Origin: Candidatus Latescibacterota bacterium
GTDB lineage: Bacteria > Latescibacterota > UBA2968
Length of the DNA: 64,000 nucleotides
NCBI GenBank assembly: GCA_965205975.1
Contig: OZ242195.1
Coordinates: forward strand, 4,224,001-4,288,000
Direction of reading: 5' to 3'
Part shown: positions 1-64,000 of the stretch, piece after piece
Numbering within the stretch: the stretch's first letter is position 1
How the letters are laid out: each line of letters starts with the position of its first letter
Notes under the pieces: model-generated
Databases searched by the model: none
What the model saw: the letters and a program-made list of their open reading frames with translations, nothing else
What the model was told of the DNA's origin: nothing
Program-made: the position numbers and the translations under genes

Positions 1-1194
1 GTGAAAAGCCAATACGCCTGCCGCGTATCCAATGAGCCACAGATACAGGATGGCGTGACGATCAAATTGTCGGGCTGCGACGATGAGTCCCACAATGGAT
101 AGGGGAAATAATATCCACAATTCTGTGATTGGAATGCCCAAGAGGGCAGAGAATTTTCTCTGGTAATAAAAATTGTAATTGAGCGGGACTTCGTATCCCG
201 ATGCAAATAGGCGCACTTTTCGCAAGGTTACGGCTATCGCGCCTGCTGGATCGTTTATCCAGAATGCGAGGCCCTTATTAAACCAGAAGGAAGAGACTTC
301 AGATGCTTTCAGAGATCGCCCCAGAGCATTTTCGGCCACGCGGCGCGGTTCTTCCAGATTGCCGTGTGCCCCATCCGGGGTGATCTGTGCATCCATGTCA
401 GCAGGTGCGGAAAACCAGCCCGGCGCATCGGGGTGATTGCCCATGTAAAAGTTGATGCCGCCGTGCGCGGTCATCAGTACCCAGTCGTCTGCGACCAGGC
501 CGTTGCGCAGGCCGCACAGGAGGAGGGGGAGGATGAGTCCCCCGAGGAAGTAACTCGCCAGTCGTATTGAACGTTTTGCTGGTGTTGCTTTGTGGTAGGC
601 CCACCACGCACCGAATAGCAAGAATGGAATTGCAGATAAGATGTTGGGGCGCATGAGTGTTGCCAGTCCAAAGATCAATCCCGTCAGCCCCCAGTGCCAG
701 GGGGTTTTATTCTTACCCGAGATTAGCGTCAATCCTATCAGGCTGAGGAATACAGCACCCGATGTGCCGAGTAGCATGCCTTCGTAAAATAGTTGCGGTC
801 CATAGCTCGCAAATAATAATCCCGCAAATAATCCCGCGTATGCACCAAAATGCCGCGCGCCCAATTGATAGACCAGTATGGCACTGGCACATCCGGCAGC
901 AGCCTGTAAGCCTATTATCAGTTTGGGTGTATGGCCAAAGATCGCATATACAACCGCCATGAGGTATGGATACAGGGGGGGTAGGATGAAGACTTCAGGG
1001 GCACCGAGCCAGTCTCCCGAGGCGATGCGCTGTGCCCAGTCGTCGAATATCCGCGCGTCTGAGATGAGTTTCTGCGAGAACGGGTGATTGGCCCAGAATG
1101 ACCAGAGATAAAAAAGACGGATCACTATCGCAGTCCCGCCCACAATATAGGGAAAATAGTGCGAGATCCGATCTATCTCGTTATTTTTTTTCAT
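1..1194 (-). CDS. GT39/ArnT-like membrane glycosyltransferase, runs off the window start
   Basis: Manually translated open frame from ATG at 1194 (MKKNNEIDRISHYFPYIVGG...DARIFDDWAQRIASGDW...PPLYPY...LMRPN...GGINFYMGN); multi-TM; not in the ORF track. Confidence 0.75.
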   Translation of the reverse strand, partial: MKKNNEIDRISHYFPYIVGGTAIVIRLFYLWSFWANHPFSQKLISDARIFDDWAQRIASGDWLGAPEVFILPPLYPYLMAVVYAIFGHTPKLIIGLQAAAGCASAILVYQLGARHFGAYAGLFAGLLFASYGPQLFYEGMLLGTSGAVFLSLIGLTLISGKNKTPWHWGLTGLIFGLATLMRPNILSAIPFLLFGAWWAYHKATPAKRSIRLASYFLGGLILPLLLCGLRNGLVADDWVLMTAHGGINFYMGNHPDAPGWFSAPADMDAQITPDGAHGNLEEPRRVAENALGRSLKASEVSSFWFNKGLAFWINDPAGAIAVTLRKVRLFASGYEVPLNYNFYYQRKFSALLGIPITELWILFPLSIVGLIVAARQFDRHAILYLWLIGYAAGVLAFH

Positions 1195-1202
1195 AGGTCA
1201 AC

Positions 1203-3149
1203 TCAATCGGAAAATGGGACACCGTGTCCTTGCCCGTAGAACCAGATCATATCGACAAAGAACGAGATGCCCGCGCCCACGTAGTATCCCATGATCAATC
1301 CCAGGAAGAAGGGGCGGGCACTGCGATAGGTTCTGCTGCCGCCAAAACGCAGGATGGCGAATTTGCTCAACCAGCCGAGAAAGATTGGGAAGACGACATG
1401 GGTAACGGGATACGCAGGTCCGGTTGCCAGTCCCAGTGGGTGCAGAGGCCACCAGGTGTAGCGGTAACGCAAGAAGTACAGGAGGGCGGCGAAGGCGATG
1501 CCGCTGGTGAAGAAGGCCATTTTGCGCCAGTCGGGATTGACGGGATCTCTTGCGTATTTGACCACGAAATCCCAGGGTCCGCGCGCCAGGCCTCCGGAGA
1601 TTTGCGATCCGTAATTGCCCGCGCCGCCTTCATACCCCATGGATATGATATACAAACAGGATGCGACAATGCCCACGCCCATTGCCATGCACATGGCCCA
1701 GATGAGTTGTCGTTTGTGGTGCTGAATGGTGTCAAATAGACGGACGGAGTGGGTCAATGCGGGCATGAGCGTTGTTTTCATGTCGCCACACCAGCCGAAT
1801 GACATGCCGAGTGCGACCATGGTTTGTGCAGATAGTCGCGTGGTGCCAAATGTGAACATGATAAATGTTTGCGGTACCATGACGGCGCGGATGGTGATGA
1901 CGCCGGTTTCGGCGATGATGCGCGAGATCCCGATATAGACGACCATCATGACGATGAGGAATACCGCGATTACCCACAGGCCCATGCCCGAGGCGTAAAA
2001 CCAGCAGGCCATGTAGAGCAGCCCGCCCAATAAGCCGAAGACAGCACCCCGATAAGAGAGCAATTCGTCTGAGTCATCGACTTTTGCATCGCCTTTGAAT
2101 GCTTTGCGAAAGACATCGCGCAGGTGTGACCGCGCAATCCAAAGCCCCCAGCCGACTACTGTAAACCACACGCCGATCATTTGCCAGCCTACGGGTACAA
2201 AGGAGGTGCCGCAGAAATTCGCTTCTGAGATTGTGACGCCGAATCGGTTGAATAATCCCTCTTCTATGACCGCGAGGAGGTAGAAAAAGCAGATGCTAAA
2301 CGAGATGTCTAAGTTGATAAAGTAGGCAAATCCCACAATGGGCCAGTAGAGGTTCATGCGAATTGACTGAAAATCTCGCCCAAAGGATATGGCTTCAAAT
2401 CGCCATGGAAATACGGGAAATGTGGGGTTAAAATAGGATACGATGTTCCATAGAATGCCGAAGATCGAAAAGGAAAAACCTATCCAGAAGAGCGGCGAGC
2501 GCATAAATGGGGGCAAGCGGGATGGTGTATCGCCTTCTTCGACCATTGCGAGGGGCAATTCCATGAGGGCGTAGTCGAGTCGCTCGTATTCGATCCATTG
2601 CTTGCGCAGGATTACCGCTGTACACAATAAGACCGCGCAGAGTGCGGCGAGCAGGCTCAACCACCAGAACAGAGGCCCGATCCACACTTCCCATGGAACA
2701 GGTACGTCACGTGGCAGTCCTTCAAAAAACCACGTCAATGCCGGACCGGGTTCAATCACGGCCCAGGATGGCAGATAGTCGTGTGTAAATTCGCCCCATC
2801 GATTTGTCGGGTCGGCGAGGTAATACGGTACGCAAAAGCTGGCGATTAATCGGCTTAAAAAATACGTTGGCAGGGTTGAGGCGATCAGACCCATTGAAAA
2901 GATGACCAGAAGTTCGCCTCGATGGAGTTTGAGATAATGCCGCAAGAATACGACTGTTATTGCAAAGGGGAATACCACGGCGAGGGACAGGTGATTTTGC
3001 GCCAGTCGCGTTGTGTGCAAGATGTGCCGTGCATAAAATCCACCGAGCGCGGCTACGAGTACAAGGATTAGTCCCAGAATGATCGACTTATAGGTCAATG
3101 CGCGTGCGGTGGCGTCTTTTTGTTTGTGTTCTCGAGCGACTTCAGCCAT
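1203..3149 (-). CDS. DUF6785/DUF6784-type polytopic membrane protein (OPT-like putative transporter)
   Basis: 648 aa hydrophobic; LRKQWIEYERLDY, WWPLHPLG and RPFFLGLIMG motifs. Confidence 0.7.
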   Translation of the reverse strand: MAEVAREHKQKDATARALTYKSIILGLILVLVAALGGFYARHILHTTRLAQNHLSLAVVFPFAITVVFLRHYLKLHRGELLVIFSMGLIASTLPTYFLSRLIASFCVPYYLADPTNRWGEFTHDYLPSWAVIEPGPALTWFFEGLPRDVPVPWEVWIGPLFWWLSLLAALCAVLLCTAVILRKQWIEYERLDYALMELPLAMVEEGDTPSRLPPFMRSPLFWIGFSFSIFGILWNIVSYFNPTFPVFPWRFEAISFGRDFQSIRMNLYWPIVGFAYFINLDISFSICFFYLLAVIEEGLFNRFGVTISEANFCGTSFVPVGWQMIGVWFTVVGWGLWIARSHLRDVFRKAFKGDAKVDDSDELLSYRGAVFGLLGGLLYMACWFYASGMGLWVIAVFLIVMMVVYIGISRIIAETGVITIRAVMVPQTFIMFTFGTTRLSAQTMVALGMSFGWCGDMKTTLMPALTHSVRLFDTIQHHKRQLIWAMCMAMGVGIVASCLYIISMGYEGGAGNYGSQISGGLARGPWDFVVKYARDPVNPDWRKMAFFTSGIAFAALLYFLRYRYTWWPLHPLGLATGPAYPVTHVVFPIFLGWLSKFAILRFGGSRTYRSARPFFLGLIMGYYVGAGISFFVDMIWFYGQGHGVPFSD

Positions 3150-3192
3150 AACTTTATATAGGTCTGCGAATTGAGGCTGTCAAGGGAGAATG

Positions 3193-3224
3193 AAAAAGCA
3201 CGCTCTATTTAGAGCGTGCTTTTT
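3193..3224. terminator. Bidirectional intrinsic terminator
   Basis: AAAAAGCACGCTCT-ATTT-AGAGCGTGCTTTTT perfect hairpin downstream of 3284..4036(-). Confidence 0.85.
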
Positions 3225-3283
3225 AAATCCAGTACCTGATATTTAAGACAGCTTCTTACAGTCAGCAGCTTCGGCGTATTCCT

Positions 3284-4036
3284 CTACGGGTTGTTGCCAA
3301 AGGCATCGACAAAGGCAAGAAAATCCACAAAATTAATGATACCATCGCCGTTCACATCCATGTGCGCGTCGAAATTGGTGTCTGATATCGACAATCCAAA
3401 GACGCCAACAAAGGCGAGAAAATCGGTAAAGTCAACGTCGAAATCGCCATCGAAATCGCCATTAAAATCACTCGGTTCAAAAGTACCGATAAAAGAGATT
3501 GCGGCTTCAGATATATCTAAATAGTCGAGTTCACCACTGAGGCCGGCCATCACAATGGTTTTGACAGTAAGAGTTGTCTCTTCTTCGAGAGGTTTGATGA
3601 CCTCCAGGTTAATTTGACCGAGATAGCCGTTTTCTGGCACTGTGGGGATGGAAAGAATTAGTGCGGCTATACGGGGGCGGCCAGGTGTACGGCGCAGTGA
3701 CTTTCCAGTAAAGCCCTTTCCCGATATGTTCCCGATATGATCGAAAAATGCCTTGTCGTCAGACAGGGCAAGTTCCATCTCATAGCCGTATGTTCGCTGG
3801 TCTGCGGTCGTGGGTGCAAAGAGTTGAAATTGTATTGTATCGCCAGGTCTCTTTTTGGGAATGGTCAATGTGTTGTTCAATACAGGGGGCGTTTCAACCT
3901 CGGTATCGAGAAAAAGCCGCATGCCTGCAAATTCACCGCCCGAGGACTCATTAAACGGCGTAATAATGCTTGTCGTCAGAGCAGTAATAAACAGTAGAAC
4001 GCCCTTGACTCTTGTGACTATCTTGCCTATTGTCAT
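3284..4036 (-). CDS. Exported protein with C-terminal dockerin/EF-hand-like Ca-binding repeats
   Basis: DFDGDFDVDFTDFLAF and DVNGDGIINFVDFLAF; start at MTIGKIV after GGGAG is inferred. Confidence 0.7.
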   Translation of the reverse strand: MTIGKIVTRVKGVLLFITALTTSIITPFNESSGGEFAGMRLFLDTEVETPPVLNNTLTIPKKRPGDTIQFQLFAPTTADQRTYGYEMELALSDDKAFFDHIGNISGKGFTGKSLRRTPGRPRIAALILSIPTVPENGYLGQINLEVIKPLEEETTLTVKTIVMAGLSGELDYLDISEAAISFIGTFEPSDFNGDFDGDFDVDFTDFLAFVGVFGLSISDTNFDAHMDVNGDGIINFVDFLAFVDAFGNNP

Positions 4037-4327
4037 TTCATCTCTCCCGTTAAAGAGATACTTTTCTGAGGGTCGTGTCTTTGCCGAGACACGACCCTCG
4101 CTATTTAGAATGCAAAATAAGAAATTCAAAGTCAAATAGATTTATTCATAAGTTCCCCTGTTTTTTTCAGCCATACTATAAATATAAGTGGGTACTTACT
4201 AATATAAGATATTAACAAACATTCGCAATTCTTTTTTGCCTGATATTCCCGAAAGCGAGCGGTGGGTGTATTGGGCTTGATGAGTTTGCCGATTCGGTGT
4301 ACCTTCGGAGTGGATAGACGGAACTCC

Positions 4328-4354
4328 GGGCGGGCACGGGGGCACCGCCCCTAC
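4328..4354 (-). repeat. GTAG-tagged REP-like palindrome
   Basis: Minus strand GTAG-GGGCGGTGCCCCCGTGCCCGCCC; related copies at 21984-22075 and 29543-29566. Confidence 0.7.
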
Positions 4355-4380
4355 ATTGTATGGATGAATTTTGATAGCTT

Positions 4381-6768
4381 ATGAAAAACGAAAGATCAAT
4401 CGCAGCTTATACGGGTCTTTTTTTAATCGCTTTGGCGTCGCTGGCGATCCAGATTGTTCTGGTGCGTCTGCTGAGTGTTATTACCTGGTACCATCTGGCA
4501 TTTTTTTCGATTTCCATTGCCATGCTGGGTATGACTGCGGGGGCTATCCAAGTCTATGTACAAAAAGAGCGCTTTGACGATGAGAATAAGATCGAAGCGA
4601 TTACTCGCGCATGTGCCGGGTTTGCGCTGTCTATTCCCGCGTCTCTGATCCTTTTGTGCGTTCTGCCCATCGGCTTTTACAGAAGTATTCTGAGTCTGAT
4701 CGTGCTTTTTGTCGCAACGCTGGTCTGCGCCTGGCCGTTTTATTATGCGGGGCTTGTTATCACGACTGTGTTGACGCGGTTCAATGCGCCGATTGGCAGG
4801 CTTTATGCCAGTGATTTGACAGGTGCTTCTGCTGGATGTCTGATTGTTTTGGGAGGTCTCGAAATAGTTGATGCGCCGAGTCTCATGTTGTGGTGCAGTG
4901 GCATTGGTGCGCTATCTGGTGCGTGTTTTGCCCGTCTTGCACAATCCTGTTCTGTGCGTCGTTATACCGCGTTTGCCCTGTTGTTTTTTGTGTTGGGGGT
5001 TGTCAATGCCCAAACTCCGTATGGCATTCGTCCCATGTTTGTGAAGGAGAAGTTTCAAAGGCTCAGCGAACAGATTTCAGAACGGTGGAATTCTTTTTCG
5101 CGCGTTGTTGTTTATCGCCGACAATATTTGCCTCCGCAACTCTGGGGGGGTAGTCCTGTAGCACGGGGAGAAAATATCTTTTTTCACGGGATGACGATTG
5201 ACGGTGCAGCGGGCACAGCTATTAGATCTTTTGCTTCGCCCAAAGATATTGAGCATCTGCGTTATGATATCACAAATGTGGGGTATTATCTCAATAGACG
5301 GGGCAAAGCGTGTATTATTGGTGTGGGTGGGGGGAAAGATATCCAGAGTGCGCTATTTTTTGGTCACGATGCGGTTTTGGGTATTGAGGTCAATCCGATT
5401 TTTGTCGATTTGCTCCAGAATGAGTTTCGCGAGTTTGCTGGGCTTGCCGACCGGGATGACGTGACGTTTGTGGTGGATGATGCGCGCAGTTTTTTGTCGC
5501 AAAGTCGCGAGCAATTTTCCGTTATTCAGATGGCGTTGATCGATACCTGGGCAGCGACGGGCGCGGGCGCATTTTCTCTGTCTGAAAATGCGCTCTATAC
5601 TGTTGAGGCCTGGCAGACATTTCTCAGCCGTCTGTCAGAAGACGGTATTTTTACGGTGTCGCGGTGGTATAGTGCCGAACATATTGGGGAAACTGGTCGG
5701 GTGTTGAGTTTGGGCGTTGAATCGCTTTTGCGGCTGGGTGTAAAAAAACCGGCGGACCACATGGCGCTGATCACAATTGGCAATGTTTCGACTTTGCTGA
5801 TTTGCCGGCAGCCGCTGAGTGAGGGGGATATTAACCGGTTGAGACAGGTGTGCGAGGAGTTGCAATATCAGATTGTTCATGTGCCCAATAGTTTGCCCAC
5901 CGAACCGATATTGAGACAGATTTTATCTGCCCAATCCACAGATCAACTCGCAGAGGCAGTGGCTCAGGCTGAATTGGACTACAGCCCGCCGACAGATGAC
6001 AATCCTTATTTTTTTAATATGTTGAAGCTGAGCCATCTGGATACGGCACTGCGAGGTCAAGAGGGTGTTCTCAGTGGGAATTTGAGAGCACTGGCTACGC
6101 TTCTGGTGCTTTTGGTTGTGCTCGGAGTGCTCGCTGTTGCGACGATTGGGCTGCCTTTGTGGCTTGCCCATAGACCCATAACGTTGATGCGAACACGCGG
6201 TTTCTGGTTCGGGGCACTGTATTTTTCTCTTATTGGTTCGGCTTTTATGTTTGTGGAGATTGCACTGATTCAACGGCTCAACGTATTTACTGGACATCCC
6301 ATCTATTCGCTGGGTATATTGCTGTTTACGCTTATTGCAAGTACGGGTATGGGCAGTTTTGTAAGCGATCATCTTCCGCTCACGCGAAGGCCGTGGGTTT
6401 ATGTTTTTCCCATCATAACGGCGGTGGGTGTTGTTGCTCTCAATACGGTTCTCCACTATTTGCTGTCTCACATGATGGCTGAGGATACGACGACAAAAAT
6501 ACTGATGTCAGTTCTGGTCATTTTTCCTGTGGGCATGCTTATGGGGCTGTTTTTTCCGACGGGTATGCGTCTGGTTCAGTCCTCTTATGAAAACGAAACC
6601 CCGTGGTTCTGGTCACTGAATGGGATTATGGGTGTGCTGTGTTCTGCCCTGGCGGTGTTTGTTTCTATTATGTTTGGGATATCTACCAATTTTTATATTG
6701 CCGCTGTGGCTTACGCGTTTGTTTTGTGGTGTGTTTGGAATTTGTGTCGGAAACGCGCAGTAACGTGA
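4381..6768 (+). CDS. Membrane-embedded spermidine-synthase-like class I SAM methyltransferase
   Basis: N- and C-terminal TM blocks around IIGVGGGKD, GIEVNP, DDARSF, LYTVEA and PTDDNPYF. Confidence 0.75.
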   Translation: MKNERSIAAYTGLFLIALASLAIQIVLVRLLSVITWYHLAFFSISIAMLGMTAGAIQVYVQKERFDDENKIEAITRACAGFALSIPASLILLCVLPIGFYRSILSLIVLFVATLVCAWPFYYAGLVITTVLTRFNAPIGRLYASDLTGASAGCLIVLGGLEIVDAPSLMLWCSGIGALSGACFARLAQSCSVRRYTAFALLFFVLGVVNAQTPYGIRPMFVKEKFQRLSEQISERWNSFSRVVVYRRQYLPPQLWGGSPVARGENIFFHGMTIDGAAGTAIRSFASPKDIEHLRYDITNVGYYLNRRGKACIIGVGGGKDIQSALFFGHDAVLGIEVNPIFVDLLQNEFREFAGLADRDDVTFVVDDARSFLSQSREQFSVIQMALIDTWAATGAGAFSLSENALYTVEAWQTFLSRLSEDGIFTVSRWYSAEHIGETGRVLSLGVESLLRLGVKKPADHMALITIGNVSTLLICRQPLSEGDINRLRQVCEELQYQIVHVPNSLPTEPILRQILSAQSTDQLAEAVAQAELDYSPPTDDNPYFFNMLKLSHLDTALRGQEGVLSGNLRALATLLVLLVVLGVLAVATIGLPLWLAHRPITLMRTRGFWFGALYFSLIGSAFMFVEIALIQRLNVFTGHPIYSLGILLFTLIASTGMGSFVSDHLPLTRRPWVYVFPIITAVGVVALNTVLHYLLSHMMAEDTTTKILMSVLVIFPVGMLMGLFFPTGMRLVQSSYENETPWFWSLNGIMGVLCSALAVFVSIMFGISTNFYIAAVAYAFVLWCVWNLCRKRAVT

Positions 6769-6779
6769 AAGGATTTTTT

Positions 6780-7079
6780 ATGATAGATCATATCGTTCTT
6801 CTCAAGCTAAAAGATGGGGTTACGCGGGAACAGACTCAGGCACTCCACGAAGGTCTGTTTGCGCTAAAAGAAAAGGGTAGTATTCCCGGTATGGAGGAGA
6901 TTACTGCGGGATATAATAATAGTCCAGAGGGTAAAAATTACGGCTATGACTGGGGGTTTATTATTCGGTTTGCGGATGAGGCTGCGCGAGATTTCTATTT
7001 GCCGCATCCGGATCACAGGGCGCTCAGCCAGACTTTTATACGTCCGATTGTCGATGATGTGCTCGTGTTTGATGTATGA
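6780..7079 (+). CDS. Dabb (stress-responsive A/B barrel) protein
   Basis: MIDHIVLLKLK...IPGM...YLPHPDH...VLVFD. Confidence 0.85.
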   Translation: MIDHIVLLKLKDGVTREQTQALHEGLFALKEKGSIPGMEEITAGYNNSPEGKNYGYDWGFIIRFADEAARDFYLPHPDHRALSQTFIRPIVDDVLVFDV

Positions 7080-7106
7080 GATGTGAAAAGGGAAAGGAAT
7101 CCGCGA

Positions 7107-7397
7107 ATGCCTGAAACACAACTGAGGCAAAAGTTGCTCTTTCTCTATCTGGGCAATTCCAGTTTGGAGAGTGAAGTTGTTGGTTGGTCGTATTACGATG
7201 GGACGACTGATGAGATGTTTGAAGCTGCAGGTGAAGATGCCGAGTCGCCTTATAATTCTGTGCTGGATGCCATGCGCGATGGCTGGCGCGTTATTCAGGT
7301 GCCTTTTATCAAAGCACCGCAAGTTGGGCGCGAATACGAAAACGATTATCTCGATTTTGAATTTGTCCTGGAAAAAATGGAGGCGATAAATGGATAA
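7107..7397 (+). CDS. Small hypothetical protein
   Basis: AAAGGA RBS; PYNSVLDAMRDGWRVIQ...FEFVLEK; overlaps the next gene. Confidence 0.7.
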   Translation: MPETQLRQKLLFLYLGNSSLESEVVGWSYYDGTTDEMFEAAGEDAESPYNSVLDAMRDGWRVIQVPFIKAPQVGREYENDYLDFEFVLEKMEAING

Positions 7398-8208
7398 GAA
7401 TCTTTTGCTCACGTCTGTGGAAATGGCGCAGTTCGCAAGCACGGGTTTTTTGCGTTTTGACAATCTGGTGCCGCGGGAACTCTGCGAAGCCGCATACGAA
7501 GAGATGAGTGCGGGCAAGATTAGACGCCGTGCTCCGATGGGCGCGTCTTTTAACGAGGTTTGGCCCGATGAAGCTATTGGCAAGGTTTTTCGCCTGCCCA
7601 AAGTGGCGGCGATTATTCACAGTCTGGTGGGTCCCAATCCGCGATACGATCATCACGCGGCGCATCTTACGCCGGCAAATACGCGCAAGGGTGCCAATTT
7701 GCATCAGGATGCCGAATACGATATTCGCGATTTGCATTTCGACATTCAAATTTCCTTTTTTCCAGAAGATACACCGCTGGAAAGCGGGGGTACGCTTTTT
7801 GTGCCGGGCACGCAATTTCGCCGGGTTCACGAAGCCGAGATCAAACGCTATCAAAATATCATAGGACAGGTACAGGCGGTTTGCGAGGCGGGGACGATGT
7901 TTTTCTGGCATACCAATATATGGCATTCGGCGAGGAGCAATTTTACCGATAGAGATCGGTATATGTTTAAGCTCCGCCTCAATCCCACGGTTCGCCAACA
8001 GCGCCTGTGGAATACCGACGATCTCGATAGTGCCGAGGTTAAACAGAAACTCAATCAGAAGATTCCCTGGCATGGGCAACGCCATCGCATTGAACTTATG
8101 AATCGCATTAAGTTCTGGCGTTTTCTCACTGGCGATCCCACTTTTGATATCTCTCTCTGGTGGGGGCGCGTTGAAAATACGCCGGATCTTATTGTTCCGG
8201 GAGGTTGA
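7390..8208 (+). CDS. Phytanoyl-CoA dioxygenase family (Fe/2OG) protein
   Basis: LHQD (HxD), GGTLFVPGT, IWHS, DRYMFK. Confidence 0.85.
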   Translation: MDKNLLLTSVEMAQFASTGFLRFDNLVPRELCEAAYEEMSAGKIRRRAPMGASFNEVWPDEAIGKVFRLPKVAAIIHSLVGPNPRYDHHAAHLTPANTRKGANLHQDAEYDIRDLHFDIQISFFPEDTPLESGGTLFVPGTQFRRVHEAEIKRYQNIIGQVQAVCEAGTMFFWHTNIWHSARSNFTDRDRYMFKLRLNPTVRQQRLWNTDDLDSAEVKQKLNQKIPWHGQRHRIELMNRIKFWRFLTGDPTFDISLWWGRVENTPDLIVPGG

Positions 8209-8210
8209 TG

Positions 8211-9098
8211 ATGCACTTATCTATGCACAATTGGATGCGCTCGGAGTCTCTCGAAGTTACGCTTGAGAGGTTGGCAAAATTTGGGTACGAGAGTATTGAG
8301 CTTAGCGGTGAACCCGAGCGGTATGATACGTCAGAAGTGCGTGCTTTGCTCAATGAGTACAATATCCGCTGCTGGGGGGCGGTGACGTTGATGATGGGTG
8401 ACCGCAATATGCTGGCCAAAGATGCGGGAATTCGGGCACAATCCGTGCAGTACGTCAAGGACTGTGTTACGATGGTTAAGGAACTCGATGGGTACGAGCT
8501 GACTGTGGTGCCGGCTACTGTGGGAAAAATCGAACCGGATGCCACGCCTGATGAGGAATGGCAATGGGCTGTGGCGGGCATGCAGGAGGTTTACGATCAT
8601 TCCGAAAGAGAGGGGGTTCGCCTGGCGATTGAACCCATCAATCGGTTTGAGACGTATTTTATTACCCGGGGTGCTCAGGCGCTTGCCCTATCAGAGGCGA
8701 CGGGTGCGAATTGCGGGGTGTGTTTAGATGCTTTTCATATCAATATCGAAGAGGTGGATCCGTATCAGGCTATCCGGGATGCCGGCGACCGGCTCGTGGA
8801 TTTTCATGTGGCGGATAACAATCGCATGGCGTGTGGTCTGGGGAACTGGGATTGGGCAAAATTGGTCGCGACGCTCAAAGAGGTGGGTTATGATGGCGCG
8901 CTGACGGTGGAGTTTGTCGCGCCGATTGATCGGACGCCTGCAAATGAGTATCCCAATGCGGTGGAGACCAATCCCGTTGATATTACACCCGAGGAACTCA
9001 AATTTATTCAGGATCACGGGAGCAGTCTGTTGAGTGAGGAATTTTACACTTTTCTGGTGGAGAAAACCGCTGAGACGTTGTTGCCGCTGATTGGATAG
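8211..9098 (+). CDS. Sugar phosphate isomerase/epimerase (TIM barrel, tagatose epimerase-like)
   Basis: IEPINRFET, LDAFH, FHVADNNR, LTVEF. Confidence 0.85.
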   Translation: MHLSMHNWMRSESLEVTLERLAKFGYESIELSGEPERYDTSEVRALLNEYNIRCWGAVTLMMGDRNMLAKDAGIRAQSVQYVKDCVTMVKELDGYELTVVPATVGKIEPDATPDEEWQWAVAGMQEVYDHSEREGVRLAIEPINRFETYFITRGAQALALSEATGANCGVCLDAFHINIEEVDPYQAIRDAGDRLVDFHVADNNRMACGLGNWDWAKLVATLKEVGYDGALTVEFVAPIDRTPANEYPNAVETNPVDITPEELKFIQDHGSSLLSEEFYTFLVEKTAETLLPLIG

Positions 9099-9179
9099 GG
9101 AAATCAAAAGCATCCGCAGATGGCACAGATAGAAAGCAAGGAGAAGGCAGCAGTTCATTGACAAATTTCAGAGGGAGAT

Positions 9180-10169
9180 ATGGCTCAAAAGATTCTTATT
9201 ACAGATAAATTGCAGGGTCCCGAGTTTGCATCTGAGGAGCGGACAAAGGCGATTGACAGGTTGCGCGAATACGCGGAGGTGGAATTTTACGATGAGACCG
9301 AATTTGGTGCCGAACACGCCGAGGGTGTGGTGGGTGTTTTGGCGGATTCGGTTGTGTTCTCGCCCGAGTTTTACGCGACGGCGCGCGATTTGCGCATTGT
9401 TGCGCGCTGGGGTGTGGGGTTTGAAAAGGTGGATGTGCCGCGCGCGACCGATTGCGGTGTTCTCGTCACGGTTGCTCCCGTGCATATGGTTACGGTTGCC
9501 GAGTTTGCGATCGCGCAGTGGATGGCCGCGCTGAAGCGCGTTTATACGCTGAACCGAAATAGCCATGCGGGGAATTTTGAGATTATCAGGACTTATGACG
9601 CGGAAGGTTCTACGCTGGGTATTTGGGGTTTGGGGCGGATCGGTCAGGCGATGGCGGAGCGCGCGCGTCCGCTTTTGGGCGATTCTGGGCGTTTGCTGGT
9701 CTATGATATCCGTCCCGATATTGACGAGGTCGCCGCGCAGTACGATGCCGAGGTGGTCGATGATCCCCGCACCCTTTTTGAGGAGTGCGATGCGATTTCT
9801 CTGCATCTTTCGGGCGATGATACGGTTGTGACCTACGATTTGCTCTGTGCGATGAAACCCCATGCTTCAGTGATCAATCCCTCGCGCGGCAATCTGGTGG
9901 ATGACGAAGCGGTGAACCGGGCGATTAAAGAAGAGCGGCTCTATTATTATCTCGTTGATGATCCGGTTAATCAGACCCGCGCGATTCACAAGGACCATCC
10001 CCGCATTATCTGTACCAATCACAACGCGGGCATTACTGTGGAATCCGCTATTCGGCTTGATGAGTGTTGTGTGGAGCAAATTATTGACGCGCTTGAAGGT
10101 CGCACGCCCAGAGATGTGCTCAATACCAATGTGCTCGATCACCCGCGGGTTCAGGGGTTTTTGAAGTGA
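9180..10169 (+). CDS. D-isomer-specific 2-hydroxyacid dehydrogenase
   Basis: RWGVGFEKVD, GIWGLGRIG, INPSRG, TNHNAG. Confidence 0.85.
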   Translation: MAQKILITDKLQGPEFASEERTKAIDRLREYAEVEFYDETEFGAEHAEGVVGVLADSVVFSPEFYATARDLRIVARWGVGFEKVDVPRATDCGVLVTVAPVHMVTVAEFAIAQWMAALKRVYTLNRNSHAGNFEIIRTYDAEGSTLGIWGLGRIGQAMAERARPLLGDSGRLLVYDIRPDIDEVAAQYDAEVVDDPRTLFEECDAISLHLSGDDTVVTYDLLCAMKPHASVINPSRGNLVDDEAVNRAIKEERLYYYLVDDPVNQTRAIHKDHPRIICTNHNAGITVESAIRLDECCVEQIIDALEGRTPRDVLNTNVLDHPRVQGFLK

Positions 10170-10174
10170 GATCA

Positions 10175-10912
10175 ATGAGTGACGTTACGCAAATCGACAT
10201 GACGCCACTGGATTACGGGCGCTCGTTCCTGATCGGGAAAGGAGACGCCAATGAGGCGCGCTTCTGGATCGAGTCGCGCACCCGCATCATTGACGACAGG
10301 CGGGGGATCTGTGAGGATTTCTACCAGACAGCCTCATGCAAGAGCGAGAATACCTTTCACGAGCAGGATCTGTTTATACAGGACAACTACGATTTCCTGC
10401 CGATCTTCAGTGCCGGGTACGGTCTCATTTTCAGGCGCCATGCCTATCTCAGCGACCGCTATCGGGAAACGCGCCCGTACACGGAGATGTTCGGCGGTTA
10501 TGACCTGCACCTTGTGGAAGGCTCGACGATTCGCGAGTTGCCGACGAACGCGGCGATCCGAGAGGAGACGTACCGCTTTGCGCCGCTGGTTTCGCAGACC
10601 GAGATCCGCAACGACGATACCGGCCTTCGGGCACTGATTGAATGCCCGGTTAAGACGATGAATACCCGCCGTGACGACGACCGCTACCAGGTCGATACGG
10701 GTCCGGTCGCCTTTCCAGATCTTTCGGTGCGTCCCGAACGGCTCGTCGATTGCCTGATGCTGGCTTTCGTGGCTTTTAATGTCCCGTACTTCGCCGATTT
10801 CGTGATTGAAGTGCCCACCACGGTCGATCCCGACCACCCCGATTTGCAGATCTACCATTTCTCGAAGATCGTCAGCCTGCCGGCACGCAACCGGCTGTTT
10901 GCGGTCGAATAG
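10175..10912 (+). CDS. Hypothetical protein
   Basis: About 245 aa ORF directly following the operon; no recognised motif. Confidence 0.65.
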   Translation: MSDVTQIDMTPLDYGRSFLIGKGDANEARFWIESRTRIIDDRRGICEDFYQTASCKSENTFHEQDLFIQDNYDFLPIFSAGYGLIFRRHAYLSDRYRETRPYTEMFGGYDLHLVEGSTIRELPTNAAIREETYRFAPLVSQTEIRNDDTGLRALIECPVKTMNTRRDDDRYQVDTGPVAFPDLSVRPERLVDCLMLAFVAFNVPYFADFVIEVPTTVDPDHPDLQIYHFSKIVSLPARNRLFAVE

Positions 10913-10932
10913 ATCGGCTCCGATTTAAGAAG

Positions 10933-10973
10933 ATCGGTACATATTTCAAGTTAAACTTGAGATTTGTACCGAT
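10933..10973. terminator. Long hairpin between convergent genes
   Basis: ATCGGTACATATTTCAAGTT-A-AACTTGAGATTTGTACCGAT, 18/20 paired. Confidence 0.5.
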
Positions 10974-10998
10974 TTCGGGTTTATATCTGTGATATTAC

Positions 10999-12378
10999 TT
11001 ATGACGATGCGATGCGCCGCCGATCCGATTCTACGGCTTCAAACCATGTTTCCAGTTCGCGTTTCATGCGGTGTACGCGGTCTGGCTGTTGTTGGGCGAG
11101 GTCGATGTTTTCGTGCGGGTCGTTGCCAATATTGTAGAGTTCCGGGTCGCCGGGCGGTGATAGTGTCCGCTCCACGGGTGGATTTTCTACTTTCATGAGA
11201 AAATGCGGTACTTCAAAATTTTTCTGGAAAGGCGAACCATCGGATTTGAGTTTTTGCATGGCTTCTTCAATGCGGGGCCAGTAGAGCTTCCATTCCCCAT
11301 CCCGCATCGCGGCATTGCATGTGCCGATGGGGTCGTAGCGGTTGAATTGCCAGTATCGTTTGGTCGGTAATTTTTCGGGTTCACCCTGCAATGCGGGCAT
11401 GACATCCATGCCGTCTGAGGGCGTCTGTATGTCGATTCCGCAGGCGTTTAACAAGGTGGGCATCCAGTCTGTAAAGTGTAGCATTCCGTCATATGTCTTG
11501 CCCTGCGGCAAGCCCGCGGGCCAGCGGATCAGGCCCGGTACGCGAATTCCGCCTTCGAGTACATCGTATTTCATGCCCCGAAAGGGTCCGTTGTAGCGGG
11601 TCTGGTCGTTTTCTCCTTTGCCGAGGTGGACAGGTCCGTTGTCGCTGGTGTAAAGTACGATCGTATCTTCCGCGAGGCCGTGTTGTTCGAGTGTGTCCAG
11701 GATTTGCCCGATTCCGGTATCCATCCGCCGGATCATTCCGTAGGTGAGGCACACGGCTCGGGTGAATTTTTCCATTTCTTCAAAGGGGCGGACGTCTTCT
11801 TCTGGTGCTTCGAGGGGACCGTGTGGCGCGTTATAGGCTACGTAGAGAAAAAACGGCTCTGTTTTGTGCCGTTTGATAAATTCGATGGCGTCCTGTGTGA
11901 ATACGTCTGTGAGATACCGCCCATCTGACCATTTCGGCTGTCCGTTGTATTCGATGATCCAGTTCCAGTAATTCATTCCTCCGTTTAAGAATCCCGCGAA
12001 TTCATCGAAGCCCCGGTTGTTCGGATGATACCGCATGTCGTGTAGTCCGTTGTGCCATTTTCCCACCATTCCCGTTGCATAGCCATTTGCTTTGAATAAG
12101 TCCGCGATTGTGGATTCGCCGAGTGCGATTCGGTCCAGTCCGCGGTTTGACTCTACGCTCAGTGCGCCTACGCGGTGGTTGTAGCGTCCGGTTAAAAAAG
12201 CGGCTCGGGCTGGCGCGCAGATTGGGGATGCGGTGTAGTGCTGATTCAGGCACAGGCCTTCCTGGCCGATGCGGTCGATGTGGGGTGTGTCCAGGTCCGG
12301 GTTTCCATAGATGCCCAGGTCGCCATAGCCCTGGTCGTCGGTCAAGAATACGATTACGTTCGGTCGTTTACGGGTCAT
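10999..12378 (-). CDS. Arylsulfatase (formylglycine-dependent)
   Basis: PNVIVFLTDDQG, CAPARAAFLTGR (CxPxR), GKWH, SDNG. Confidence 0.92.
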   Translation of the reverse strand: MTRKRPNVIVFLTDDQGYGDLGIYGNPDLDTPHIDRIGQEGLCLNQHYTASPICAPARAAFLTGRYNHRVGALSVESNRGLDRIALGESTIADLFKANGYATGMVGKWHNGLHDMRYHPNNRGFDEFAGFLNGGMNYWNWIIEYNGQPKWSDGRYLTDVFTQDAIEFIKRHKTEPFFLYVAYNAPHGPLEAPEEDVRPFEEMEKFTRAVCLTYGMIRRMDTGIGQILDTLEQHGLAEDTIVLYTSDNGPVHLGKGENDQTRYNGPFRGMKYDVLEGGIRVPGLIRWPAGLPQGKTYDGMLHFTDWMPTLLNACGIDIQTPSDGMDVMPALQGEPEKLPTKRYWQFNRYDPIGTCNAAMRDGEWKLYWPRIEEAMQKLKSDGSPFQKNFEVPHFLMKVENPPVERTLSPPGDPELYNIGNDPHENIDLAQQQPDRVHRMKRELETWFEAVESDRRRIASS

Positions 12379-12387
12379 TTTTGTGCC

Positions 12388-13233
12388 TCAGGGCAAGATA
12401 TCTACGATCAACCGATCTGTCTGGTCCGGGTTGCAAGCCCAGAGTCTGTCTGGATTGTACACACGGGGGGCCTGAGGCGGGTGTGTCGGCAATGTCCAGT
12501 CTGGCCTGTATTGTTTGATCAGGGCCAGGACATTTCGATGGGAAATTCGATCTTTTAAGTCGTCGTCGCAGTCGGCTTCTTCTATTACGCGCTGGAGAAA
12601 GCGATAGTCGTAATACGGCAGGTCTGCGCCAAAGATGAGTCGCTCGCGTCCGACTTTGTCGGCGAACCATTTGAAGTCCCATGTGGAGTTCCGTCCATCG
12701 GGGTATTGTACAACTTCGAACCAGAGATTATCGTGCTGTGATAGGTTTTCTGCAGCCCAGGTGCTGGCGTGTACGATAAATTGTGCGTTTGGAAATGTTC
12801 GGGCGGTGCGGTCCATCAAGCTGTCGTGCCAGTGCAGGTTGCACAGTCCGTTTCGCGCGGCTGCGACTTCTACCATGGGGAGGATTTCTTCTTTCATGGG
12901 GGGATGTCCGGCGATTCCGACGAGGCCCAGGTCGTCCATGGCTTTTTCGGCTTCGTCAATGCCGAGTTCGCCAAATCGCGGCTCGATGAGTGCCATGCCT
13001 ATGGGAAATACGTGGGGAAATTTTTTGCACGCGCGGGCAATTGCTTCGTTTTGTTCCCGTATGTCCTGTATTCCCCGGGTGATTGGACTTCCCACGGCTG
13101 TTGGCATTGATATGGCTGCGTAAATACCGGTTTCGGCAAATCGGGATAAGCACATTTGGGCGTTTTGTCCGACGGTGGGTGCGCGGTTAATGGTTCGTCC
13201 AATGTGGTTGTGACAACAGATGTACGGGCGCAT
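12388..13233 (-). CDS. Amidohydrolase_2 family metallo-hydrolase
   Basis: CHNH (HxH), RLIFGADLPY. Confidence 0.75.
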   Translation of the reverse strand: MRPYICCHNHIGRTINRAPTVGQNAQMCLSRFAETGIYAAISMPTAVGSPITRGIQDIREQNEAIARACKKFPHVFPIGMALIEPRFGELGIDEAEKAMDDLGLVGIAGHPPMKEEILPMVEVAAARNGLCNLHWHDSLMDRTARTFPNAQFIVHASTWAAENLSQHDNLWFEVVQYPDGRNSTWDFKWFADKVGRERLIFGADLPYYDYRFLQRVIEEADCDDDLKDRISHRNVLALIKQYRPDWTLPTHPPQAPRVYNPDRLWACNPDQTDRLIVDILP

Positions 13234-13302
13234 AGTGGGTCCTTTTGTGATTGTAGGGGATTAAATTTTTTGCGTTAAAGAGGAAATAAAGCAATAATAT
13301 AT

Positions 13303-13553
13303 GAGGGGTGTGCATAATTCATTTGTTGTGGTAAAACGACGGATAAAGTTTTTTTCTGCCTTCGGCGACTTCTTTTTTGCTTGCCCAAAAAAGAAAGAAA
13401 AAAGGGCACTCTTCAATCGCCAGAGGGGCTGGCACAGCGCAAATTTTTTATGGTGGATCCACAAATGCAGGTGGCCTTCAGATTTTAGGAATACATTGGA
13501 GTGGTTGCGAGTCGGACTTGCGCGCTGTGCGTGATGGCTCTGGTTGATGAGGG
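13303..13553. mobile_element. Orphan IS end / MITE-like structured element
   Basis: Begins GAGGGGTGTGCATAATTC, identical to the IS end at 52370; internal GCACAGCGC/GCGCTGTGC and CCAGAG/CTCTGG long-range stems. Confidence 0.55.
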
Positions 13554-13606
13554 AACTGATGGTTTATTGATGTGTGATTTTAACAATATAATCAAGGACA
13601 ATATAG

Positions 13607-14860
13607 ATGCACGATTATCCATCCCCACAATATACCGCACGGTGTAAGCGTACTCATAGGATCTGTGAACTGAAACCCGATGAGTTTGCGATTTTGGCCG
13701 GGCGGCTTGCAGGTCGAGATTCGCTTTCCGATGAGACGGGGACAGTGTGTCTGGGCTTTAATACGGTGGCCGAGGCAAAGATTGGGGATATTGTGGAGGT
13801 TGAGGGTCGTCTTGAAGGCGATATTTTTTGTGCTTCAGGACTGCGGGTGCTGGTGCCGTCGCGTTCTACAGTCGGGGCTTTATCTCAGGACGTGCAGACG
13901 AATTTGCGCAAGCGCGCCAATATTATCTCGGGGATTCGCCGCTTTTTTGATGAGAAGGGTTTTGTGGAGGTTGAGACTCCTCTGATGGTGCCGCAACCGG
14001 GTATGGAGCCGCATCTCGAGGCGTTTCAGACGCTGTATGAGATGCGTCAGTTTTATCTGCATACGTCGCCTGAGTATGCGATGAAACGTCTTCTTGCGGG
14101 AGGATTTGAACGGATATACCAGGTTTGCAAGGTGTTTCGGCACGAGCCTGTTGGCAGGATGCATACGCCGGAGTTTACGATGCTGGAGTGGTATCGGGCG
14201 TACGCGGATTATACGGATATTATGGTGGATACCGAATATTTGATTGCCGAGCTTGCGACAGATTTATATGGAGAGCCTGTTGTGCGGACGGATGAGTACG
14301 CGGTTGATCTGACGCCGCCGTGGGAGCGTCTTTCTGTGGGGGAGGCGATGTTGCGCTATGCGGGTATTACTGCTGATCCGTATTCGGAGACGGCTGCGTT
14401 TATCAGGCAGGCGGGGCATGAGACGGTTGATAGAGATGATCCGCCAGATGTCGCGTTTTTTAAGGTTTTTCTCGATCGGGTTGAAGCCCATCTGGGTGTG
14501 CAGAAGCCCGCGATTTTGTACGATTACCCCGCGCCGATGGCGGCGCTTGCCAAGCGCAAGTCCAGTGCGCCAGATCTGGCTGAGCGTTTTGAGGTTTATA
14601 TTGCAGGGGTGGAGTTGTGCAATGCGTTTACAGAGTTGAATGATCCGGATGAGCAACGCCAGCGGTTGGAAGAGGAGGCCGCCCAGCGCGTGCGTGAGGG
14701 GAATCCGGCTTATCCGATTGACGCGCGTTTTCTCGCGGCGCTCGAATACGGGATGCCGCCTTCTGGCGGGATTGCGCTTGGGGTGGATCGTCTGGTTATG
14801 CTGCTTACTGGGGCTTCTTCTATAGGCGAGGTTATGGCGTTTCCCATGTCTGATGAATAA
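13607..14860 (+). CDS. epmA: EF-P lysine aminoacylase EpmA (PoxA/GenX)
   Basis: EVETP, PGMEPHL, LHTSPEYAMKRLL, HTPEFTMLEWY, ERFEVY, GIALGVDRL. Confidence 0.9.
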   Translation: MHDYPSPQYTARCKRTHRICELKPDEFAILAGRLAGRDSLSDETGTVCLGFNTVAEAKIGDIVEVEGRLEGDIFCASGLRVLVPSRSTVGALSQDVQTNLRKRANIISGIRRFFDEKGFVEVETPLMVPQPGMEPHLEAFQTLYEMRQFYLHTSPEYAMKRLLAGGFERIYQVCKVFRHEPVGRMHTPEFTMLEWYRAYADYTDIMVDTEYLIAELATDLYGEPVVRTDEYAVDLTPPWERLSVGEAMLRYAGITADPYSETAAFIRQAGHETVDRDDPPDVAFFKVFLDRVEAHLGVQKPAILYDYPAPMAALAKRKSSAPDLAERFEVYIAGVELCNAFTELNDPDEQRQRLEEEAAQRVREGNPAYPIDARFLAALEYGMPPSGGIALGVDRLVMLLTGASSIGEVMAFPMSDE

Positions 14861-14868
14861 ACAAAACA

Positions 14869-14894
14869 GGGTGGAAGATGTGTGTCTTCCACCC
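14869..14894 (-). terminator. Intrinsic terminator for nrdB (possibly also epmA)
   Basis: GGGTGGAAGA-TGTGTG-TCTTCCACCC, followed on the minus strand by TGTTTTGTTT. Confidence 0.7.
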
Positions 14895-14961
14895 CGTATC
14901 AGGCTCTGATTGCCCTTCCCCCGTCAGCCTGAATAGATGTCTTATTGTTCAAGTTTCAGGT

Positions 14962-16143
14962 TTAATCATCCCACTGCAAGGATCCCGCACTTTGATAATC
15001 GGTTACGCGCGTTTCAAAGAAGTTCTTTTCTTTTGCGATGTCGATGGTTTCACCCATCCACGGGAATGGATTTTTCGATCCATATACGCTTTGTAGTCCA
15101 ATCCGTTCCAGGCGGCGATCGGCGATGAATTGCACGTATTCGCGGAATAGGTCTTCGTTGAGGCCCAGTACGCCGTCGGGCACACAATCCCGTGCGTAGA
15201 TGACTTCGTATTCTACGGCTTCGTGGATGAGGTCGTAGATGTCGCGCTGCAGTTCCGTTGTCCATATTTCTGGATTTTCGAGTTTTATGGTGTTGATCAG
15301 GTCGATGCCAAAATTCAGATGTATGGTTTCGTCGCGCAGGATGTACTGGAATTGTTCGCCAATGCCGGTCATGCGGTTTTGCCGATGGAAGGAGAGGATC
15401 ATGACAAAGCCGCTGTAAAAGAAGATGCCTTCCATGATGACGTAAAAGCCGATGAGATTTTTCACGAATTTCTGTATGCCTTCAATGCTTTGTGTTGTAA
15501 AATTGGGGTCCAGTACATCTTCGGTTAGTTCCATCACGAATTTGTCTTTGCCTTCAATGGAGGAGACTTCGTGATACATGTTGAATACTTCGCGTGCGTT
15601 TAGCCCCAGGGATTCGACGATGTAGTGGAACGTGTGCGTGTGGATGGCTTCTTCAAATGCCTGGCGCAAGAGGTATTGCCGGGCTTCGGAGTTTGTGATG
15701 TGTTTGAAGATGGCGAGTACGATGTTGTTGCCGACGAGGCTTTCGCCCGTGCTGAAGAATCCGAGGTTTCGCAAGATGACTTTTCGCTCGGCTTCGTTCA
15801 GCGCATTTGAGCGCCAGAGTTCTATGTCGCGCTGCATGGGCACTTCTGTTGGCATCCAGTGATTGGCGCATCCGTTGAGATAATGCTCCCAGGCCCATTC
15901 GTATTTGAGGGGCATCAACTGGTTCACATCTACCTGCCGACAGTTGAGCAGTCGCTTGTCTTCCGGGTTAATGCGCTTGGTCAAGTCATACGCCTCGCCA
16001 GTGGCACCACAACACAGCGCGGAAGGGGTATTCTCTGCCTCAAAGGGCGCATGAATACCGTTTTGCTGCGCGTGACCACCGTTTTGGTAGTCCATATTTG
16101 CGTGACTTTCAACCTCTTCGTCTTCAAATATGAGCTTAGACAT
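14962..16143 (-). CDS. nrdB: Ribonucleotide reductase beta subunit, class Ic-type (R2c)
   Basis: [16 protein letters not shown] (E134), EEAIHTHTF (F172), [23 protein letters not shown]. Confidence 0.93.
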
Positions 16144-16181
16144 ATCACAACTCCTTTAAAAAAATGAAATATAATAATGGT

Positions 16182-16799
16182 TCAAGCAGTTGCCTCAATA
16201 ATGGCTTCGCGAAATTTCACGAAACTGTGCGAACGGCTACGGTTAGAATCAATATGAATGCCAATGTCTCTGGCAGCCTCCGTCTTGCGTAGTCCAGTTT
16301 TAAAGTAGCCATGTCGCTTCAAGATGCGTTCGAAAGCTTCCCAGGTGCCTCCGCGGATTGCATCGGGGTGGCGATAGCGTGCTTGATTTGGAATTTTTAT
16401 TGAAACCCTCGGATAAGCATTACACACCGCCTGCCAGTCGCCGAAGTACCATGCCTCCAGTTCTTCAATGGCAATGCGGTTGACCAGTTGCCATGGGCGA
16501 CCACGGGCCTGTGAGCGGGTGAGCAATTGAGTCCGAGAAGCAATGTTTTCCAATTTTTGTTTTAATTGTGCGCAATCGTCGTTATCGCAGTCAACGACTA
16601 CGAAGATGCGATAGTTGTCGGGTAACCATTTTGCATAGGCTCGCAGACGATTTTGCAACTTGTCCAATAGGTCTGGCTTCCCCTGAAAAGGATGAATTCT
16701 GAATGTGCATTCCGCGGACAGCATACGCGGCAACAACTCTCGCAAGAAGGCCTCCATTGAGGGTTCTTCGACGAGTAATTCCAGATGTTGTGCCGTCAT
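16182..16799 (-). CDS. DUF4276 family TOPRIM-like putative nuclease
   Basis: LLVEEPS, VVVDCD (DxD), EELEAWYFGD; coupled to the upstream ATPase by a TAATG overlap. Confidence 0.8.
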   Translation of the reverse strand: MTAQHLELLVEEPSMEAFLRELLPRMLSAECTFRIHPFQGKPDLLDKLQNRLRAYAKWLPDNYRIFVVVDCDNDDCAQLKQKLENIASRTQLLTRSQARGRPWQLVNRIAIEELEAWYFGDWQAVCNAYPRVSIKIPNQARYRHPDAIRGGTWEAFERILKRHGYFKTGLRKTEAARDIGIHIDSNRSRSHSFVKFREAIIEATA

Positions 16800-18073
16800 T
16801 ACCCGCGTCCCCCAAAAGGAGGAGTCGGTTCACCGTGTCTGACCAGCGGGTCTCCCAGGTTGAAATATCCTTCCATCCATAGATGGCCGAGATATGCACC
16901 CTCTTCGACAAATTCCGGTATGCCAGGTATATCTGCGGCGCGGCTTGTTTGTGTGTACCCTTGCTCGTCGCGCCAGAGAACGCGTACCTCTTCGGGGCGC
17001 AGTGCGTTCAGGAAAAACGGCGAATGCGTGGTCGCCAATAACTGTGTGCGTTCGCAGGCCGCACGGCATTCTTCGGCAAGTTCCGAAAGCAATCGAGGGT
17101 GCAAGAAGTTTTCCGGTTCTTCAATGCCGATGAAGGGTGGTGGTTCGGGGTCGTATAACAGTACCAGATAAGCCAATATTTTCAATGTGCCATCAGAAGC
17201 GAATCGCGCCAACACCGGGTTGCTGAATGGCGCGTCCTTGATCTGCAACAATAGACGGCCATCGGGCATGATATCTGATAGCACGCGCTCGATACGCGGC
17301 ACGCGCTGGCGTAGCACCTCAAAGATCTGGTTAAGCCGGTCGGGATGTTGCTCTGCGAGGTGCTGTATAACATTGGCAAGATTGTCGCCGCTTCTTGACA
17401 GTCGCTCCTGCGGTCCTGCTTCAGGCTGACCCCGTGCGCTGTTTGCCGATAGGTATGACACATGCCATCCGGTAATGAAGTCGCGCAGTGCTGCTACGTG
17501 CGGGTGAGCGGCAAGTTGTCCCAAGGCATTGACTGCCAGCAGATCGGGCGATTGGAGCGGTACTTCGTTGCGCGGGTCTAATTGGATCATTCCCTCGTTG
17601 TGCCTGTCCAATTCGTCGTCTGGTTGCTCACCGCTGATCGCCCTGCCCTGTCCCTCGCGATAATCGAGGAATCGGAATGGTCTGCCACGTTGTCCGCGCC
17701 GCCATTGTAACCACTCCTCCATTACAACGGGACGATTGCGGTCTTCGTCAATAGCCAGGTGATAAGTGATTAGAGGTGTGCCTGGTCGTTCGCGGTACTT
17801 GAGTTCGATGACAACGGGATTGATGTTGCCTCGCGTCCGCAGTTCTTTGGCGCGTCCACGCTGATCCCAGGCGCGGCGCAAGCCCGACTCGAAGCATTCA
17901 GATAGAAACACAAATACGTCAAATACTGTTGATTTGCCACTGCCATTGGGACCGAGCAACACAGTCAACGGTGTCAATTCCTTGAACTCAACTTCCCGCA
18001 ACGCACGAAAGTTCTGCACCTTCAAATACTCAATTCGCGCCGGTGCTGTGTATTGTGAAGTTGTTAGGTTCAT
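16799..18073 (-). CDS. AAA_21/ABC-type ATPase (conflict-system type)
   Basis: Walker A GPNGSGKS, signature ASDGT, Walker [14 protein letters not shown]-loop TTHSP. Confidence 0.9.
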
Positions 18074-18273
18074 CTCTTTTTAATCAGTGTGACGAGCGCA
18101 AGGATGAGCAATCAGTTCATTTTGCCGACAGATGACTGTATTGAATATCGCTCAAGAAATAAGGTCGCCAGTGCGATGAGTCGCAAGGAGACGCCAGAGG
18201 GAGAGGGGGGATAGGAGATAATTTTAAAGCGATTGGGGAATCGCTTTAAATTATTGCTGCACTTCTATTTACG

Positions 18274-18319
18274 ACACAATATTTGGTAATTAGCGAAAAA
18301 AGAGCACAAAATGTTGTGG
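18274..18319 (-). promoter_or_regulatory. Tandem NrdR-box-like operators
   Basis: ACACAATATTTGGTAA (18274-89) and GCACAAAATGTTGTGG (18304-19) match acaCwAtATaTwGtgt; starts are 30 bp apart. Confidence 0.7.
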
Positions 18320-18332
18320 TAAAGATGTGCCT

Positions 18333-18360
18333 ATTATAGTAAAAGTACTCATAATGTCAA
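18333..18360 (-). promoter_or_regulatory. Consensus sigma70 promoter for ATPase-DUF4276-nrdB
   Basis: Minus strand TTGACA (18355-60) - 16 bp - TATAAT (18333-38). Confidence 0.75.
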
Positions 18361-18460
18361 TCAAAAAAGTACATATAATTGATGAAAAAAGTACTCTGAC
18401 CAATTCTGAATATAACTGATGTTGCGCAAGAACTACCGCGGCGAATAAATGGGCATAAAG

Positions 18461-18494
18461 AAAAAGGGAATGCAAAGTGAATTTGCACTCCCTT
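18461..18494 (-). terminator. nrdA intrinsic terminator
   Basis: Minus strand AAGGGAGTGCAAA-TTCAC-TTTGCATTCCCTT followed by a T run. Confidence 0.8.
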
Positions 18495-18535
18495 AGTCAT
18501 TGGTGTCTATCTTTTGAGACTTGCGTTTGATCTTT

Positions 18536-21427
18536 TTACTGACACGCCTCGCATGTGCCATCTGTAATATCGCATGACTCGGCTGTTGGTGCTGGGGTGG
18601 CAGGGGCCTGTTGGTGTACCTGTCCGTTGAGAGGCGCATCTGTTTCAACAGGTGCGTCTTCGCGTTGTACCTGCACATCGCTCGAAGCGGATTTGGACTG
18701 CATCCACCGGGGCTGGACGCCGCGTTTGTTGATGTCCATGGTGGATTTTTCGATCTGGGTCGCGGCGAGGGAGCGCAAATAGTACGTGGTTTTTAGTCCG
18801 CGGATCCAGGCGAGTTTGTACATGTCGTCCAATGCCTTGCCGCTGGGGGCTGCGATGTACAGATTTAGCGATTGGCCCATGTCGATCCACTTTTGCCGGC
18901 GGCTGGCGCATTCGATGAGCCATTCGGGTGCCACTTCAAACGCGGTTTTGTAGAGGTCTTTGATGTCTTGTGGGATGCGGTCGATTTCCTGGACTGAGCC
19001 GTCGTAGTATTTCAGATCATCTACCATCTGGTCGTCCCACAGGTCGCGCGCTTTTAAGGCATCGACCATGTAGGGATTTAATACTGTGAAGTCACCGGAC
19101 AGATTTGCTTTTACATACAGGTTGCGATACATCGGCTCGATGGATTGCGTCACGCCCGAGATGTTCGATATGGTGGCGGTCGGGGCAATGGCCATGACGT
19201 TGCTGTTTCGCATGCCGTGTTTGGCGACTGCCTCGCGCACGACATTCCAGTCCAGGCGTGCGGATGTATCGACTTCGAGGTACGCCCCGCGTTCCTGTCC
19301 CAACACGGCCAGGGTATCGATGGGCAATATGCCGCGGTCCCATTTTGAACCGATGTAGGAATGGTATGGGCCGCGTTCTTCGGATAGGTGCGTTGAGGCG
19401 AGGATCGCGTAATACGAGATCATTTCCATGCTGATGTCGGCAAAGTCAACCGCGCCCTGTGAATCGTAGGGCAAATTCAACAGGTAGAGCGCGTCCTGAA
19501 ATCCCATTACGCCCAGGCCCACGGGGCGGTGGCGTTTGTTGGATGTGGCGGCTTCTTCTGTGGGATAGAAATTGATGTCGATCACGTTGTCCAGCATCCG
19601 AAGCGCTGTCGATATCGTGTCTTCCAGCAACTCGCGGTTGAGGCCCGTGGGTGTGATATGTGCCACGAGGTTTACAGAGCCGAGGTTGCATACCGCGGTT
19701 TCTTCGCGGCTCGTGTTCAACAGTATTTCAGTACACAAGTTTGAGCTGTGGACAACGCCCGCGTGATCCTGCGGGGAGCGGATATTGGACGGGTCCTTAA
19801 ATGTGATCCACGGATGCCCGGTTTCAAAGAGCATGGACAACATTTTTCGCCACAATTGCACGGCGTCGATCTGGCGATGTTGTCGCAGTTCACCGGCTTC
19901 GGCCTTTTGTTCATACGCGATGTATTTCTCTTCAAAGGCTTTGCCGTACAAGTCGTGCAGGTCGGGGACTTCATCCGGGCTGAACAGGGTCCAGGATCCC
20001 TTTTCCATGACGCGCTTCATAAACAGGTCGGGAATCCAGTTGGCCGTGTTCATGTCGTGCGTGCGGCGGCGGTCATCACCCGTGTTTTTGCGCAACTCCA
20101 TAAAATCTTCGATGTCCAGGTGCCAGGTTTCCAAATAGGAGCATACCGCCCCTTTGCGTTTTCCGCCCTGGTTGACGGCGACTGCTGTGTCGTTTATGAC
20201 TTTCAAAAATGGAATGACGCCCTGGCTTCTGCCATTTGTGCCGCGGATATAGGAATTTGTCGCGCGCACATTGGTCCAGTCATTGCCCAGGCCGCCAGCC
20301 CATTTGGACAATTTGGCATTGTCAGATACCATTTTGAATATGTGTTCCAGATCGTCTTGCGCGGTTGACAGATAACACGAGGACAACTGCGGGTGCAAGG
20401 TGCCGGCATTGAACAGGGTGGGGGTGGCAGAGACAAATCGGAAGGAAGAGAGTACTTCGTAAAATTGAATGGCACGCGCTTCTTTGTCGTCTTCGTCCCA
20501 AGCGAGGCCCATGGCCACGCGCATCCAGAAAAACTGCGGGGTTTCAATGCGGCGCTCATTGACGTGGAGCAAATAGCGATCAAAAATCGTTTGTACGCCC
20601 AGGTACTCAAAGTCTTCATCGCGCTCGGGTTTTAAGGCCACAGATAGACGCTCCAGATCATAAGTGCGCAATTTGGGATCTAAGCGGTCATTTTCAATGC
20701 CCGTTTCAATAAATTTTGCGAATCCCTGCCGACATGCAGTGTCTCTGTCTTCAAGCGCGGGTTTGAACCCGAGGGCGTGGCGATAGATCACGTTGAGGAG
20801 CAACCGCATTGCGACTTTGCTATAGGCGGGTTCTTTTTCCACGCGGCTGCGCGCTGATAGTATCATGGCGCGTTCGATATCGTCGGGTTTGATGTCGTCG
20901 TAGAGGGAGCGATATATTTCATTGAGCAGGGCCTGGGGATCTACCTCGTCATCGCAAACGGCAAATACCTCGGTGCGAATGCGGTTGGCGTCCAGGGGTT
21001 CGCGCTTGCCGTCGGCGATTTGCACACGGAGTTTGGGCGCGTTGGGGTCCTGGGGTTCTTCTTTGCCGCTGAGTACGCGGGCTTTTTTGTGGTCTTCTCG
21101 ATAGACGATGTAGCGCCGCGCGACCGCAAAGTGGCCTGCACGCATTAGATGGATTTCGACTTTGTCCTGAATGCGTTCGACATCTACGCTGTCATCCGGC
21201 TCGTGCAATTCCCCTTCAATTTCAGCAATAACAGCGTCGGTGAGTTCCGACACATCGGTTCCAATTTTGGGCGGCAGTGAATGATCGTTGGACAATCTCA
21301 ACTCGGCTCTAAATGCCGCCTCAATCGCGCGTTCAATGCGCGCGCGGTCAAACTCAACGACCCGACCGTCGCGTTTGCGTACCGCAAAATCAACTGCTTC
21401 CAGTAAAGTGTCAACTATTTCGGCCAT
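18536..21427 (-). CDS. nrdA: Ribonucleotide reductase alpha subunit with two N-terminal ATP cones
   Basis: VRKRDG cone plus a second degenerate cone, [28 protein letters not shown]-terminal CEAC. Confidence 0.95.
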
Positions 21428-21727
21428 GCATGCCTCCCAAATGCGAAACTACTCCCGCGCGTTCTGACAGAAAAAATAAACCCATAACCGCTGCATAAAA
21501 ACCACAACGGGGAGGGTTGGAAAATGAGCGTGGGGGTTTGTTTTCTAAGACAACAAATCGGGAAAACATAAGGTTGGAAATCCCAATCGCAGAGGAGGGG
21601 AGAGACTGCGAATAATGGATTTGTTTTCCCGAAAAAAGTAATAACTTACGCAGTTGTAATGATTTGTTTGAGTTTGCAAAAAATAGCTAAAGAGGGAGAG
21701 AGGATAAATTTTCACTAACAACTGCAA

Positions 21728-21760
21728 GCACAATATATGGTGGTCTGTGAAAAAAGTCAA
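21728..21760 (-). promoter_or_regulatory. nrdA promoter with an overlapping NrdR box
   Basis: TTGACT (21755-60) - 17 bp - TATATT (21732-37) on the minus strand; GCACAATATATGGTGG (21728-43) covers the -10. Confidence 0.7.
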
Positions 21761-21983
21761 TACCAAATGTGCGTAAATTTAACTTTACCAGCATTGTGTT
21801 GTGCGTGCGTTCAATTGCTTGTATATGCGAGATTTAGAGCGAGAATTTGGGGCTGGGAGAAACGGGGTTCACATGCGTCACGGAGAAACAATACATTTTT
21901 TTAATGTATTATTTTTTTTCTAAAAAAACCTTTGACGCGGTGGGTAAAATGCCGAATATTCTGGGTGTTGATAGGGGTGGATT

Positions 21984-22075
21984 GGGCGGGCACGGGGAAC
22001 GGGACGGCACAGGGGCCGTCCCCTAAAATGATATTGTTAATCTGGTTTTGTAGGGGCGACCCCCTGTGGTCGCCC
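21984..22075. repeat. Inverted REP doublet (REPIN-like) plus a partial REP
   Basis: GGGACGGCACAGGGGCCGTCCCCTAA (22001-26) faces GTAGGGGCGACCCCCTGTGGTCGCCC (22050-75). Confidence 0.7.
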
Positions 22076-22098
22076 GCTAAAAAGAAAGGATCGGAGAG

Positions 22099-23262
22099 AT
22101 GGACGCTCATTTGCTCGCTTCACTGACACAGACCAAAAAGGCCAGGACACTGCGGGCATCGTCGTGGGATAACAGTGGACGCAATGGCGATGCATGGGTT
22201 ATTGAGGGGGGAGAGACGCGCGTGTTGGCCGATCTCAAGGGACCGGGGTGTATTACGCATATCTGGATGACGCAGAGCGGGGAAGGTGCTTTTCGCAATG
22301 TGGTTTTGAAGATGTTTTGGGATGGTGAAGACGATCCGAGTGTCGAGGTGCCGTTGGGAGATTTCTTTTGTTTGGGACACGGTATTTCAACGTCTTTTCA
22401 ATCGCTGCCCTTTTCGGCATCTGCGAATGCACAGCGCGAGAATCAATTTGTGCCCAATGCCGCGCTGAATTGCTATTTGCTTATGCCGTTTAATCTTTCT
22501 GCGCGCGTTGAGGTGACGAATGAGGGCGATGAATCCTATCGACAATATTTTTACGTGGATTACGAGTTGTACGACGCTCCCTGGGGAGAAGATACGGCGT
22601 ATTTTCACGCGCAATTTCACAGGGAAAATCCGTGCGATGGTTGGGGGCATGAGATTCGGGTCAATACGCCAGAGGCGAATATTGTCAATGTTGAGCGGCA
22701 GGCGTGGGATGGCAATTACGCGATTCTGGAGGCGGCGGGGGTCGGGCACTATATTGGGTGCAATTTGTCGGTGACGAATTTTCAGGGGACGTGGTGGGGC
22801 GAGGGCGATGATATGATCTGGGTGGATGGATACAAGTGGCCGCCGGAGTTGCACGGTACAGGTAGCGAGGATTATCTCAATCAGGCGTGGGGGATGCAGG
22901 ATAATGCGTTTTTGATGAATGGGTCGTCGATTTACGAGCGGAATACAGGTGGGTATCAGACGTCTTATGTGTTTCATTTGACCAATCCCGTGCGGTTTGA
23001 GAAGGAGATTAAGGTGACGATTGAGCACGGGCATGGGAATCATCTGGCGAATGAGATGGCGTCTGTGGCGTATTGGTATCAAAAAGAACCGCATCGCCCA
23101 TTTGGGATTATAGATGTGGCACAGCGACAGCCTGTGGAGAAGTCGCGCGAGGGTGCGTGGGTTCAGGATAGCGCGAATCAGACGCCGCATCGCGAGGTGG
23201 AATTGAATGCGGAGATGCGAGAGAAGAAGCAACAGTGGGCGATGAAGAATGAAGGGAGATAG
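22099..23262 (+). CDS. DUF2961 / GH172 family protein
   Basis: GPGCITHIWMT, VPLGDFF, WWGEGDDM, GTGSEDY, IEHGHGN. Confidence 0.88.
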   Translation: MDAHLLASLTQTKKARTLRASSWDNSGRNGDAWVIEGGETRVLADLKGPGCITHIWMTQSGEGAFRNVVLKMFWDGEDDPSVEVPLGDFFCLGHGISTSFQSLPFSASANAQRENQFVPNAALNCYLLMPFNLSARVEVTNEGDESYRQYFYVDYELYDAPWGEDTAYFHAQFHRENPCDGWGHEIRVNTPEANIVNVERQAWDGNYAILEAAGVGHYIGCNLSVTNFQGTWWGEGDDMIWVDGYKWPPELHGTGSEDYLNQAWGMQDNAFLMNGSSIYERNTGGYQTSYVFHLTNPVRFEKEIKVTIEHGHGNHLANEMASVAYWYQKEPHRPFGIIDVAQRQPVEKSREGAWVQDSANQTPHREVELNAEMREKKQQWAMKNEGR

Positions 23263-23266
23263 GACT

Positions 23267-23836
23267 ATGCTGGAGACAAAGTTAAAATTGGGCTTGAAAG
23301 ATCAGGGACGATTGCTGACGGATGAGGCGTTTGCTCAGGCGGAGTGCGATGCGCCGTATCGGTATGAGCGGGTGGAAGAGCGATTGGTCGTGATGGAGCC
23401 GAGCGATTTGCCGCATATGCAGGTGGTTTCTGCTATTCTCGAAAGCCTCTATGTCTATAGACATACCCATTCGGGGATGATTGAACTCATTGCACCCGAG
23501 GGCTGGATACGGACTTCGGATCAGACGGATCGGGTTGGTGATATTGCCGTGTATTTAGAGGATGTGTCTGCTGACCATATTTATGATCTCGTTCCCGATC
23601 TCGTTTTTGAGGTTGTGAGCCAGGGGAGCGAAGAGCGAGATTATATTTTGAAGCGTGGAGAATATTTCGATACAGGTGTGGCAGAATATGTGATTGTCGA
23701 TCCTTTTCGAAAAGTGGTTACGGTTCTCTCGCACGGTGAGGGCGATTATCTGTCTCGGGAATTGCGGGAGGGAGATGTTTATATTTCTGATCTATTGCCC
23801 GGGTTTGAGTTTCGGATTGTTGATTTGAAATGGTAG
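23267..23836 (+). CDS. Uma2 (DUF820) family endonuclease
   Basis: VPDLVFEVVS...RDYILKRGEY...GVAEYVIVDP. Confidence 0.85.
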   Translation: MLETKLKLGLKDQGRLLTDEAFAQAECDAPYRYERVEERLVVMEPSDLPHMQVVSAILESLYVYRHTHSGMIELIAPEGWIRTSDQTDRVGDIAVYLEDVSADHIYDLVPDLVFEVVSQGSEERDYILKRGEYFDTGVAEYVIVDPFRKVVTVLSHGEGDYLSRELREGDVYISDLLPGFEFRIVDLKW

Positions 23837-23845
23837 AGGTCTTTT

Positions 23846-24943
23846 ATGTCTGAGCATATTACAATTTTGGGTGGGGGTAATACGGCGTTTGCCGCGGCTG
23901 CGAATCTGACTTTGAAGGGGTTTGGTGTTACGCTTTGCGAATTGCCGGAGTTTGGGGAGATGCTCGATCCCGTACGCGATAGTGGCGTGATTCATCTGGT
24001 GGGTGTTGAGGAGACGGGGGCGGCGAGAGTTCACAGTTTGACGACGGATATTGAGGCGGCTTTGAATGCCTCGGATCTGGTTCTGGTGATTGTGCCTGCG
24101 TATGCACATAAGCCTTTTGCGCTGGCGTGTGTTCCCTATCTGAGACCCGAGCATACGGTGGTGCTGATGCCGGGTACGCTGGGCACGTTGGAGTGGGCGA
24201 CGCTGTTGCGCGAACGGGGTGTGACAGGTGTCTCGCTTGCCGAGGTGGATACCGCGCCTTATGTGTGTCGAAAAACAGCGCCGGATACGGCGACGATTTG
24301 GGGTACTGTGACGGGGTTGGGTTTGGGGGTTTTGCCAGCGACGGATACAGAGCGGGTGTGCGAACGTCTGTCGCCTTTTTTTCCGGGTATTCAGGCGTAT
24401 CCGACGGTGATGGCGTGTGGTTTGTCTGCGATGAATCCGGTTGTGCATCCTGCGGGTGTGTTGATGAATGCGGGGCGGATTGAGTATTCTCACGGGGAGT
24501 TCTATTTTTACGAGGAGGGGGTTTCCCCGTCTGTGGCGAAGACGATTATGGCTGTGGATGCAGAGCGCAGAGCTATAGCTAAGGCTTTGGGATATGATCT
24601 GGTGGCGGCGAATGAGGCGTTTTATCGCGCGGGTTTTGGTCCGCAGGGCGATTTGTGGGCCGCGATTAATGGCAGCCGGATGCTGACGCAACTCAAGGCG
24701 CCGGGGTCGCTTGAGAGCCGATGGCTTACGGAGGATATTCCCTACGGTCTTTCAGCCTGGCACGATGTGGGCGCGCAATACGGGGTGGAGGCGCCTTTGA
24801 TGCGCGGGCTGGTGGATATTGCGTCTGTGGTGATGGGTTTTGATGGGTGGACTTCAGGGCGCAGTGTGCGCGAGTTGGGGATTGCGGGGATGGGGCTGGA
24901 GGATTTGAATGGGTTTTTGGAGGTCGGTTACTCCACGTCGTAA
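23846..24943 (+). CDS. NAD/NADP octopine/nopaline (opine) dehydrogenase
   Basis: ILGGGN, NPVVHP, FYFYEEG, RWLTEDIPYGL. Confidence 0.88.
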   Translation: MSEHITILGGGNTAFAAAANLTLKGFGVTLCELPEFGEMLDPVRDSGVIHLVGVEETGAARVHSLTTDIEAALNASDLVLVIVPAYAHKPFALACVPYLRPEHTVVLMPGTLGTLEWATLLRERGVTGVSLAEVDTAPYVCRKTAPDTATIWGTVTGLGLGVLPATDTERVCERLSPFFPGIQAYPTVMACGLSAMNPVVHPAGVLMNAGRIEYSHGEFYFYEEGVSPSVAKTIMAVDAERRAIAKALGYDLVAANEAFYRAGFGPQGDLWAAINGSRMLTQLKAPGSLESRWLTEDIPYGLSAWHDVGAQYGVEAPLMRGLVDIASVVMGFDGWTSGRSVRELGIAGMGLEDLNGFLEVGYSTS

Positions 24944-25758
24944 ACACAACGAAAACCGATGGACCCACTGGTCGTGCGTGGAAAAAAGCGGCGTCTTATT
25001 GTTGTACGCATATCCTGAGGGAGCGGCGATGTAGCCCCGCCTCGCACTACCCGGTGAGTGCCCGTTTCAGGGCCTGAAGGATTTTCCTCAGGGCTGGCGG
25101 CATAATAATTTGGATCGTACCAATCCCAAACCCACTCTGCCACATTGCCACCCATATCGCGTACACCATAAGGACTCACATCAACCTCATGCACACCCAC
25201 AGCAGCCGTTGGTCCTTTAATACTCCAATCCACTAAAAGAGATGTGTCAAGGGGTTCATTGGACCAGGGAAAATGCTGCCCACTTTCACCGCGTGCTGCT
25301 TTTTCCCATTCGGCTTCAGTGGGCAAGCGCCCGCCGATGAGTTCACAATATGCTTTTGCGCCATACCAGGAGACTTCCGTCATCGGGTGATCGGATTTGG
25401 TTGAGTCGAGTACAACAAGCCCATTTAGAGTAAATCCGATTTGTATGTCGCGATCATCGAGGTCAACCAGCGTGTTGCCTTCTGCATCTTCCAGTTTTTC
25501 AGTGAGGCGCAGATAGAACGCATACTGTTCATTGGTCACTTCGTATTTATCAATGCGATACGCCTTTAAAAAAACAGTGTGGGATGGTTGCTCGGAGTCG
25601 GACCAGGAATTGGATCCCATGACGAATGCACCGGCGGGAATGAGTACTGTTTTGTCGAGATCATAAGTTAGCCCTTGCTCGTAAGGGTCATTTACACTGC
25701 CGATACCACAGCCGTAAAATGCGATCAAAATATAAAATAAAAAACGCCAGTAGATCAT
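24928..25758 (-). CDS. FGE-sulfatase (SUMF1-fold) lipoprotein lacking the catalytic Cys pair
   Basis: FVMGS, YEVTN, RLPTEAEWEKAARG, DMGGNVAEW, GFRC; lipobox-like FYGC. Confidence 0.85.
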   Translation of the reverse strand: MIYWRFLFYILIAFYGCGIGSVNDPYEQGLTYDLDKTVLIPAGAFVMGSNSWSDSEQPSHTVFLKAYRIDKYEVTNEQYAFYLRLTEKLEDAEGNTLVDLDDRDIQIGFTLNGLVVLDSTKSDHPMTEVSWYGAKAYCELIGGRLPTEAEWEKAARGESGQHFPWSNEPLDTSLLVDWSIKGPTAAVGVHEVDVSPYGVRDMGGNVAEWVWDWYDPNYYAASPEENPSGPETGTHRVVRGGATSPLPQDMRTTIRRRFFPRTTSGSIGFRCVYDVE

Positions 25759-25857
25759 AAGTCATCAGGCCTGTGCGTTAAAAATACACAAAACAGAGGT
25801 GTTTGATGATCCCCGGCGTTTCTAATGTAGAGCAGATTGCTAAATGCTGCAAGAGAA

Positions 25858-26436
25858 TTACAGTTGCTCAATGTCTATGTTGCGGAACCAGATCTGGTTG
25901 CCGTGGTCTTGAAGGCCGATGTACCCGGCTTCGGTCATTTCGCGGAATGCGCGGTTGAATTTGTTGCGCGTGCCGTCGGGGTTCTGGTTCGGCGTGGTCC
26001 AGCGGTTGAGGTCCATGTCGGTGATTTGCTCGCCGTTTAAGGTGACGCGGATGATGTTGTCCATGGCGTAGAGGATCATGTGATTCCATTCGCCCGCGGG
26101 TTTGCAGGTGTTGTGCGTGGGGGCTTGTAAATCATAGACTGAGCCGCAGCATTTGGTGGTTGCGGGTTCGTGTCCGTGTGTGTCCAGTATTTGGATTTCA
26201 ATGCCGGTTTGCACGGGGTTGTCCAGGTCGGTCCAGCGGAAGAAGACGCCGCTGTTGGTTCTGGGGGGATGTTTGAATTCGAGCGAGAGTTCAAAGTTTT
26301 TGAACTGGTCTTCTGTGTAGTACAGGTATTTCCCCTGTTCTGCGGTGCAGAAAAGACAGCCGTGATCTACGATCCAGCCGTCGGGATTGCCGGTGGCTGC
26401 CCAGCCGTTGAGGGTTTTGCCGTCGAAAAGTTGCAT
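25858..26436 (-). CDS. DUF1080 (3-keto-disaccharide hydrolase) protein
   Basis: LFDGKTLNGW, NSGVFFR, EIQILD, GYIGLQDHG..WFRNI. Confidence 0.9.
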   Translation of the reverse strand: MQLFDGKTLNGWAATGNPDGWIVDHGCLFCTAEQGKYLYYTEDQFKNFELSLEFKHPPRTNSGVFFRWTDLDNPVQTGIEIQILDTHGHEPATTKCCGSVYDLQAPTHNTCKPAGEWNHMILYAMDNIIRVTLNGEQITDMDLNRWTTPNQNPDGTRNKFNRAFREMTEAGYIGLQDHGNQIWFRNIDIEQL

Positions 26437-26448
26437 GTAGCCTCCTTG

Positions 26449-27396
26449 TTAGGTAGTGATTGCGACGGGTTCTGCGAGATGTTCGCCGCGCATGGCGCGC
26501 GAGCGGTCGTAATAGGTCCACAGGTCTTCGAGTTCAAATTCCGCTTCGATATCTTCTACGGATATGTCTTCCATGAGGGATTCGAGTACGAATGTGGCTT
26601 CGGGGCGCATGATGTGGATGCGGACCCCCGCGCCATAGGTGCTGTGTATGTCGCCGAGTTTGTTCTGGTTGAAGTCGAGGTGGTAGGCTTTGGTGTCTGC
26701 GTTGATTTCGGCAAATGCAAAGGGCGAGAGTTTGCCTTGTTCTACGAGGGGTTCACTATAGCCTTGCCACGCGAGGCGGTGGCCGCACATGTCGGTGATG
26801 GAGCTTTCCTGAGATTGGCTGACGATGAGAAAGACGCCGTAGTCGCGCGCCCAGGCGGCGTGTCGCATGCCGCCGTTGAACATGCTGGGGAAGAAGACCA
26901 TGCGCGCACCCGAGCGGGCGAGCATCATGGCAACTTCGGGAAATTTGAGGTCAAAACAGATGCACATGCCCACGCGACCGCAGTCTGTGGCGAATGTATT
27001 GGCCTGTGTACCGGGCAGGGTGCCGCGTTCCATTTCGTTGACGGTGGGTTGCACTTTGTGGTAGCGGCCCATGACGTTTCCATCTCGGCCGATGAGGACG
27101 GCGGCGTTGAAGGTCTGGTCTTCCCACCGCTCTTGCATGCCGACGATGACATGGGTGCCGATTTCCGCGGCTGCTTTGCCAATGGCTTCGGTTGTGGGAC
27201 CGGGTACGGGTTCGCCCATCCATGCATCGCTGTCTTGCGGACAGCCGAGTTCTCGCGCGACTTCGGTGAAGCACACAAAGTCGGGGCAATAAGGGGCTGT
27301 TTCTTCGAGGTGGCGCACCATGTGTTCTACATTTTGTTCTACGTTTTTGTACCCACCTCTGGGAAATGAGACGCTGAGGAGTCGGACGGTTTTCAC
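26449..27396 (-). CDS. Carbon-nitrogen hydrolase (nitrilase superfamily)
   Basis: E-K-C triad in FTE, YHK and ICFDLKFPE; GTG start after AGGAG. Confidence 0.88.
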   Translation of the reverse strand: MKTVRLLSVSFPRGGYKNVEQNVEHMVRHLEETAPYCPDFVCFTEVARELGCPQDSDAWMGEPVPGPTTEAIGKAAAEIGTHVIVGMQERWEDQTFNAAVLIGRDGNVMGRYHKVQPTVNEMERGTLPGTQANTFATDCGRVGMCICFDLKFPEVAMMLARSGARMVFFPSMFNGGMRHAAWARDYGVFLIVSQSQESSITDMCGHRLAWQGYSEPLVEQGKLSPFAFAEINADTKAYHLDFNQNKLGDIHSTYGAGVRIHIMRPEATFVLESLMEDISVEDIEAEFELEDLWTYYDRSRAMRGEHLAEPVAITT

Positions 27397-27413
27397 GGTG
27401 TTCTCCTTTCTAA

Positions 27414-27524
27414 GAATCACGAATCAACGAATCAACGAATCCCGCCCATTCTCCCAAAACCAGTATATATTACCATTCGTCTATTCGTCTATTCGTCTAT
27501 TCGTCTATTCGTCTATTCGTCTAT
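27414..27524. repeat. Inverted pair of 8-mer tandem repeats
   Basis: About 3 copies of GAATCAAC at 27414-41 and 6 copies of ATTCGTCT at 27475-27522, sharing an ACGAAT core in opposite orientation. Confidence 0.85.
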
Positions 27525-28492
27525 CGCTCGCCGTAATAGGTGATCAGACACTGGTCCATGACCCATGATGCACGGGCTCCGGTTTCTCCGGTGGATACGC
27601 ATTTGCCTTCGCCGCGCAGTTCGTTGACGATGGTTTGTATCAGGGGTTGTTGGACGTGTGGGGGATTGGGCGCGGCGATGTGTTCTTCATTGCCGTTGCG
27701 TTTGAGGATGATGTCGGTGTCTGCGAAGACGGGGGTCTGGATTTCGCCTCCGGATCCCGTGAATGTGATGCGGTTGTCGGAATGATCGGCGTGGAAGTTC
27801 CAGATGCCTGTTCCCACGACGCCGCTTTCAAATTCAAATGTTGCGGTTGTTACGTCTTCGGCTTCGTACGTTCCGCCGGTGTTGAGGGCGTAGCCACTGG
27901 CGCGGGTGATGGGGCTGACGAGGAAGTCGAGGATGTCGATGCCGTGTGATGCGAGGTCGAGGAATTTGCCCGCGCCGGCGATGGCTGGGTCAAATCGCCA
28001 GTTGTTGGGGTTTGTGTCGAGTTTGCCGTATTGGACGATGTGTACAGATGTGAGGGTTCCTATTGCGCCTTCGCGGAGGAGTTCGCGGACTTTCAGGAAG
28101 CGCGGGAGTCCTCGGCGGTAATAGGCGACGTACAGGGGGAGGTTTTTGGCTTTGAAGGCTTCGACCATTTGTACGCATTCGCGGTGGTTCATGGCCATGG
28201 GTTTTTCGACGTAACAGGGTTTGCCCGCTTCGGCGACGCGCAATGCGTAGTCGCAGTGCGAGGAGGGTGGTGTGGCGATGTACACGGCGTTGACGTCGGG
28301 GTGATGGATGACGTCGTCGGCGTTGTTGGTGGATTGGGATATGCCGTGGCGTTTGGCGAAGTCCGCGGCTTTTTCCCCGTCCCGGCGCATGACGATGACG
28401 AGTTCCGAGTGGTCCGCTTTGTAAAATCCCGGGCCACTTTTGACTTCGCACACGTCACCACAACCGATAATGCCCCATTTTACTGTTTGCAT
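27521..28492 (-). CDS. Gfo/Idh/MocA oxidoreductase
   Basis: WGIIGCG, YIATPP, VEKPMA, DLASHGID. Confidence 0.9.
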   Translation of the reverse strand: MQTVKWGIIGCGDVCEVKSGPGFYKADHSELVIVMRRDGEKAADFAKRHGISQSTNNADDVIHHPDVNAVYIATPPSSHCDYALRVAEAGKPCYVEKPMAMNHRECVQMVEAFKAKNLPLYVAYYRRGLPRFLKVRELLREGAIGTLTSVHIVQYGKLDTNPNNWRFDPAIAGAGKFLDLASHGIDILDFLVSPITRASGYALNTGGTYEAEDVTTATFEFESGVVGTGIWNFHADHSDNRITFTGSGGEIQTPVFADTDIILKRNGNEEHIAAPNPPHVQQPLIQTIVNELRGEGKCVSTGETGARASWVMDQCLITYYGER

Positions 28493-28652
28493 GATGTAAG
28501 GTCCTTTCGATAAAATTCAAATATTATCCTGATTCATAACATTCTGTAACTTTGACAGAATTGGCTTGACAGGCAAGGGATGATTTTCTTAACTATTCAA
28601 GACAGCGATTATGAGCGTCACATTGCCTCACAAGAATTAAAAAGGAAATATT

Positions 28653-28886
28653 ATGGCTATAGTTCACATTGATCTGACAGATCAAGAAAATGATTGTCTG
28701 ATGACAATCGCACGCGAGACTGGTAAGACCCAGGATGAAGTACTGCGCGATGCTATTAATATTATGATTTCGCAATTTCAGCAGTCAGACCGACGCGCCT
28801 TGCTTCAGAGTGCCCGCGGAATGTGGAAAGATCGTACAGATCTACCTCCTGCTGAGGAGCTTCGACGCGAATGGGATAGACTGTAA
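28653..28886 (+). CDS. CopG/RHH VapB-like antitoxin
   Basis: 77 aa; RHH N-terminus and a GMWKDR...LRREW C-terminus typical of VapB. Confidence 0.75.
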   Translation: MAIVHIDLTDQENDCLMTIARETGKTQDEVLRDAINIMISQFQQSDRRALLQSARGMWKDRTDLPPAEELRREWDRL

Positions 28887-28889
28887 GAC

Positions 28890-28943
28890 ATGGCTATCCG
28901 ACTTTTATTGGATACGGATTATGAACCCGCAATTTCAGAATGA
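28890..28943 (+). pseudogene. Truncated VapC/PIN toxin stub
   Basis: MAIRLLLDTD (PIN beta1 with first Asp), then a terminator hairpin GAACCCGCAAT...ATTGCGGGTTC-TTTTTT. Confidence 0.65.
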
Positions 28944-29474
28944 TTGCGGGTTCTTTTTTCCAAAATTCTGTAACTTTGACAGCAACGATCCTCCTGCGAG
29001 CAGATAAATTCCCAGGGCGAGATAAATTATAGCAGCGATTCCCTCTGACCAGATATGCAGGAGTACAACTGGACTGTGCTGGGGTGCAAGTATAGTTTTT
29101 TGATACGATGCAACAATTTTAATGCCCTCACTGATCACTTTGGGCACACCTGTGACGACCATATAGATCCCGATGAGGCGCATGCCTACGTTGTAAAGTA
29201 CCTGGGACCAGTCATGGTCGGGTGAAATTGCAATATCCCGTTCAACAGGGTCTAATTTTTGCGCGATTGCGTCGGCGTATTTTAAGAATATATAAGCGAA
29301 GATGAGATAGAGAAGCGGTAGCGCAAAATATCCATAAATTCCGCTTGTCGGCGTATCGGCCTGGATCATCATAATTCCCTGGGGTATGATTCCAAGCGAA
29401 CTCACTGCACCTACCAGATACATCAATCCGAAAATTTTGCAGGCGACTTTAATGAGTGCGTGTGAGTGGATCAT
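28935..29474 (-). CDS. Hypothetical 4-TM membrane protein
   Basis: Hydrophobic ORF starting MIHSHAL after GGAG. Confidence 0.7.
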   Translation of the reverse strand: MIHSHALIKVACKIFGLMYLVGAVSSLGIIPQGIMMIQADTPTSGIYGYFALPLLYLIFAYIFLKYADAIAQKLDPVERDIAISPDHDWSQVLYNVGMRLIGIYMVVTGVPKVISEGIKIVASYQKTILAPQHSPVVLLHIWSEGIAAIIYLALGIYLLAGGSLLSKLQNFGKKNPQSF

Positions 29475-29511
29475 GGATTGTCTCCGTTCTGTGTTTTCAT
29501 GCACGGGCGGC

Positions 29512-29610
29512 TGGATCGCGGCTAAAAGCTTGCCGCGATGACGGGCGAGGCATGCCTCGCCCCTACGGATATTCCTACTTCACACTTCCTACTTCCTACT
29601 TCACACTTCT
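29512..29610. repeat. Composite repeat cluster: CGTC-type REP, GTAG-type REP and 7-mer tandem
   Basis: TGGATCGCGGC..GCCGCGATGACG (29512-43), GGGCGAGGCATGCCTCGCCCCTAC (29543-66), ACTTCCT/ACTTCAC x5-6. Confidence 0.75.
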
Positions 29611-30632
29611 CATGGTGTCGGTGCGTCTTCTCGCAGCAGGCCCTCGGATTTTAGTTCAGCCCAGAGATCTGAGGGTATGGGGTGCTGGTAGTTTTTGATG
29701 TTTGCATGGATGTATTCGGGTTTGAGGGCGCCGGGGATGATGGCGGCGACGCTGGGGTGTGCGAGTGGGAACTGGATGGCTGCTGCCGGGAGCGGTACGT
29801 TGTGAGCATTGCATATTGTTTCTATTTTTCGGGTTTTTTCAAGGATTTCTGAGGTTGCGGTGTCGTAGGCGTATAATGCGCCTTCCACTGGCCCTGTGGC
29901 GAGGATGCCCGAGGCGAATACAGAGCCGATGACGATGTCGGCGCCGTGTTCGGCGCATTTTGGAAATTCTTCGTCTAATGGGTCCTGGTCGAGGAGGGTA
30001 TAGGGCATGGCGACGATGAAGAAGTCGATATTGACCATGTCCAGGAATCGGGGGATGAGTCCCAGCATGTTGAGTCCCACACCAATGCCTTTGATTTGTC
30101 CGCTTGAGCGCAGTTCGTCCAGGGCGCGCCAGCCGCTTGTGTAGATTTGGGCAAGGGTGGCGGTTACCATGTCTTCAGAGGTGTGAAAGAAGTAGTCGGG
30201 GTCGTGTATGAGGAGGAGTTCTACGGCGTGCAAGCTGAGTCGCTGGAGGCTGTCTTCATAAGACCGCATGATGCCGTCGTAGCTGTAGTCGAAGGCGTAT
30301 TCAAAGGGCAGACCGCCAATCCACATGTCTTTGTCAAATGTTTTGAGGTCGCGCGTGGCTTTTAATACGCGTCCGACTTTGGTGGAGATGGCAAATTCTT
30401 CTCTGTTCTGTTGTCGCAGGAAATGCCCGAAGCGATGTTCGCTTTTGCCATAGCCGTAAAAGGGGGCAGTGTCGAAGTATCGGATGCCCGCATCCCATGC
30501 GGCTTGCAATGTGTCTTGCGCCTGTGTTTCACTTACGAGTTCGAATAGATCACCTATGGGCGCGCCGCCCATGCCCATTTCGGTTACTTCGAGGCCTGTT
30601 TGTCCAACGGTTCGCTTTTTGATTGTGTTCAT
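29610..30632 (-). CDS. Aldo/keto reductase (D-threo-aldose dehydrogenase-like)
   Basis: FDTAPFYG, STKVGR, FDYSYDG, LLIHD. Confidence 0.9.
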   Translation of the reverse strand: MNTIKKRTVGQTGLEVTEMGMGGAPIGDLFELVSETQAQDTLQAAWDAGIRYFDTAPFYGYGKSEHRFGHFLRQQNREEFAISTKVGRVLKATRDLKTFDKDMWIGGLPFEYAFDYSYDGIMRSYEDSLQRLSLHAVELLLIHDPDYFFHTSEDMVTATLAQIYTSGWRALDELRSSGQIKGIGVGLNMLGLIPRFLDMVNIDFFIVAMPYTLLDQDPLDEEFPKCAEHGADIVIGSVFASGILATGPVEGALYAYDTATSEILEKTRKIETICNAHNVPLPAAAIQFPLAHPSVAAIIPGALKPEYIHANIKNYQHPIPSDLWAELKSEGLLREDAPTP

Positions 30633-30650
30633 GAAATTTCTCCTGAAGCG

Positions 30651-32072
30651 TTACACTGTAGGTAATGGCGCGTCGTCGTCCGTTTCATGTTGCCAGAGGC
30701 GAATTTTTGCCGCCATTTTGCGTATGCGGTCTCTGTGTACAGGTTCGTCGAACAGGTTTGTGAGTTCATGGGGATCGCTGTTCAGGTCGAATAATTCGCA
30801 TTGGTCGCCCACGCACAGGTTGAGTTTCCATCGGTCGGCTGTTGCGATTGCACGCCAGGGGAGGGTGGCGATTAAGTTGATCTGCGGTGAGCCGAGACTG
30901 CGATCTCCCAGTCCGTTCCACTGGATGAAGACGTCGGTATCGTCGAGTGTTTCTCTGCCTTCGAGGACGGGTACCCGGCTGGTGCCTTGCAGGTGTTCGG
31001 GCACGGGTTGTCCCATGAGGTCTAATAAGGTGGGGACGAGGTCGATATGGCCGATGTTGCCGGGGATCATTCGGTGTTCGCGCCCGAGATGGGGTATCCG
31101 CACCATGAGGGGGACTTTGGCAGAGGGTTCGTAGAATGCGCGTTTTTCCCGCATGCCCTGGTCGCCTGCCATTTCGCCGTGGTCAGAGCTGAATACGACT
31201 ATGGTGTTGTCGGCGTGGCCGGATTTTTCAAGGGCGTCCATCAGTCTGCCCAGTGCCCGATCTACGAGTGTGACTGTGCCGTAGTATTCTGCACGGAATT
31301 TTCGGAGTTTTGCTTCTGCAGCGCGTTGTTCTTCGGGGGTTGCGTCGGGTTGTATATTGCGTTCAGCTCTCAGTCTGTTAAATAGCGATGCGCCCTCAGG
31401 ATAGCGCGTGAATGCGGGACCTACGGGCATTTTGTTGGGGTCGTGTACATGTTTCATCGGTCCGGAGATGGGTGGGTGTGGTTCGAAGCAGTGGACCTGT
31501 AGCATGAATGGTTTGTCGCGTTCTGCCATCAGAAAGCGGGTGGCTTCGTCGCATAAAAAGGATACCATGGAGAGGTGTTCGGGCAAGTCTGCGCGCAGTT
31601 GTCCGGAGAATACGCGGTGTCCGGCTTCTGTTGTTTTATCTGGTTCGATTCCATTTTCCAATAGGAACTGGTGATAGGGTGTGTCCGGGTGGTCGATGAC
31701 CCAGGGCAGTTCAGCGACGGGTAGCCATTCATCAAATCCGTGTTGTCGCGTTGTTTCTTTGCCCAGGTGCCATTTGCCGTAGTAGGCTTTGTGGTAATCG
31801 TTTGACGTCATTTCTGCGATGGATTTGATTGCGGGGTCGAGCAGGATGTTGTTTTTGACCATTCTGGCGGCGTGTGGATATAGTCCCGTTACGAGGGTTG
31901 CGCGCGATGGCGTGCAGACGGGTTGCGCGCAATAGGGGTTTTCAAAGACAAAGCTTTCGCTGGCGAGGGCGTTCATGTTCGATGCCTGGATCCAGTCGTT
32001 GCCGTAACACGCCATGGTGTCGGAGCGCTGTTGATCGGTGATGAAGAGCAGAATGTTGGGATGACGTTGCAT
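30651..32072 (-). CDS. Sulfatase
   Basis: PNILLFITDQQR, CTPSRATLVTG, GKWH, SDHG; start MQRHP. Confidence 0.92.
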   Translation of the reverse strand: MQRHPNILLFITDQQRSDTMACYGNDWIQASNMNALASESFVFENPYCAQPVCTPSRATLVTGLYPHAARMVKNNILLDPAIKSIAEMTSNDYHKAYYGKWHLGKETTRQHGFDEWLPVAELPWVIDHPDTPYHQFLLENGIEPDKTTEAGHRVFSGQLRADLPEHLSMVSFLCDEATRFLMAERDKPFMLQVHCFEPHPPISGPMKHVHDPNKMPVGPAFTRYPEGASLFNRLRAERNIQPDATPEEQRAAEAKLRKFRAEYYGTVTLVDRALGRLMDALEKSGHADNTIVVFSSDHGEMAGDQGMREKRAFYEPSAKVPLMVRIPHLGREHRMIPGNIGHIDLVPTLLDLMGQPVPEHLQGTSRVPVLEGRETLDDTDVFIQWNGLGDRSLGSPQINLIATLPWRAIATADRWKLNLCVGDQCELFDLNSDPHELTNLFDEPVHRDRIRKMAAKIRLWQHETDDDAPLPTV

Positions 32073-32198
32073 GTGAGCCTTTCTGTCTTGATGCTGAAGG
32101 ATGGCAGGAACAATCAAGGGGAAATATCTGTCAAATTGGGTGAAAAACAAGTTGAAAATTACATTGCTGACGTTACGATAGGCACAATATCCTGCGCC

Positions 32199-32284
32199 TG
32201 TCATTCTGAGCGGTGCGTAGCGGAGTCGAAGAATCTCTTACCAAATGAGGTGGAAGAGATGCTTCGGCTACGCTCAGCATGACA
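32199..32284. repeat. TGTC/CGTC-type REP doublet
   Basis: TGTCATTCTGAGCG...CGAAGAATCTC-N18-GAGATGCTTCG...CGCTCAGCATGACA. Confidence 0.75.
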
Positions 32285-32346
32285 AAACGCCGGACATCCG
32301 TAGCATCAGGTATTAATTTTAAAACAGCTTCTGAGGAGGAAATTTC

Positions 32347-33648
32347 ATGGTTGGTCGAATTGTCCGCATGGTTTGTATTGTCTCGCTTGTTCCACTATGT
32401 GTTGATGCAGATAACTGGCCGCAGTGGCGCGGTCCGCAGCAAGATGGGGTGAGTACGGCAAAAAATCTGCCCGCGTCTTGGAGTCTTGAAGAGAATATTA
32501 TCTGGAAGGCCAAGTTGCCTTCGTGGAGCGGGAGTACGCCCGTTATCTGGGGTGATCGCATTTTTTTAACTTCGCCGTCGCCTGCACAGAGGCCAGAAGA
32601 ACAGCAACCGGGGGGACCGGAGATTTATATTTTGTGTTTGTCGAGGAAAGACGGGAGTGAACTCTGGCGGTATAAGTTGGATGAGGGCAATGTGCTGCGG
32701 CGCAAGCACAATACGACGTCGCCGTCGCCTGTTACGGATGGGGCGCATGTGTGGGTGGTTACGGGCAATGGGGTTGTGACGTGTCTGGATATGGATGGGA
32801 AGGCGATCTGGTCGCGCGATATTCAAAAGGATTACGGCAGATTTGGCCTGCTTTTCGGGTATGCGTCTTCGCCGATTCTGTACGATGGCAAGCTCATTCT
32901 TCAGGTGCTTCACGGGATGCGTACGGATGATCCTTCGTATGTCTTCGCGTTGGACGCCAATAGTGGGAAGGAGGTCTGGCGGGAGGAGCGTCCGACAGAT
33001 GCTATTCGAGAGTCGCCCGATTCGTACACGACACCCACGCTTTTGAATCGCGATGGTAAGACTCAAATTGTTATTACGGGTGGGGATTGTGTGACGGGGC
33101 ACGATCCGGATACGGGGCGCGAGATCTGGCGGGCAAATGGGTTGAATCCCGATCAGAGGGGAAATTATCGGATTGTGGCGTCTCCCGTGGTGGTCGGCGA
33201 TATGATTTATGCGCCGACCCGGCAACGGCCCTTGCTGGCACTGGCTGCTGGTGGTACGGGCGATGTTTCCGACAATGTGGTGTGGAAGTGGGAGGGGGCT
33301 GCTGCGCCAGATGTGCCGACGCCGACGAGTGATGGGAAGTATTTTTATATGGTTGATGATCGCGGGCGGGCAATGTGTCTGGACGCTAAGACCGGGGCTG
33401 TGGTGTGGGGTCCTGAGCGGACGGCACAAGGGATTGTGAGCGCGTCCCCCCATCTGGCGGATGGAAAGTTGTTTTTGCTGAATGAAGATGCCGTGACGAC
33501 TGTTCTGGCCGCTGGTCCCAAATATGAGGTTTTGGGCACGAATGAACTGGATGGCACGTACACGCTGTCATCGCCCGTGTCATCCGGGTCGCAGCTTTTT
33601 ATTCGGACGGCGACGCATTTGTATTGTATTGGGTATAGTGGGGAGTAA
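32347..33648 (+). CDS. PQQ-like beta-propeller (BamB-like) exported protein
   Basis: Signal peptide, NWPQWRGP, repeated SP..G...ALDA..G..W blades. Confidence 0.88.
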   Translation: MVGRIVRMVCIVSLVPLCVDADNWPQWRGPQQDGVSTAKNLPASWSLEENIIWKAKLPSWSGSTPVIWGDRIFLTSPSPAQRPEEQQPGGPEIYILCLSRKDGSELWRYKLDEGNVLRRKHNTTSPSPVTDGAHVWVVTGNGVVTCLDMDGKAIWSRDIQKDYGRFGLLFGYASSPILYDGKLILQVLHGMRTDDPSYVFALDANSGKEVWREERPTDAIRESPDSYTTPTLLNRDGKTQIVITGGDCVTGHDPDTGREIWRANGLNPDQRGNYRIVASPVVVGDMIYAPTRQRPLLALAAGGTGDVSDNVVWKWEGAAAPDVPTPTSDGKYFYMVDDRGRAMCLDAKTGAVVWGPERTAQGIVSASPHLADGKLFLLNEDAVTTVLAAGPKYEVLGTNELDGTYTLSSPVSSGSQLFIRTATHLYCIGYSGE

Positions 33649-33718
33649 ACGGAGTCAGTTCAAAAGAGAACGCCCCAGCATCGTTGTGCCGGGGCGTTTT
33701 TCGCGTCAGGTATGTCCA

Positions 33719-34165
33719 ATGTCCCATTATTCACAAATTGAATTGGAAAACTTCATGACCGCCGCGCTCGTGGAAGGTAGAAAAGCGCTTCCCGAGTGTT
33801 TGCCCAATCCACCGGTTGGATGTGTGCTTGTGCGAGAAGGCAAAATTATCGCCCGGGGATATACCAATCCGCCGGGACAATTTCACGCAGAGGCGATGGC
33901 GCTCGCACAAGTGGCGGGTTCACTGGAGGATGTTACGGCATTTGTCACTCTGGAGCCGTGTTCTTTTCACGGGCGCACGCCTTCGTGTGCGCAGACACTT
34001 GTTCAGAGAAAAGTCCGGGATGTTTTTGTCGCACTCATCGATCCGCACCCCAAAAATCGCGGGCGCGGTATTCAAATTCTCAAAGATGCGGATATTTCCG
34101 TGCAGGTCGGTCTGTTAGAGGAAGAGGCTGAGAAAGATCTGGGTCTTTATCTTTTCAAATGTTAA
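33719..34165 (+). CDS. Stand-alone RibD-type deaminase domain
   Basis: PNPPVGCV, HAE, TLEPCSFHGRTPSC; no reductase domain. Confidence 0.8.
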   Translation: MSHYSQIELENFMTAALVEGRKALPECLPNPPVGCVLVREGKIIARGYTNPPGQFHAEAMALAQVAGSLEDVTAFVTLEPCSFHGRTPSCAQTLVQRKVRDVFVALIDPHPKNRGRGIQILKDADISVQVGLLEEEAEKDLGLYLFKC

Positions 34166-34185
34166 TCATTCCCACAGGAGACACT

Positions 34186-35013
34186 ATGAACAACTGGATG
34201 GATATTTACGAAGAACGAAACTACGGGGGTATGCCCTATCGCTTGCTCAGACCCATTGATATCGCAGACCATCCCGATAAAGCGTATCCTCTTATTTTCA
34301 GCTTGCACGGGGCGGGCGGTAAGGGTACGGATAATATCAAAAACCTGCGTCACTGGAACGAATCACCACTGGCAGATGAAACACATCGCCGCAAATATCC
34401 CTGCTTCGTACTTGCTCCTCAAACGCCTATGCGGTGGCTGATGCCCAATTCTATGCCCGAGGTCACACAGGAATATATCGACTCGCTATCGGGTATCTGG
34501 CAGGCGCGCGTTAAGCGGTTGCTGGATCGGGGTGATGACCTCTCAGTGGGTGATTTGGGTAGAGCCTTTGATCTGCTGGACGCGATATGCGATGAATTTC
34601 CAATTGATCAGGACCGCATCTATGTGCTGGGGCATTCAATGGGTGGATTTGGTACATGGAACGCCGTTTGCGCACAACCCGATCGTTTCGCCGCCGCGAT
34701 TCCCTCTGCTGGCGGATGCGAACCGTGGAATGATATCAGCCGCATTGTAGAAATTCCCATCTGGACATTTCACGGGGATGCCGATGCAACTGTGCCCGTT
34801 GACTTGACCCGAGATGCTTTTCGCCAGTTGAATGCGATAGATGCCAATACTAAATACACGGAATTAGAAGACGTGGGACACAATGCGAGTGCCTACGGTT
34901 TTGCGTACACAGGCGATGACCCGCAACGCGGGTTTATCACGCACTTTGCTGGCGACAAGTGCGACAAAACCGAAAATGTATGGGACTGGCTATTTGCACA
35001 AAAGCGTGGGTGA
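34186..35013 (+). CDS. Alpha/beta-hydrolase (esterase/peptidase)
   Basis: LHGAG, GHSMGG, FHGDADATV, VGH. Confidence 0.85.
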   Translation: MNNWMDIYEERNYGGMPYRLLRPIDIADHPDKAYPLIFSLHGAGGKGTDNIKNLRHWNESPLADETHRRKYPCFVLAPQTPMRWLMPNSMPEVTQEYIDSLSGIWQARVKRLLDRGDDLSVGDLGRAFDLLDAICDEFPIDQDRIYVLGHSMGGFGTWNAVCAQPDRFAAAIPSAGGCEPWNDISRIVEIPIWTFHGDADATVPVDLTRDAFRQLNAIDANTKYTELEDVGHNASAYGFAYTGDDPQRGFITHFAGDKCDKTENVWDWLFAQKRG

Positions 35014-35015
35014 TC

Positions 35016-36281
35016 TTAAATCACCGTACCCGCGGGAATAATAGCGTCTTTGGTGATGACGACGATGCCGTCGCGGATGGCGTAGGCGTCGTGTTCTGCT
35101 TCGCGGACGTTTTTTACGTTTTGGATGGTGACGTTTTCCCCTATGCGCGCGTTTTTGTCGATGATTGCGTTGTCAATTACGCATCCCGAACCGATGCCGA
35201 TGTTTGGGATGCCTTTTTGTTTGTTGCGTTTTCTGTCTTCGGGGGTTTCGTAAAAGTCAGCCCCCATCATGACGGTGTTGGTGAGTTTGACGCGGGGACC
35301 AACGATGCTGCGTATGCCGATGACGGCGTGTTCAATTTCTGCGTCTTGTATGTCAGAGCCGTCGCCGATTTTGCATTGTTTGAGGTGGCATCCATCCAAT
35401 TTGGCCGCGGCGAGGTAGCGCGGGTGGGTGTAGATGGGGGCGCCGGGTTGATAAAAGGTGAAGGGGGGTGCTGGGGTTGTGAGTGCGAGGTTGGCTTCGT
35501 AGAAGGCGCGGATGGTGCCGATGTCTTCCCAGTATCCTTCGAATCGGTGGGCATAGACGTTGTGGGTGTGAATGGCGGCGGGGATGATGTGTTTGCCAAA
35601 GTCGTCGCCGGTGTTTTCTGCGAGGAGCGTTCTCAGTTTGTCTTTTTCAAAGACGTATATGCCCATTGAGGCCATGTACGCTTCGTCGGGGTTATTGCCG
35701 GGTGCGGGGTCGAGTTTGAGGTCGTCCAGTTCGGCGTCGGTTTGCGGTTTTTCTACGAAGTCGATGATGCGCCCGGTGCCATCGACTTTGAGGATGCCGA
35801 GGTCGGGCGCAATTTCTCGCGTGACGGGTTTGACGGCGATGGTGAGGTCTGCGCCTTTGTCGCGGTGTTCGGCGATAAAGGCGCGATAGTTCATGCGGTA
35901 GAGGTGGTCGCCGGAGAGGATGAGGTATTGGTCCATCTGGTAGGAGATGAAGTGGTGGAGGTGCTGGCGAACCGCGTCGGCTGTGCCCTGATACCAGTCG
36001 AGGCGGTCTTCGGTTTGTTCGGCGGCGAGGATTTCGACAAAGCCGTTTGAAAAGGCGTCGAAGCGATAGGTTTGGGCGATGTGGCGGTTGAGCGAGGCGG
36101 AGTTGAATTGGGTGAGGGCGTAGATGCGTGTGAGGCCCGAGTGCAGGCAGTTGCTGATGGGTATGTCAATGAGGCGGTATTTGCCGCCGATGGGGACTGC
36201 GGGTTTGGAGCGGTATTTGGTCAGAGGGTAGAGGCGCGACCCCTCGCCACCGCCTAAGATGATGCCGATTACGGATTCCAC
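35016..36281 (-). CDS. glgC: Glucose-1-phosphate adenylyltransferase
   Basis: GGGEGSRLYPLT, KPAVPIGGKYRLID, WYQGTADA, SGDHLY, EKP. Confidence 0.95.
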   Translation of the reverse strand: MESVIGIILGGGEGSRLYPLTKYRSKPAVPIGGKYRLIDIPISNCLHSGLTRIYALTQFNSASLNRHIAQTYRFDAFSNGFVEILAAEQTEDRLDWYQGTADAVRQHLHHFISYQMDQYLILSGDHLYRMNYRAFIAEHRDKGADLTIAVKPVTREIAPDLGILKVDGTGRIIDFVEKPQTDAELDDLKLDPAPGNNPDEAYMASMGIYVFEKDKLRTLLAENTGDDFGKHIIPAAIHTHNVYAHRFEGYWEDIGTIRAFYEANLALTTPAPPFTFYQPGAPIYTHPRYLAAAKLDGCHLKQCKIGDGSDIQDAEIEHAVIGIRSIVGPRVKLTNTVMMGADFYETPEDRKRNKQKGIPNIGIGSGCVIDNAIIDKNARIGENVTIQNVKNVREAEHDAYAIRDGIVVITKDAIIPAGTVI

Positions 36282-36380
36282 GCAAAACCTCCTTGTTTTA
36301 TGGGAGAGAACGATATAACATGATAAATATAGGTGTTTGGGGCAAATGTGTCGATAGTATCAATGAAAGGAGAAATGAGT

Positions 36381-37184
36381 ATGGATCTCGAACTCGGTAT
36401 TGCCGGATGGGTGCTCAGCGGTGAAATTTTGCGGGAGAAGTCGCTGACTTTGCTGGAGTTTCCCGAGGTGTGTGCTTCACATGGTGTGGAGACGGTGGAG
36501 TTGTGTTCGCGGTTTTTTGAGTCTCAGGATGCGAGGTATTTGAATGAGCTTCGGGATCGGTTGGCTGATCATGGACTTTCGGTGCGCAATATCGCGGTGG
36601 ATATGGGCAATATTGCAGGTGCGGATGAGGCTGTGCGGCGTACGGATTTGGAGGCGTTGAAGCAGTGGTTTTACACGGCGTCGGCTGTGGGTTCCGAGGC
36701 GATACGGATTAATACGGGTCACGCGGATGACGATGGGGCGATGAGCCGGGTGATTGAGGGATATCGGGAGTTGGTGGCTGTGGGCGAGCAGGCGGGGGTG
36801 AAGTTGCTGGTGGAGAATCACGGGGGTGTGTCGTCTTCTTCTGAGAATTTGCAGCGGATTCTGGATGGGGTGGATTCCGATTGGTTTGGTACGTGTCCAG
36901 ATACGGCAAATTTTCCCGATGGCGACTGGGAGGCGGGGATGCGCGTGCTGGCTCCGCGCGCGTTTTCGTGCCATGTGAAGGTGTTTAATTACAGTGACGA
37001 TGGGGTGCAGGCATGGGAGCGGGATGGCAAAGCGATGGGGTATGATTTGAAGACGTGTTTGCAAATTTTAAATGCGGCAGATTACGCTGGTCCGCTGTGT
37101 GTGGAGAAGGGCGCGTCGGATACGACAGAGGCGAGTATCCGCGATACGCTGAGTTATTTGAGGGATTTGCAGGCGACGGTCTAA
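36381..37184 (+). CDS. Sugar phosphate isomerase/epimerase
   Basis: VENHGG, CPDTAN, HVK, LCVE; AAGGAG RBS. Confidence 0.85.
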   Translation: MDLELGIAGWVLSGEILREKSLTLLEFPEVCASHGVETVELCSRFFESQDARYLNELRDRLADHGLSVRNIAVDMGNIAGADEAVRRTDLEALKQWFYTASAVGSEAIRINTGHADDDGAMSRVIEGYRELVAVGEQAGVKLLVENHGGVSSSSENLQRILDGVDSDWFGTCPDTANFPDGDWEAGMRVLAPRAFSCHVKVFNYSDDGVQAWERDGKAMGYDLKTCLQILNAADYAGPLCVEKGASDTTEASIRDTLSYLRDLQATV

Positions 37185-37207
37185 GAACAGTTTTACATCT
37201 TGAACGA

Positions 37208-37245
37208 TAAAACGCGTCCATTGAGAAATGGGCGCGTTTTGTTTT
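37208..37245 (+). terminator. Intrinsic terminator
   Basis: AAAACGCGTCCAT..ATGGGCGCGTTTT-GTTTT. Confidence 0.7.
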
Positions 37246-37373
37246 ACAGACTTTTACAGAATCTTAACAATTTTCATACAGAAAATGGGGAACGAGAGGA
37301 CCCGTTGGTGAATCTAAAAAATGTCAGAAGGGAGGTTTTTTAAACTGTCCTTGGGAGGGGAATAGGAGAGATC

Positions 37374-39827
37374 ATGAAGAGGATTGTGCTGTTGTTTTTG
37401 TGCGTTGTATGTCTTGCCATCAGTACACAGGCGTATGGTCAGGGGGCGGTGCGGGGTACGGTGCGCGATGCTTCCAATGGCGAGACTCTGCCGAATGCCA
37501 ATGTTGTGATTGACAGTTTGCAAATTGGTGTGGCGACGGATAAGGCTGGTTATTTTGTGATTGGGAATCTGTCGCCGGGTTTGCACAGGGTTTCGGCGAG
37601 TTATATCGGCTATGAGAGCCGGTCTGTTCAGGTCGTGGTTATACAGGGTGAGACTGCGCGGATTGTGATTGAGTTGGAGCCTGCGGAATTGATGGGGGAA
37701 GAGATCGAAGCCATAGGCGAACGCGTGGCGCCGACTGAGGTGACGCCTGTGAGTGCGTTTGGTACGCGGGTGACGGAGTTGGCGCGCATTCCGACGGTGG
37801 GGCAGCCCGATTTGATGCGCGGGATTCAATTGCTTCCGGGCGTGCAGGCCGCGAGTGAAAATTCCGCGGGTCTGTATGTACGCGGGGGAACGCCGGGGCA
37901 AAATTTGATTCTGCTTGATGATGTGGTGGTCTATAATCCGAATCATTTGTTTGGGTTTTTTAGCACGTTTAATCCCGATGCATTAAAGGATGTCACTCTG
38001 ATTAAGGGGACGTTTCCCGCGCGGTATGGCGACCGTCTGTCGAGTGTGTTGGATATTACAAATTTGGATGGCAACAGAAAGTCTTTCGATGCGCGGGCGT
38101 CCATGGATTTGATCAGTGCGGGGTTGACGGTTGGCGGGCCAGTAGGCGATCGCGGTTCGTGGATGTTTTCGGGACGGCGCACGTATCAAGAGGTTTTGAA
38201 TTCGCCTCTGTTTGATCATATCGTGGATGAAATGTTCAGTACGCGCATTGGCACAATTGGCGCGGTTCCGGGTGCTGGCGGTGGACCGGGGGGATTTGGG
38301 GGCGGTGGCTTTGGGGGACGACAAGGTGGGGGACGGTTTGGGCAGGCGCGGTTCAATTTTCAGCAGCAGACGAGCGATTTTGGGCAGGATTATGGGTTCT
38401 ACGATACGAATTTCAAGCTGAATTTGGATGTGTCTGACAATGACCGGGTTTCGATGAGTGGATATATGGGCAATGATGCGCTGAATCTGTCGCTGCCGTC
38501 TTTTCGAGAGCAAACCCGCGATCAGCTCATGGATTGGGGCAATCGGATTGCGCGGTTTAAGTGGTTGCATATTTATACGGATAATTTGATCGGCAATGTG
38601 CAGATTTCGGCGAGTCGATATCTGTCCAATTTTGATGTTGCGACCAATCAAAACGAGGCCGCCAATAGTGATCAGGCAGGGCAAGGTGGAGGCGGGCGGC
38701 GCGGTTTTGGATTGAATCGCAATAATGAGTTGAACGATTTGACCGCCAAGTTGACGTTTGATCTTTATTCGGGGCCTTTTCACACGACCCGCGTGGGTGC
38801 GCAGTTTACATCGTATGACGCTTTTTACAAGCAGGGCGTGGGAGATTCGATCCGGTCACAGATTAATACGTCGTCTTTTTATCAGACGGGTTTTCTCGAG
38901 CATACGATGCGTTGGGGGCGTCTGGAGTTGACGCCAGGGCTGCGCGTGAGTCATTTCCAGAGTGGCAATTATACCCGATGGTCTCCGCGCGTGGCGGGTT
39001 TGTTTCAATTGGATGATAGGATCGCGTTTAAGGGCGGTTGGGGCATTTATCACCAGTTTGTCAATCTGATTTCGATTGAGGCCAATACTTATACGACCGA
39101 TATGTGGCTGCCGGTGGATGAGACTTTGACACCTGGCAAAGCTGTTCACAATGCGTTTGGCCTTATGTTGACGCCGGGTGATAGCTGGCAGGTTGATCTG
39201 GAGTTTTATCACAAGGATATGGATGATCTGGTGGAGTTTCAGTCCCAGGTTCGTCTGAGCGATTCGACCCCGCTGTCCGATTTGTTCGCCACGGGTTCGG
39301 GAAGATCTTATGGTGGCGAGTTTTTGCTTCGCAAGACTGAGGGGCGTTTGAAGGGTTGGATTGGCTATACGTTGAGTAAGACCGAGCACACTTTTGCCGC
39401 TTTGAATCAGGGCAATCCGTTTCCGCCAAAGTACGACCGGCGACACGATGTTTCTGTTGTGACGGATTATTATCTGGGCAGGGGCTGGAATCTGAATGCC
39501 AACTGGGTTTATGGCACGGGGCAGGCATATACGCTTCCCGAGGCGCGTTATGAGGTGCAGCAGCCGACGGGGCAGTCCATTCCCTATGTGCATGTGTCGG
39601 AAAAGAACGCCTATCGGTTGCCGGCTTATCACCGCATGGATCTGGGTATTACGCGCGATTTCAGGTGGGGTGGCGTTGGTGGGCAGATAGTGTTCAGTGT
39701 GTTTAATGTCTATAATCGACGCAATGTGTGGTATCGCTCGTTTGATGCGACTGAGCCGGAGATTCAGGTGCAGGATGTGCTTCTGCAGCCGATTTTGCCG
39801 AGTGTTGGTTTTCGTTTTAATATGTGA
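37374..39827 (+). CDS. TonB-dependent receptor
   Basis: Signal peptide, CarboxypepD-like domain, plug LYVRGG..QNLILLD, YDRRH, RLPAYHRMD, C-terminal F. Confidence 0.9.
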   Translation: MKRIVLLFLCVVCLAISTQAYGQGAVRGTVRDASNGETLPNANVVIDSLQIGVATDKAGYFVIGNLSPGLHRVSASYIGYESRSVQVVVIQGETARIVIELEPAELMGEEIEAIGERVAPTEVTPVSAFGTRVTELARIPTVGQPDLMRGIQLLPGVQAASENSAGLYVRGGTPGQNLILLDDVVVYNPNHLFGFFSTFNPDALKDVTLIKGTFPARYGDRLSSVLDITNLDGNRKSFDARASMDLISAGLTVGGPVGDRGSWMFSGRRTYQEVLNSPLFDHIVDEMFSTRIGTIGAVPGAGGGPGGFGGGGFGGRQGGGRFGQARFNFQQQTSDFGQDYGFYDTNFKLNLDVSDNDRVSMSGYMGNDALNLSLPSFREQTRDQLMDWGNRIARFKWLHIYTDNLIGNVQISASRYLSNFDVATNQNEAANSDQAGQGGGGRRGFGLNRNNELNDLTAKLTFDLYSGPFHTTRVGAQFTSYDAFYKQGVGDSIRSQINTSSFYQTGFLEHTMRWGRLELTPGLRVSHFQSGNYTRWSPRVAGLFQLDDRIAFKGGWGIYHQFVNLISIEANTYTTDMWLPVDETLTPGKAVHNAFGLMLTPGDSWQVDLEFYHKDMDDLVEFQSQVRLSDSTPLSDLFATGSGRSYGGEFLLRKTEGRLKGWIGYTLSKTEHTFAALNQGNPFPPKYDRRHDVSVVTDYYLGRGWNLNANWVYGTGQAYTLPEARYEVQQPTGQSIPYVHVSEKNAYRLPAYHRMDLGITRDFRWGGVGGQIVFSVFNVYNRRNVWYRSFDATEPEIQVQDVLLQPILPSVGFRFNM

Positions 39828-39841
39828 GAGAGGAATCTGGG

Positions 39842-40672
39842 ATGAGAAAAATACAATGGATATTTTGTTTTGTTCTCGGTCTTGGTGCTGGGGGTTGTAG
39901 CACGGCGCCGACTGAGTCGTTGGGGGAGTTTCGAGAGACGGTTTATGTCGAGGGTTTTTTGCGGGCGGGGAGTCCTGTGTCAGATTTGTTTGTGGGTACG
40001 ACGATGCCGCTTTCCAGTGTGTATGATCGCGATGCGAGCGCGCTGTCCGATGCGCTGGTGACGATTGAGGTGGATGGGGTGTCTTACGAGTTGTCACCTG
40101 TGGTGGATAAGCCGGGTTATTACGAGCAGTCGGATCTGATTGTTGAGTCTGGTAAGACCTATCACTTGTCTGTTACGACGAGGTTGGGTACAGCGACCGC
40201 GCAGACGACGGTGCCGGTTGCACCGCAGGTTTCGGGTGCATCTTCGCTGTTGATTGGGGGTGATGCGTATCGGGTTACATGGGAGGGGGAGACACAGGGG
40301 GGATATGTTACGACGCGCAAGTCTGTGGAGCTTTTGGAGCAAATTCCGCTGGCGAGTCAGTTTGGAAGATTTGGCGGGGGTTTTGGCGGCGCAGTGGATA
40401 CCACGGGGCTGGGCGCGCTGCGGGATAGTATTGCCCGGGCAGATCAATGGCGTTTTTTGCAGGGGCGCTCGTTGTCCTTAAATCCGAGACAGTTTTCGTA
40501 TTATGGCATATATTCATTTCTGGTCTATGCGCTGGATGAGAATTACGGCGATTATTTGATTTCGAGCGCGCAGGATGAAGCGGCGTTGGATGAGCCGCGG
40601 TTTCATGTGAAGGGGGGTATTGGTTTGTTCGCTTCTATGGCCGCGGATTCTGTGGTTTTTCGGGTGGAGTGA
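39842..40672 (+). CDS. DUF4249-like lipoprotein, partner of the receptor
   Basis: Lipobox AGGC, VYVEGFL, HVKGGIGLF. Confidence 0.75.
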   Translation: MRKIQWIFCFVLGLGAGGCSTAPTESLGEFRETVYVEGFLRAGSPVSDLFVGTTMPLSSVYDRDASALSDALVTIEVDGVSYELSPVVDKPGYYEQSDLIVESGKTYHLSVTTRLGTATAQTTVPVAPQVSGASSLLIGGDAYRVTWEGETQGGYVTTRKSVELLEQIPLASQFGRFGGGFGGAVDTTGLGALRDSIARADQWRFLQGRSLSLNPRQFSYYGIYSFLVYALDENYGDYLISSAQDEAALDEPRFHVKGGIGLFASMAADSVVFRVE

Positions 40673-40689
40673 TCCAGCTTCCCTAATGC

Positions 40690-40718
40690 AAAAGCCGCTC
40701 GTTTGAGCGGCTTTTTTT
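40690..40718. terminator. Bidirectional terminator
   Basis: AAAAGCCGCTC-GTTT-GAGCGGCTTTTTTT between convergent genes. Confidence 0.85.
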
Positions 40719-40732
40719 GTTTCTGATGGTGT

Positions 40733-41644
40733 TTAAGCTGTCTCTTCAGTCGGGTTGGGTGTCTGGTTTGTGTTTTGTTCGGCAAGGGCAGTCAGTCCAC
40801 CAATGGCCCCCAGGTTCATCGATTCCAGGGCAGAACTCGGTACGATGACCAGAGAGCCTTTTTCTTTGAGTCCTTCAAAGAGCATGTTCATACCGCGCAG
40901 TTGCAGGGCGACGGGGTTATTGTGATAGTTTTCGCTGGCTTGAGAGAATTTTTCTGAGATTTCGGTTTCGGCTGTGCCCAGGATGATCCGGGCCTGGCGC
41001 TCTCTTTCTGCCTGGGCTTGCTTGCTCATGGCGTCTGCAAGGTCGGGTGGTATAACGATGTCTTTGATGCCGACACTTTGACAGGTAATGCCCCAGGAAC
41101 TGGTCGTTTCGTCGAGGGCCTGTTGCAATGCCTCGGCGATCTTTTCTCGATTTTGCAGGAGATCTGCCAATTCGTGTTTGCCGATGATGTCGCGCAGACC
41201 AGTCCGGGAGACGAGAGAGACAGCGTATTCGTATTCCTGAACTTCGAGGGCGGCTTTTTCAGCATCCCAAACGGTCCAATAGACGACGGCATCAACGTTG
41301 ACCGGGACAGTGTCTTTTGTCAGGGTAGAGTCGGCTCTAATGTCAGTAACCCGGACTCGCTGGTCGATATATTTATCGACCCGGTCGATGATGGGTATGA
41401 TGAGAAACCAACCCGGTCCTTTTAAGCCGATAAATTTTCCCATACGCAAGACCACGGCTTTTTCCCACTGGTCAGAGATTTTCAATGTGGCGGCAATAAA
41501 TAGCGTAGCCGCCAGTCCGGTCAGGGCAATGGTTAAAGAAATTAGGTCCGTATAGAACAGGGTTGCGTTTGCCAGTGTGAGGATGAGGAAAATGAAGATT
41601 GAGACGAGATTGACATGCTTGTTCAGAGGAATTTTATCGTTCAT
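40733..41644 (-). CDS. SPFH/slipin (stomatin-like) protein
   Basis: AVVLRMG..GPG, LTKDTVPVNVDAV, AMSKQAQAERERQAR. Confidence 0.9.
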   Translation of the reverse strand: MNDKIPLNKHVNLVSIFIFLILTLANATLFYTDLISLTIALTGLAATLFIAATLKISDQWEKAVVLRMGKFIGLKGPGWFLIIPIIDRVDKYIDQRVRVTDIRADSTLTKDTVPVNVDAVVYWTVWDAEKAALEVQEYEYAVSLVSRTGLRDIIGKHELADLLQNREKIAEALQQALDETTSSWGITCQSVGIKDIVIPPDLADAMSKQAQAERERQARIILGTAETEISEKFSQASENYHNNPVALQLRGMNMLFEGLKEKGSLVIVPSSALESMNLGAIGGLTALAEQNTNQTPNPTEETA

Positions 41645-42026
41645 GGTCTGCTCCTTGTCGTTGTTGTAGTTCTTTGATCAAGTCTGCAAGGTTGAATCCG
41701 TAAGCCGCGGCGATGCTCTGGAATTCATTGCATATACCAGTCAGCTTTTTTTCTTTTTCGTTGTCGGGAATCTCTACTTTTACTGGCGCGATAAATGTTC
41801 CTGAACCCTGCTGGGTTTCCAGAATGTTTTTAATTTCCAGTTCCCGATAGGCTTTGCTGATGGTGTTGAGATTGACTTTGAGTTCTACGGCCAACGCGCG
41901 AACGGTGGGCAATTGGTCTCCTACATTCAATTTGCCAGCAGCAATGCCATAGCGAATCTGGTCAATGATCTGGCGATAGAAAGGGATACCGCTTCTGGGG
42001 TCTAATTCAAAATTCATCCTGGACAT
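41634..42026 (-). CDS. GntR regulator, YtrA subfamily
   Basis: PFYRQI, LPTVRALA, NTISKAYREL, GSGTF; about 130 aa. Confidence 0.9.
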   Translation of the reverse strand: MSRMNFELDPRSGIPFYRQIIDQIRYGIAAGKLNVGDQLPTVRALAVELKVNLNTISKAYRELEIKNILETQQGSGTFIAPVKVEIPDNEKEKKLTGICNEFQSIAAAYGFNLADLIKELQQRQGADHER

Positions 42027-42061
42027 ACCTCACGTTTTAGAATATGCTTGTCGAATCGTAT

Positions 42062-42104
42062 CATTGTCATAGTAAAATATGACAATGTGACAAGTGGTTG
42101 TCAA
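42062..42104 (-). promoter_or_regulatory. Perfect palindromic operator overlapping the gntR promoter
   Basis: CATTGTCATA-N6-TATGACAATG (42062-87); TTGACA (42099-104) - 17 bp - CATATT on the minus strand. Confidence 0.7.
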
Positions 42105-42148
42105 GGGGAATTTCTATTTTGAAGTATTTCGGGTAGGGTGATCCAGCG

Positions 42149-43447
42149 TCAGGCGTCTGTTTCTGGTGGCGTTTCTTGACGCGCCATGCGGATGCCTTTT
42201 TGTTCGTCAACGCTACGCAAGAGGAGACCGCCTATGATGAAGAACAGGCCTACGGTTGCCATGCCGTAGCGCTGGGATCCAAAGGCTTGTGTGATGACGC
42301 CCATGAGGAGGGGACCGAGAAATGCGGTGGCTTTTCCCGAGAAGGCGTAGAAGCCGTAAAATTCGGTTTCTTTGTTTTGGGGGACAAAACGTCCCATGAG
42401 GGAGCGGCTGGCCGATTGGTTTGGTCCAGCGAATAGGCCGACGAGGAGGCCCGCGACCCAGAACCAGATTTTTTCCTGGGGTACGACGGCGATGATCGCC
42501 GCGATGACGAATCCGACGAGGGTGATCTGGATGGTGAGTTTGCCGCCCAGGCGGTCGTCCAGGTACCCAAAACACCATGCGCCGATGCCAGCTGCGATGT
42601 TGACGATGATGCCGAAGAAGAGGACTTCTTCAAATGTGAATCCAAATGTGCCTGCCGCATAAATGCCGCCAAACGCAAAGACGGTGATCAGGCCGTCGTT
42701 ATAGACGAGGCGCGCGAGCAGGAGTTTGAAGATTTCCCGGTAGCGCTGGAGTTCGCGGAAGGTTTGGAGGATGCGTCGGTAGGATGCGACCAGGCCTGGT
42801 TTACCGTCGGTTTGTCGCGCAGGGGGTGCGGGTAAATAGAATAGTGCCGGGAGGCTGAAGATGGCAAACCAGATTGCAACACCGATGTTTGTCGCCCGGA
42901 TGTGTGCATGGGTTTCTTTGGTGAGGCCAAACCACGGGGTTTCTGCGGATACAAAGCCGACCATGAGGACGGCCATTGAGAGCAGGCCTCCGAAATATCC
43001 CACGCCCCATGCCTGTCCCGATATGCGACCGATGCGTTCGGGCGGGGCAATGTCGGGCAAGAAGGCGTTGTAAAATACGATGCCCATTTCAAAGCAGATA
43101 CAGGCGATGATGTAGAGGGTTAGTGCATAGATGGCTTGCCCTTGTTGCGGGAAATAGAGCAGTGCGGTGAAGATGACGGCGAGGAATGTGAAGAATATTA
43201 AAAAGCGTTTGCGATATCCGCCCTGGTCAGATAATGCGCCGAGGGGTGGGGACAGCAGTGCGACGACGAGCATGATGATGCCGACGCCGCGAGACCATAA
43301 GGCCGTGCCGATAATTTCATTTTCAGCGATGACTTTGGTAAAAAACGCCGCGTAGATAAATGTGGTGACGTTATTGGCAAAGGACGAGTTCGCAAAGTCA
43401 TACATCATCCACGAGATGATGGTTTTTCGGTTTTTTGAGTTGGGCAT
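42149..43447 (-). CDS. MFS transporter (Atg22/UMF1-like)
   Basis: SWMMYDFANS, FYNAFLP, GPNQSASRS, FYGFY. Confidence 0.88.
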   Translation of the reverse strand: MPNSKNRKTIISWMMYDFANSSFANNVTTFIYAAFFTKVIAENEIIGTALWSRGVGIIMLVVALLSPPLGALSDQGGYRKRFLIFFTFLAVIFTALLYFPQQGQAIYALTLYIIACICFEMGIVFYNAFLPDIAPPERIGRISGQAWGVGYFGGLLSMAVLMVGFVSAETPWFGLTKETHAHIRATNIGVAIWFAIFSLPALFYLPAPPARQTDGKPGLVASYRRILQTFRELQRYREIFKLLLARLVYNDGLITVFAFGGIYAAGTFGFTFEEVLFFGIIVNIAAGIGAWCFGYLDDRLGGKLTIQITLVGFVIAAIIAVVPQEKIWFWVAGLLVGLFAGPNQSASRSLMGRFVPQNKETEFYGFYAFSGKATAFLGPLLMGVITQAFGSQRYGMATVGLFFIIGGLLLRSVDEQKGIRMARQETPPETDA

Positions 43448-43473
43448 GGTTTTAGTCGCGATCCAGAAGTTTT

Positions 43474-46400
43474 TTAAGCCGCGTTGTCATAATATGGCGA
43501 GGGTAATTTGGGGTAGGCGCGGTAGATGTGTCTGAAGACGTCTTCGGTTTTTGTTTCTATGTCCTTTTCCGTGTATTTGTGAGGCAGGCCAGTTTCGTCG
43601 CTGAAGAGAAAGTCATAGATGGATGTTCGTACGGCGTCTCGGGTCGCTTCTTTTTCGCACCATTGGTGGACGCGCAGTTTACTAACTTTTAGTTTTTTCA
43701 GGAGGCTGACAGCCACTTTTTTTATTTGCGCGATTTCGCCCGTGTTCAGGTTGGGTTTTTTCAAGAGGTCGAAGATGGCAAGAGATTCTTCGTCGAGTCC
43801 CTCGCGAACAGCCCGGGTTTCTTCCTTATCCAATTCCTGCACCAGTTTGAGCAATGCCTCGAAGGTTCGTTCTATTGTTATCTGGTCCTTTTCGCGGTTG
43901 TACGCTGCCACGATTGCTTCGTAGTGGTGCTGGAAGTCCGTGCGTAAGGGGTTTTGCTGCATTAGTTGTTGCAATTTTTGTTCTATTGCTTGTCTGAGGT
44001 TTTGGACGGTGGTGTTTTTTTCGGGGCTGCGCGCGAATTCTCGCTTCAGACGCTCGAAGTCTATCTGGCTGATGTCGTAAGGGTGCCGACCTTCAGCCGC
44101 AGGACTCATCTTGGGTTTAATAGCCTCATCTACTACCCGCTGTAATTGCATTAGAATGTCTGAGATGTCGGCCTGATTGCGGTCTTGCTGGAGGCTTTTG
44201 TACACGATGTCAATGGCGTCGCGGTCTTTGCGATACGTGTTGATGTTCTGGACGTTGACGCAGGCTTTGTATTTTTTGAATACTTCGCGGCACATGACTT
44301 CGAAGCGTTTGCGGGTTTCGTCGTTTTCGTTGACGGCTTCTTTGCAGGCTACGATCGCTGCGTTGCGGAGGAAGCCCGTTTTTGTGATGATGTCGTCCAG
44401 TGGTGCGTTGCGTTTGTCGAGGAAGTCGCGCAATAGGGCGATTGCTTCGGCGAGGTCTGATAGGAGTTCTTCGTCGGGTTTTGCAGGATCGGTCGGTGCG
44501 CTATCTCCATCCGGTTGCGTGCCAGCGAAGGTTGCGAGTGCCTGGCGTAGATGGACGAGGACGCCGCAGTAATCTACGATCAGGCCGTTGTTTTTGTTTT
44601 CGTTCACGCGGTTGGCGCGGGCAATGGCCTGCATGAGGGTGTGGGCTTTGAGTGGTTTGTCGAGGTAGAGCGTTGAGAGGCACGGGACATCGAAACCCGT
44701 TAGCCACATGGCGCAGACAATGGCGATGCGGAATGGGTGTTCCTCATCTTTGAAGGCTTCGTCCAGTTCCATGCGTTGCTTGTTCTGGTATTGTGGTTTG
44801 TTTCTCATGGTTTCGGGCAAGTCCATGCCTTCTTTGATGAGCCTGCGGTGCGGGATGATGTCCAGTTCCCAGTTGTCGAATTTTTCGACTTCGCCCTGTT
44901 CTTCGCTGATTACGACTGCTATACGGGTCTCTCGCATCCATTCGATCTTCTGTCGCAGGTATGTTTTCTCTTCTTCATCCGTTGTCCGCGATAGCTTCTC
45001 TTCCAGTTTTCCGATGTGTTCATGCCAGTAGAATTCAATCAGTTTGTGCATTCGCACGCAGGTTATTTTGTCGATGCAGACCAGCATGGCTTTGCCGGTT
45101 TCCCAGGCGGCTGCGTAGTGTCGCGTGAAGTCCCGCGCCAGTTGGTCGAGCCGTTTGCCCGCGGTGATGATGTGGTAGGCGCGTTTGAGTTCTCGTTCGA
45201 GGTGCTGTTCCTCGTCGATGTCGCTGATTTCAGCTTCTTCCAATTTTTCGGCGATGCGTTCGTTCAAGTCATCAATGGCTACGCCCAGTTTGTCGCCGCG
45301 TGCGTCGTAGTAGAGGGGTAGCGTGGCGTTGTCTTCTACTGCGCGCTGGAAGTCGTAGGTGGAGACGTAGTCGCCGAAGACGCGGCGCGTGATTTCGTCG
45401 TCTTTGAATAGCGGTGTGCCGGTGAAGCCCATGTAGGAGGCATTGGGTAGGGCGGCGCGCATGTTGGCTGCTAACTCGCCGTATTGGGTGCGGTGCGCTT
45501 CGTCGGTGATGACGATGATGTCGTCGCGCTGGGTGTAGCCTTTTTTGGGATCTATGTCCTCCTGGTTGAATTTCTGGATGAGGGAGAAGATGTGCGATTT
45601 GTGTTCGGTCAATAGCTGGTTCAGGTGTGGCCCGTCTGCTGCGCGGCAGGGGTCTCGGTCGTTTACAACGCCGCAGCCAGCGAAGGTTTTGTAGATTTGC
45701 GTGTCCAGGTCTGTGCGGTCGGTGAGGATTAGGAAGGTGAAGTTGCCGCCGAGTTTGCGATGCACTTTGCGGGTGAATAGTACCATTGAGTAGCTTTTGC
45801 CAGCGCCCTGTGTGTGCCAGAAGACGCCGAGTTTGCCCTGGCGTGCTTTGCGGTCGCGCACGGCTTCAATGGCGCGGTTTACGCCGAGGAACTGGTGGTT
45901 GCGGGCGAGGATTTTCTTTGTTTCGCCCGATGTTTCGTCGAAGAGGATGAAGTTTTCTATGATGTCCATGAAGTCGCGTTTGTTGCAGACGCCTTTGAGG
46001 AGGGTTTCCATATCGACGACGCCGGGTTCTTCTTCGGATAGGCGTTTCCATTCGTGGAAGTGGTCCCACTCGCTGGTGATGGAGCCGAGTTTTGCTTTTT
46101 CGCCGTTGCCAAACATGACGATGGCGTTGTGGTGGAAGATGTGGGGGATGGTGTCGCGGTAGTCCGAGTAGTTGCCGTTGTACGCGGCTTTGAGGTCCCG
46201 GTGGATGTTTTTGCATTCGATGAAGAGGAGGGGCAGGCCGTTGACGAAGCCGATGATGTCTGCCCGTCTGCGGTAGAGGTCGCCCTTTATCCACAATTCG
46301 CGCACGCAGAGGAAGTGGTTATTTTCGGGGGTTTTAAAATCGAAGATTTGGAGGTGTTCCCGCACCTGCTCGCCGTTGGCGTTGCGGAATGTGACGGGTA

Positions 46401-46710
46401 CGCCGTTGCGGATGAAATCGTATTTTTCGCGGTTGGTGGCGACGATGCTTTGCGAAGCGGTGGTGGATGTGATTTGACGGATCGCGTCGCTGTAGGCGTC
46501 TTCGGGCAGGCCGGGGTTCAGAGTTCGCAAGGCTGTGAGCAGATAGCGCGTGAGTACCACTTCGCGATCAGAGGTGCGACCGAGCAGGCTATTTGGTCCG
46601 AAGTCCTCATTGTTATAGGCATATACGGATTCCCAGCCGAGTTGTTGTTCGAGATACTCGGCTGTGGTCTGTTGAACGAGGGTGTCTTCAGTGTAGGGGG
46701 TTGGGTTCAT
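43474..46710 (-). CDS. hsdR: Type I restriction endonuclease subunit R
   Basis: ADIIGFVNGLPLLFIECK, WHTQGAGKS, DEAHR, FTGTP, TGFD, QAIARANR; start MNPTPY. Confidence 0.93.
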   Translation of the reverse strand: MNPTPYTEDTLVQQTTAEYLEQQLGWESVYAYNNEDFGPNSLLGRTSDREVVLTRYLLTALRTLNPGLPEDAYSDAIRQITSTTASQSIVATNREKYDFIRNGVPVTFRNANGEQVREHLQIFDFKTPENNHFLCVRELWIKGDLYRRRADIIGFVNGLPLLFIECKNIHRDLKAAYNGNYSDYRDTIPHIFHHNAIVMFGNGEKAKLGSITSEWDHFHEWKRLSEEEPGVVDMETLLKGVCNKRDFMDIIENFILFDETSGETKKILARNHQFLGVNRAIEAVRDRKARQGKLGVFWHTQGAGKSYSMVLFTRKVHRKLGGNFTFLILTDRTDLDTQIYKTFAGCGVVNDRDPCRAADGPHLNQLLTEHKSHIFSLIQKFNQEDIDPKKGYTQRDDIIVITDEAHRTQYGELAANMRAALPNASYMGFTGTPLFKDDEITRRVFGDYVSTYDFQRAVEDNATLPLYYDARGDKLGVAIDDLNERIAEKLEEAEISDIDEEQHLERELKRAYHIITAGKRLDQLARDFTRHYAAAWETGKAMLVCIDKITCVRMHKLIEFYWHEHIGKLEEKLSRTTDEEEKTYLRQKIEWMRETRIAVVISEEQGEVEKFDNWELDIIPHRRLIKEGMDLPETMRNKPQYQNKQRMELDEAFKDEEHPFRIAIVCAMWLTGFDVPCLSTLYLDKPLKAHTLMQAIARANRVNENKNNGLIVDYCGVLVHLRQALATFAGTQPDGDSAPTDPAKPDEELLSDLAEAIALLRDFLDKRNAPLDDIITKTGFLRNAAIVACKEAVNENDETRKRFEVMCREVFKKYKACVNVQNINTYRKDRDAIDIVYKSLQQDRNQADISDILMQLQRVVDEAIKPKMSPAAEGRHPYDISQIDFERLKREFARSPEKNTTVQNLRQAIEQKLQQLMQQNPLRTDFQHHYEAIVAAYNREKDQITIERTFEALLKLVQELDKEETRAVREGLDEESLAIFDLLKKPNLNTGEIAQIKKVAVSLLKKLKVSKLRVHQWCEKEATRDAVRTSIYDFLFSDETGLPHKYTEKDIETKTEDVFRHIYRAYPKLPSPYYDNAA

Positions 46711-46732
46711 TCTGATAGTGCTACCAATCTGT

Positions 46733-46881
46733 GCTGTGACTCTGGCTCTCACTCTGGCCTTGACTCTGGCCCTCACTCTGGCTGTGACTCTGGCTGCGAC
46801 CTGGTCCCGACTTGGTCCCGAACTTATGCGGTGACTTATGCGGTGACTTGTGCGATCAGTCGCGGTGAAGTTTGAAGTGTG
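46733..46881 (-). pseudogene. 12-bp repeat tract, remnant of Fic/RecG-C type linker repeats
   Basis: One frame reads QVTA*VTA*VRDQVGTRSQPESQPE*GPESRPE*EPES. Confidence 0.5.
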
Positions 46882-46894
46882 CAATGATAGCAAC

Positions 46895-47011
46895 TGTCAT
46901 CGCGGCAGGGTGTTAGCCGCGATCCAGTGTTTTTTGCTTTTGACTTTCATCCTGCCCATCCTTTCATCCTGCCCATCCTGATGAACTGGTCTGGAAATCG
47001 ACCAGTTGTAC
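46895..47011. repeat. CGTC-type REP, CATCCT repeats and AACTGGTC-N8-GACCAGTT palindrome
   Basis: REP and palindrome recur at 63752-63847. Confidence 0.7.
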
Positions 47012-47043
47012 CCCGCTTCAGACGGTGTTTGTTGTCATTGCGG

Positions 47044-47817
47044 TCAATCAACCAAAGGTCGGAAATCCTCACTCTCCATCGGTTCATATCCGTCCCAGTG
47101 ACCACGCATTTCAATCAAAACGCGCTGTGTCATCGGAGACGGTGGCGGATTGATCTTCACCACATGCGCCGTGTACGAACTGCTGCCGCAGTTGTACACC
47201 GCTCCACCGGGCGATTCGGCCATTGCCCTCGCCATTTCGGAAACGATATAACGCGGGGTCCAGCCAATCATGTGGTAGTCCGTTGTCTGGAGTTGCACGG
47301 CCAGACCCGTCACTGGATTGGTCAGTTCCAGTGTTACATAAAGTTCTTCTCCCGGCTTCAGCGTATTCAGTCGTTCTTGCGCGGAGAGGCTTGTGTGTCG
47401 CCATCCATGCAGAAAAAACCGGCAGACAAAACTTCCATCTTCTGCTTTCACCAGTTTTGGAAAGACCTCGTAATCGTCGGTTACTCGATATCCGCCGCTT
47501 ATCGATAGCATCTCGAAAGGGGCGGCATTCTCTTGAAGGCCGAGGTTTCCCAGATAGTCCGCACGGTCTGGTCTTCCCTGTGCAATGACTCGATTCCTGA
47601 ATAGCGGAAATAGTTCCAAAGATTTGTAATCTTCCAATAGCTGCGGAAAATCCCACAACGGCGGGAACTTCACTTCTTTTTGTGCCCGCTTCGCCCCTTC
47701 AATATAACGAAAACGATAGAACGGGCGTTCTACATCTGCATCCAACCTGCCAATTGGGAACCACTGGTGGGTCTGTTCCTGGTCTTCCCAGGCCAGAAAC
47801 AGGGTTCGCGTATTCAT
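47044..47817 (-). CDS. HipS-like/HIRAN domain protein
   Basis: LFLAW..PIGRL..FRY, LFPLFRNRV, FFLHGWRH, IGWTPRY; ATGA overlap with the kinase. Confidence 0.8.
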   Translation of the reverse strand: MNTRTLFLAWEDQEQTHQWFPIGRLDADVERPFYRFRYIEGAKRAQKEVKFPPLWDFPQLLEDYKSLELFPLFRNRVIAQGRPDRADYLGNLGLQENAAPFEMLSISGGYRVTDDYEVFPKLVKAEDGSFVCRFFLHGWRHTSLSAQERLNTLKPGEELYVTLELTNPVTGLAVQLQTTDYHMIGWTPRYIVSEMARAMAESPGGAVYNCGSSSYTAHVVKINPPPSPMTQRVLIEMRGHWDGYEPMESEDFRPLVD

Positions 47818-48704
47818 TGAATCATTCCTTCCAACTGTTCAAAGTTATAACACATCAGGGCAATCGCAAACGTACGGGCTTCAGGAGACATCCAGTTATC
47901 AGGCACGCGGTTGACAATCGTGCTTATGGAATCTTCATCCAATTTTTGGAGTTTCGCCAGTGCAGAATGGAAAAGGTCTGGATAGGTGGGGGCCGCACGT
48001 CGTACTAATTCCAGCGGACTGGGGCCATGTCGCTCGTCCTCCGACCAGTAAATTGCACCGCGTCCTCTTTCAGCATAGTCTCCTATGCGATTTTCGGTCA
48101 TCAGTCTGTCGCGGCGTTCATCCCGAAGTTCCCGGCCCAGCGAAGATGCGTGGTCATAAGACGGTGCTACGAAATCCCTCCCTTCGTCACCTGTCCGCCG
48201 CCGAAGTATGCCCCAGTTCTCGTGATGGCGATCTGTGTTGCCAATCAATGCGTCCAGAACCGTGTATTCAGCAATGATGGGCTTCGCTTGTTTCGCAGAT
48301 TCAGGATCGAAAAAAATAACGTCCATTACTTTCCATATATTCGCCAAAGTATGACTTGACTGACGAAATTTTTGGTTGGGATTGTAACCGTCAAGAGCTA
48401 CTTCCAACATTTGGTTGCCGTGGTGTAGAACCCTGCCCCCACGGGCAAACGATTCTGTCACCGAGCCGCGCTCACCTTGAAACTCCGCCAGTTCTACCTT
48501 CGCATGTGTAATTCCTATCAAAGAAGCAATCTCAGAGGCTATTTTCTCTGCCCAGTGTTCTCCCGTATTTGGTCGAGGGTACTTGAAGAGCCAGTTTGTA
48601 TTGTCATCAGGCTTGCCATACCAGAACTTCGTTTTACCCCCCATTTCCTCGGGGTTAATCACCCATTCCGGTTTTACTGTAACAATTGGATATGCGTCAG
48701 ACAT
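47814..48704 (-). CDS. HipA-like (CtkA-type) Ser/Thr kinase
   Basis: GGKTKFW, LFK, EHWAE, DALIGNTDRHHENWG, APSYDHASSL. Confidence 0.85.
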   Translation of the reverse strand: MSDAYPIVTVKPEWVINPEEMGGKTKFWYGKPDDNTNWLFKYPRPNTGEHWAEKIASEIASLIGITHAKVELAEFQGERGSVTESFARGGRVLHHGNQMLEVALDGYNPNQKFRQSSHTLANIWKVMDVIFFDPESAKQAKPIIAEYTVLDALIGNTDRHHENWGILRRRTGDEGRDFVAPSYDHASSLGRELRDERRDRLMTENRIGDYAERGRGAIYWSEDERHGPSPLELVRRAAPTYPDLFHSALAKLQKLDEDSISTIVNRVPDNWMSPEARTFAIALMCYNFEQLEGMIQ

Positions 48705-48755
48705 GCGTCAGTTCCGAATATATTCTTTCAAATCAGAATGAATCCGATATGAACA

Positions 48756-48965
48756 TTATACCTGTGTGTACCGGTATCTCCCCTTAATCTCTTGGTTCAG
48801 ATATTGTCCGTGAGAGACAGCATTCATTAAACCACGATGCACTTGACCCGGCACGCCAAAGTATTGATAAACACTGCCGCTTCTAAATAGGATCTCCAAG
48901 GTTTGTGAACTTTCATTATAGCCGATTTCGGCTATGTTGCTTGAAATGACAGGTACGCGTCTCAT
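48756..48965 (-). CDS. KTSC domain protein
   Basis: VISSNIAEIGY..LEILF..GSVYQY..VP..SHGQYLN. Confidence 0.88.
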   Translation of the reverse strand: MRRVPVISSNIAEIGYNESSQTLEILFRSGSVYQYFGVPGQVHRGLMNAVSHGQYLNQEIKGRYRYTQV

Positions 48966-49007
48966 TGTGTAACTCCTAACCGAGCTTGGTCATATTAGAT
49001 AGGTTTT

Positions 49008-50951
49008 TTAGGCTTGCAATGTCCTCGCAAAATCAAGGATCGCTGTACAAAGTTGCTGTAATGTCTGAGAAGCGATCTCTTTTTTCCGAGCACTGTTTAG
49101 CCATTCTGAAATAAAAAATTCATTCTTTTCAAGGCCGCCTTCATGTGCATAATGCACACGGGCAGATTCTACCGCTTGATTGTAATAATTCCCAAATTCT
49201 GCCTTTACGACGGATCCAATATTCGTTTTCCATATCGCGTGATTTTTTTTAATAATGTTCTCAGAGGGAAAAGGTGCGTAATCCACATCCAATAGTGAAA
49301 TGAGTGCTTGATTTTCACGTTTATGTTTGGTTCGATGGTCTTGCCTTTTAGTGTCGCCATCTGCATCAAAGACAGTGAACACTGGCAACCCAAGCTCCTT
49401 TGCGATTGCCAATGGTTTAATCAAGTTACTCTTACCATTCACTGGTATCAAGTGACAACCAAGGCGACGATACTCAGACCATTGGTTGGAAAGGTGTAAC
49501 TCAGATGTGATATAGGCTACATCCTCTTGTCCTTCTACTAATACGGGGACTTGCACAAAAAACATCTCGGCAATATTAGGCTGGAGTGCTTGATGTATTT
49601 TTGCAACCAATCCTTCAAGACGGAGTTCCCTATCTTGGCTAGAAACGGTGCGAATCCTATCGCACAAACTCTTGTAGGTGAGAGATTTCACTTTAGAGCC
49701 TGTATTATTTTGGGGGGCACGCACTAACTGTGTATTCTCGAAACCATCACCGCTGACAAACAAAGGAGAGTGCGTCGTTACCAATACCTGATTATTCCCC
49801 TTCGCCATTTGACCAAATATGTCGGCCAGATGGCGTGCTTGTGGCGGATGCTGATATAGTTCTGGTTCTTCCACACCGAGAAGCAGAGTTGGGGCATTGG
49901 GAAATTCGGAAGCTGCCAGTTCTTGGAGTAATGCAAGCAAGTAAGATCTTTGCAGACCATGTCCCATTCTCGCCAAATTACCTAAAAAATCACCTTCACC
50001 AGTTTTGATACCAGCAATCGGTTCTTCCAGTTTGACTGACTTCGCAGGATCAGAAGACCATTCCATATCTAAGCGAACAGCCCCATGCGCCCAAGACTCA
50101 AAGCGCTGTTGGAGAGACTGTGATAACTCGGATAATGCTGTTTTATTGTTTTCAAGAATTTCTTGATATTTCTCTTCAGTAGATGACTTAAGATCATCTA
50201 ACTCTTCAGCAAAATTCGTTCGTGATCGAACAGTTCTGGCAATCAATTTGCCAAATACTGTGTCTCTTCCTTCTCGGCCTTCCTCAGTAGCGTCCTTAAC
50301 TGCGGGCACATAAATCCACTGTATGAACTTGGCTAATTTCCCAGTGCTGTTCACACCATAAAAATTATCTTCACTGGGAATAAGTGAGCATTTATCAGGA
50401 TGTGCTGATTCATACTCGCGAAGAGCTGCAGCTTTATCGCCCTTTGATCGTGGAGGCGTCGGAAGATCATTGAAAGTAGTACGTAACGCTTTATAGATAT
50501 CGGTGAGTTCCGTAGCGCTTTTCTTGGCTTTATCGGCGTCAAAGAATTGCCGAAATTCCTGCATACCCAATCGTTGTCCGAAGTATTTCACTTGTCCGAA
50601 TCCGGCCATTTCATCAAATACCGCCTTGGCAGTAACGACAAGTTCTCCCTGTCTCACGTAATCAGAAAGTTCTGCCTCTGCCTCCGCACTGAAGTTCTCA
50701 AATGTAAGAGTAATCTTTACTGGATTTTCGGTTCTCTTCTTAAAATAGTCCTCAGCGTCGAGTTTGCTCACATCGGTAAGCGAATAGCTACTCTCCTTAA
50801 AGAAGACGTTCAGAGCTGCCAACACAGTTGATTTACCCGCACCATTGGGTCCAACCAAGCAGGAGTAGCTGTTAAGATTGATGGTTTCGTCCTGAAAATT
50901 TCTGAAATTTTCTATTCTAATTTTCTTGATTTTCAAGTGTGAGATCTCCAT
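49008..50951 (-). CDS. OLD-family ATP-dependent nuclease (ABC ATPase + TOPRIM)
   Basis: GPNGAGKS, MGHGLQR, VEEPELYQHP, TTHSP, VLVEGQED, FDAD; start may be TTG at 50936. Confidence 0.88.
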   Translation of the reverse strand: MEISHLKIKKIRIENFRNFQDETINLNSYSCLVGPNGAGKSTVLAALNVFFKESSYSLTDVSKLDAEDYFKKRTENPVKITLTFENFSAEAEAELSDYVRQGELVVTAKAVFDEMAGFGQVKYFGQRLGMQEFRQFFDADKAKKSATELTDIYKALRTTFNDLPTPPRSKGDKAAALREYESAHPDKCSLIPSEDNFYGVNSTGKLAKFIQWIYVPAVKDATEEGREGRDTVFGKLIARTVRSRTNFAEELDDLKSSTEEKYQEILENNKTALSELSQSLQQRFESWAHGAVRLDMEWSSDPAKSVKLEEPIAGIKTGEGDFLGNLARMGHGLQRSYLLALLQELAASEFPNAPTLLLGVEEPELYQHPPQARHLADIFGQMAKGNNQVLVTTHSPLFVSGDGFENTQLVRAPQNNTGSKVKSLTYKSLCDRIRTVSSQDRELRLEGLVAKIHQALQPNIAEMFFVQVPVLVEGQEDVAYITSELHLSNQWSEYRRLGCHLIPVNGKSNLIKPLAIAKELGLPVFTVFDADGDTKRQDHRTKHKRENQALISLLDVDYAPFPSENIIKKNHAIWKTNIGSVVKAEFGNYYNQAVESARVHYAHEGGLEKNEFFISEWLNSARKKEIASQTLQQLCTAILDFARTLQA

Positions 50952-52128
50952 TCATTAACCGCGGCAATAAAATGTCACGAGCTTGGGTTAGTTTGCGGAT
51001 TTCGGTAGAAAGTATGTCAATTTGTCGAAGGATCGGCGATATAATGCCTGTAAACTTGTCGATTAACTTGGTATCAGGCACAACGAAGGGGATTAGCTTA
51101 AAAGTGTTGCGGATAATCGCATCAAAGATCGCTCCAACTGCTCGACTGCGAAATTGTTCAACGTTTTCTACCATGGCGAAGTAAAGAAATAGTTGATTCA
51201 GTGGTGGCTTGGCTACCAGAGCATAACAGGACTGATTCATCGCCATGTCAGTTTGGGCAAGGTTAATTTTACCGACTGTTCCTCGTGCGGTGATGAAAAC
51301 AGTGTCTTTTGGATATAGCTTACTGCTACAATTACGCAATCCTTCTTCTGTAAGCGTTCGTTCTGTATTAAAAATGTATGCGTAATCTGTGGTGTCCTTT
51401 GACGTGAAGAACGGAATCTCACCATTCCAATAATCGGGCACACTCGTCTTAGGTGTCCCTCCGCTCAGGACATCCATTACGTCAAGGGCATTTTTCTTTT
51501 CCCACCCCTCTGGCACGCCATCGGTTATGGTGACGTGTTCATGGCCAGGGAAGCGGAGGTGGACGAACCATTCCTTGTAGAATAGCTGAGCCGACTGTTC
51601 CAGCAATTGAATCCGCCGCCGGTTGTTTTCGATCAGGTCGTCGTACGCGGAGAGGGTCGAGGCGATACGTTTCTGCACAGCCAAGCTATTAGGAACCCTT
51701 ACCTTGACTTTCTCAAAATCCCTTTTATTAATGATTGGCGTGGCCACACCGCTACACATTCCTTGGATGCGACGTGCGTCATTGCGCAAGAGATAGTAAA
51801 CGAATCGCCAATCATGTGAATTGTTGACGATAATCGAATTGATTTGCTGATTTGTTAGCGATTCAGTGGATGTAACACCAATTTTTCCGACTGAAGCAAT
51901 ACAGGTAAAGGTAATGGCATTCGCAGGCAGAAATTGATTTGCAAATTTCAATTTGGCTTCATTGCTAACAGTAGTCGTCGTAGCAATTACTCGAAAGCTG
52001 TCATACTCCAAGTCAGAGGGCGTGATGAATGGATATTCGCCGCCAAAATACTGTCGCTGCTTAGTTGGTGGAGTTTTGCCAGTGATTACCTGACCCAAAT
52101 CACCAATTCGAAGAGTGGACCAACTCAT
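50917..52128 (-). CDS. hsdS: Type I R-M specificity subunit
   Basis: Two TRDs (TGKTP, SGGTP), QKRIA..LSAYDDLIENNRRRI, RDILLPRLM. Confidence 0.93.
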   Translation of the reverse strand: MSWSTLRIGDLGQVITGKTPPTKQRQYFGGEYPFITPSDLEYDSFRVIATTTTVSNEAKLKFANQFLPANAITFTCIASVGKIGVTSTESLTNQQINSIIVNNSHDWRFVYYLLRNDARRIQGMCSGVATPIINKRDFEKVKVRVPNSLAVQKRIASTLSAYDDLIENNRRRIQLLEQSAQLFYKEWFVHLRFPGHEHVTITDGVPEGWEKKNALDVMDVLSGGTPKTSVPDYWNGEIPFFTSKDTTDYAYIFNTERTLTEEGLRNCSSKLYPKDTVFITARGTVGKINLAQTDMAMNQSCYALVAKPPLNQLFLYFAMVENVEQFRSRAVGAIFDAIIRNTFKLIPFVVPDTKLIDKFTGIISPILRQIDILSTEIRKLTQARDILLPRLMNGDLTLENQEN

Positions 52129-52369
52129 ACCCTTGACTCCTCTAGTGAACTGTCAAGGAAACCCTCAAAATAGGCTCCATTATCAATATGAAACCAATTT
52201 ACATTTAGTGCAAATTTGATGGAATGCTTGGCCCCGCCAATATCATCATATTCCAGTAGGCATTCCAGTGGTGGAATTTTTGAGATATTCTGTTCGGTTT
52301 TCTCGACCTTGAAGGCAAAGTATACAAGAGAGAAAACCAGTTCTATATACAATTGAGGGATAATTAATT

Positions 52370-54527
52370 GAGGGGTGTGCATAATTCCAGCCCATACAGC
52401 TTTGATGTGTGCAATGGCTCTGATAGGCAATCCCCAAACGCTATTCATAATCATGGCCAATTGGAGTGTAAAGACAGCCAGTGCGAGATATGTGCGCACG
52501 TTGTCTAAGGATTGGGTAGCGATCTGTTTGTGATTATCTGTGGTATCAATCAGTTTGGCAATCAGATCAAAGATGGGTTCAATGGTTGTTTTTCGCAATC
52601 TCATAAGATCTTGATTTTCAGTATTTTGTACGTGATGTGTGACTTTAAATAGACAAAAAGAGGTTCCTCGGCTATCTTGGATTGTCCGTAAAACAAGAAG
52701 CCATGCAACGAAAGGAACCTCCAATGTATAATTTAGCCCTTTTTGTCATTACAATCTACTGTTTTATTGAAGACGACCTCTATCCAGCGTATTGTGAGGT
52801 GCATGGCAAGCCGCGTCGGGCAGGCTTTGAACCCGGTTTAAGTGATGTGGAATGCCTCACCATAGAAATCGTGGGTCACTTTTTGGGGTATTCAAGCCAG
52901 AAGAAACTTTATGAGCAGATGAAAGAACACTTTATAGACTGGTTTCCCACTTTGAAAGATCGTCCGGCCTTTGTGCGTCAATGTGCCAATTTGTGGGTTG
53001 TCAAGATGTGGATGCAACAGCGGATTGTGGCCTGCCTCGAAGGGCATCAGGCGTCCTGTCAGATCATAGACACCTTGCCCTTACCCATCTGTAAACTGGC
53101 AAGGCGACATACGCGCAAGATTTTTAGAGGTGAGCCCGTCTTTGAGTTCCCTATCCCTTCAAAAGGCTTTTGCGCAGCCAAAAACGAAGCGTATTTTGGT
53201 TTTAAGGGCGGTCTGAGGATCACGGATTATGGCCTTATCCTCCACGCGCCTATCCTGCAAGCCTATGGACACGACAAGCAGTGCCGAGACGCACTCATAG
53301 AAGGCACGATGGGAGATACAACCGTCTTAGCCGATTCAGCATTTATGGATTTGGACTGGCAAAAAAGGTGCTTTGATACCTACCGCATACGCATAAAGAC
53401 ACCCTTAAAGTCCAATATGAAAGACAATCCACAACGCACCCCTTTCATTTTGCCCAAAGCCAAGAGAACCACAAGGCGATTAGTCGAAACCGTTTACGCA
53501 CAATTGACTGAACGTTTGCATATTGCGCGCATGAAAGTGCGAGATGCTTGGCATCTATTAAACTTGTGGCATACCAAAATCTTAACCCATACCATGTGTG
53601 TCTTTCTAAATATCATCAATTACAGAGACCCGCTGGATTTTGACGGCCTCGTAACATTTTGAAGTCACACATCGCGTTATTTTGTATAAAGTTGTGATAA
53701 TTTTCGGCATAGCGTCCTTTAACCCATTTGATAGCCGGTGTGAGTAAGACGACCCCCGTTTTTGCCCACCTTCTGATCCGCATGGCTTGTGTATAGGCAT
53801 TATCAGCCACGATGCTGTAGGGGTCTAAATGCTTGAAGATATAGGCTTCTTTATCGTTCAAAATTTGGCTTTCAGACACCGATGCGGTTTCAACCTTTAC
53901 CAGTCTTGGAAACCCGTTTTCTGTGCAGGTGACATGCAAGCCATATCCATAGACAAAACCGTGATAGGCACTCTTACTCCAGGTGGCGTCACGGTCAAGG
54001 TTGCGCAGTTTGTCGGGGATGTGACCTGCTTTGCGATCCTTCTGATGCCAGACAGGGCCTCTCGCTTTGAAGAGACTTTTATCTTCAAAAAGTTCTTTGC
54101 TCCTAAAGTTGGGTTCTAAATCCTGTGCAAAACTGCCCACAAAAGCAATGAAATCCTCAAGCGTATCATACAGTGCCTTATATCGCCTTGAGATCGTTGA
54201 GCGATGGGGTAATCGCTTAAAGTTCAGACGCTTACGAGCTTCAGGATGATTTTTGAGCCACCGATGTTGGGCAGTAGATCCTGTGATATGGCGCATCTGC
54301 ATCCATAGGAAGAAGATCAAGAAGGACTTATCCTTGAAATCGAAGGGATGCCCCGGTTTTGGCGTGGTGGTTTGGGCTTGTGTAAACTTGTCAAAGAGCG
54401 TATCTATCAGTTCGACATAGTCGGTGAAACTTGGTTTTGCCATCTGTCGCCTCCTTGTGAAATAGGGTTATTTCTACAAGTGGCGACTTTTTACCGACTA
54501 TGTCAATTATATTTATGCACACCCCTC
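52370..54527 (-). mobile_element. Outer IS (IS5/IS4-like DDE transposase, about 1102 bp), interrupted
   Basis: TIR GAGGGGTGTGCATAA/TTATGCACACCCCTC; TSD AATTAATT (52362-69, 54528-35); transposase from 54443 with DRDATW..GYGLH, VADNAY, IEPIF. Confidence 0.9.
52630..53677 (+). mobile_element. Inner IS982-family element (transposase 52724..53662)
   Basis: TIR ACGTGATGTGTGACTTTAAA/TTTGAAGTCACACATCGCGT; TSD TATTTTGT (52622-29, 53678-85); LSDVE, IIDTLPLP, ADSAF, RRLVETV. Confidence 0.9.
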
Positions 54528-55059
54528 AATTAATTCGGTAGCTGTTTGATCAGTAGATGCAGGGAGAATGAAATCGATAGCTGATTCCTTCTGTGCAGTC
54601 CAATTTTCAGCCTTTTTCAAGATAGGTGATGATTCGTCCGATTCTACGGACAACCATTCATTACTCCATTCAAAATGTACCGATGTCAGTGATTTCTGTG
54701 CAAGACGATTGACTAGGGAAACAAGTTTATCGATAGGAAAATTCCAGTAAATTTTTACTTTTTTTGCTGATCCGAACCCCACATTCCACAAAGGAACGAA
54801 AAAGGATTTTGAAGCGTAGGGAGAGCGTGCATTATCAGCATTTGGAATAATCCAATTAAACGACAATGCTTTCTCTGCCACTTCTTGAGACTTAAAATTT
54901 GTTCGGGCAATAATGAGTTCCGGCCTATAAGATTCAGCTATTTGTTTGGAAAGCTTTCGTACCGTGAGAAGGGCTGCAATAGCCGATAGACATGCCGCCA
55001 CACCGGTAACGAGCAGGATTATTTGGTCAATGGACATTTAACCTCCAGTAGAATAATCA

Positions 55060-55270
55060 CTATCATGAACGCAATGAACTGTGTGCTCTCGCCATCTGCC
55101 GGAACTCTGGCTAATGGCTTTATAGTAGTCACCTTGTTGGAATGAACCAGACTTTTTAAGGATATGTGGCAATGCGACAGTCCTATTCCATGAGTTCAGC
55201 GGCGGTTTTTGGACCTGTCCGCAGGGCGGCGAGTAGTCGTGCTATCTGGTCGCTTACTTAGTCGCTAAAC
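55060..55270 (-). pseudogene. Scrambled Fic gene remnants
   Basis: SD*VSDQIARLLAALRTGPKTAAELME..GLSH followed by DYYKAISQS/ADGESTQFIAFM, which matches the end of the Fic at 62903. Confidence 0.6.
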
Positions 55271-55364
55271 TCTAATTTTTCAGAGCTCATTTCTCCCAAC
55301 CCCGATCCTATTCAGTCCGAAGCTTTCGTTGAAATGCCACCGGGTCATCAATGTCTCAAGTTGC

Positions 55365-55826
55365 TCATTTCACCAAACGCAGATCGTATTCAAATTGCTC
55401 AGGTCCTCCTATCTTTATTTTTTCAAAATCAGGATGAAGAGGATTGATCAAATAATTTGTCTCTACAGGTACAATAACGCTGGGGATGGCAAGGATCACT
55501 GAATCACCACTATTGAACCAGGCTGTCCCTATATTTCGCGTTGAATCAGGCGCTGGACAATCAGTCCAGTCTGTTGGTAAATCTGATGGTTCCAAACGAA
55601 GACACAGACGGTCATCAAATTCTATGGCAATGCTTGCGTAAGTCCTCAAAATTTGGGTAGATTCCAGATGAACGAGCAATTCCAGTGCTGCTAACGAAAG
55701 GGAGCTGGCTGCATATACTATGGGTATGCCCTTGTGATTCCAGCGTCCGCCGTATCGCCGTGACCCTTCACCCGTAAAAGCTGAAGTTATGCGATGTGCC
55801 TGCACAATCCGCCAGGCTGTCAGCAT
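55365..55826 (-). CDS. RES-domain toxin (NAD+ phosphorylase-type)
   Basis: GGRWN, YAASSLSLAALE, PSVIVP..NYLINP. Confidence 0.9.
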   Translation of the reverse strand: MLTAWRIVQAHRITSAFTGEGSRRYGGRWNHKGIPIVYAASSLSLAALELLVHLESTQILRTYASIAIEFDDRLCLRLEPSDLPTDWTDCPAPDSTRNIGTAWFNSGDSVILAIPSVIVPVETNYLINPLHPDFEKIKIGGPEQFEYDLRLVK

Positions 55827-56320
55827 CATGAAAATACCCCGTACTCAATTCGTCCCAGAAGATCTTCAACTTCTCGAGCCCCTGGTTCTGTATCTGCATA
55901 ATCCAGTGGAGAAACGTTGCCAAGAGCAGTTAATGGCGTTACAAACCATTGACGAGCAACTTCCTGTCCCCCCAGGACCTCTACAGCCCGATCATACAGC
56001 AGACCAATACGCAGCAGGCGTTCCGATTCATCGATATGCAAGCGTCCTTCTTTTTTTCGATGTGTCAGTGTATGTACCGCAATTTTAGTTACAGTAGCCA
56101 GAGCTTGTTCAGAAATGCCCATAGCATTTTTTAATGCGTCAAATGTCGCTACTGGCAATCCTTCTTTTATTGCTGCAATCATTTCAGATCGGTTTTGAAA
56201 ACGCCATCCCGCCGATGTCACATAAGTAGTCGTCTGCCCTTCTGCGATAACCGAAGCACCATCTGCTCTTCGAAATCCCGTTGATGTCCATCTCCAGACT
56301 TTCAATTGTTGCGTTTTCAT
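55826..56320 (-). CDS. Xre/MbcA/ParS antitoxin
   Basis: ESERLLRI, ARQWF..PLTALG..PLD, LLGRIEYGVFS. Confidence 0.88.
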   Translation of the reverse strand: MKTQQLKVWRWTSTGFRRADGASVIAEGQTTTYVTSAGWRFQNRSEMIAAIKEGLPVATFDALKNAMGISEQALATVTKIAVHTLTHRKKEGRLHIDESERLLRIGLLYDRAVEVLGGQEVARQWFVTPLTALGNVSPLDYADTEPGAREVEDLLGRIEYGVFS

Positions 56321-56329
56321 ATATCCTCC

Positions 56330-56466
56330 TTTTTCCACGAGGCAACAATTCTGCCAGACGATCATTGAAGCACAGAATGAAACTGTTGGTATCTATCACA
56401 AACCGTTCAGAGTTCATTTCTCCCAAACCCGTCCCATTCATCTCGATGATTTCGTTGAAATGCCAC
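56330..56466 (-). pseudogene. vapBC junction remnant
   Basis: VAFQRNHRDEW (antitoxin C-terminus) then MNSERFVIDTNSFIL (PIN N-terminus). Confidence 0.55.
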
Positions 56467-56826
56467 TATACAATAAATGTAGCTAATCATGCGAAATCGT
56501 GCCACCTTTGCCTATATGGGCAGATATACTCTATCTCATTTGAGCGTTTTACATCGCGGCGAAAAAATGGGCAAGCAGCACATATCTTTCACATGACCGC
56601 CCATTCATCGCTCAAAATATACAGAGATTGTTCTGCGCCAAACACGCAATCCACAAATTCAAGTTGTGAATAAAGGGGTAATACAGCATATTGAAAACAA
56701 AATAAGGGTATTTGGGGCTGTCCATACCATTTGTCGCATGATCCTGTGACATTGGCCTGATGTTTGCTGGGATTCTGACTGTTCGTGTTCTAAAAAGACG
56801 CCAACCTCAGATCCAGGGCATCGCTT

Positions 56827-57741
56827 ATGGCAGATATTGACACCATCTCCAAATACCTCATTCAACACTATCCCGATCACTTCGCTCATTTTGCTCTCGC
56901 ACGAGACGATGTCGAGGTCATTGAAGTCATTGACACAGAGCAACCCACGGTGGAAGCCCGTCGCAGCGACAGTTTCATTCGCGTGCGAATCGGTGACGAA
57001 GAAGTATTGGTACACCATGAATTTCAAACCACCGATAGTACCAATCCGCCTATGCCGCGTCGCATGGCAGGGTATATCGGACGCGCCATTGAGCATCACG
57101 GTTTGCCGATCTATTCCAATGTGATCTACCTGCGTCCCAATGCGGGGCAGAACGATCCAGGGCACTATATTCAGGAGTGTTCCGGCTACCAAATTGTAAT
57201 TCAATACAAGGTGATCCGGCTGATTGAGATAGAAGGCGAGCGCGTCCTCGAATCGGGGCAATCGGGTCTGATTCCTTTCACGCCATTGATGAAACCACCT
57301 GAGGGGATGGCCTCAGAAGCGTGGTTAAATCGGTGTATTCACACGGCTCAGACGCGCCGCATAGAACGGACGCGCAAGTCCAATTATCTGGCAGGCATGG
57401 CGGTTTTGAGTGAGTTGGTTTACGCGCCTGAAATTGTTTCTGAAATCATTATGAAGGAGGGTCTCATGGATTTGATCCGCGAATCATCTCTTATTCAATA
57501 CTTTAAGCAAGAAGGCAGAGAGGAAGGCATTGAGCAGGGTATTGCGCGAGGGGAAAGAAAAAGCACGCTTGAAGCGATCCGCGATGTGTTGGAGATTCGC
57601 TTTGGTCTGACCGAGACGCATCCCATATCTGACCGCATTGCGGCTGTTGACAATGTGCAGCAACTCAAGCAGTTGCATCGTGTGGCGATACAGGTGTCCG
57701 ATCTTGATGAATTTGGACGCCTTTTAGATTCAATGGCGTGA
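56827..57741 (+). CDS. Rpn/YhgA-like PD-(D/E)XK nuclease
   Basis: RRSDSF, HHEFQT, MPRRMAGY, VIYL, EGREEGIEQG, RFG. Confidence 0.82.
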   Translation: MADIDTISKYLIQHYPDHFAHFALARDDVEVIEVIDTEQPTVEARRSDSFIRVRIGDEEVLVHHEFQTTDSTNPPMPRRMAGYIGRAIEHHGLPIYSNVIYLRPNAGQNDPGHYIQECSGYQIVIQYKVIRLIEIEGERVLESGQSGLIPFTPLMKPPEGMASEAWLNRCIHTAQTRRIERTRKSNYLAGMAVLSELVYAPEIVSEIIMKEGLMDLIRESSLIQYFKQEGREEGIEQGIARGERKSTLEAIRDVLEIRFGLTETHPISDRIAAVDNVQQLKQLHRVAIQVSDLDEFGRLLDSMA

Positions 57742-57759
57742 CGCGATTGCCCCACAAAC

Positions 57760-57951
57760 TCAAATGTCGTTGTACATCTCAGGGTCCGGGTCAATTTCCA
57801 CGACTTTGCCATCGCGCATGACCACAACTTTAGTGCCGGTCTGGTGCGCGATCAGGTGTGCGCGTTTTGCGGCTCGTATAAGCGCGGCTGTCACGCCTTC
57901 TTCATCGTTGTTGAACTTTGGTAGCTCTTTTTCAGACGGTTGTTTCATCAT
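57760..57951 (-). CDS. Small partner protein (putative antitoxin)
   Basis: AALIRAAKRA..AHQTGT.VVVMRDGKVV; overlaps the ATPase 3' end. Confidence 0.7.
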   Translation of the reverse strand: MMKQPSEKELPKFNNDEEGVTAALIRAAKRAHLIAHQTGTKVVVMRDGKVVEIDPDPEMYNDI

Positions 57952-58465
57952 CGTTTTTTTTCTCCAGAAGGATGGGTATTGTGCCGCTGTTATTATAGTA
58001 AAACCAATCGTCAACGCAATGTCGGTAAATGTTCTGAAAGTTTCGCAAGCCCGCGTGAAAACGACGACGTATAACGGCTTCTGGAACATCATGCCCGCCC
58101 TGATTTACACGCGATTTTACGCGCGTGATCGCTTCTTCGGGCGTTGCAAGAGACAGAAATATGAGCTTTACTGTGTAATCATCAGCACGCCATTGGCGGA
58201 TCCTTCTCACATAACCCCGGCCGGATAGCGTCGTTTCAAAGGCGAAATCCCTGCCTGCACGGGCGTGGTTGTCAATTTCCTCCAGCATCAGCCGCCCGGC
58301 GCGGATGGCCGCGTCAGCGGGACGAAAGGGAGATAGCCCCGCTGCTATCAGGTCGGCGTTGACGAAAATAGGGCAATCCGCTTCGTTGGGCAAATACTCC
58401 TGCCCAAAGGTTGTTTTGCCAACTCCGTTTGGCCCCGCGATGATAATGATTTTCTTAGCCTTCAT
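57932..58465 (-). CDS. Zeta-toxin-like P-loop kinase/ATPase
   Basis: IAGPNGVGKTT, VNADLIA, FETTLSG, RV..GGHDVP, RRF. Confidence 0.88.
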   Translation of the reverse strand: MKAKKIIIIAGPNGVGKTTFGQEYLPNEADCPIFVNADLIAAGLSPFRPADAAIRAGRLMLEEIDNHARAGRDFAFETTLSGRGYVRRIRQWRADDYTVKLIFLSLATPEEAITRVKSRVNQGGHDVPEAVIRRRFHAGLRNFQNIYRHCVDDWFYYNNSGTIPILLEKKNDDETTV

Positions 58466-58483
58466 GCATCTTCCCAGCGTTGT

Positions 58484-58670
58484 TTAGCTACCGCTCAATC
58501 TCTTCAATGGTTGGCAGCGATTCGAACAATGGAAATTGTGCAGCAAGTTGCTGCACAATTTCACGCCCGGAATAAAAGCATCGGGCTGGCTTTCACACTT
58601 CAAAGCCTCGTTGGGCTGGCTGAGACAAAGGGATTTGTGCAACGGTGCGTTGCACAATTTGGCAGTCATC
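58484..58670 (-). pseudogene. DUF1016/YhcG remnant
   Basis: Fragments QIVQRTVAQIP, EIVQQLAAQFP and SLPTIEEIER*L. Confidence 0.6.
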
Positions 58671-58715
58671 CCATGCGGCAGCACCTTTCACACTTCACAC
58701 TTCCTACTTCCCTCT

Positions 58716-60782
58716 TCAAATTAGTGTTTCAAAATTCCGCTTAATCGTCGCTGCCAATGATACGGCCTCGCCGTTGAGTTCGTCCAGTTCGTCGTGGATC
58801 TCGCGCAGGGTCTCTGCGAAGTCGAAATTTTCGTCTTCTTCTTCGGGTGCAACGCCGACGTAGCGGCCGGGGGTCAGGCTCCAGTCGTTGGCTTCGATTT
58901 CGGCGCGATCTACCAGTTTGACCAGTCCTTCTACGTCGCAGAGTTTCGCTTCGGGAAATCGCTCGGTGAGCCAGCGTGCCTGCTGGTAGAAGTAGTTTAT
59001 CTGTTTGAGTTGCTCGACAGCGATCTGCCGCGTCTCGTCTGCGGTTCTGCGGGCGCGGGTGATGTCGCTTCTGTTATTGATCGAGGTTTCGCATATATCT
59101 GTTATGCGGGTGGCGAGTTTGTAGAGGCTGTCTGTGCGTTCGGATAGGTCGCGACTAATTTCGATCAGGGGAGTGAATTCTGTTACCTGTTTGTTCAGGT
59201 CGGTGCTGGTATTGGGTGTGGTTTCTGTGATGGCGGTGCAGAATTGCTCAATGGCTTCGGGGAACGCTGTTCGCGCTTTGTCGTATTCGGCGAGGGTTTC
59301 GGCGTGCTGTCCGTTCTTCTGTAAGGTTTTTAGGGATGGTGCGAGCAGGTCGTGCAATTGGGTGAGTGCGTTGACGAAGTCGGGTAGGGGGTGGATGGTT
59401 TCGCCATCTTTGATTTCAAAGCACGCATGGCTTTCTTCCAAAATGCGCTGCAGGTAGTTGGATATTAGACCGATGAATCGGTCGGTTTCGCCGCGATAGA
59501 GATGGACAATGGCGAGGATGTTTTGCTGCTGTTCAGGGCTGAAGTCGTATATTTTGCGCGTGACCTGGCGATAGATGTTGCGGGCGTCGATCATCAGCAC
59601 TTTGTCGCGGTGTGTTTCGGGTTTGGCGCGGTTGAGAAACCACAATTCGCAGGGGACGGTGCGGGTATAGAAAAAGTTGGAGCGAATGGCGATCATGGCT
59701 TCTACATCGCCGGTTTCTACCAGTTTTTGGCGCACTTCGGCTTCGCCGCTGCCAGCACTCGATGCCTGGGAGGACATGACAAAGCCCGCGCGGCCCCTTT
59801 CGTTCAGGTAGCTGTAGAAGTAGCTGATCCAGACGTAGTTGCCGCTGCTGACTTTGTTCTCTTTATTCACGCCGGGCAGGCCGAAGGGCAGGCGAGGGTC
59901 GGTCTTGACTTTGTCGGCGTCGATCTCATCGACATTGAAGGGCGGATTGGCCATTACGTAGTCGGCTTTGCCGAGCAATTCGTGCGGGTCCTCATAGTAG
60001 GTGATGGCCTGGCGGATGTCGCCTTCAAGGCCATGTACTGCGAGATTCATTCTGGCGAGGCGGATGGTGGTGCCGTTTTTTTCTATGCCGCGAAAGGTGA
60101 GTTGTTCGGTGGGATGCTGTCCGTGTTCTTCGACTGTGCGGGCACTTTGCACGAACATGCCGCCAGATCCGCAGGCCGGGTCGAGTACTGTGCCGCTGTT
60201 GGGTTCGAGCACATGGGCGATCAGGGAGACGAGAGAGACGGGGGTGAAGAACTCGCCGTCGTCGTGGGCTTTTTCGTCGGCGAACTGGGTGAGAAAGTAT
60301 TCGTAGATGCGCCCGAAGACATCGCCAGAGACCTGTTTTAGTTCGTCGGGGTTGAGCGTGCGGAGGAGTTGGCCGAGTACGTCGTTGTCCAGTTCCTGGT
60401 ATTCGCTTTTGGGCAATGCACCTTTCAGGCTTTCGTAGTCGGTCTCAATGGATTCCATTGCTTCGATGACGGCTTTGATGCGGTCCTCGCTGTCGGGCAG
60501 GGCGACGAGGTGGTCGAATTGTGCGTTGGGCCGAAGGTAGATGGCGTTTTTCTGGGAGAAGTCCTCTTTGGTGAGTGCTCGTTTTTTACCGCCTCGGGTG
60601 GGAAGGTTGGCTTCAATGTCGTCCTTTACAGACAGGTAGCGGCTGTACGCATAGCGCAGGAATACCAGGCCCATGACCGGGAGAAAGTATTCGTTGCTGG
60701 CATAAGGGGAGTTGGCCCGCAGAGTATCGGCTGCGCCCCACAGGCGCCTTTCAATGGCTTCGATGTGTTCGAGTTGTGGCAA
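58716..60782 (-). CDS. hsdM: Type I R-M N6-adenine methyltransferase
   Basis: LWGAADTLR, GEFFTP, DPACGSGGM, ANPPFN, SLTPGRYVG. Confidence 0.93.
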   Translation of the reverse strand: MPQLEHIEAIERRLWGAADTLRANSPYASNEYFLPVMGLVFLRYAYSRYLSVKDDIEANLPTRGGKKRALTKEDFSQKNAIYLRPNAQFDHLVALPDSEDRIKAVIEAMESIETDYESLKGALPKSEYQELDNDVLGQLLRTLNPDELKQVSGDVFGRIYEYFLTQFADEKAHDDGEFFTPVSLVSLIAHVLEPNSGTVLDPACGSGGMFVQSARTVEEHGQHPTEQLTFRGIEKNGTTIRLARMNLAVHGLEGDIRQAITYYEDPHELLGKADYVMANPPFNVDEIDADKVKTDPRLPFGLPGVNKENKVSSGNYVWISYFYSYLNERGRAGFVMSSQASSAGSGEAEVRQKLVETGDVEAMIAIRSNFFYTRTVPCELWFLNRAKPETHRDKVLMIDARNIYRQVTRKIYDFSPEQQQNILAIVHLYRGETDRFIGLISNYLQRILEESHACFEIKDGETIHPLPDFVNALTQLHDLLAPSLKTLQKNGQHAETLAEYDKARTAFPEAIEQFCTAITETTPNTSTDLNKQVTEFTPLIEISRDLSERTDSLYKLATRITDICETSINNRSDITRARRTADETRQIAVEQLKQINYFYQQARWLTERFPEAKLCDVEGLVKLVDRAEIEANDWSLTPGRYVGVAPEEEDENFDFAETLREIHDELDELNGEAVSLAATIKRNFETLI

Positions 60783-60818
60783 GGTTCTTTTCCTTTTTTG
60801 TTTTTGCTCTCTGCGATA

Positions 60819-62858
60819 TCAGGAACGATAACTGAACAAACTCTTTATTTTATTTAATTTGCCAGGCGGGTAGAGATTATGGCCTATAAATCTCTGCAAG
60901 CTGGTCTTATGCAAAATCGTTGTGTCGCCGTGGCTGGCGTCCTGGTCAATTAAGGTAGAGGGAACATCCTCCCAGTTGAATGCACGTCTCCCAAAGGCAT
61001 CGCGTGGTTCCCAGACGATGACTTTCTCGCCGTCAATTGTCCATCCTTTGGATGCCTCGCCTTCTTTTTTTACATAGGACGCCGGGCGCAATAGGCTTTC
61101 GAGGGCTGCTTTGACTCTGTCGTATCGCTTTTCTGCATAGTTTTGCCAGGTTATTTTGCGACACCATTCGGGCGGTGTTTTGCCTGTTCCTTCAGATATG
61201 ATGTCGCTTATAACCTGAGATGAAATCGCCAGCCAATCGTCCGGGAGATGACCGGGGGCCATGCGATCCATAATTTCTGAGAGGTATCGTTTATAGAGAT
61301 GTCCCGTCAGACTGTTGCGTATCTTCTGTACATCGCCTTGCAAACGCTGCCGGGTTTCCTCTTCGTGAGAGGGCAGCGCAGTTGTGGTGTATATCATCAG
61401 GCTGCGCTTGACGATTTCGTCGGGAAATGATTGGGGTTCCGCATTCATTGCGAGTATAAAGCACGGATATTCGGAAACTGGGGGTTGTAATTCCTCTTTG
61501 ATCATGTCCTTGCCGTACTGGTTGAAGGCGCGTTGTCCTATATCATCAAACACAACGGGAAAGCGTTTGTACGACGCTTGCAATCCGCGAAGTCGGGATG
61601 TGGTGAAACTCCGTTTTTCCACTGTGTTGGTGCAACTGAACATGGATGTCATAAGCGTATCAATCAGGCTGGTCTTGCCACAGTTGGATTTGCCAAAGAC
61701 GATGCCAAAGGAAGGAAAGCGGACCACATCGCTGTCTTGCACCAGGGCAAGTGATCGCATGTCGCACATGAAGGGGGAGAAATACAACCACGCCATCAAG
61801 GTGAAGTAATCCCGTTGCAGCCGTTTCACATCTCCTTCAAAGGCGGCATAGTTCTCGAAGTATTCCAGGAGCAGACGCGCATCTGTTTTTACCGAATCGC
61901 TATCCCATTCCAGCGGGAATATCTCGTCCGATAGGGTGGCCTGGTGCGTGGTTCTGTCGATATGGAAGTCGCGCGTATCGACTTCTTCGGCTGACTTGAC
62001 GAGGACCACGCGATTGATCTGGCGTTTGATGTTCTGGGTGATGCGTTGCTTCCCATTGCGTATGGGAGGCATGACCGATGATAGCGCGGGACCGAGAGAG
62101 GCAAGGACCTTCTCTACGCGCTCTACTTGAGCCGGAAAGGAGGTTTCGACTTCATTGGGTGCAGGTGGCTCAATTATGAGGGTGGCCGGTCCATTGTTTA
62201 TAGATGGGGTTTCCTGAATTTCTATTTCTGACCGCGTTATTTTCTCATCGGGTAGCTCGATTTCGTCTGATGCGGAGTCCCGGATGGTGTTGAACATATT
62301 GTTGTAGTGTTCCCATGCTTTCTCATCATTGTCGAACATGACCAGCGTCTCTGGTTGATCGCCGGAAAATGCCCGTTCCGAGAGATTGGCGGATCCGATT
62401 ATTACTCGTTTTCGGCCATCTGCATTGGATAGCAGGTAGAGCTTTGCGTGGGCTATGGACTTTCTCAAGACTCTGAAGTGGGCTTGTCCCGCATGTACCT
62501 TTTCGAGAATTTGTATGTGCCGTTCGTCTTTGAGGTTCATGATTGCGGCGCGAGTATCGCCGACCACTGTCTTCTGAAACGCGAGAATGTCTTTCATGTC
62601 GCGGATAATGCCTTCATAGCCGAATACGCATTCGAAGGTCGTGAAAGCGTATTTATCGAGCATTCTAAGGATGGCATCCACGCTTACTGAATAGGTCAAC
62701 ACCCGCAGGCTGTCGAATCCATCAAATACGTCCCAGTCGAATTTCTTCTCTGAGTTGAATTTCGCGCTGACCACACGAAGGCCACTTCCGTCATCCATTC
62801 CGAATGATATCTGGCTCTCGCTAGAGTCGTCGAACAGCATGTTTTGCCGGGTATCCAT
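60819..62858 (-). CDS. PLD (NgoFVII/BfiI-like) nuclease fused to a P-loop NTPase
   Basis: HAKLYLL..IIGSANLS..QPE; Walker A GKSNCGKT, Walker B VVFDD, sensor-like ILAMN. Confidence 0.78.
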   Translation of the reverse strand: MDTRQNMLFDDSSESQISFGMDDGSGLRVVSAKFNSEKKFDWDVFDGFDSLRVLTYSVSVDAILRMLDKYAFTTFECVFGYEGIIRDMKDILAFQKTVVGDTRAAIMNLKDERHIQILEKVHAGQAHFRVLRKSIAHAKLYLLSNADGRKRVIIGSANLSERAFSGDQPETLVMFDNDEKAWEHYNNMFNTIRDSASDEIELPDEKITRSEIEIQETPSINNGPATLIIEPPAPNEVETSFPAQVERVEKVLASLGPALSSVMPPIRNGKQRITQNIKRQINRVVLVKSAEEVDTRDFHIDRTTHQATLSDEIFPLEWDSDSVKTDARLLLEYFENYAAFEGDVKRLQRDYFTLMAWLYFSPFMCDMRSLALVQDSDVVRFPSFGIVFGKSNCGKTSLIDTLMTSMFSCTNTVEKRSFTTSRLRGLQASYKRFPVVFDDIGQRAFNQYGKDMIKEELQPPVSEYPCFILAMNAEPQSFPDEIVKRSLMIYTTTALPSHEEETRQRLQGDVQKIRNSLTGHLYKRYLSEIMDRMAPGHLPDDWLAISSQVISDIISEGTGKTPPEWCRKITWQNYAEKRYDRVKAALESLLRPASYVKKEGEASKGWTIDGEKVIVWEPRDAFGRRAFNWEDVPSTLIDQDASHGDTTILHKTSLQRFIGHNLYPPGKLNKIKSLFSYRS

Positions 62859-62902
62859 TTTTCCAATTCTCCGTCATATTGACCTTTGGTCGTAAGATTC
62901 TT

Positions 62903-63646
62903 CTACAACTTCATCGCCTCGGGAATAATCTCCAGCATGAACGCAATGAATGGCGTGCTTTCGCCTTCTGACGAACTCTGTCTGATAGCTTTGTAGTAGT
63001 CGCTTTGTCGGGCATGGACCAGGCTTTCTACGGGGATGTGGGCGAACAGAGGTTTCCAGCGAGTCAGTATCAGGGTTTGCCAGAGTCGTCCCATCCGTCC
63101 GTTGCCATCCTCAAAGGGGTGAATGAACTCAAATTCGTAGTGGAAGACAGAACTGGCGATTAGTGGATGCTCATCGGTGCTGCCCAGCCATGCCAGCAAG
63201 TTTGCCATGAGTTGCGGTACGCGTCCGGGAGGCGGGCCGATGTGATGGACTTCGCCGCCGCCCATCACGCCAATGTCTTTGCGGCGATATTGTCCGGGTG
63301 CATCCAATAGACCGATCATCAGGATTTCGTGAGCACGCAGCAGGTCGGCTTCACTGGCGGGGTTCCACTGCTGGTATTGGTCGTAGGCTTTGATGGCGTT
63401 GCGGGCTTCCTGTATGTCTCTGAGTGGCGCTATGACTGGCTCGCCGTCGAGTATTGTGGAGACCTGTTCTTCGCTGAGGATATTGCCTTCAATGGCGAGG
63501 GATCCGCGAATCGTGAGGATGCGATTGATGCGTCGTAGGCGCAAGTCCTGCGAGATGCCCGTCGCGCGGCCAATCGCTTCACCGATTTCTTCAATGCGAA
63601 AGAGAATGTCCGGCGTGATTGTGTATGGTGGTTTTTCGATTTTCAT
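62903..63646 (-). CDS. Fic family protein, probably lacking its C-terminal HTH
   Basis: SLAIEGN, HPFEDGNGRMGR. Confidence 0.88.
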   Translation of the reverse strand: MKIEKPPYTITPDILFRIEEIGEAIGRATGISQDLRLRRINRILTIRGSLAIEGNILSEEQVSTILDGEPVIAPLRDIQEARNAIKAYDQYQQWNPASEADLLRAHEILMIGLLDAPGQYRRKDIGVMGGGEVHHIGPPPGRVPQLMANLLAWLGSTDEHPLIASSVFHYEFEFIHPFEDGNGRMGRLWQTLILTRWKPLFAHIPVESLVHARQSDYYKAIRQSSSEGESTPFIAFMLEIIPEAMKL

Positions 63647-63751
63647 TGTTTATATAGGGTGGTCGATATTGCAAAGTAGGTCTGCATCAATGTACTGAAT
63701 CATGCGAGATTGCGCCACCCTTCATATTGTGATTTAGCGGTTAAAACCATG

Positions 63752-63847
63752 TGGATCGCGGCTCAACATCATGCCGCGATGACGAGAGCCTTTCACTTCA
63801 CACTTCTCACCTCACAGTGAACTGGTCTGAACTGCGACCAGTTGTAC
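63752..63847. repeat. CGTC-type REP, 7-mer repeats and AACTGGTC-N8-GACCAGTT palindrome
   Basis: TGGATCGCGGC..GCCGCGATGACG, ACTTCAC repeats, TGAACTGGTCTGAACTGCGACCAGTTGTAC. Confidence 0.7.
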
Positions 63848-63932
63848 ATCGTTTCACACTTTCCTTCATGCGAGCAATCGCGTATGTTGGGGGCGAGATC
63901 GCGTAATTTTACGAGGAGCAAAGGAGCGTTTT

Positions 63933-64000
63933 ATGGAATGGAATTTTGAACAGGTGGCGGGTCCGTTTGGTTTTACCGAGGGTCCGGTGTGGGTAGGCGA
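63933..64000 (+). CDS. SMP-30/gluconolactonase family, 5' fragment
   Basis: AAGGAG RBS; MEWNFEQVAGPFGFTEGPVW. Confidence 0.7.
   Translation, partial: MEWNFEQVAGPFGFTEGPVWVG

Follow-up and report, generated by a model that had tools for sequence, protein, structure and literature searches.

The stretch of DNA analysed here (the window, 64,000 nucleotides) carries the two subunit genes of a class Ia ribonucleotide reductase (RNR) with an ABC ATPase gene and a DUF4276 gene, together referred to as the pair, placed directly between them. Its host belongs to an uncultured, sponge-associated lineage of Latescibacterota. The features of the locus are the following, with NrdR boxes scored by matches to six key positions.

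21760-21732, minus strand: nrdA promoter, TTGACT-17-TATATT, with its own NrdR box pair (21728..21775)
21775-21760 (5/6) and 21743-21728 (6/6), minus strand: nrdA NrdR boxes, 16-bp linker
18536..21427, minus strand: nrdA, class Ia RNR alpha subunit of PRK07207 type with ATP cone; left flank of the hotspot
18464..18494, minus strand: nrdA terminator-like hairpin (intrinsic), 13 pairs, U-tail, dG -17.5
18333..18360, minus strand: internal sigma-70 promoter, TTGACA-16-TATAAT, 12/12 match, read as a compensatory nrdB promoter
18274..18319, minus strand: predicted tandem NrdR boxes (18319-18304 and 18289-18274), 14-bp linker, 6/6 key positions each
18223..18250, no strand assigned: AT-rich inverted repeat in the leader, without a coding-strand U-tail, arms partly kept across cassettes
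18099..18199, minus strand: remnants of another AAA_21/DUF4276 pair (a piece of its ATPase gene at 18199-18150, the beginning of its DUF4276 gene at 18128-18099)
16799..18073, minus strand: HEC-01A-type ABC ATPase (AAA_21), 424 aa, from PADLOC and motifs
16182..16799, minus strand: HEC-01B-type DUF4276 TOPRIM protein, 205 aa, from PADLOC, Pfam and fold
14962..16143, minus strand: nrdB, class Ia RNR beta subunit of PRK07209 type; right flank of the hotspot
14866..14897, minus strand: nrdB terminator, from a sequence scan

The ATPase and DUF4276 reading frames overlap by one base (stop on start), nrdB begins 38 bp downstream of DUF4276, and the interval holds no further gene, nrdA and nrdB being the direct neighbours of the pair. 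The original prediction had described this gene order, a terminator belonging to nrdA (stem 18494-18464), a consensus promoter and two NrdR-box matches just downstream of it, all of which hold, coordinates included. An nrdR gene, which the proposed NrdR control presupposes, is present in the genome (TIGR00244, above cut-off). The genome measures 5.56 Mb, and nrdAB is the sole RNR found in it, with nrdA as the single PF02867 match genome-wide. The -10 box of the nrdA promoter is present in 19 of the 20 loci with upstream DNA included.

The internal promoter is one of 10 perfect TTGACA-16-TATAAT sites in the genome. Both boxes that follow it carry C4, A6, A8, T9, T11 and G13, the key positions of the two 16-bp NrdR boxes in RNR promoters (PMC13584703, PMC12051234), and the core of each is AT at 7 of 8 positions. 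Besides this box pair, a single other genome-wide, located upstream of a DnaA-like ORF, reaches 12/12 at 29-33 bp spacing, which is weak evidence alone because about 1.2 are expected by naive chance; with 100 pairs reaching 11/12, genome-wide rarity alone does not discriminate. We took as stronger tests a local shuffle, where the box pair was matched in 4 of 20000, and conservation, where all 20 boxes of the 10 genomes with this promoter score 6/6 and no column is invariant in the 16 nt that follow box 2. A linker of 14 bp separates the boxes here and in 8/10 of these genomes, as against 15 bp in 2/10; 14 bp lies at the lower limit of the lengths bound: the canonical linker is 15-16 bp, 14-17 bp are bound (PMC12051234), and at 14 bp the binding of four NrdRs was 2-17-fold weaker than the optimum (PMC12051234 Table 5). 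Judged from these features of the DNA, a putative NrdR operator upstream of the pair is credible. It shares with the known NrdR regulon the two 16-bp boxes and their six key positions, but differs in being a second operator inside the nrdAB locus, in its 14-15-bp linker, and in the non-RNR genes that precede nrdB.

We refer to the internal promoter and its NrdR boxes as the cassette. A duplication of the nrdA promoter was rejected as its source, blastn giving no match between the cassette and the nrdA leader. A weak 9/12 promoter match just before nrdB (16198-16171) is disfavoured as the real nrdB promoter, its -10 box being degraded in G014 and G015. The scan also gave two weak 6-pair terminator-like matches inside the pair. 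The original prediction had named the inverted repeat at 18250-18223 as a place where transcription might stop; termination there is unlikely, as the repeat has no U-tail on this strand, its arms also occur in nrdB-only alleles, and RNA-library contigs cross it. Two such libraries of a related strain, X1 and X3, each gave one 3.5-kb contig that runs from the boxes through the pair and nrdB (18316 to 14918 and 14904, respectively); they come from one study, and contigs of this kind cannot prove a transcript start or a single transcript. Read depth on these contigs is 30 and 23, as compared with 12-13 and 3-9 on most of nrdA, and most of epmA is uncovered; depth was not used for ranking genes. 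In X7 the cassette is connected to nrdB and the pair is absent. Co-transcription of the pair with nrdB, as originally proposed, is likely.

Both proteins of the pair have HEC-01 components as their best PADLOC matches, the ATPase HEC-01A (PDLC04182, E 1.1e-162, residues 12-408) and the DUF4276 protein HEC-01B (PDLC04202, E 6.4e-86), and Pfam recovers DUF4276 in the latter (E 3.5e-30). The ATPase has a Walker A motif at 41, a signature SDG at 293, Walker B IEEPE at 317-321, and H350. The acidic set of the DUF4276 protein comprises E11, D70-x-D72 and E113/E115; across 73 DUF4276 sequences E11, D70, E113 and E115 are invariant and D72 is kept in at least 90%. A phmmer search of PDB sequences with this protein gave 0 matches. 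Its AF2 model (pLDDT 91.8) predicts a TOPRIM fold with the conserved Glu and DxD, and has its top structure matches in OLD (6njw/6nk8; Z 10.7, rmsd 3.6, 167 aligned), the match to AriB (8v46_D) being Z 8.3, rmsd 4.0, over 160 aligned residues. The complex model of the two proteins scores an ipSAE of 0.67 versus 0.23 for the best control, a score that may mirror likeness to the solved AriA-AriB complex. With dN/dS values of 0.07-0.32 for the ATPase (five intact main-clade copies) and 0.06-0.18 for DUF4276, the pair is, by this measure, under purifying selection in the genus, and ATPase identity is kept at 69-82% across many phyla. Assignment of the pair to the ABC-ATPase/OLD-type TOPRIM modules is supported.

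HEC-01 is a two-gene system, ABC ATPase then TOPRIM, for which an embedded position within Hma has been described (Payne et al., bioRxiv 10.1101/2024.01.29.577857; PADLOC), and the single representative tested gave no protection against a coliphage panel (10.1101/2024.01.29.577857). The gene order is the same here, but the pair is embedded in an RNR operon. In MAD3-MAD4, a separate ATPase and a Toprim-like subunit are toxic only as a complex, with MAD4 straddling the ATPase dimer (PMC13662399), and the Mad4 family has been named as DUF4276 (PMC12065111). Our complex model likewise predicts a TOPRIM subunit that straddles an ATPase dimer, and MAD4 D12/D81/E83/E119/E121 parallels E11/D70/D72/E113/E115 by spacing only, unaligned. 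However, the MAD3 equivalog NF047739 scores 120.5 bits here versus a cut-off of 420, and no other mad genes lie in the interval, the methyltransferase/MAD7-MAD8 operon being absent. By analogy, the pair is likely to act as a MAD3-MAD4-like DNase. With PARIS (AriA-AriB; PMC11464382) the pair shares an ABC ATPase along with a TOPRIM protein, the AriB fold match, and a partner modelled across the ATPase dimer. The TOPRIM protein here is, however, DUF4276 and not DUF4435 (none at E<=0.01 in Pfam), with 205 aa versus 305 in the matched chain; no AriB model is among its 14 PADLOC matches, and the AriA model scores far below HEC-01A on the ATPase. Trigger-dependent release, tRNA cleavage and the sensing of Ocr are further traits of PARIS. 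In OLD class 1 and Gabija, ATPase and TOPRIM are fused in one chain, and Gabija adds a helicase partner, whereas they are two ORFs here, without a further gene. The pair had been likened to PARIS, OLD and Gabija; the OLD-type TOPRIM module and the AriB-like fold stand, while a DUF4435-type AriB is absent, the fusion is lacking, and HMMs favour HEC-01.

Synteny, to which the original prediction looked for variation in cargo, does vary: among 21 congeneric genomes the nrdA-nrdB gap ranges from 25 bp to 11,093 bp, and 17 carry extra DNA. Annotated cargo consists mostly of nuclease, toxin-antitoxin, NTPase and IS genes; IS transposases occur, and no integrase was found among 38 cargo proteins scanned. 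The flanking nrdA and nrdB are conserved, and DUF2961/epmA beyond them are kept wherever the locus reached that far (not shown in G017). Sister genomes differ at the slot, and the closest core-tree relative of the window genome (G000), G002, is empty there, with only 27 bp between the genes. Mapped onto the core tree, the cassette undergoes 7 changes and the pair 6. The ATPase tree rejects the rpoB clades (AU p<1e-5), and ATPase distances correlate with those of core genes at rho -0.07 to -0.21 (6 genomes) versus 0.49-0.63 among core genes (17 genomes); core genes partly disagree among themselves, and recombination is therefore genome-wide. Cargo at the slot is likely swapped by recombination through the conserved flanks, and the best reading of the junction is a minimal-mobile-element-like defence hotspot in the sole RNR operon found. 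Minimal mobile elements have been described as variable gene content between conserved flanking genes (PMC3787668), and core defence hotspots are described in P. aeruginosa (cDHS; PMC10250203). As far as these accounts go, the likeness lies in conserved flanks, variable content, differing sisters, an empty allele and phylogenetically discordant cargo. The slot differs in lying within the sole RNR operon found, in being seen in one genus only, and in that its terminator alleles have a second NrdR-boxed promoter, which splits the slot in two.

Cassette and pair were scored in the same 21 genomes. The cassette occurs in 10, five of them without the pair (G008, G010, G003, G004 and G007), where box 2 lies 260-342 bp before nrdB and the alleles have in common a leader sequence of their own that does not match the pair. 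The pair occupies the slot in 10 genomes, in five without the cassette (G020, G014, G018, G001 and G017), and in the divergent subclade it is present while the cassette is absent. These counts speak against the proposal that the NrdR wiring exists for the pair. Nor is there support for the supposition that the pair is hard to lose: it is broken in 4 of its 10 genomes, with the TOPRIM gene cut in all 4, it is missing from the site in 11 of 21, and the gap of G002 is empty. The close subtype of the pair in the genus is found only at this slot, directly before nrdB, in both subclades (10/21), and always downstream of the promoter of nrdA or of the cassette; such long residence at one site could mean that the position is favoured. 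All 10/10 cassette genomes have a terminator-like hairpin upstream of the cassette (nine by the terminator filter, G010 by folding, its hairpin being related), and the same filter found none in the 11 cassette-free intervals of the genus, even those of 8-9 kb. Because alleles move as blocks, this link is not independent across genomes. An independent-pairs test of cassette versus pair gave p 1 with 6 pairs and is underpowered. Cassette queries matched in 8 of 22 relatives, at the nrdA-nrdB site only. The distribution of alleles suggests that the internal promoter likely belongs with nrdB rather than with the pair.

DUF4276 follows the ATPase in 78 of the best 80 homologue loci. Only 6 of these 80 have nrdA or nrdB in the flanking DNA that was fetched: five are congeneric, and in the sixth the nrd genes are convergent and some 4 kb distant. 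NrdR boxes upstream of these 80 loci were seen at one congeneric locus and in one unpaired, chance-level case only, and no NrdR box pair was found upstream of 6 other DUF4276 loci of G000 (two ATPase starts estimated). Outside the genus the pair thus appears essentially unlinked to nrd genes. In a Nitrosomonas-centred family sample nrdA directly precedes nrdB in 30/30 loci (the best 30 of 59 matches, 61 genomes); of 6 further family-level Latescibacterota loci, 4 have no room for cargo, one has about 600 bp unresolved and one lacks upstream DNA. No nrdA-nrdB hotspot was found in these two sets searched outside the genus, and a plasmid search with NrdB added nothing.

The explanation we consider probable is that the junction is a slot for defence-type cargo likely swapped via its flanks, with the NrdR-boxed promoter compensatory for nrdB and the pair a passenger. 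The range of gap lengths, the differing sisters and the kinds of cargo establish the slot itself. The empty or read-through allele would be ancestral, because family outgroups have no cargo genes there, and co-oriented cargo, the pair included, can sit in a read-through nrdAB operon. Where read-through is stopped by a terminator or by antisense cargo, the nrdB gene of the sole RNR would need its own promoter; the association is observed, and the cassette with its NrdR boxes would keep nrdB regulated like nrdA. As a passenger, the pair would be co-transcribed with nrdB and likely respond to NrdR, a by-product of position; its transcription would rise when NrdR leaves the DNA (ATP-only loading, low dATP), and it is likely already expressed during growth. 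In the predicted complex the TOPRIM subunit would lie across the ATPase dimer and, as in MAD3-MAD4, act as a DNase that depends on metal; its targets would be phages or other mobile DNA, and its trigger is likely post-translational.

Selected nucleotide gating, in which the slot is favoured because low-dATP derepression of NrdR raises the dose of a toxic nuclease during infection and keeps it low otherwise, seems unlikely to us. The conserved boxes agree with it, as do their presence at both promoters able to drive the pair and the residence of the close subtype at one site; dose could matter, given that MAD3 and MAD4 are toxic only when in complex with each other (PMC13662399), and activation of GajA by NTP/dNTP depletion (PMC8136825) shows such a cue in use in defence. 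However, the cassette persists without the pair, which is often lost or broken; in 74 of the best 80 homologue loci the flanking DNA fetched contains no nrd gene, and 6 paralogous loci have no box pairs. The pair shares its X1/X3 contig with nrdB and so is seemingly not silent in situ, a weak argument; the triggers of PARIS and Gabija are post-translational (PMC11464382, PMC8136825), and the tested HEC-01 gave no protection. The broader form, in which the junction is a selected, metabolite-gated expression socket whose interchangeable nuclease or toxin cargo is induced together with RNR as dATP falls, whether because a phage replicates or because defences of the cell itself deplete nucleotides, is doubtful to the same degree. 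If it held, anti-phage defence would be among the functions that NrdR regulates, and activity of the HEC-01 pair might depend on its native wiring.

That the cassette instead arrived as the cargo's own promoter from an nrd-like locus of another organism, to be captured later by nrdB, with pair-less alleles as deletions, is very improbable. Deletions behind the cassette do happen, as the relics in the G000 leader attest (matching the intact G013 pair at 86% across 50 bp and at 90% across 30 bp), and the cassette lacks likeness to the nrdA leader; but the shared leader of pair-less alleles and the pair without cassette in the divergent subclade argue otherwise, the boxes fit nrdB and, apart from the one congeneric locus and the one chance-level case, were not seen with this pair elsewhere among the best 80 loci, and the cassette has so far been seen only before nrdB, never before a free-standing pair. 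Least probable of all, we believe, is that the pair is selfish, addictive or decaying cargo that does nothing against phages and persists because it is linked to an essential operon. The 4/10 broken copies and the non-protective HEC-01 are in its favour, but dN/dS of 0.06-0.32 with intact motifs, the ATPase identity across phyla, and co-resident defence-type genes speak against it.

On the compensatory-promoter reading, the locus offers a clean natural case of an essential-looking operon that accommodates cargo through the gain of another promoter under the same regulation. Selected or not, the NrdR regulon likely takes in defence-type genes at this locus, and we found no earlier report of this in the literature searched. 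The junction would also be a new defence hotspot in this lineage, where several unannotated cargo genes are candidate new systems. Because empty, read-through, cassette-only and cassette-with-pair alleles all occur in nature, the gating question can be tested directly.

The interval between nrdA and nrdB is probably a recombination-fed defence hotspot within the nrdAB operon, in which an NrdR promoter compensates nrdB and an HEC-01 ATPase–TOPRIM pair, likely a MAD3–MAD4-like DNase, travels as a passenger. As a passenger, the pair would be regulated along with nrdB, which does not imply selection for such control. The nrdA hairpin, consensus promoter, two NrdR-like boxes, ATPase, DUF4276 and nrdB at 38 bp of the original prediction are all seen, and nrdR is found in G000, the window's own genome.

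Features of the nrdA–nrdB locus in the window
21427–18536, minus strand: nrdA (NF005544, above cut-off)
18494–18464, minus: U-tailed hairpin 3′ of nrdA
18360–18333, minus: promoter TTGACA-16-TATAAT
18319–18304 and 18289–18274, minus: two NrdR-like boxes
Downstream of the boxes, minus: AAA_21 ATPase gene, 424 aa
One-base overlap with the ATPase gene, minus: DUF4276 protein gene, 205 aa
38 bp downstream of the DUF4276 gene, minus: nrdB (NF005550, above cut-off)
14897–14866, minus: terminator 3′ of nrdB
13607–14860, plus: EpmA-like gene (lysyl-tRNA synthetase paralogue), convergent with nrdB, a right-hand neighbour kept across the genus

A palindromic repeat of ~80 bp (~22000–22080), REP/MITE-like and with dozens of genome copies, lies upstream of the nrdA promoter. 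G000 is a 98%-complete, single-contig genome with one PF02867 match and no NrdD found; nrdAB is therefore the sole RNR found in it, and nrdB is likely essential. The same nrdB is present in 20/20 congeneric genomes (G001–G020), which were scored together with G000 for the pair and for the cassette, i.e., the internal sigma-70 promoter with its two boxes.

State of the nrdA–nrdB interval (n = 21 genomes)
Empty, 25–30 bp: G002, G005, G006, G009
Cassette without pair: G008, G010, G003, G004, G007
Cassette and pair: G000, G016, G012, G015; G019 with the pair broken
Pair without cassette: G014 and G017, intact; G020, G018, G001, broken
Other cargo only: G013, G011

Cargo at the site is variable, with empty, cassette, pair and other-cargo alleles among the 21 genomes, and the claim that the pair is hard to lose does not hold, as it is absent here in 11 of 21 genomes and broken in 4 of 10 copies. 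In the family outgroups G021 and G024, nrdA and nrdB are separated by short gaps that contain no cargo ORFs. ATPase copies of at least 78% identity occur in 9/20 congeners, every one at this site, and paralogues at 39–45% identity occupy other genomic positions. On an rpoB+gyrB+secA tree the cassette takes seven changes and the pair six, and the sister of G000 is G002, with an empty interval. With eight genomes, G000+G014, G016+G020 and G016+G020+G012 are rejected as clades by the ATPase data, and G000+G016 and G012+G015 by the rpoB data (AU p<1e-5 for each). ATPase and core-gene distances show no correlation (rho -0.07 to -0.21, n=6); core genes correlate with one another at 0.49–0.63 (n=17), which means that background recombination is also present. 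The G000 interval is a mosaic of segments common to G010, G008 and G016/G019, and its leader, the DNA after the boxes, carries relics of a second AAA_21/DUF4276 pair. This movement fits the definition of a minimal mobile element in the accessible text of PMC3787668. No report of an nrdA–nrdB defence hotspot or of NrdR-controlled defence genes was found in the literature searched, which covered few subscription papers and no supplements.

In G017 (locus L046), an nrdB 5′ fragment (~160 codons) and its ribosome-binding site are present as a duplicate upstream of both the HEC-01 pair and the complete nrdB, possibly as a scar of unequal recombination. In the fragmented assembly of G007 (L042), nrdB is apparently split near codon 30–37, by assembly error or real frameshift. 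The TOPRIM gene is the damaged one in all five broken pairs (G020, G019, G018, G001, and the second subtype in G015), and none of the five has an intact TOPRIM gene lacking its partner ATPase.

The simplest reading of the cassette is that it rescues nrdB once read-through is blocked. Counted over genomes that are not mutually independent, hairpins passing our filter (≥8 bp, ≥4 GC, dG at or below -11, and either U-rich or no more than 260 bp from the nrdA stop) lie upstream of the cassette in 9/10 cassette genomes and in none of the 11 cassette-free intervals of the genus. Those of G003 and G012 have no U-tail, and the tenth cassette genome, G010, has an imperfect U-tailed hairpin (-13.9 kcal/mol). 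Annotated antisense cargo precedes the cassette in five genomes; in alleles lacking the cassette, all annotated cargo except one transposase in G001 is co-oriented.

NrdR boxes have six conserved positions, with both boxes required and C4/G13 critical (PMC13584703, available part), and each box of the G000 cassette matches 6/6. This match is kept in 20/20 boxes of ten homologous cassettes, where invariant columns number 12/16 in box 1, 11/16 in box 2, 4/14 in the linker and 0/16 after box 2. Mononucleotide shuffling of the 462-bp interval gave a 12/12 pair in 4/20000 cases. Genome-wide rarity is a weak argument, since at 29–33 bp spacing G000 holds two 12/12 pairs, with ~1.2 expected naively, and 100 pairs at 11/12. 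The short linker (14 bp in 8/10 cassettes, 15 bp in 2/10) counts against genuine operators; NrdR binds at 14–17 bp, 14 bp being 2–17-fold weaker than the optimum (PMC12051234, accessible text). NrdR binds DNA in the presence of ATP+dATP, whereas ATP alone gives no binding, according to the available portion of 10.1101/2024.05.27.596032. The nrdA promoter has its own box pair (linker 15–16 bp; 6/6 box over the -10, partner 4–6/6) in 19 of 20 loci, three loci without upstream DNA being excluded; the exception is G017, where no pair was seen. At the nrdR promoter (G000:C1:1844253-1844307, outside the window), a perfect sigma-70 promoter contains a 6/6 box with a 5/6 partner 31 bp on, a sequence that suggests autoregulation. 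The second 12/12 pair (G000:C1:4180045-4180089, also outside, 13-bp linker) lies upstream of an ORF that we take, by eye from its N-terminus, to be DnaA-like; NrdR boxes at dnaA have reportedly been noted in older comparative work. An inverted repeat at 18223–18250, with arms partly conserved across cassettes and a loop that is C-rich or G-rich depending on the allele, may be an additional protein-binding site or a hairpin that has flipped.

A strain ~97% identical to G000 is present in sponge metatranscriptomes, from which the assembled contigs of four of 18 RNA runs were compared with the locus (libraries X1 and X3 from one study, X7 from another, and X5). X1 and X3 each hold one 3.5-kb contig that runs from 18316, 17 bp past the internal -10, through the leader, both pair genes and nrdB and stops just short of the terminator, and an nrdA contig of X1 ends at 21714, 18 bp past the nrdA-promoter -10. 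In X7, 75 cassette bases are joined to nrdB with the pair absent (contig start ~18314, by arithmetic), and X5 has a direct nrdA–nrdB joint and an nrdA-to-ATPase-leader joint; these joints agree with alleles in the genomes. The contigs, which cannot prove a start or a single transcript, hint that the internal promoter is active.

PADLOC assigns both pair genes to HEC-01 (ATPase E 1e-162, DUF4276 6e-86), an ABC ATPase and TOPRIM system whose single tested representative, which may not be close to the window pair, gave no protection (accessible part of Payne et al., bioRxiv 10.1101/2024.01.29.577857). In alignments of 70 of the best 80 homologue loci, the window copy and second-subtype copies, conservation is seen across 72 ATPases for the Walker A, signature, Walker B and His motifs, and across 73 DUF4276 proteins for E11, D70-x-D72 and E113/E115. 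For five of the six intact copies (divergent G017 omitted), dN/dS is 0.07–0.32 for the ATPase and 0.06–0.18 for DUF4276, versus 0.04–0.11 for nrdA/B. The AF2 model of DUF4276 (pLDDT 91.8) best matches OLD TOPRIM domains and AriB. A predicted complex of two ATPases (residues 11–405) and one TOPRIM has an ipSAE of 0.67 versus 0.23 for the best control, with at least 90% of contacts agreeing between runs and a partner pLDDT of 88. The calibration mark is reached by 116/157 solved versus 2/215 mismatched pairs, counts only roughly valid for the window pair, and the passing score may stem from resemblance to solved AriA–AriB.

That nucleotide gating of the pair through NrdR was itself selected seems unlikely to us. 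The pair does reside fixedly before nrdB, GajA senses nucleotide depletion (PMC8136825, available text), and toxicity of MAD3–MAD4 depends on the complex, all of which would favour such gating. MAD3–MAD4, the nearest biochemistry, is a 2:2 complex and metal-dependent DNase, toxic only on co-expression and showing no effect of ATP at up to 5 uM in the accessible part of PMC13662399; the Mad4 family is DUF4276, like the window's TOPRIM protein (PMC12065111, in part). The PARIS trigger is post-translational (PMC11464382, available portion). No upstream NrdR box pair was found at the six other DUF4276 loci of G000 (two starts estimated). The 80 best of 536 confirmed homologue loci, many with flanks shorter than 8 kb and queried for this RNR subclass only, have DUF4276 3′ of the ATPase in 78 cases and nrdA/nrdB in the flank in six, five congeneric and one from Thiobacillus, where the nrd genes are convergent and ~4 kb away.

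Other cargo in the interval was scanned with Pfam (38 proteins, 17 without a match) and PADLOC (29 proteins). Matches include a second HEC-01 subtype, Panacea, HigB with HTH-M78, HEPN/MNT-type pairs, PIN, HNH, GIY-YIG, KAP NTPase (PDC-S20), SIR2 (PDC-S65), three IS families, and a three-gene block whose products are 383 aa, 763 aa (an E2/E1/JAB fusion) and ~250 aa long (L029:6192-8483, L036:4167-5318, L042:3253-4017). This block, found in G016, G004 and G007 and truncated in G012, resembles ubiquitin-like anti-phage systems, possibly 6A-MBL, a system with ubiquitin-related elements; its 383-aa gene had no match in the scan. A recurrent gene of 335–354 aa (L045:4893-5957, with relatives in G018, G004 and G017) has a faint nucleoside 2-deoxyribosyltransferase match (E 0.001) and is a candidate nucleotide-related defence gene.
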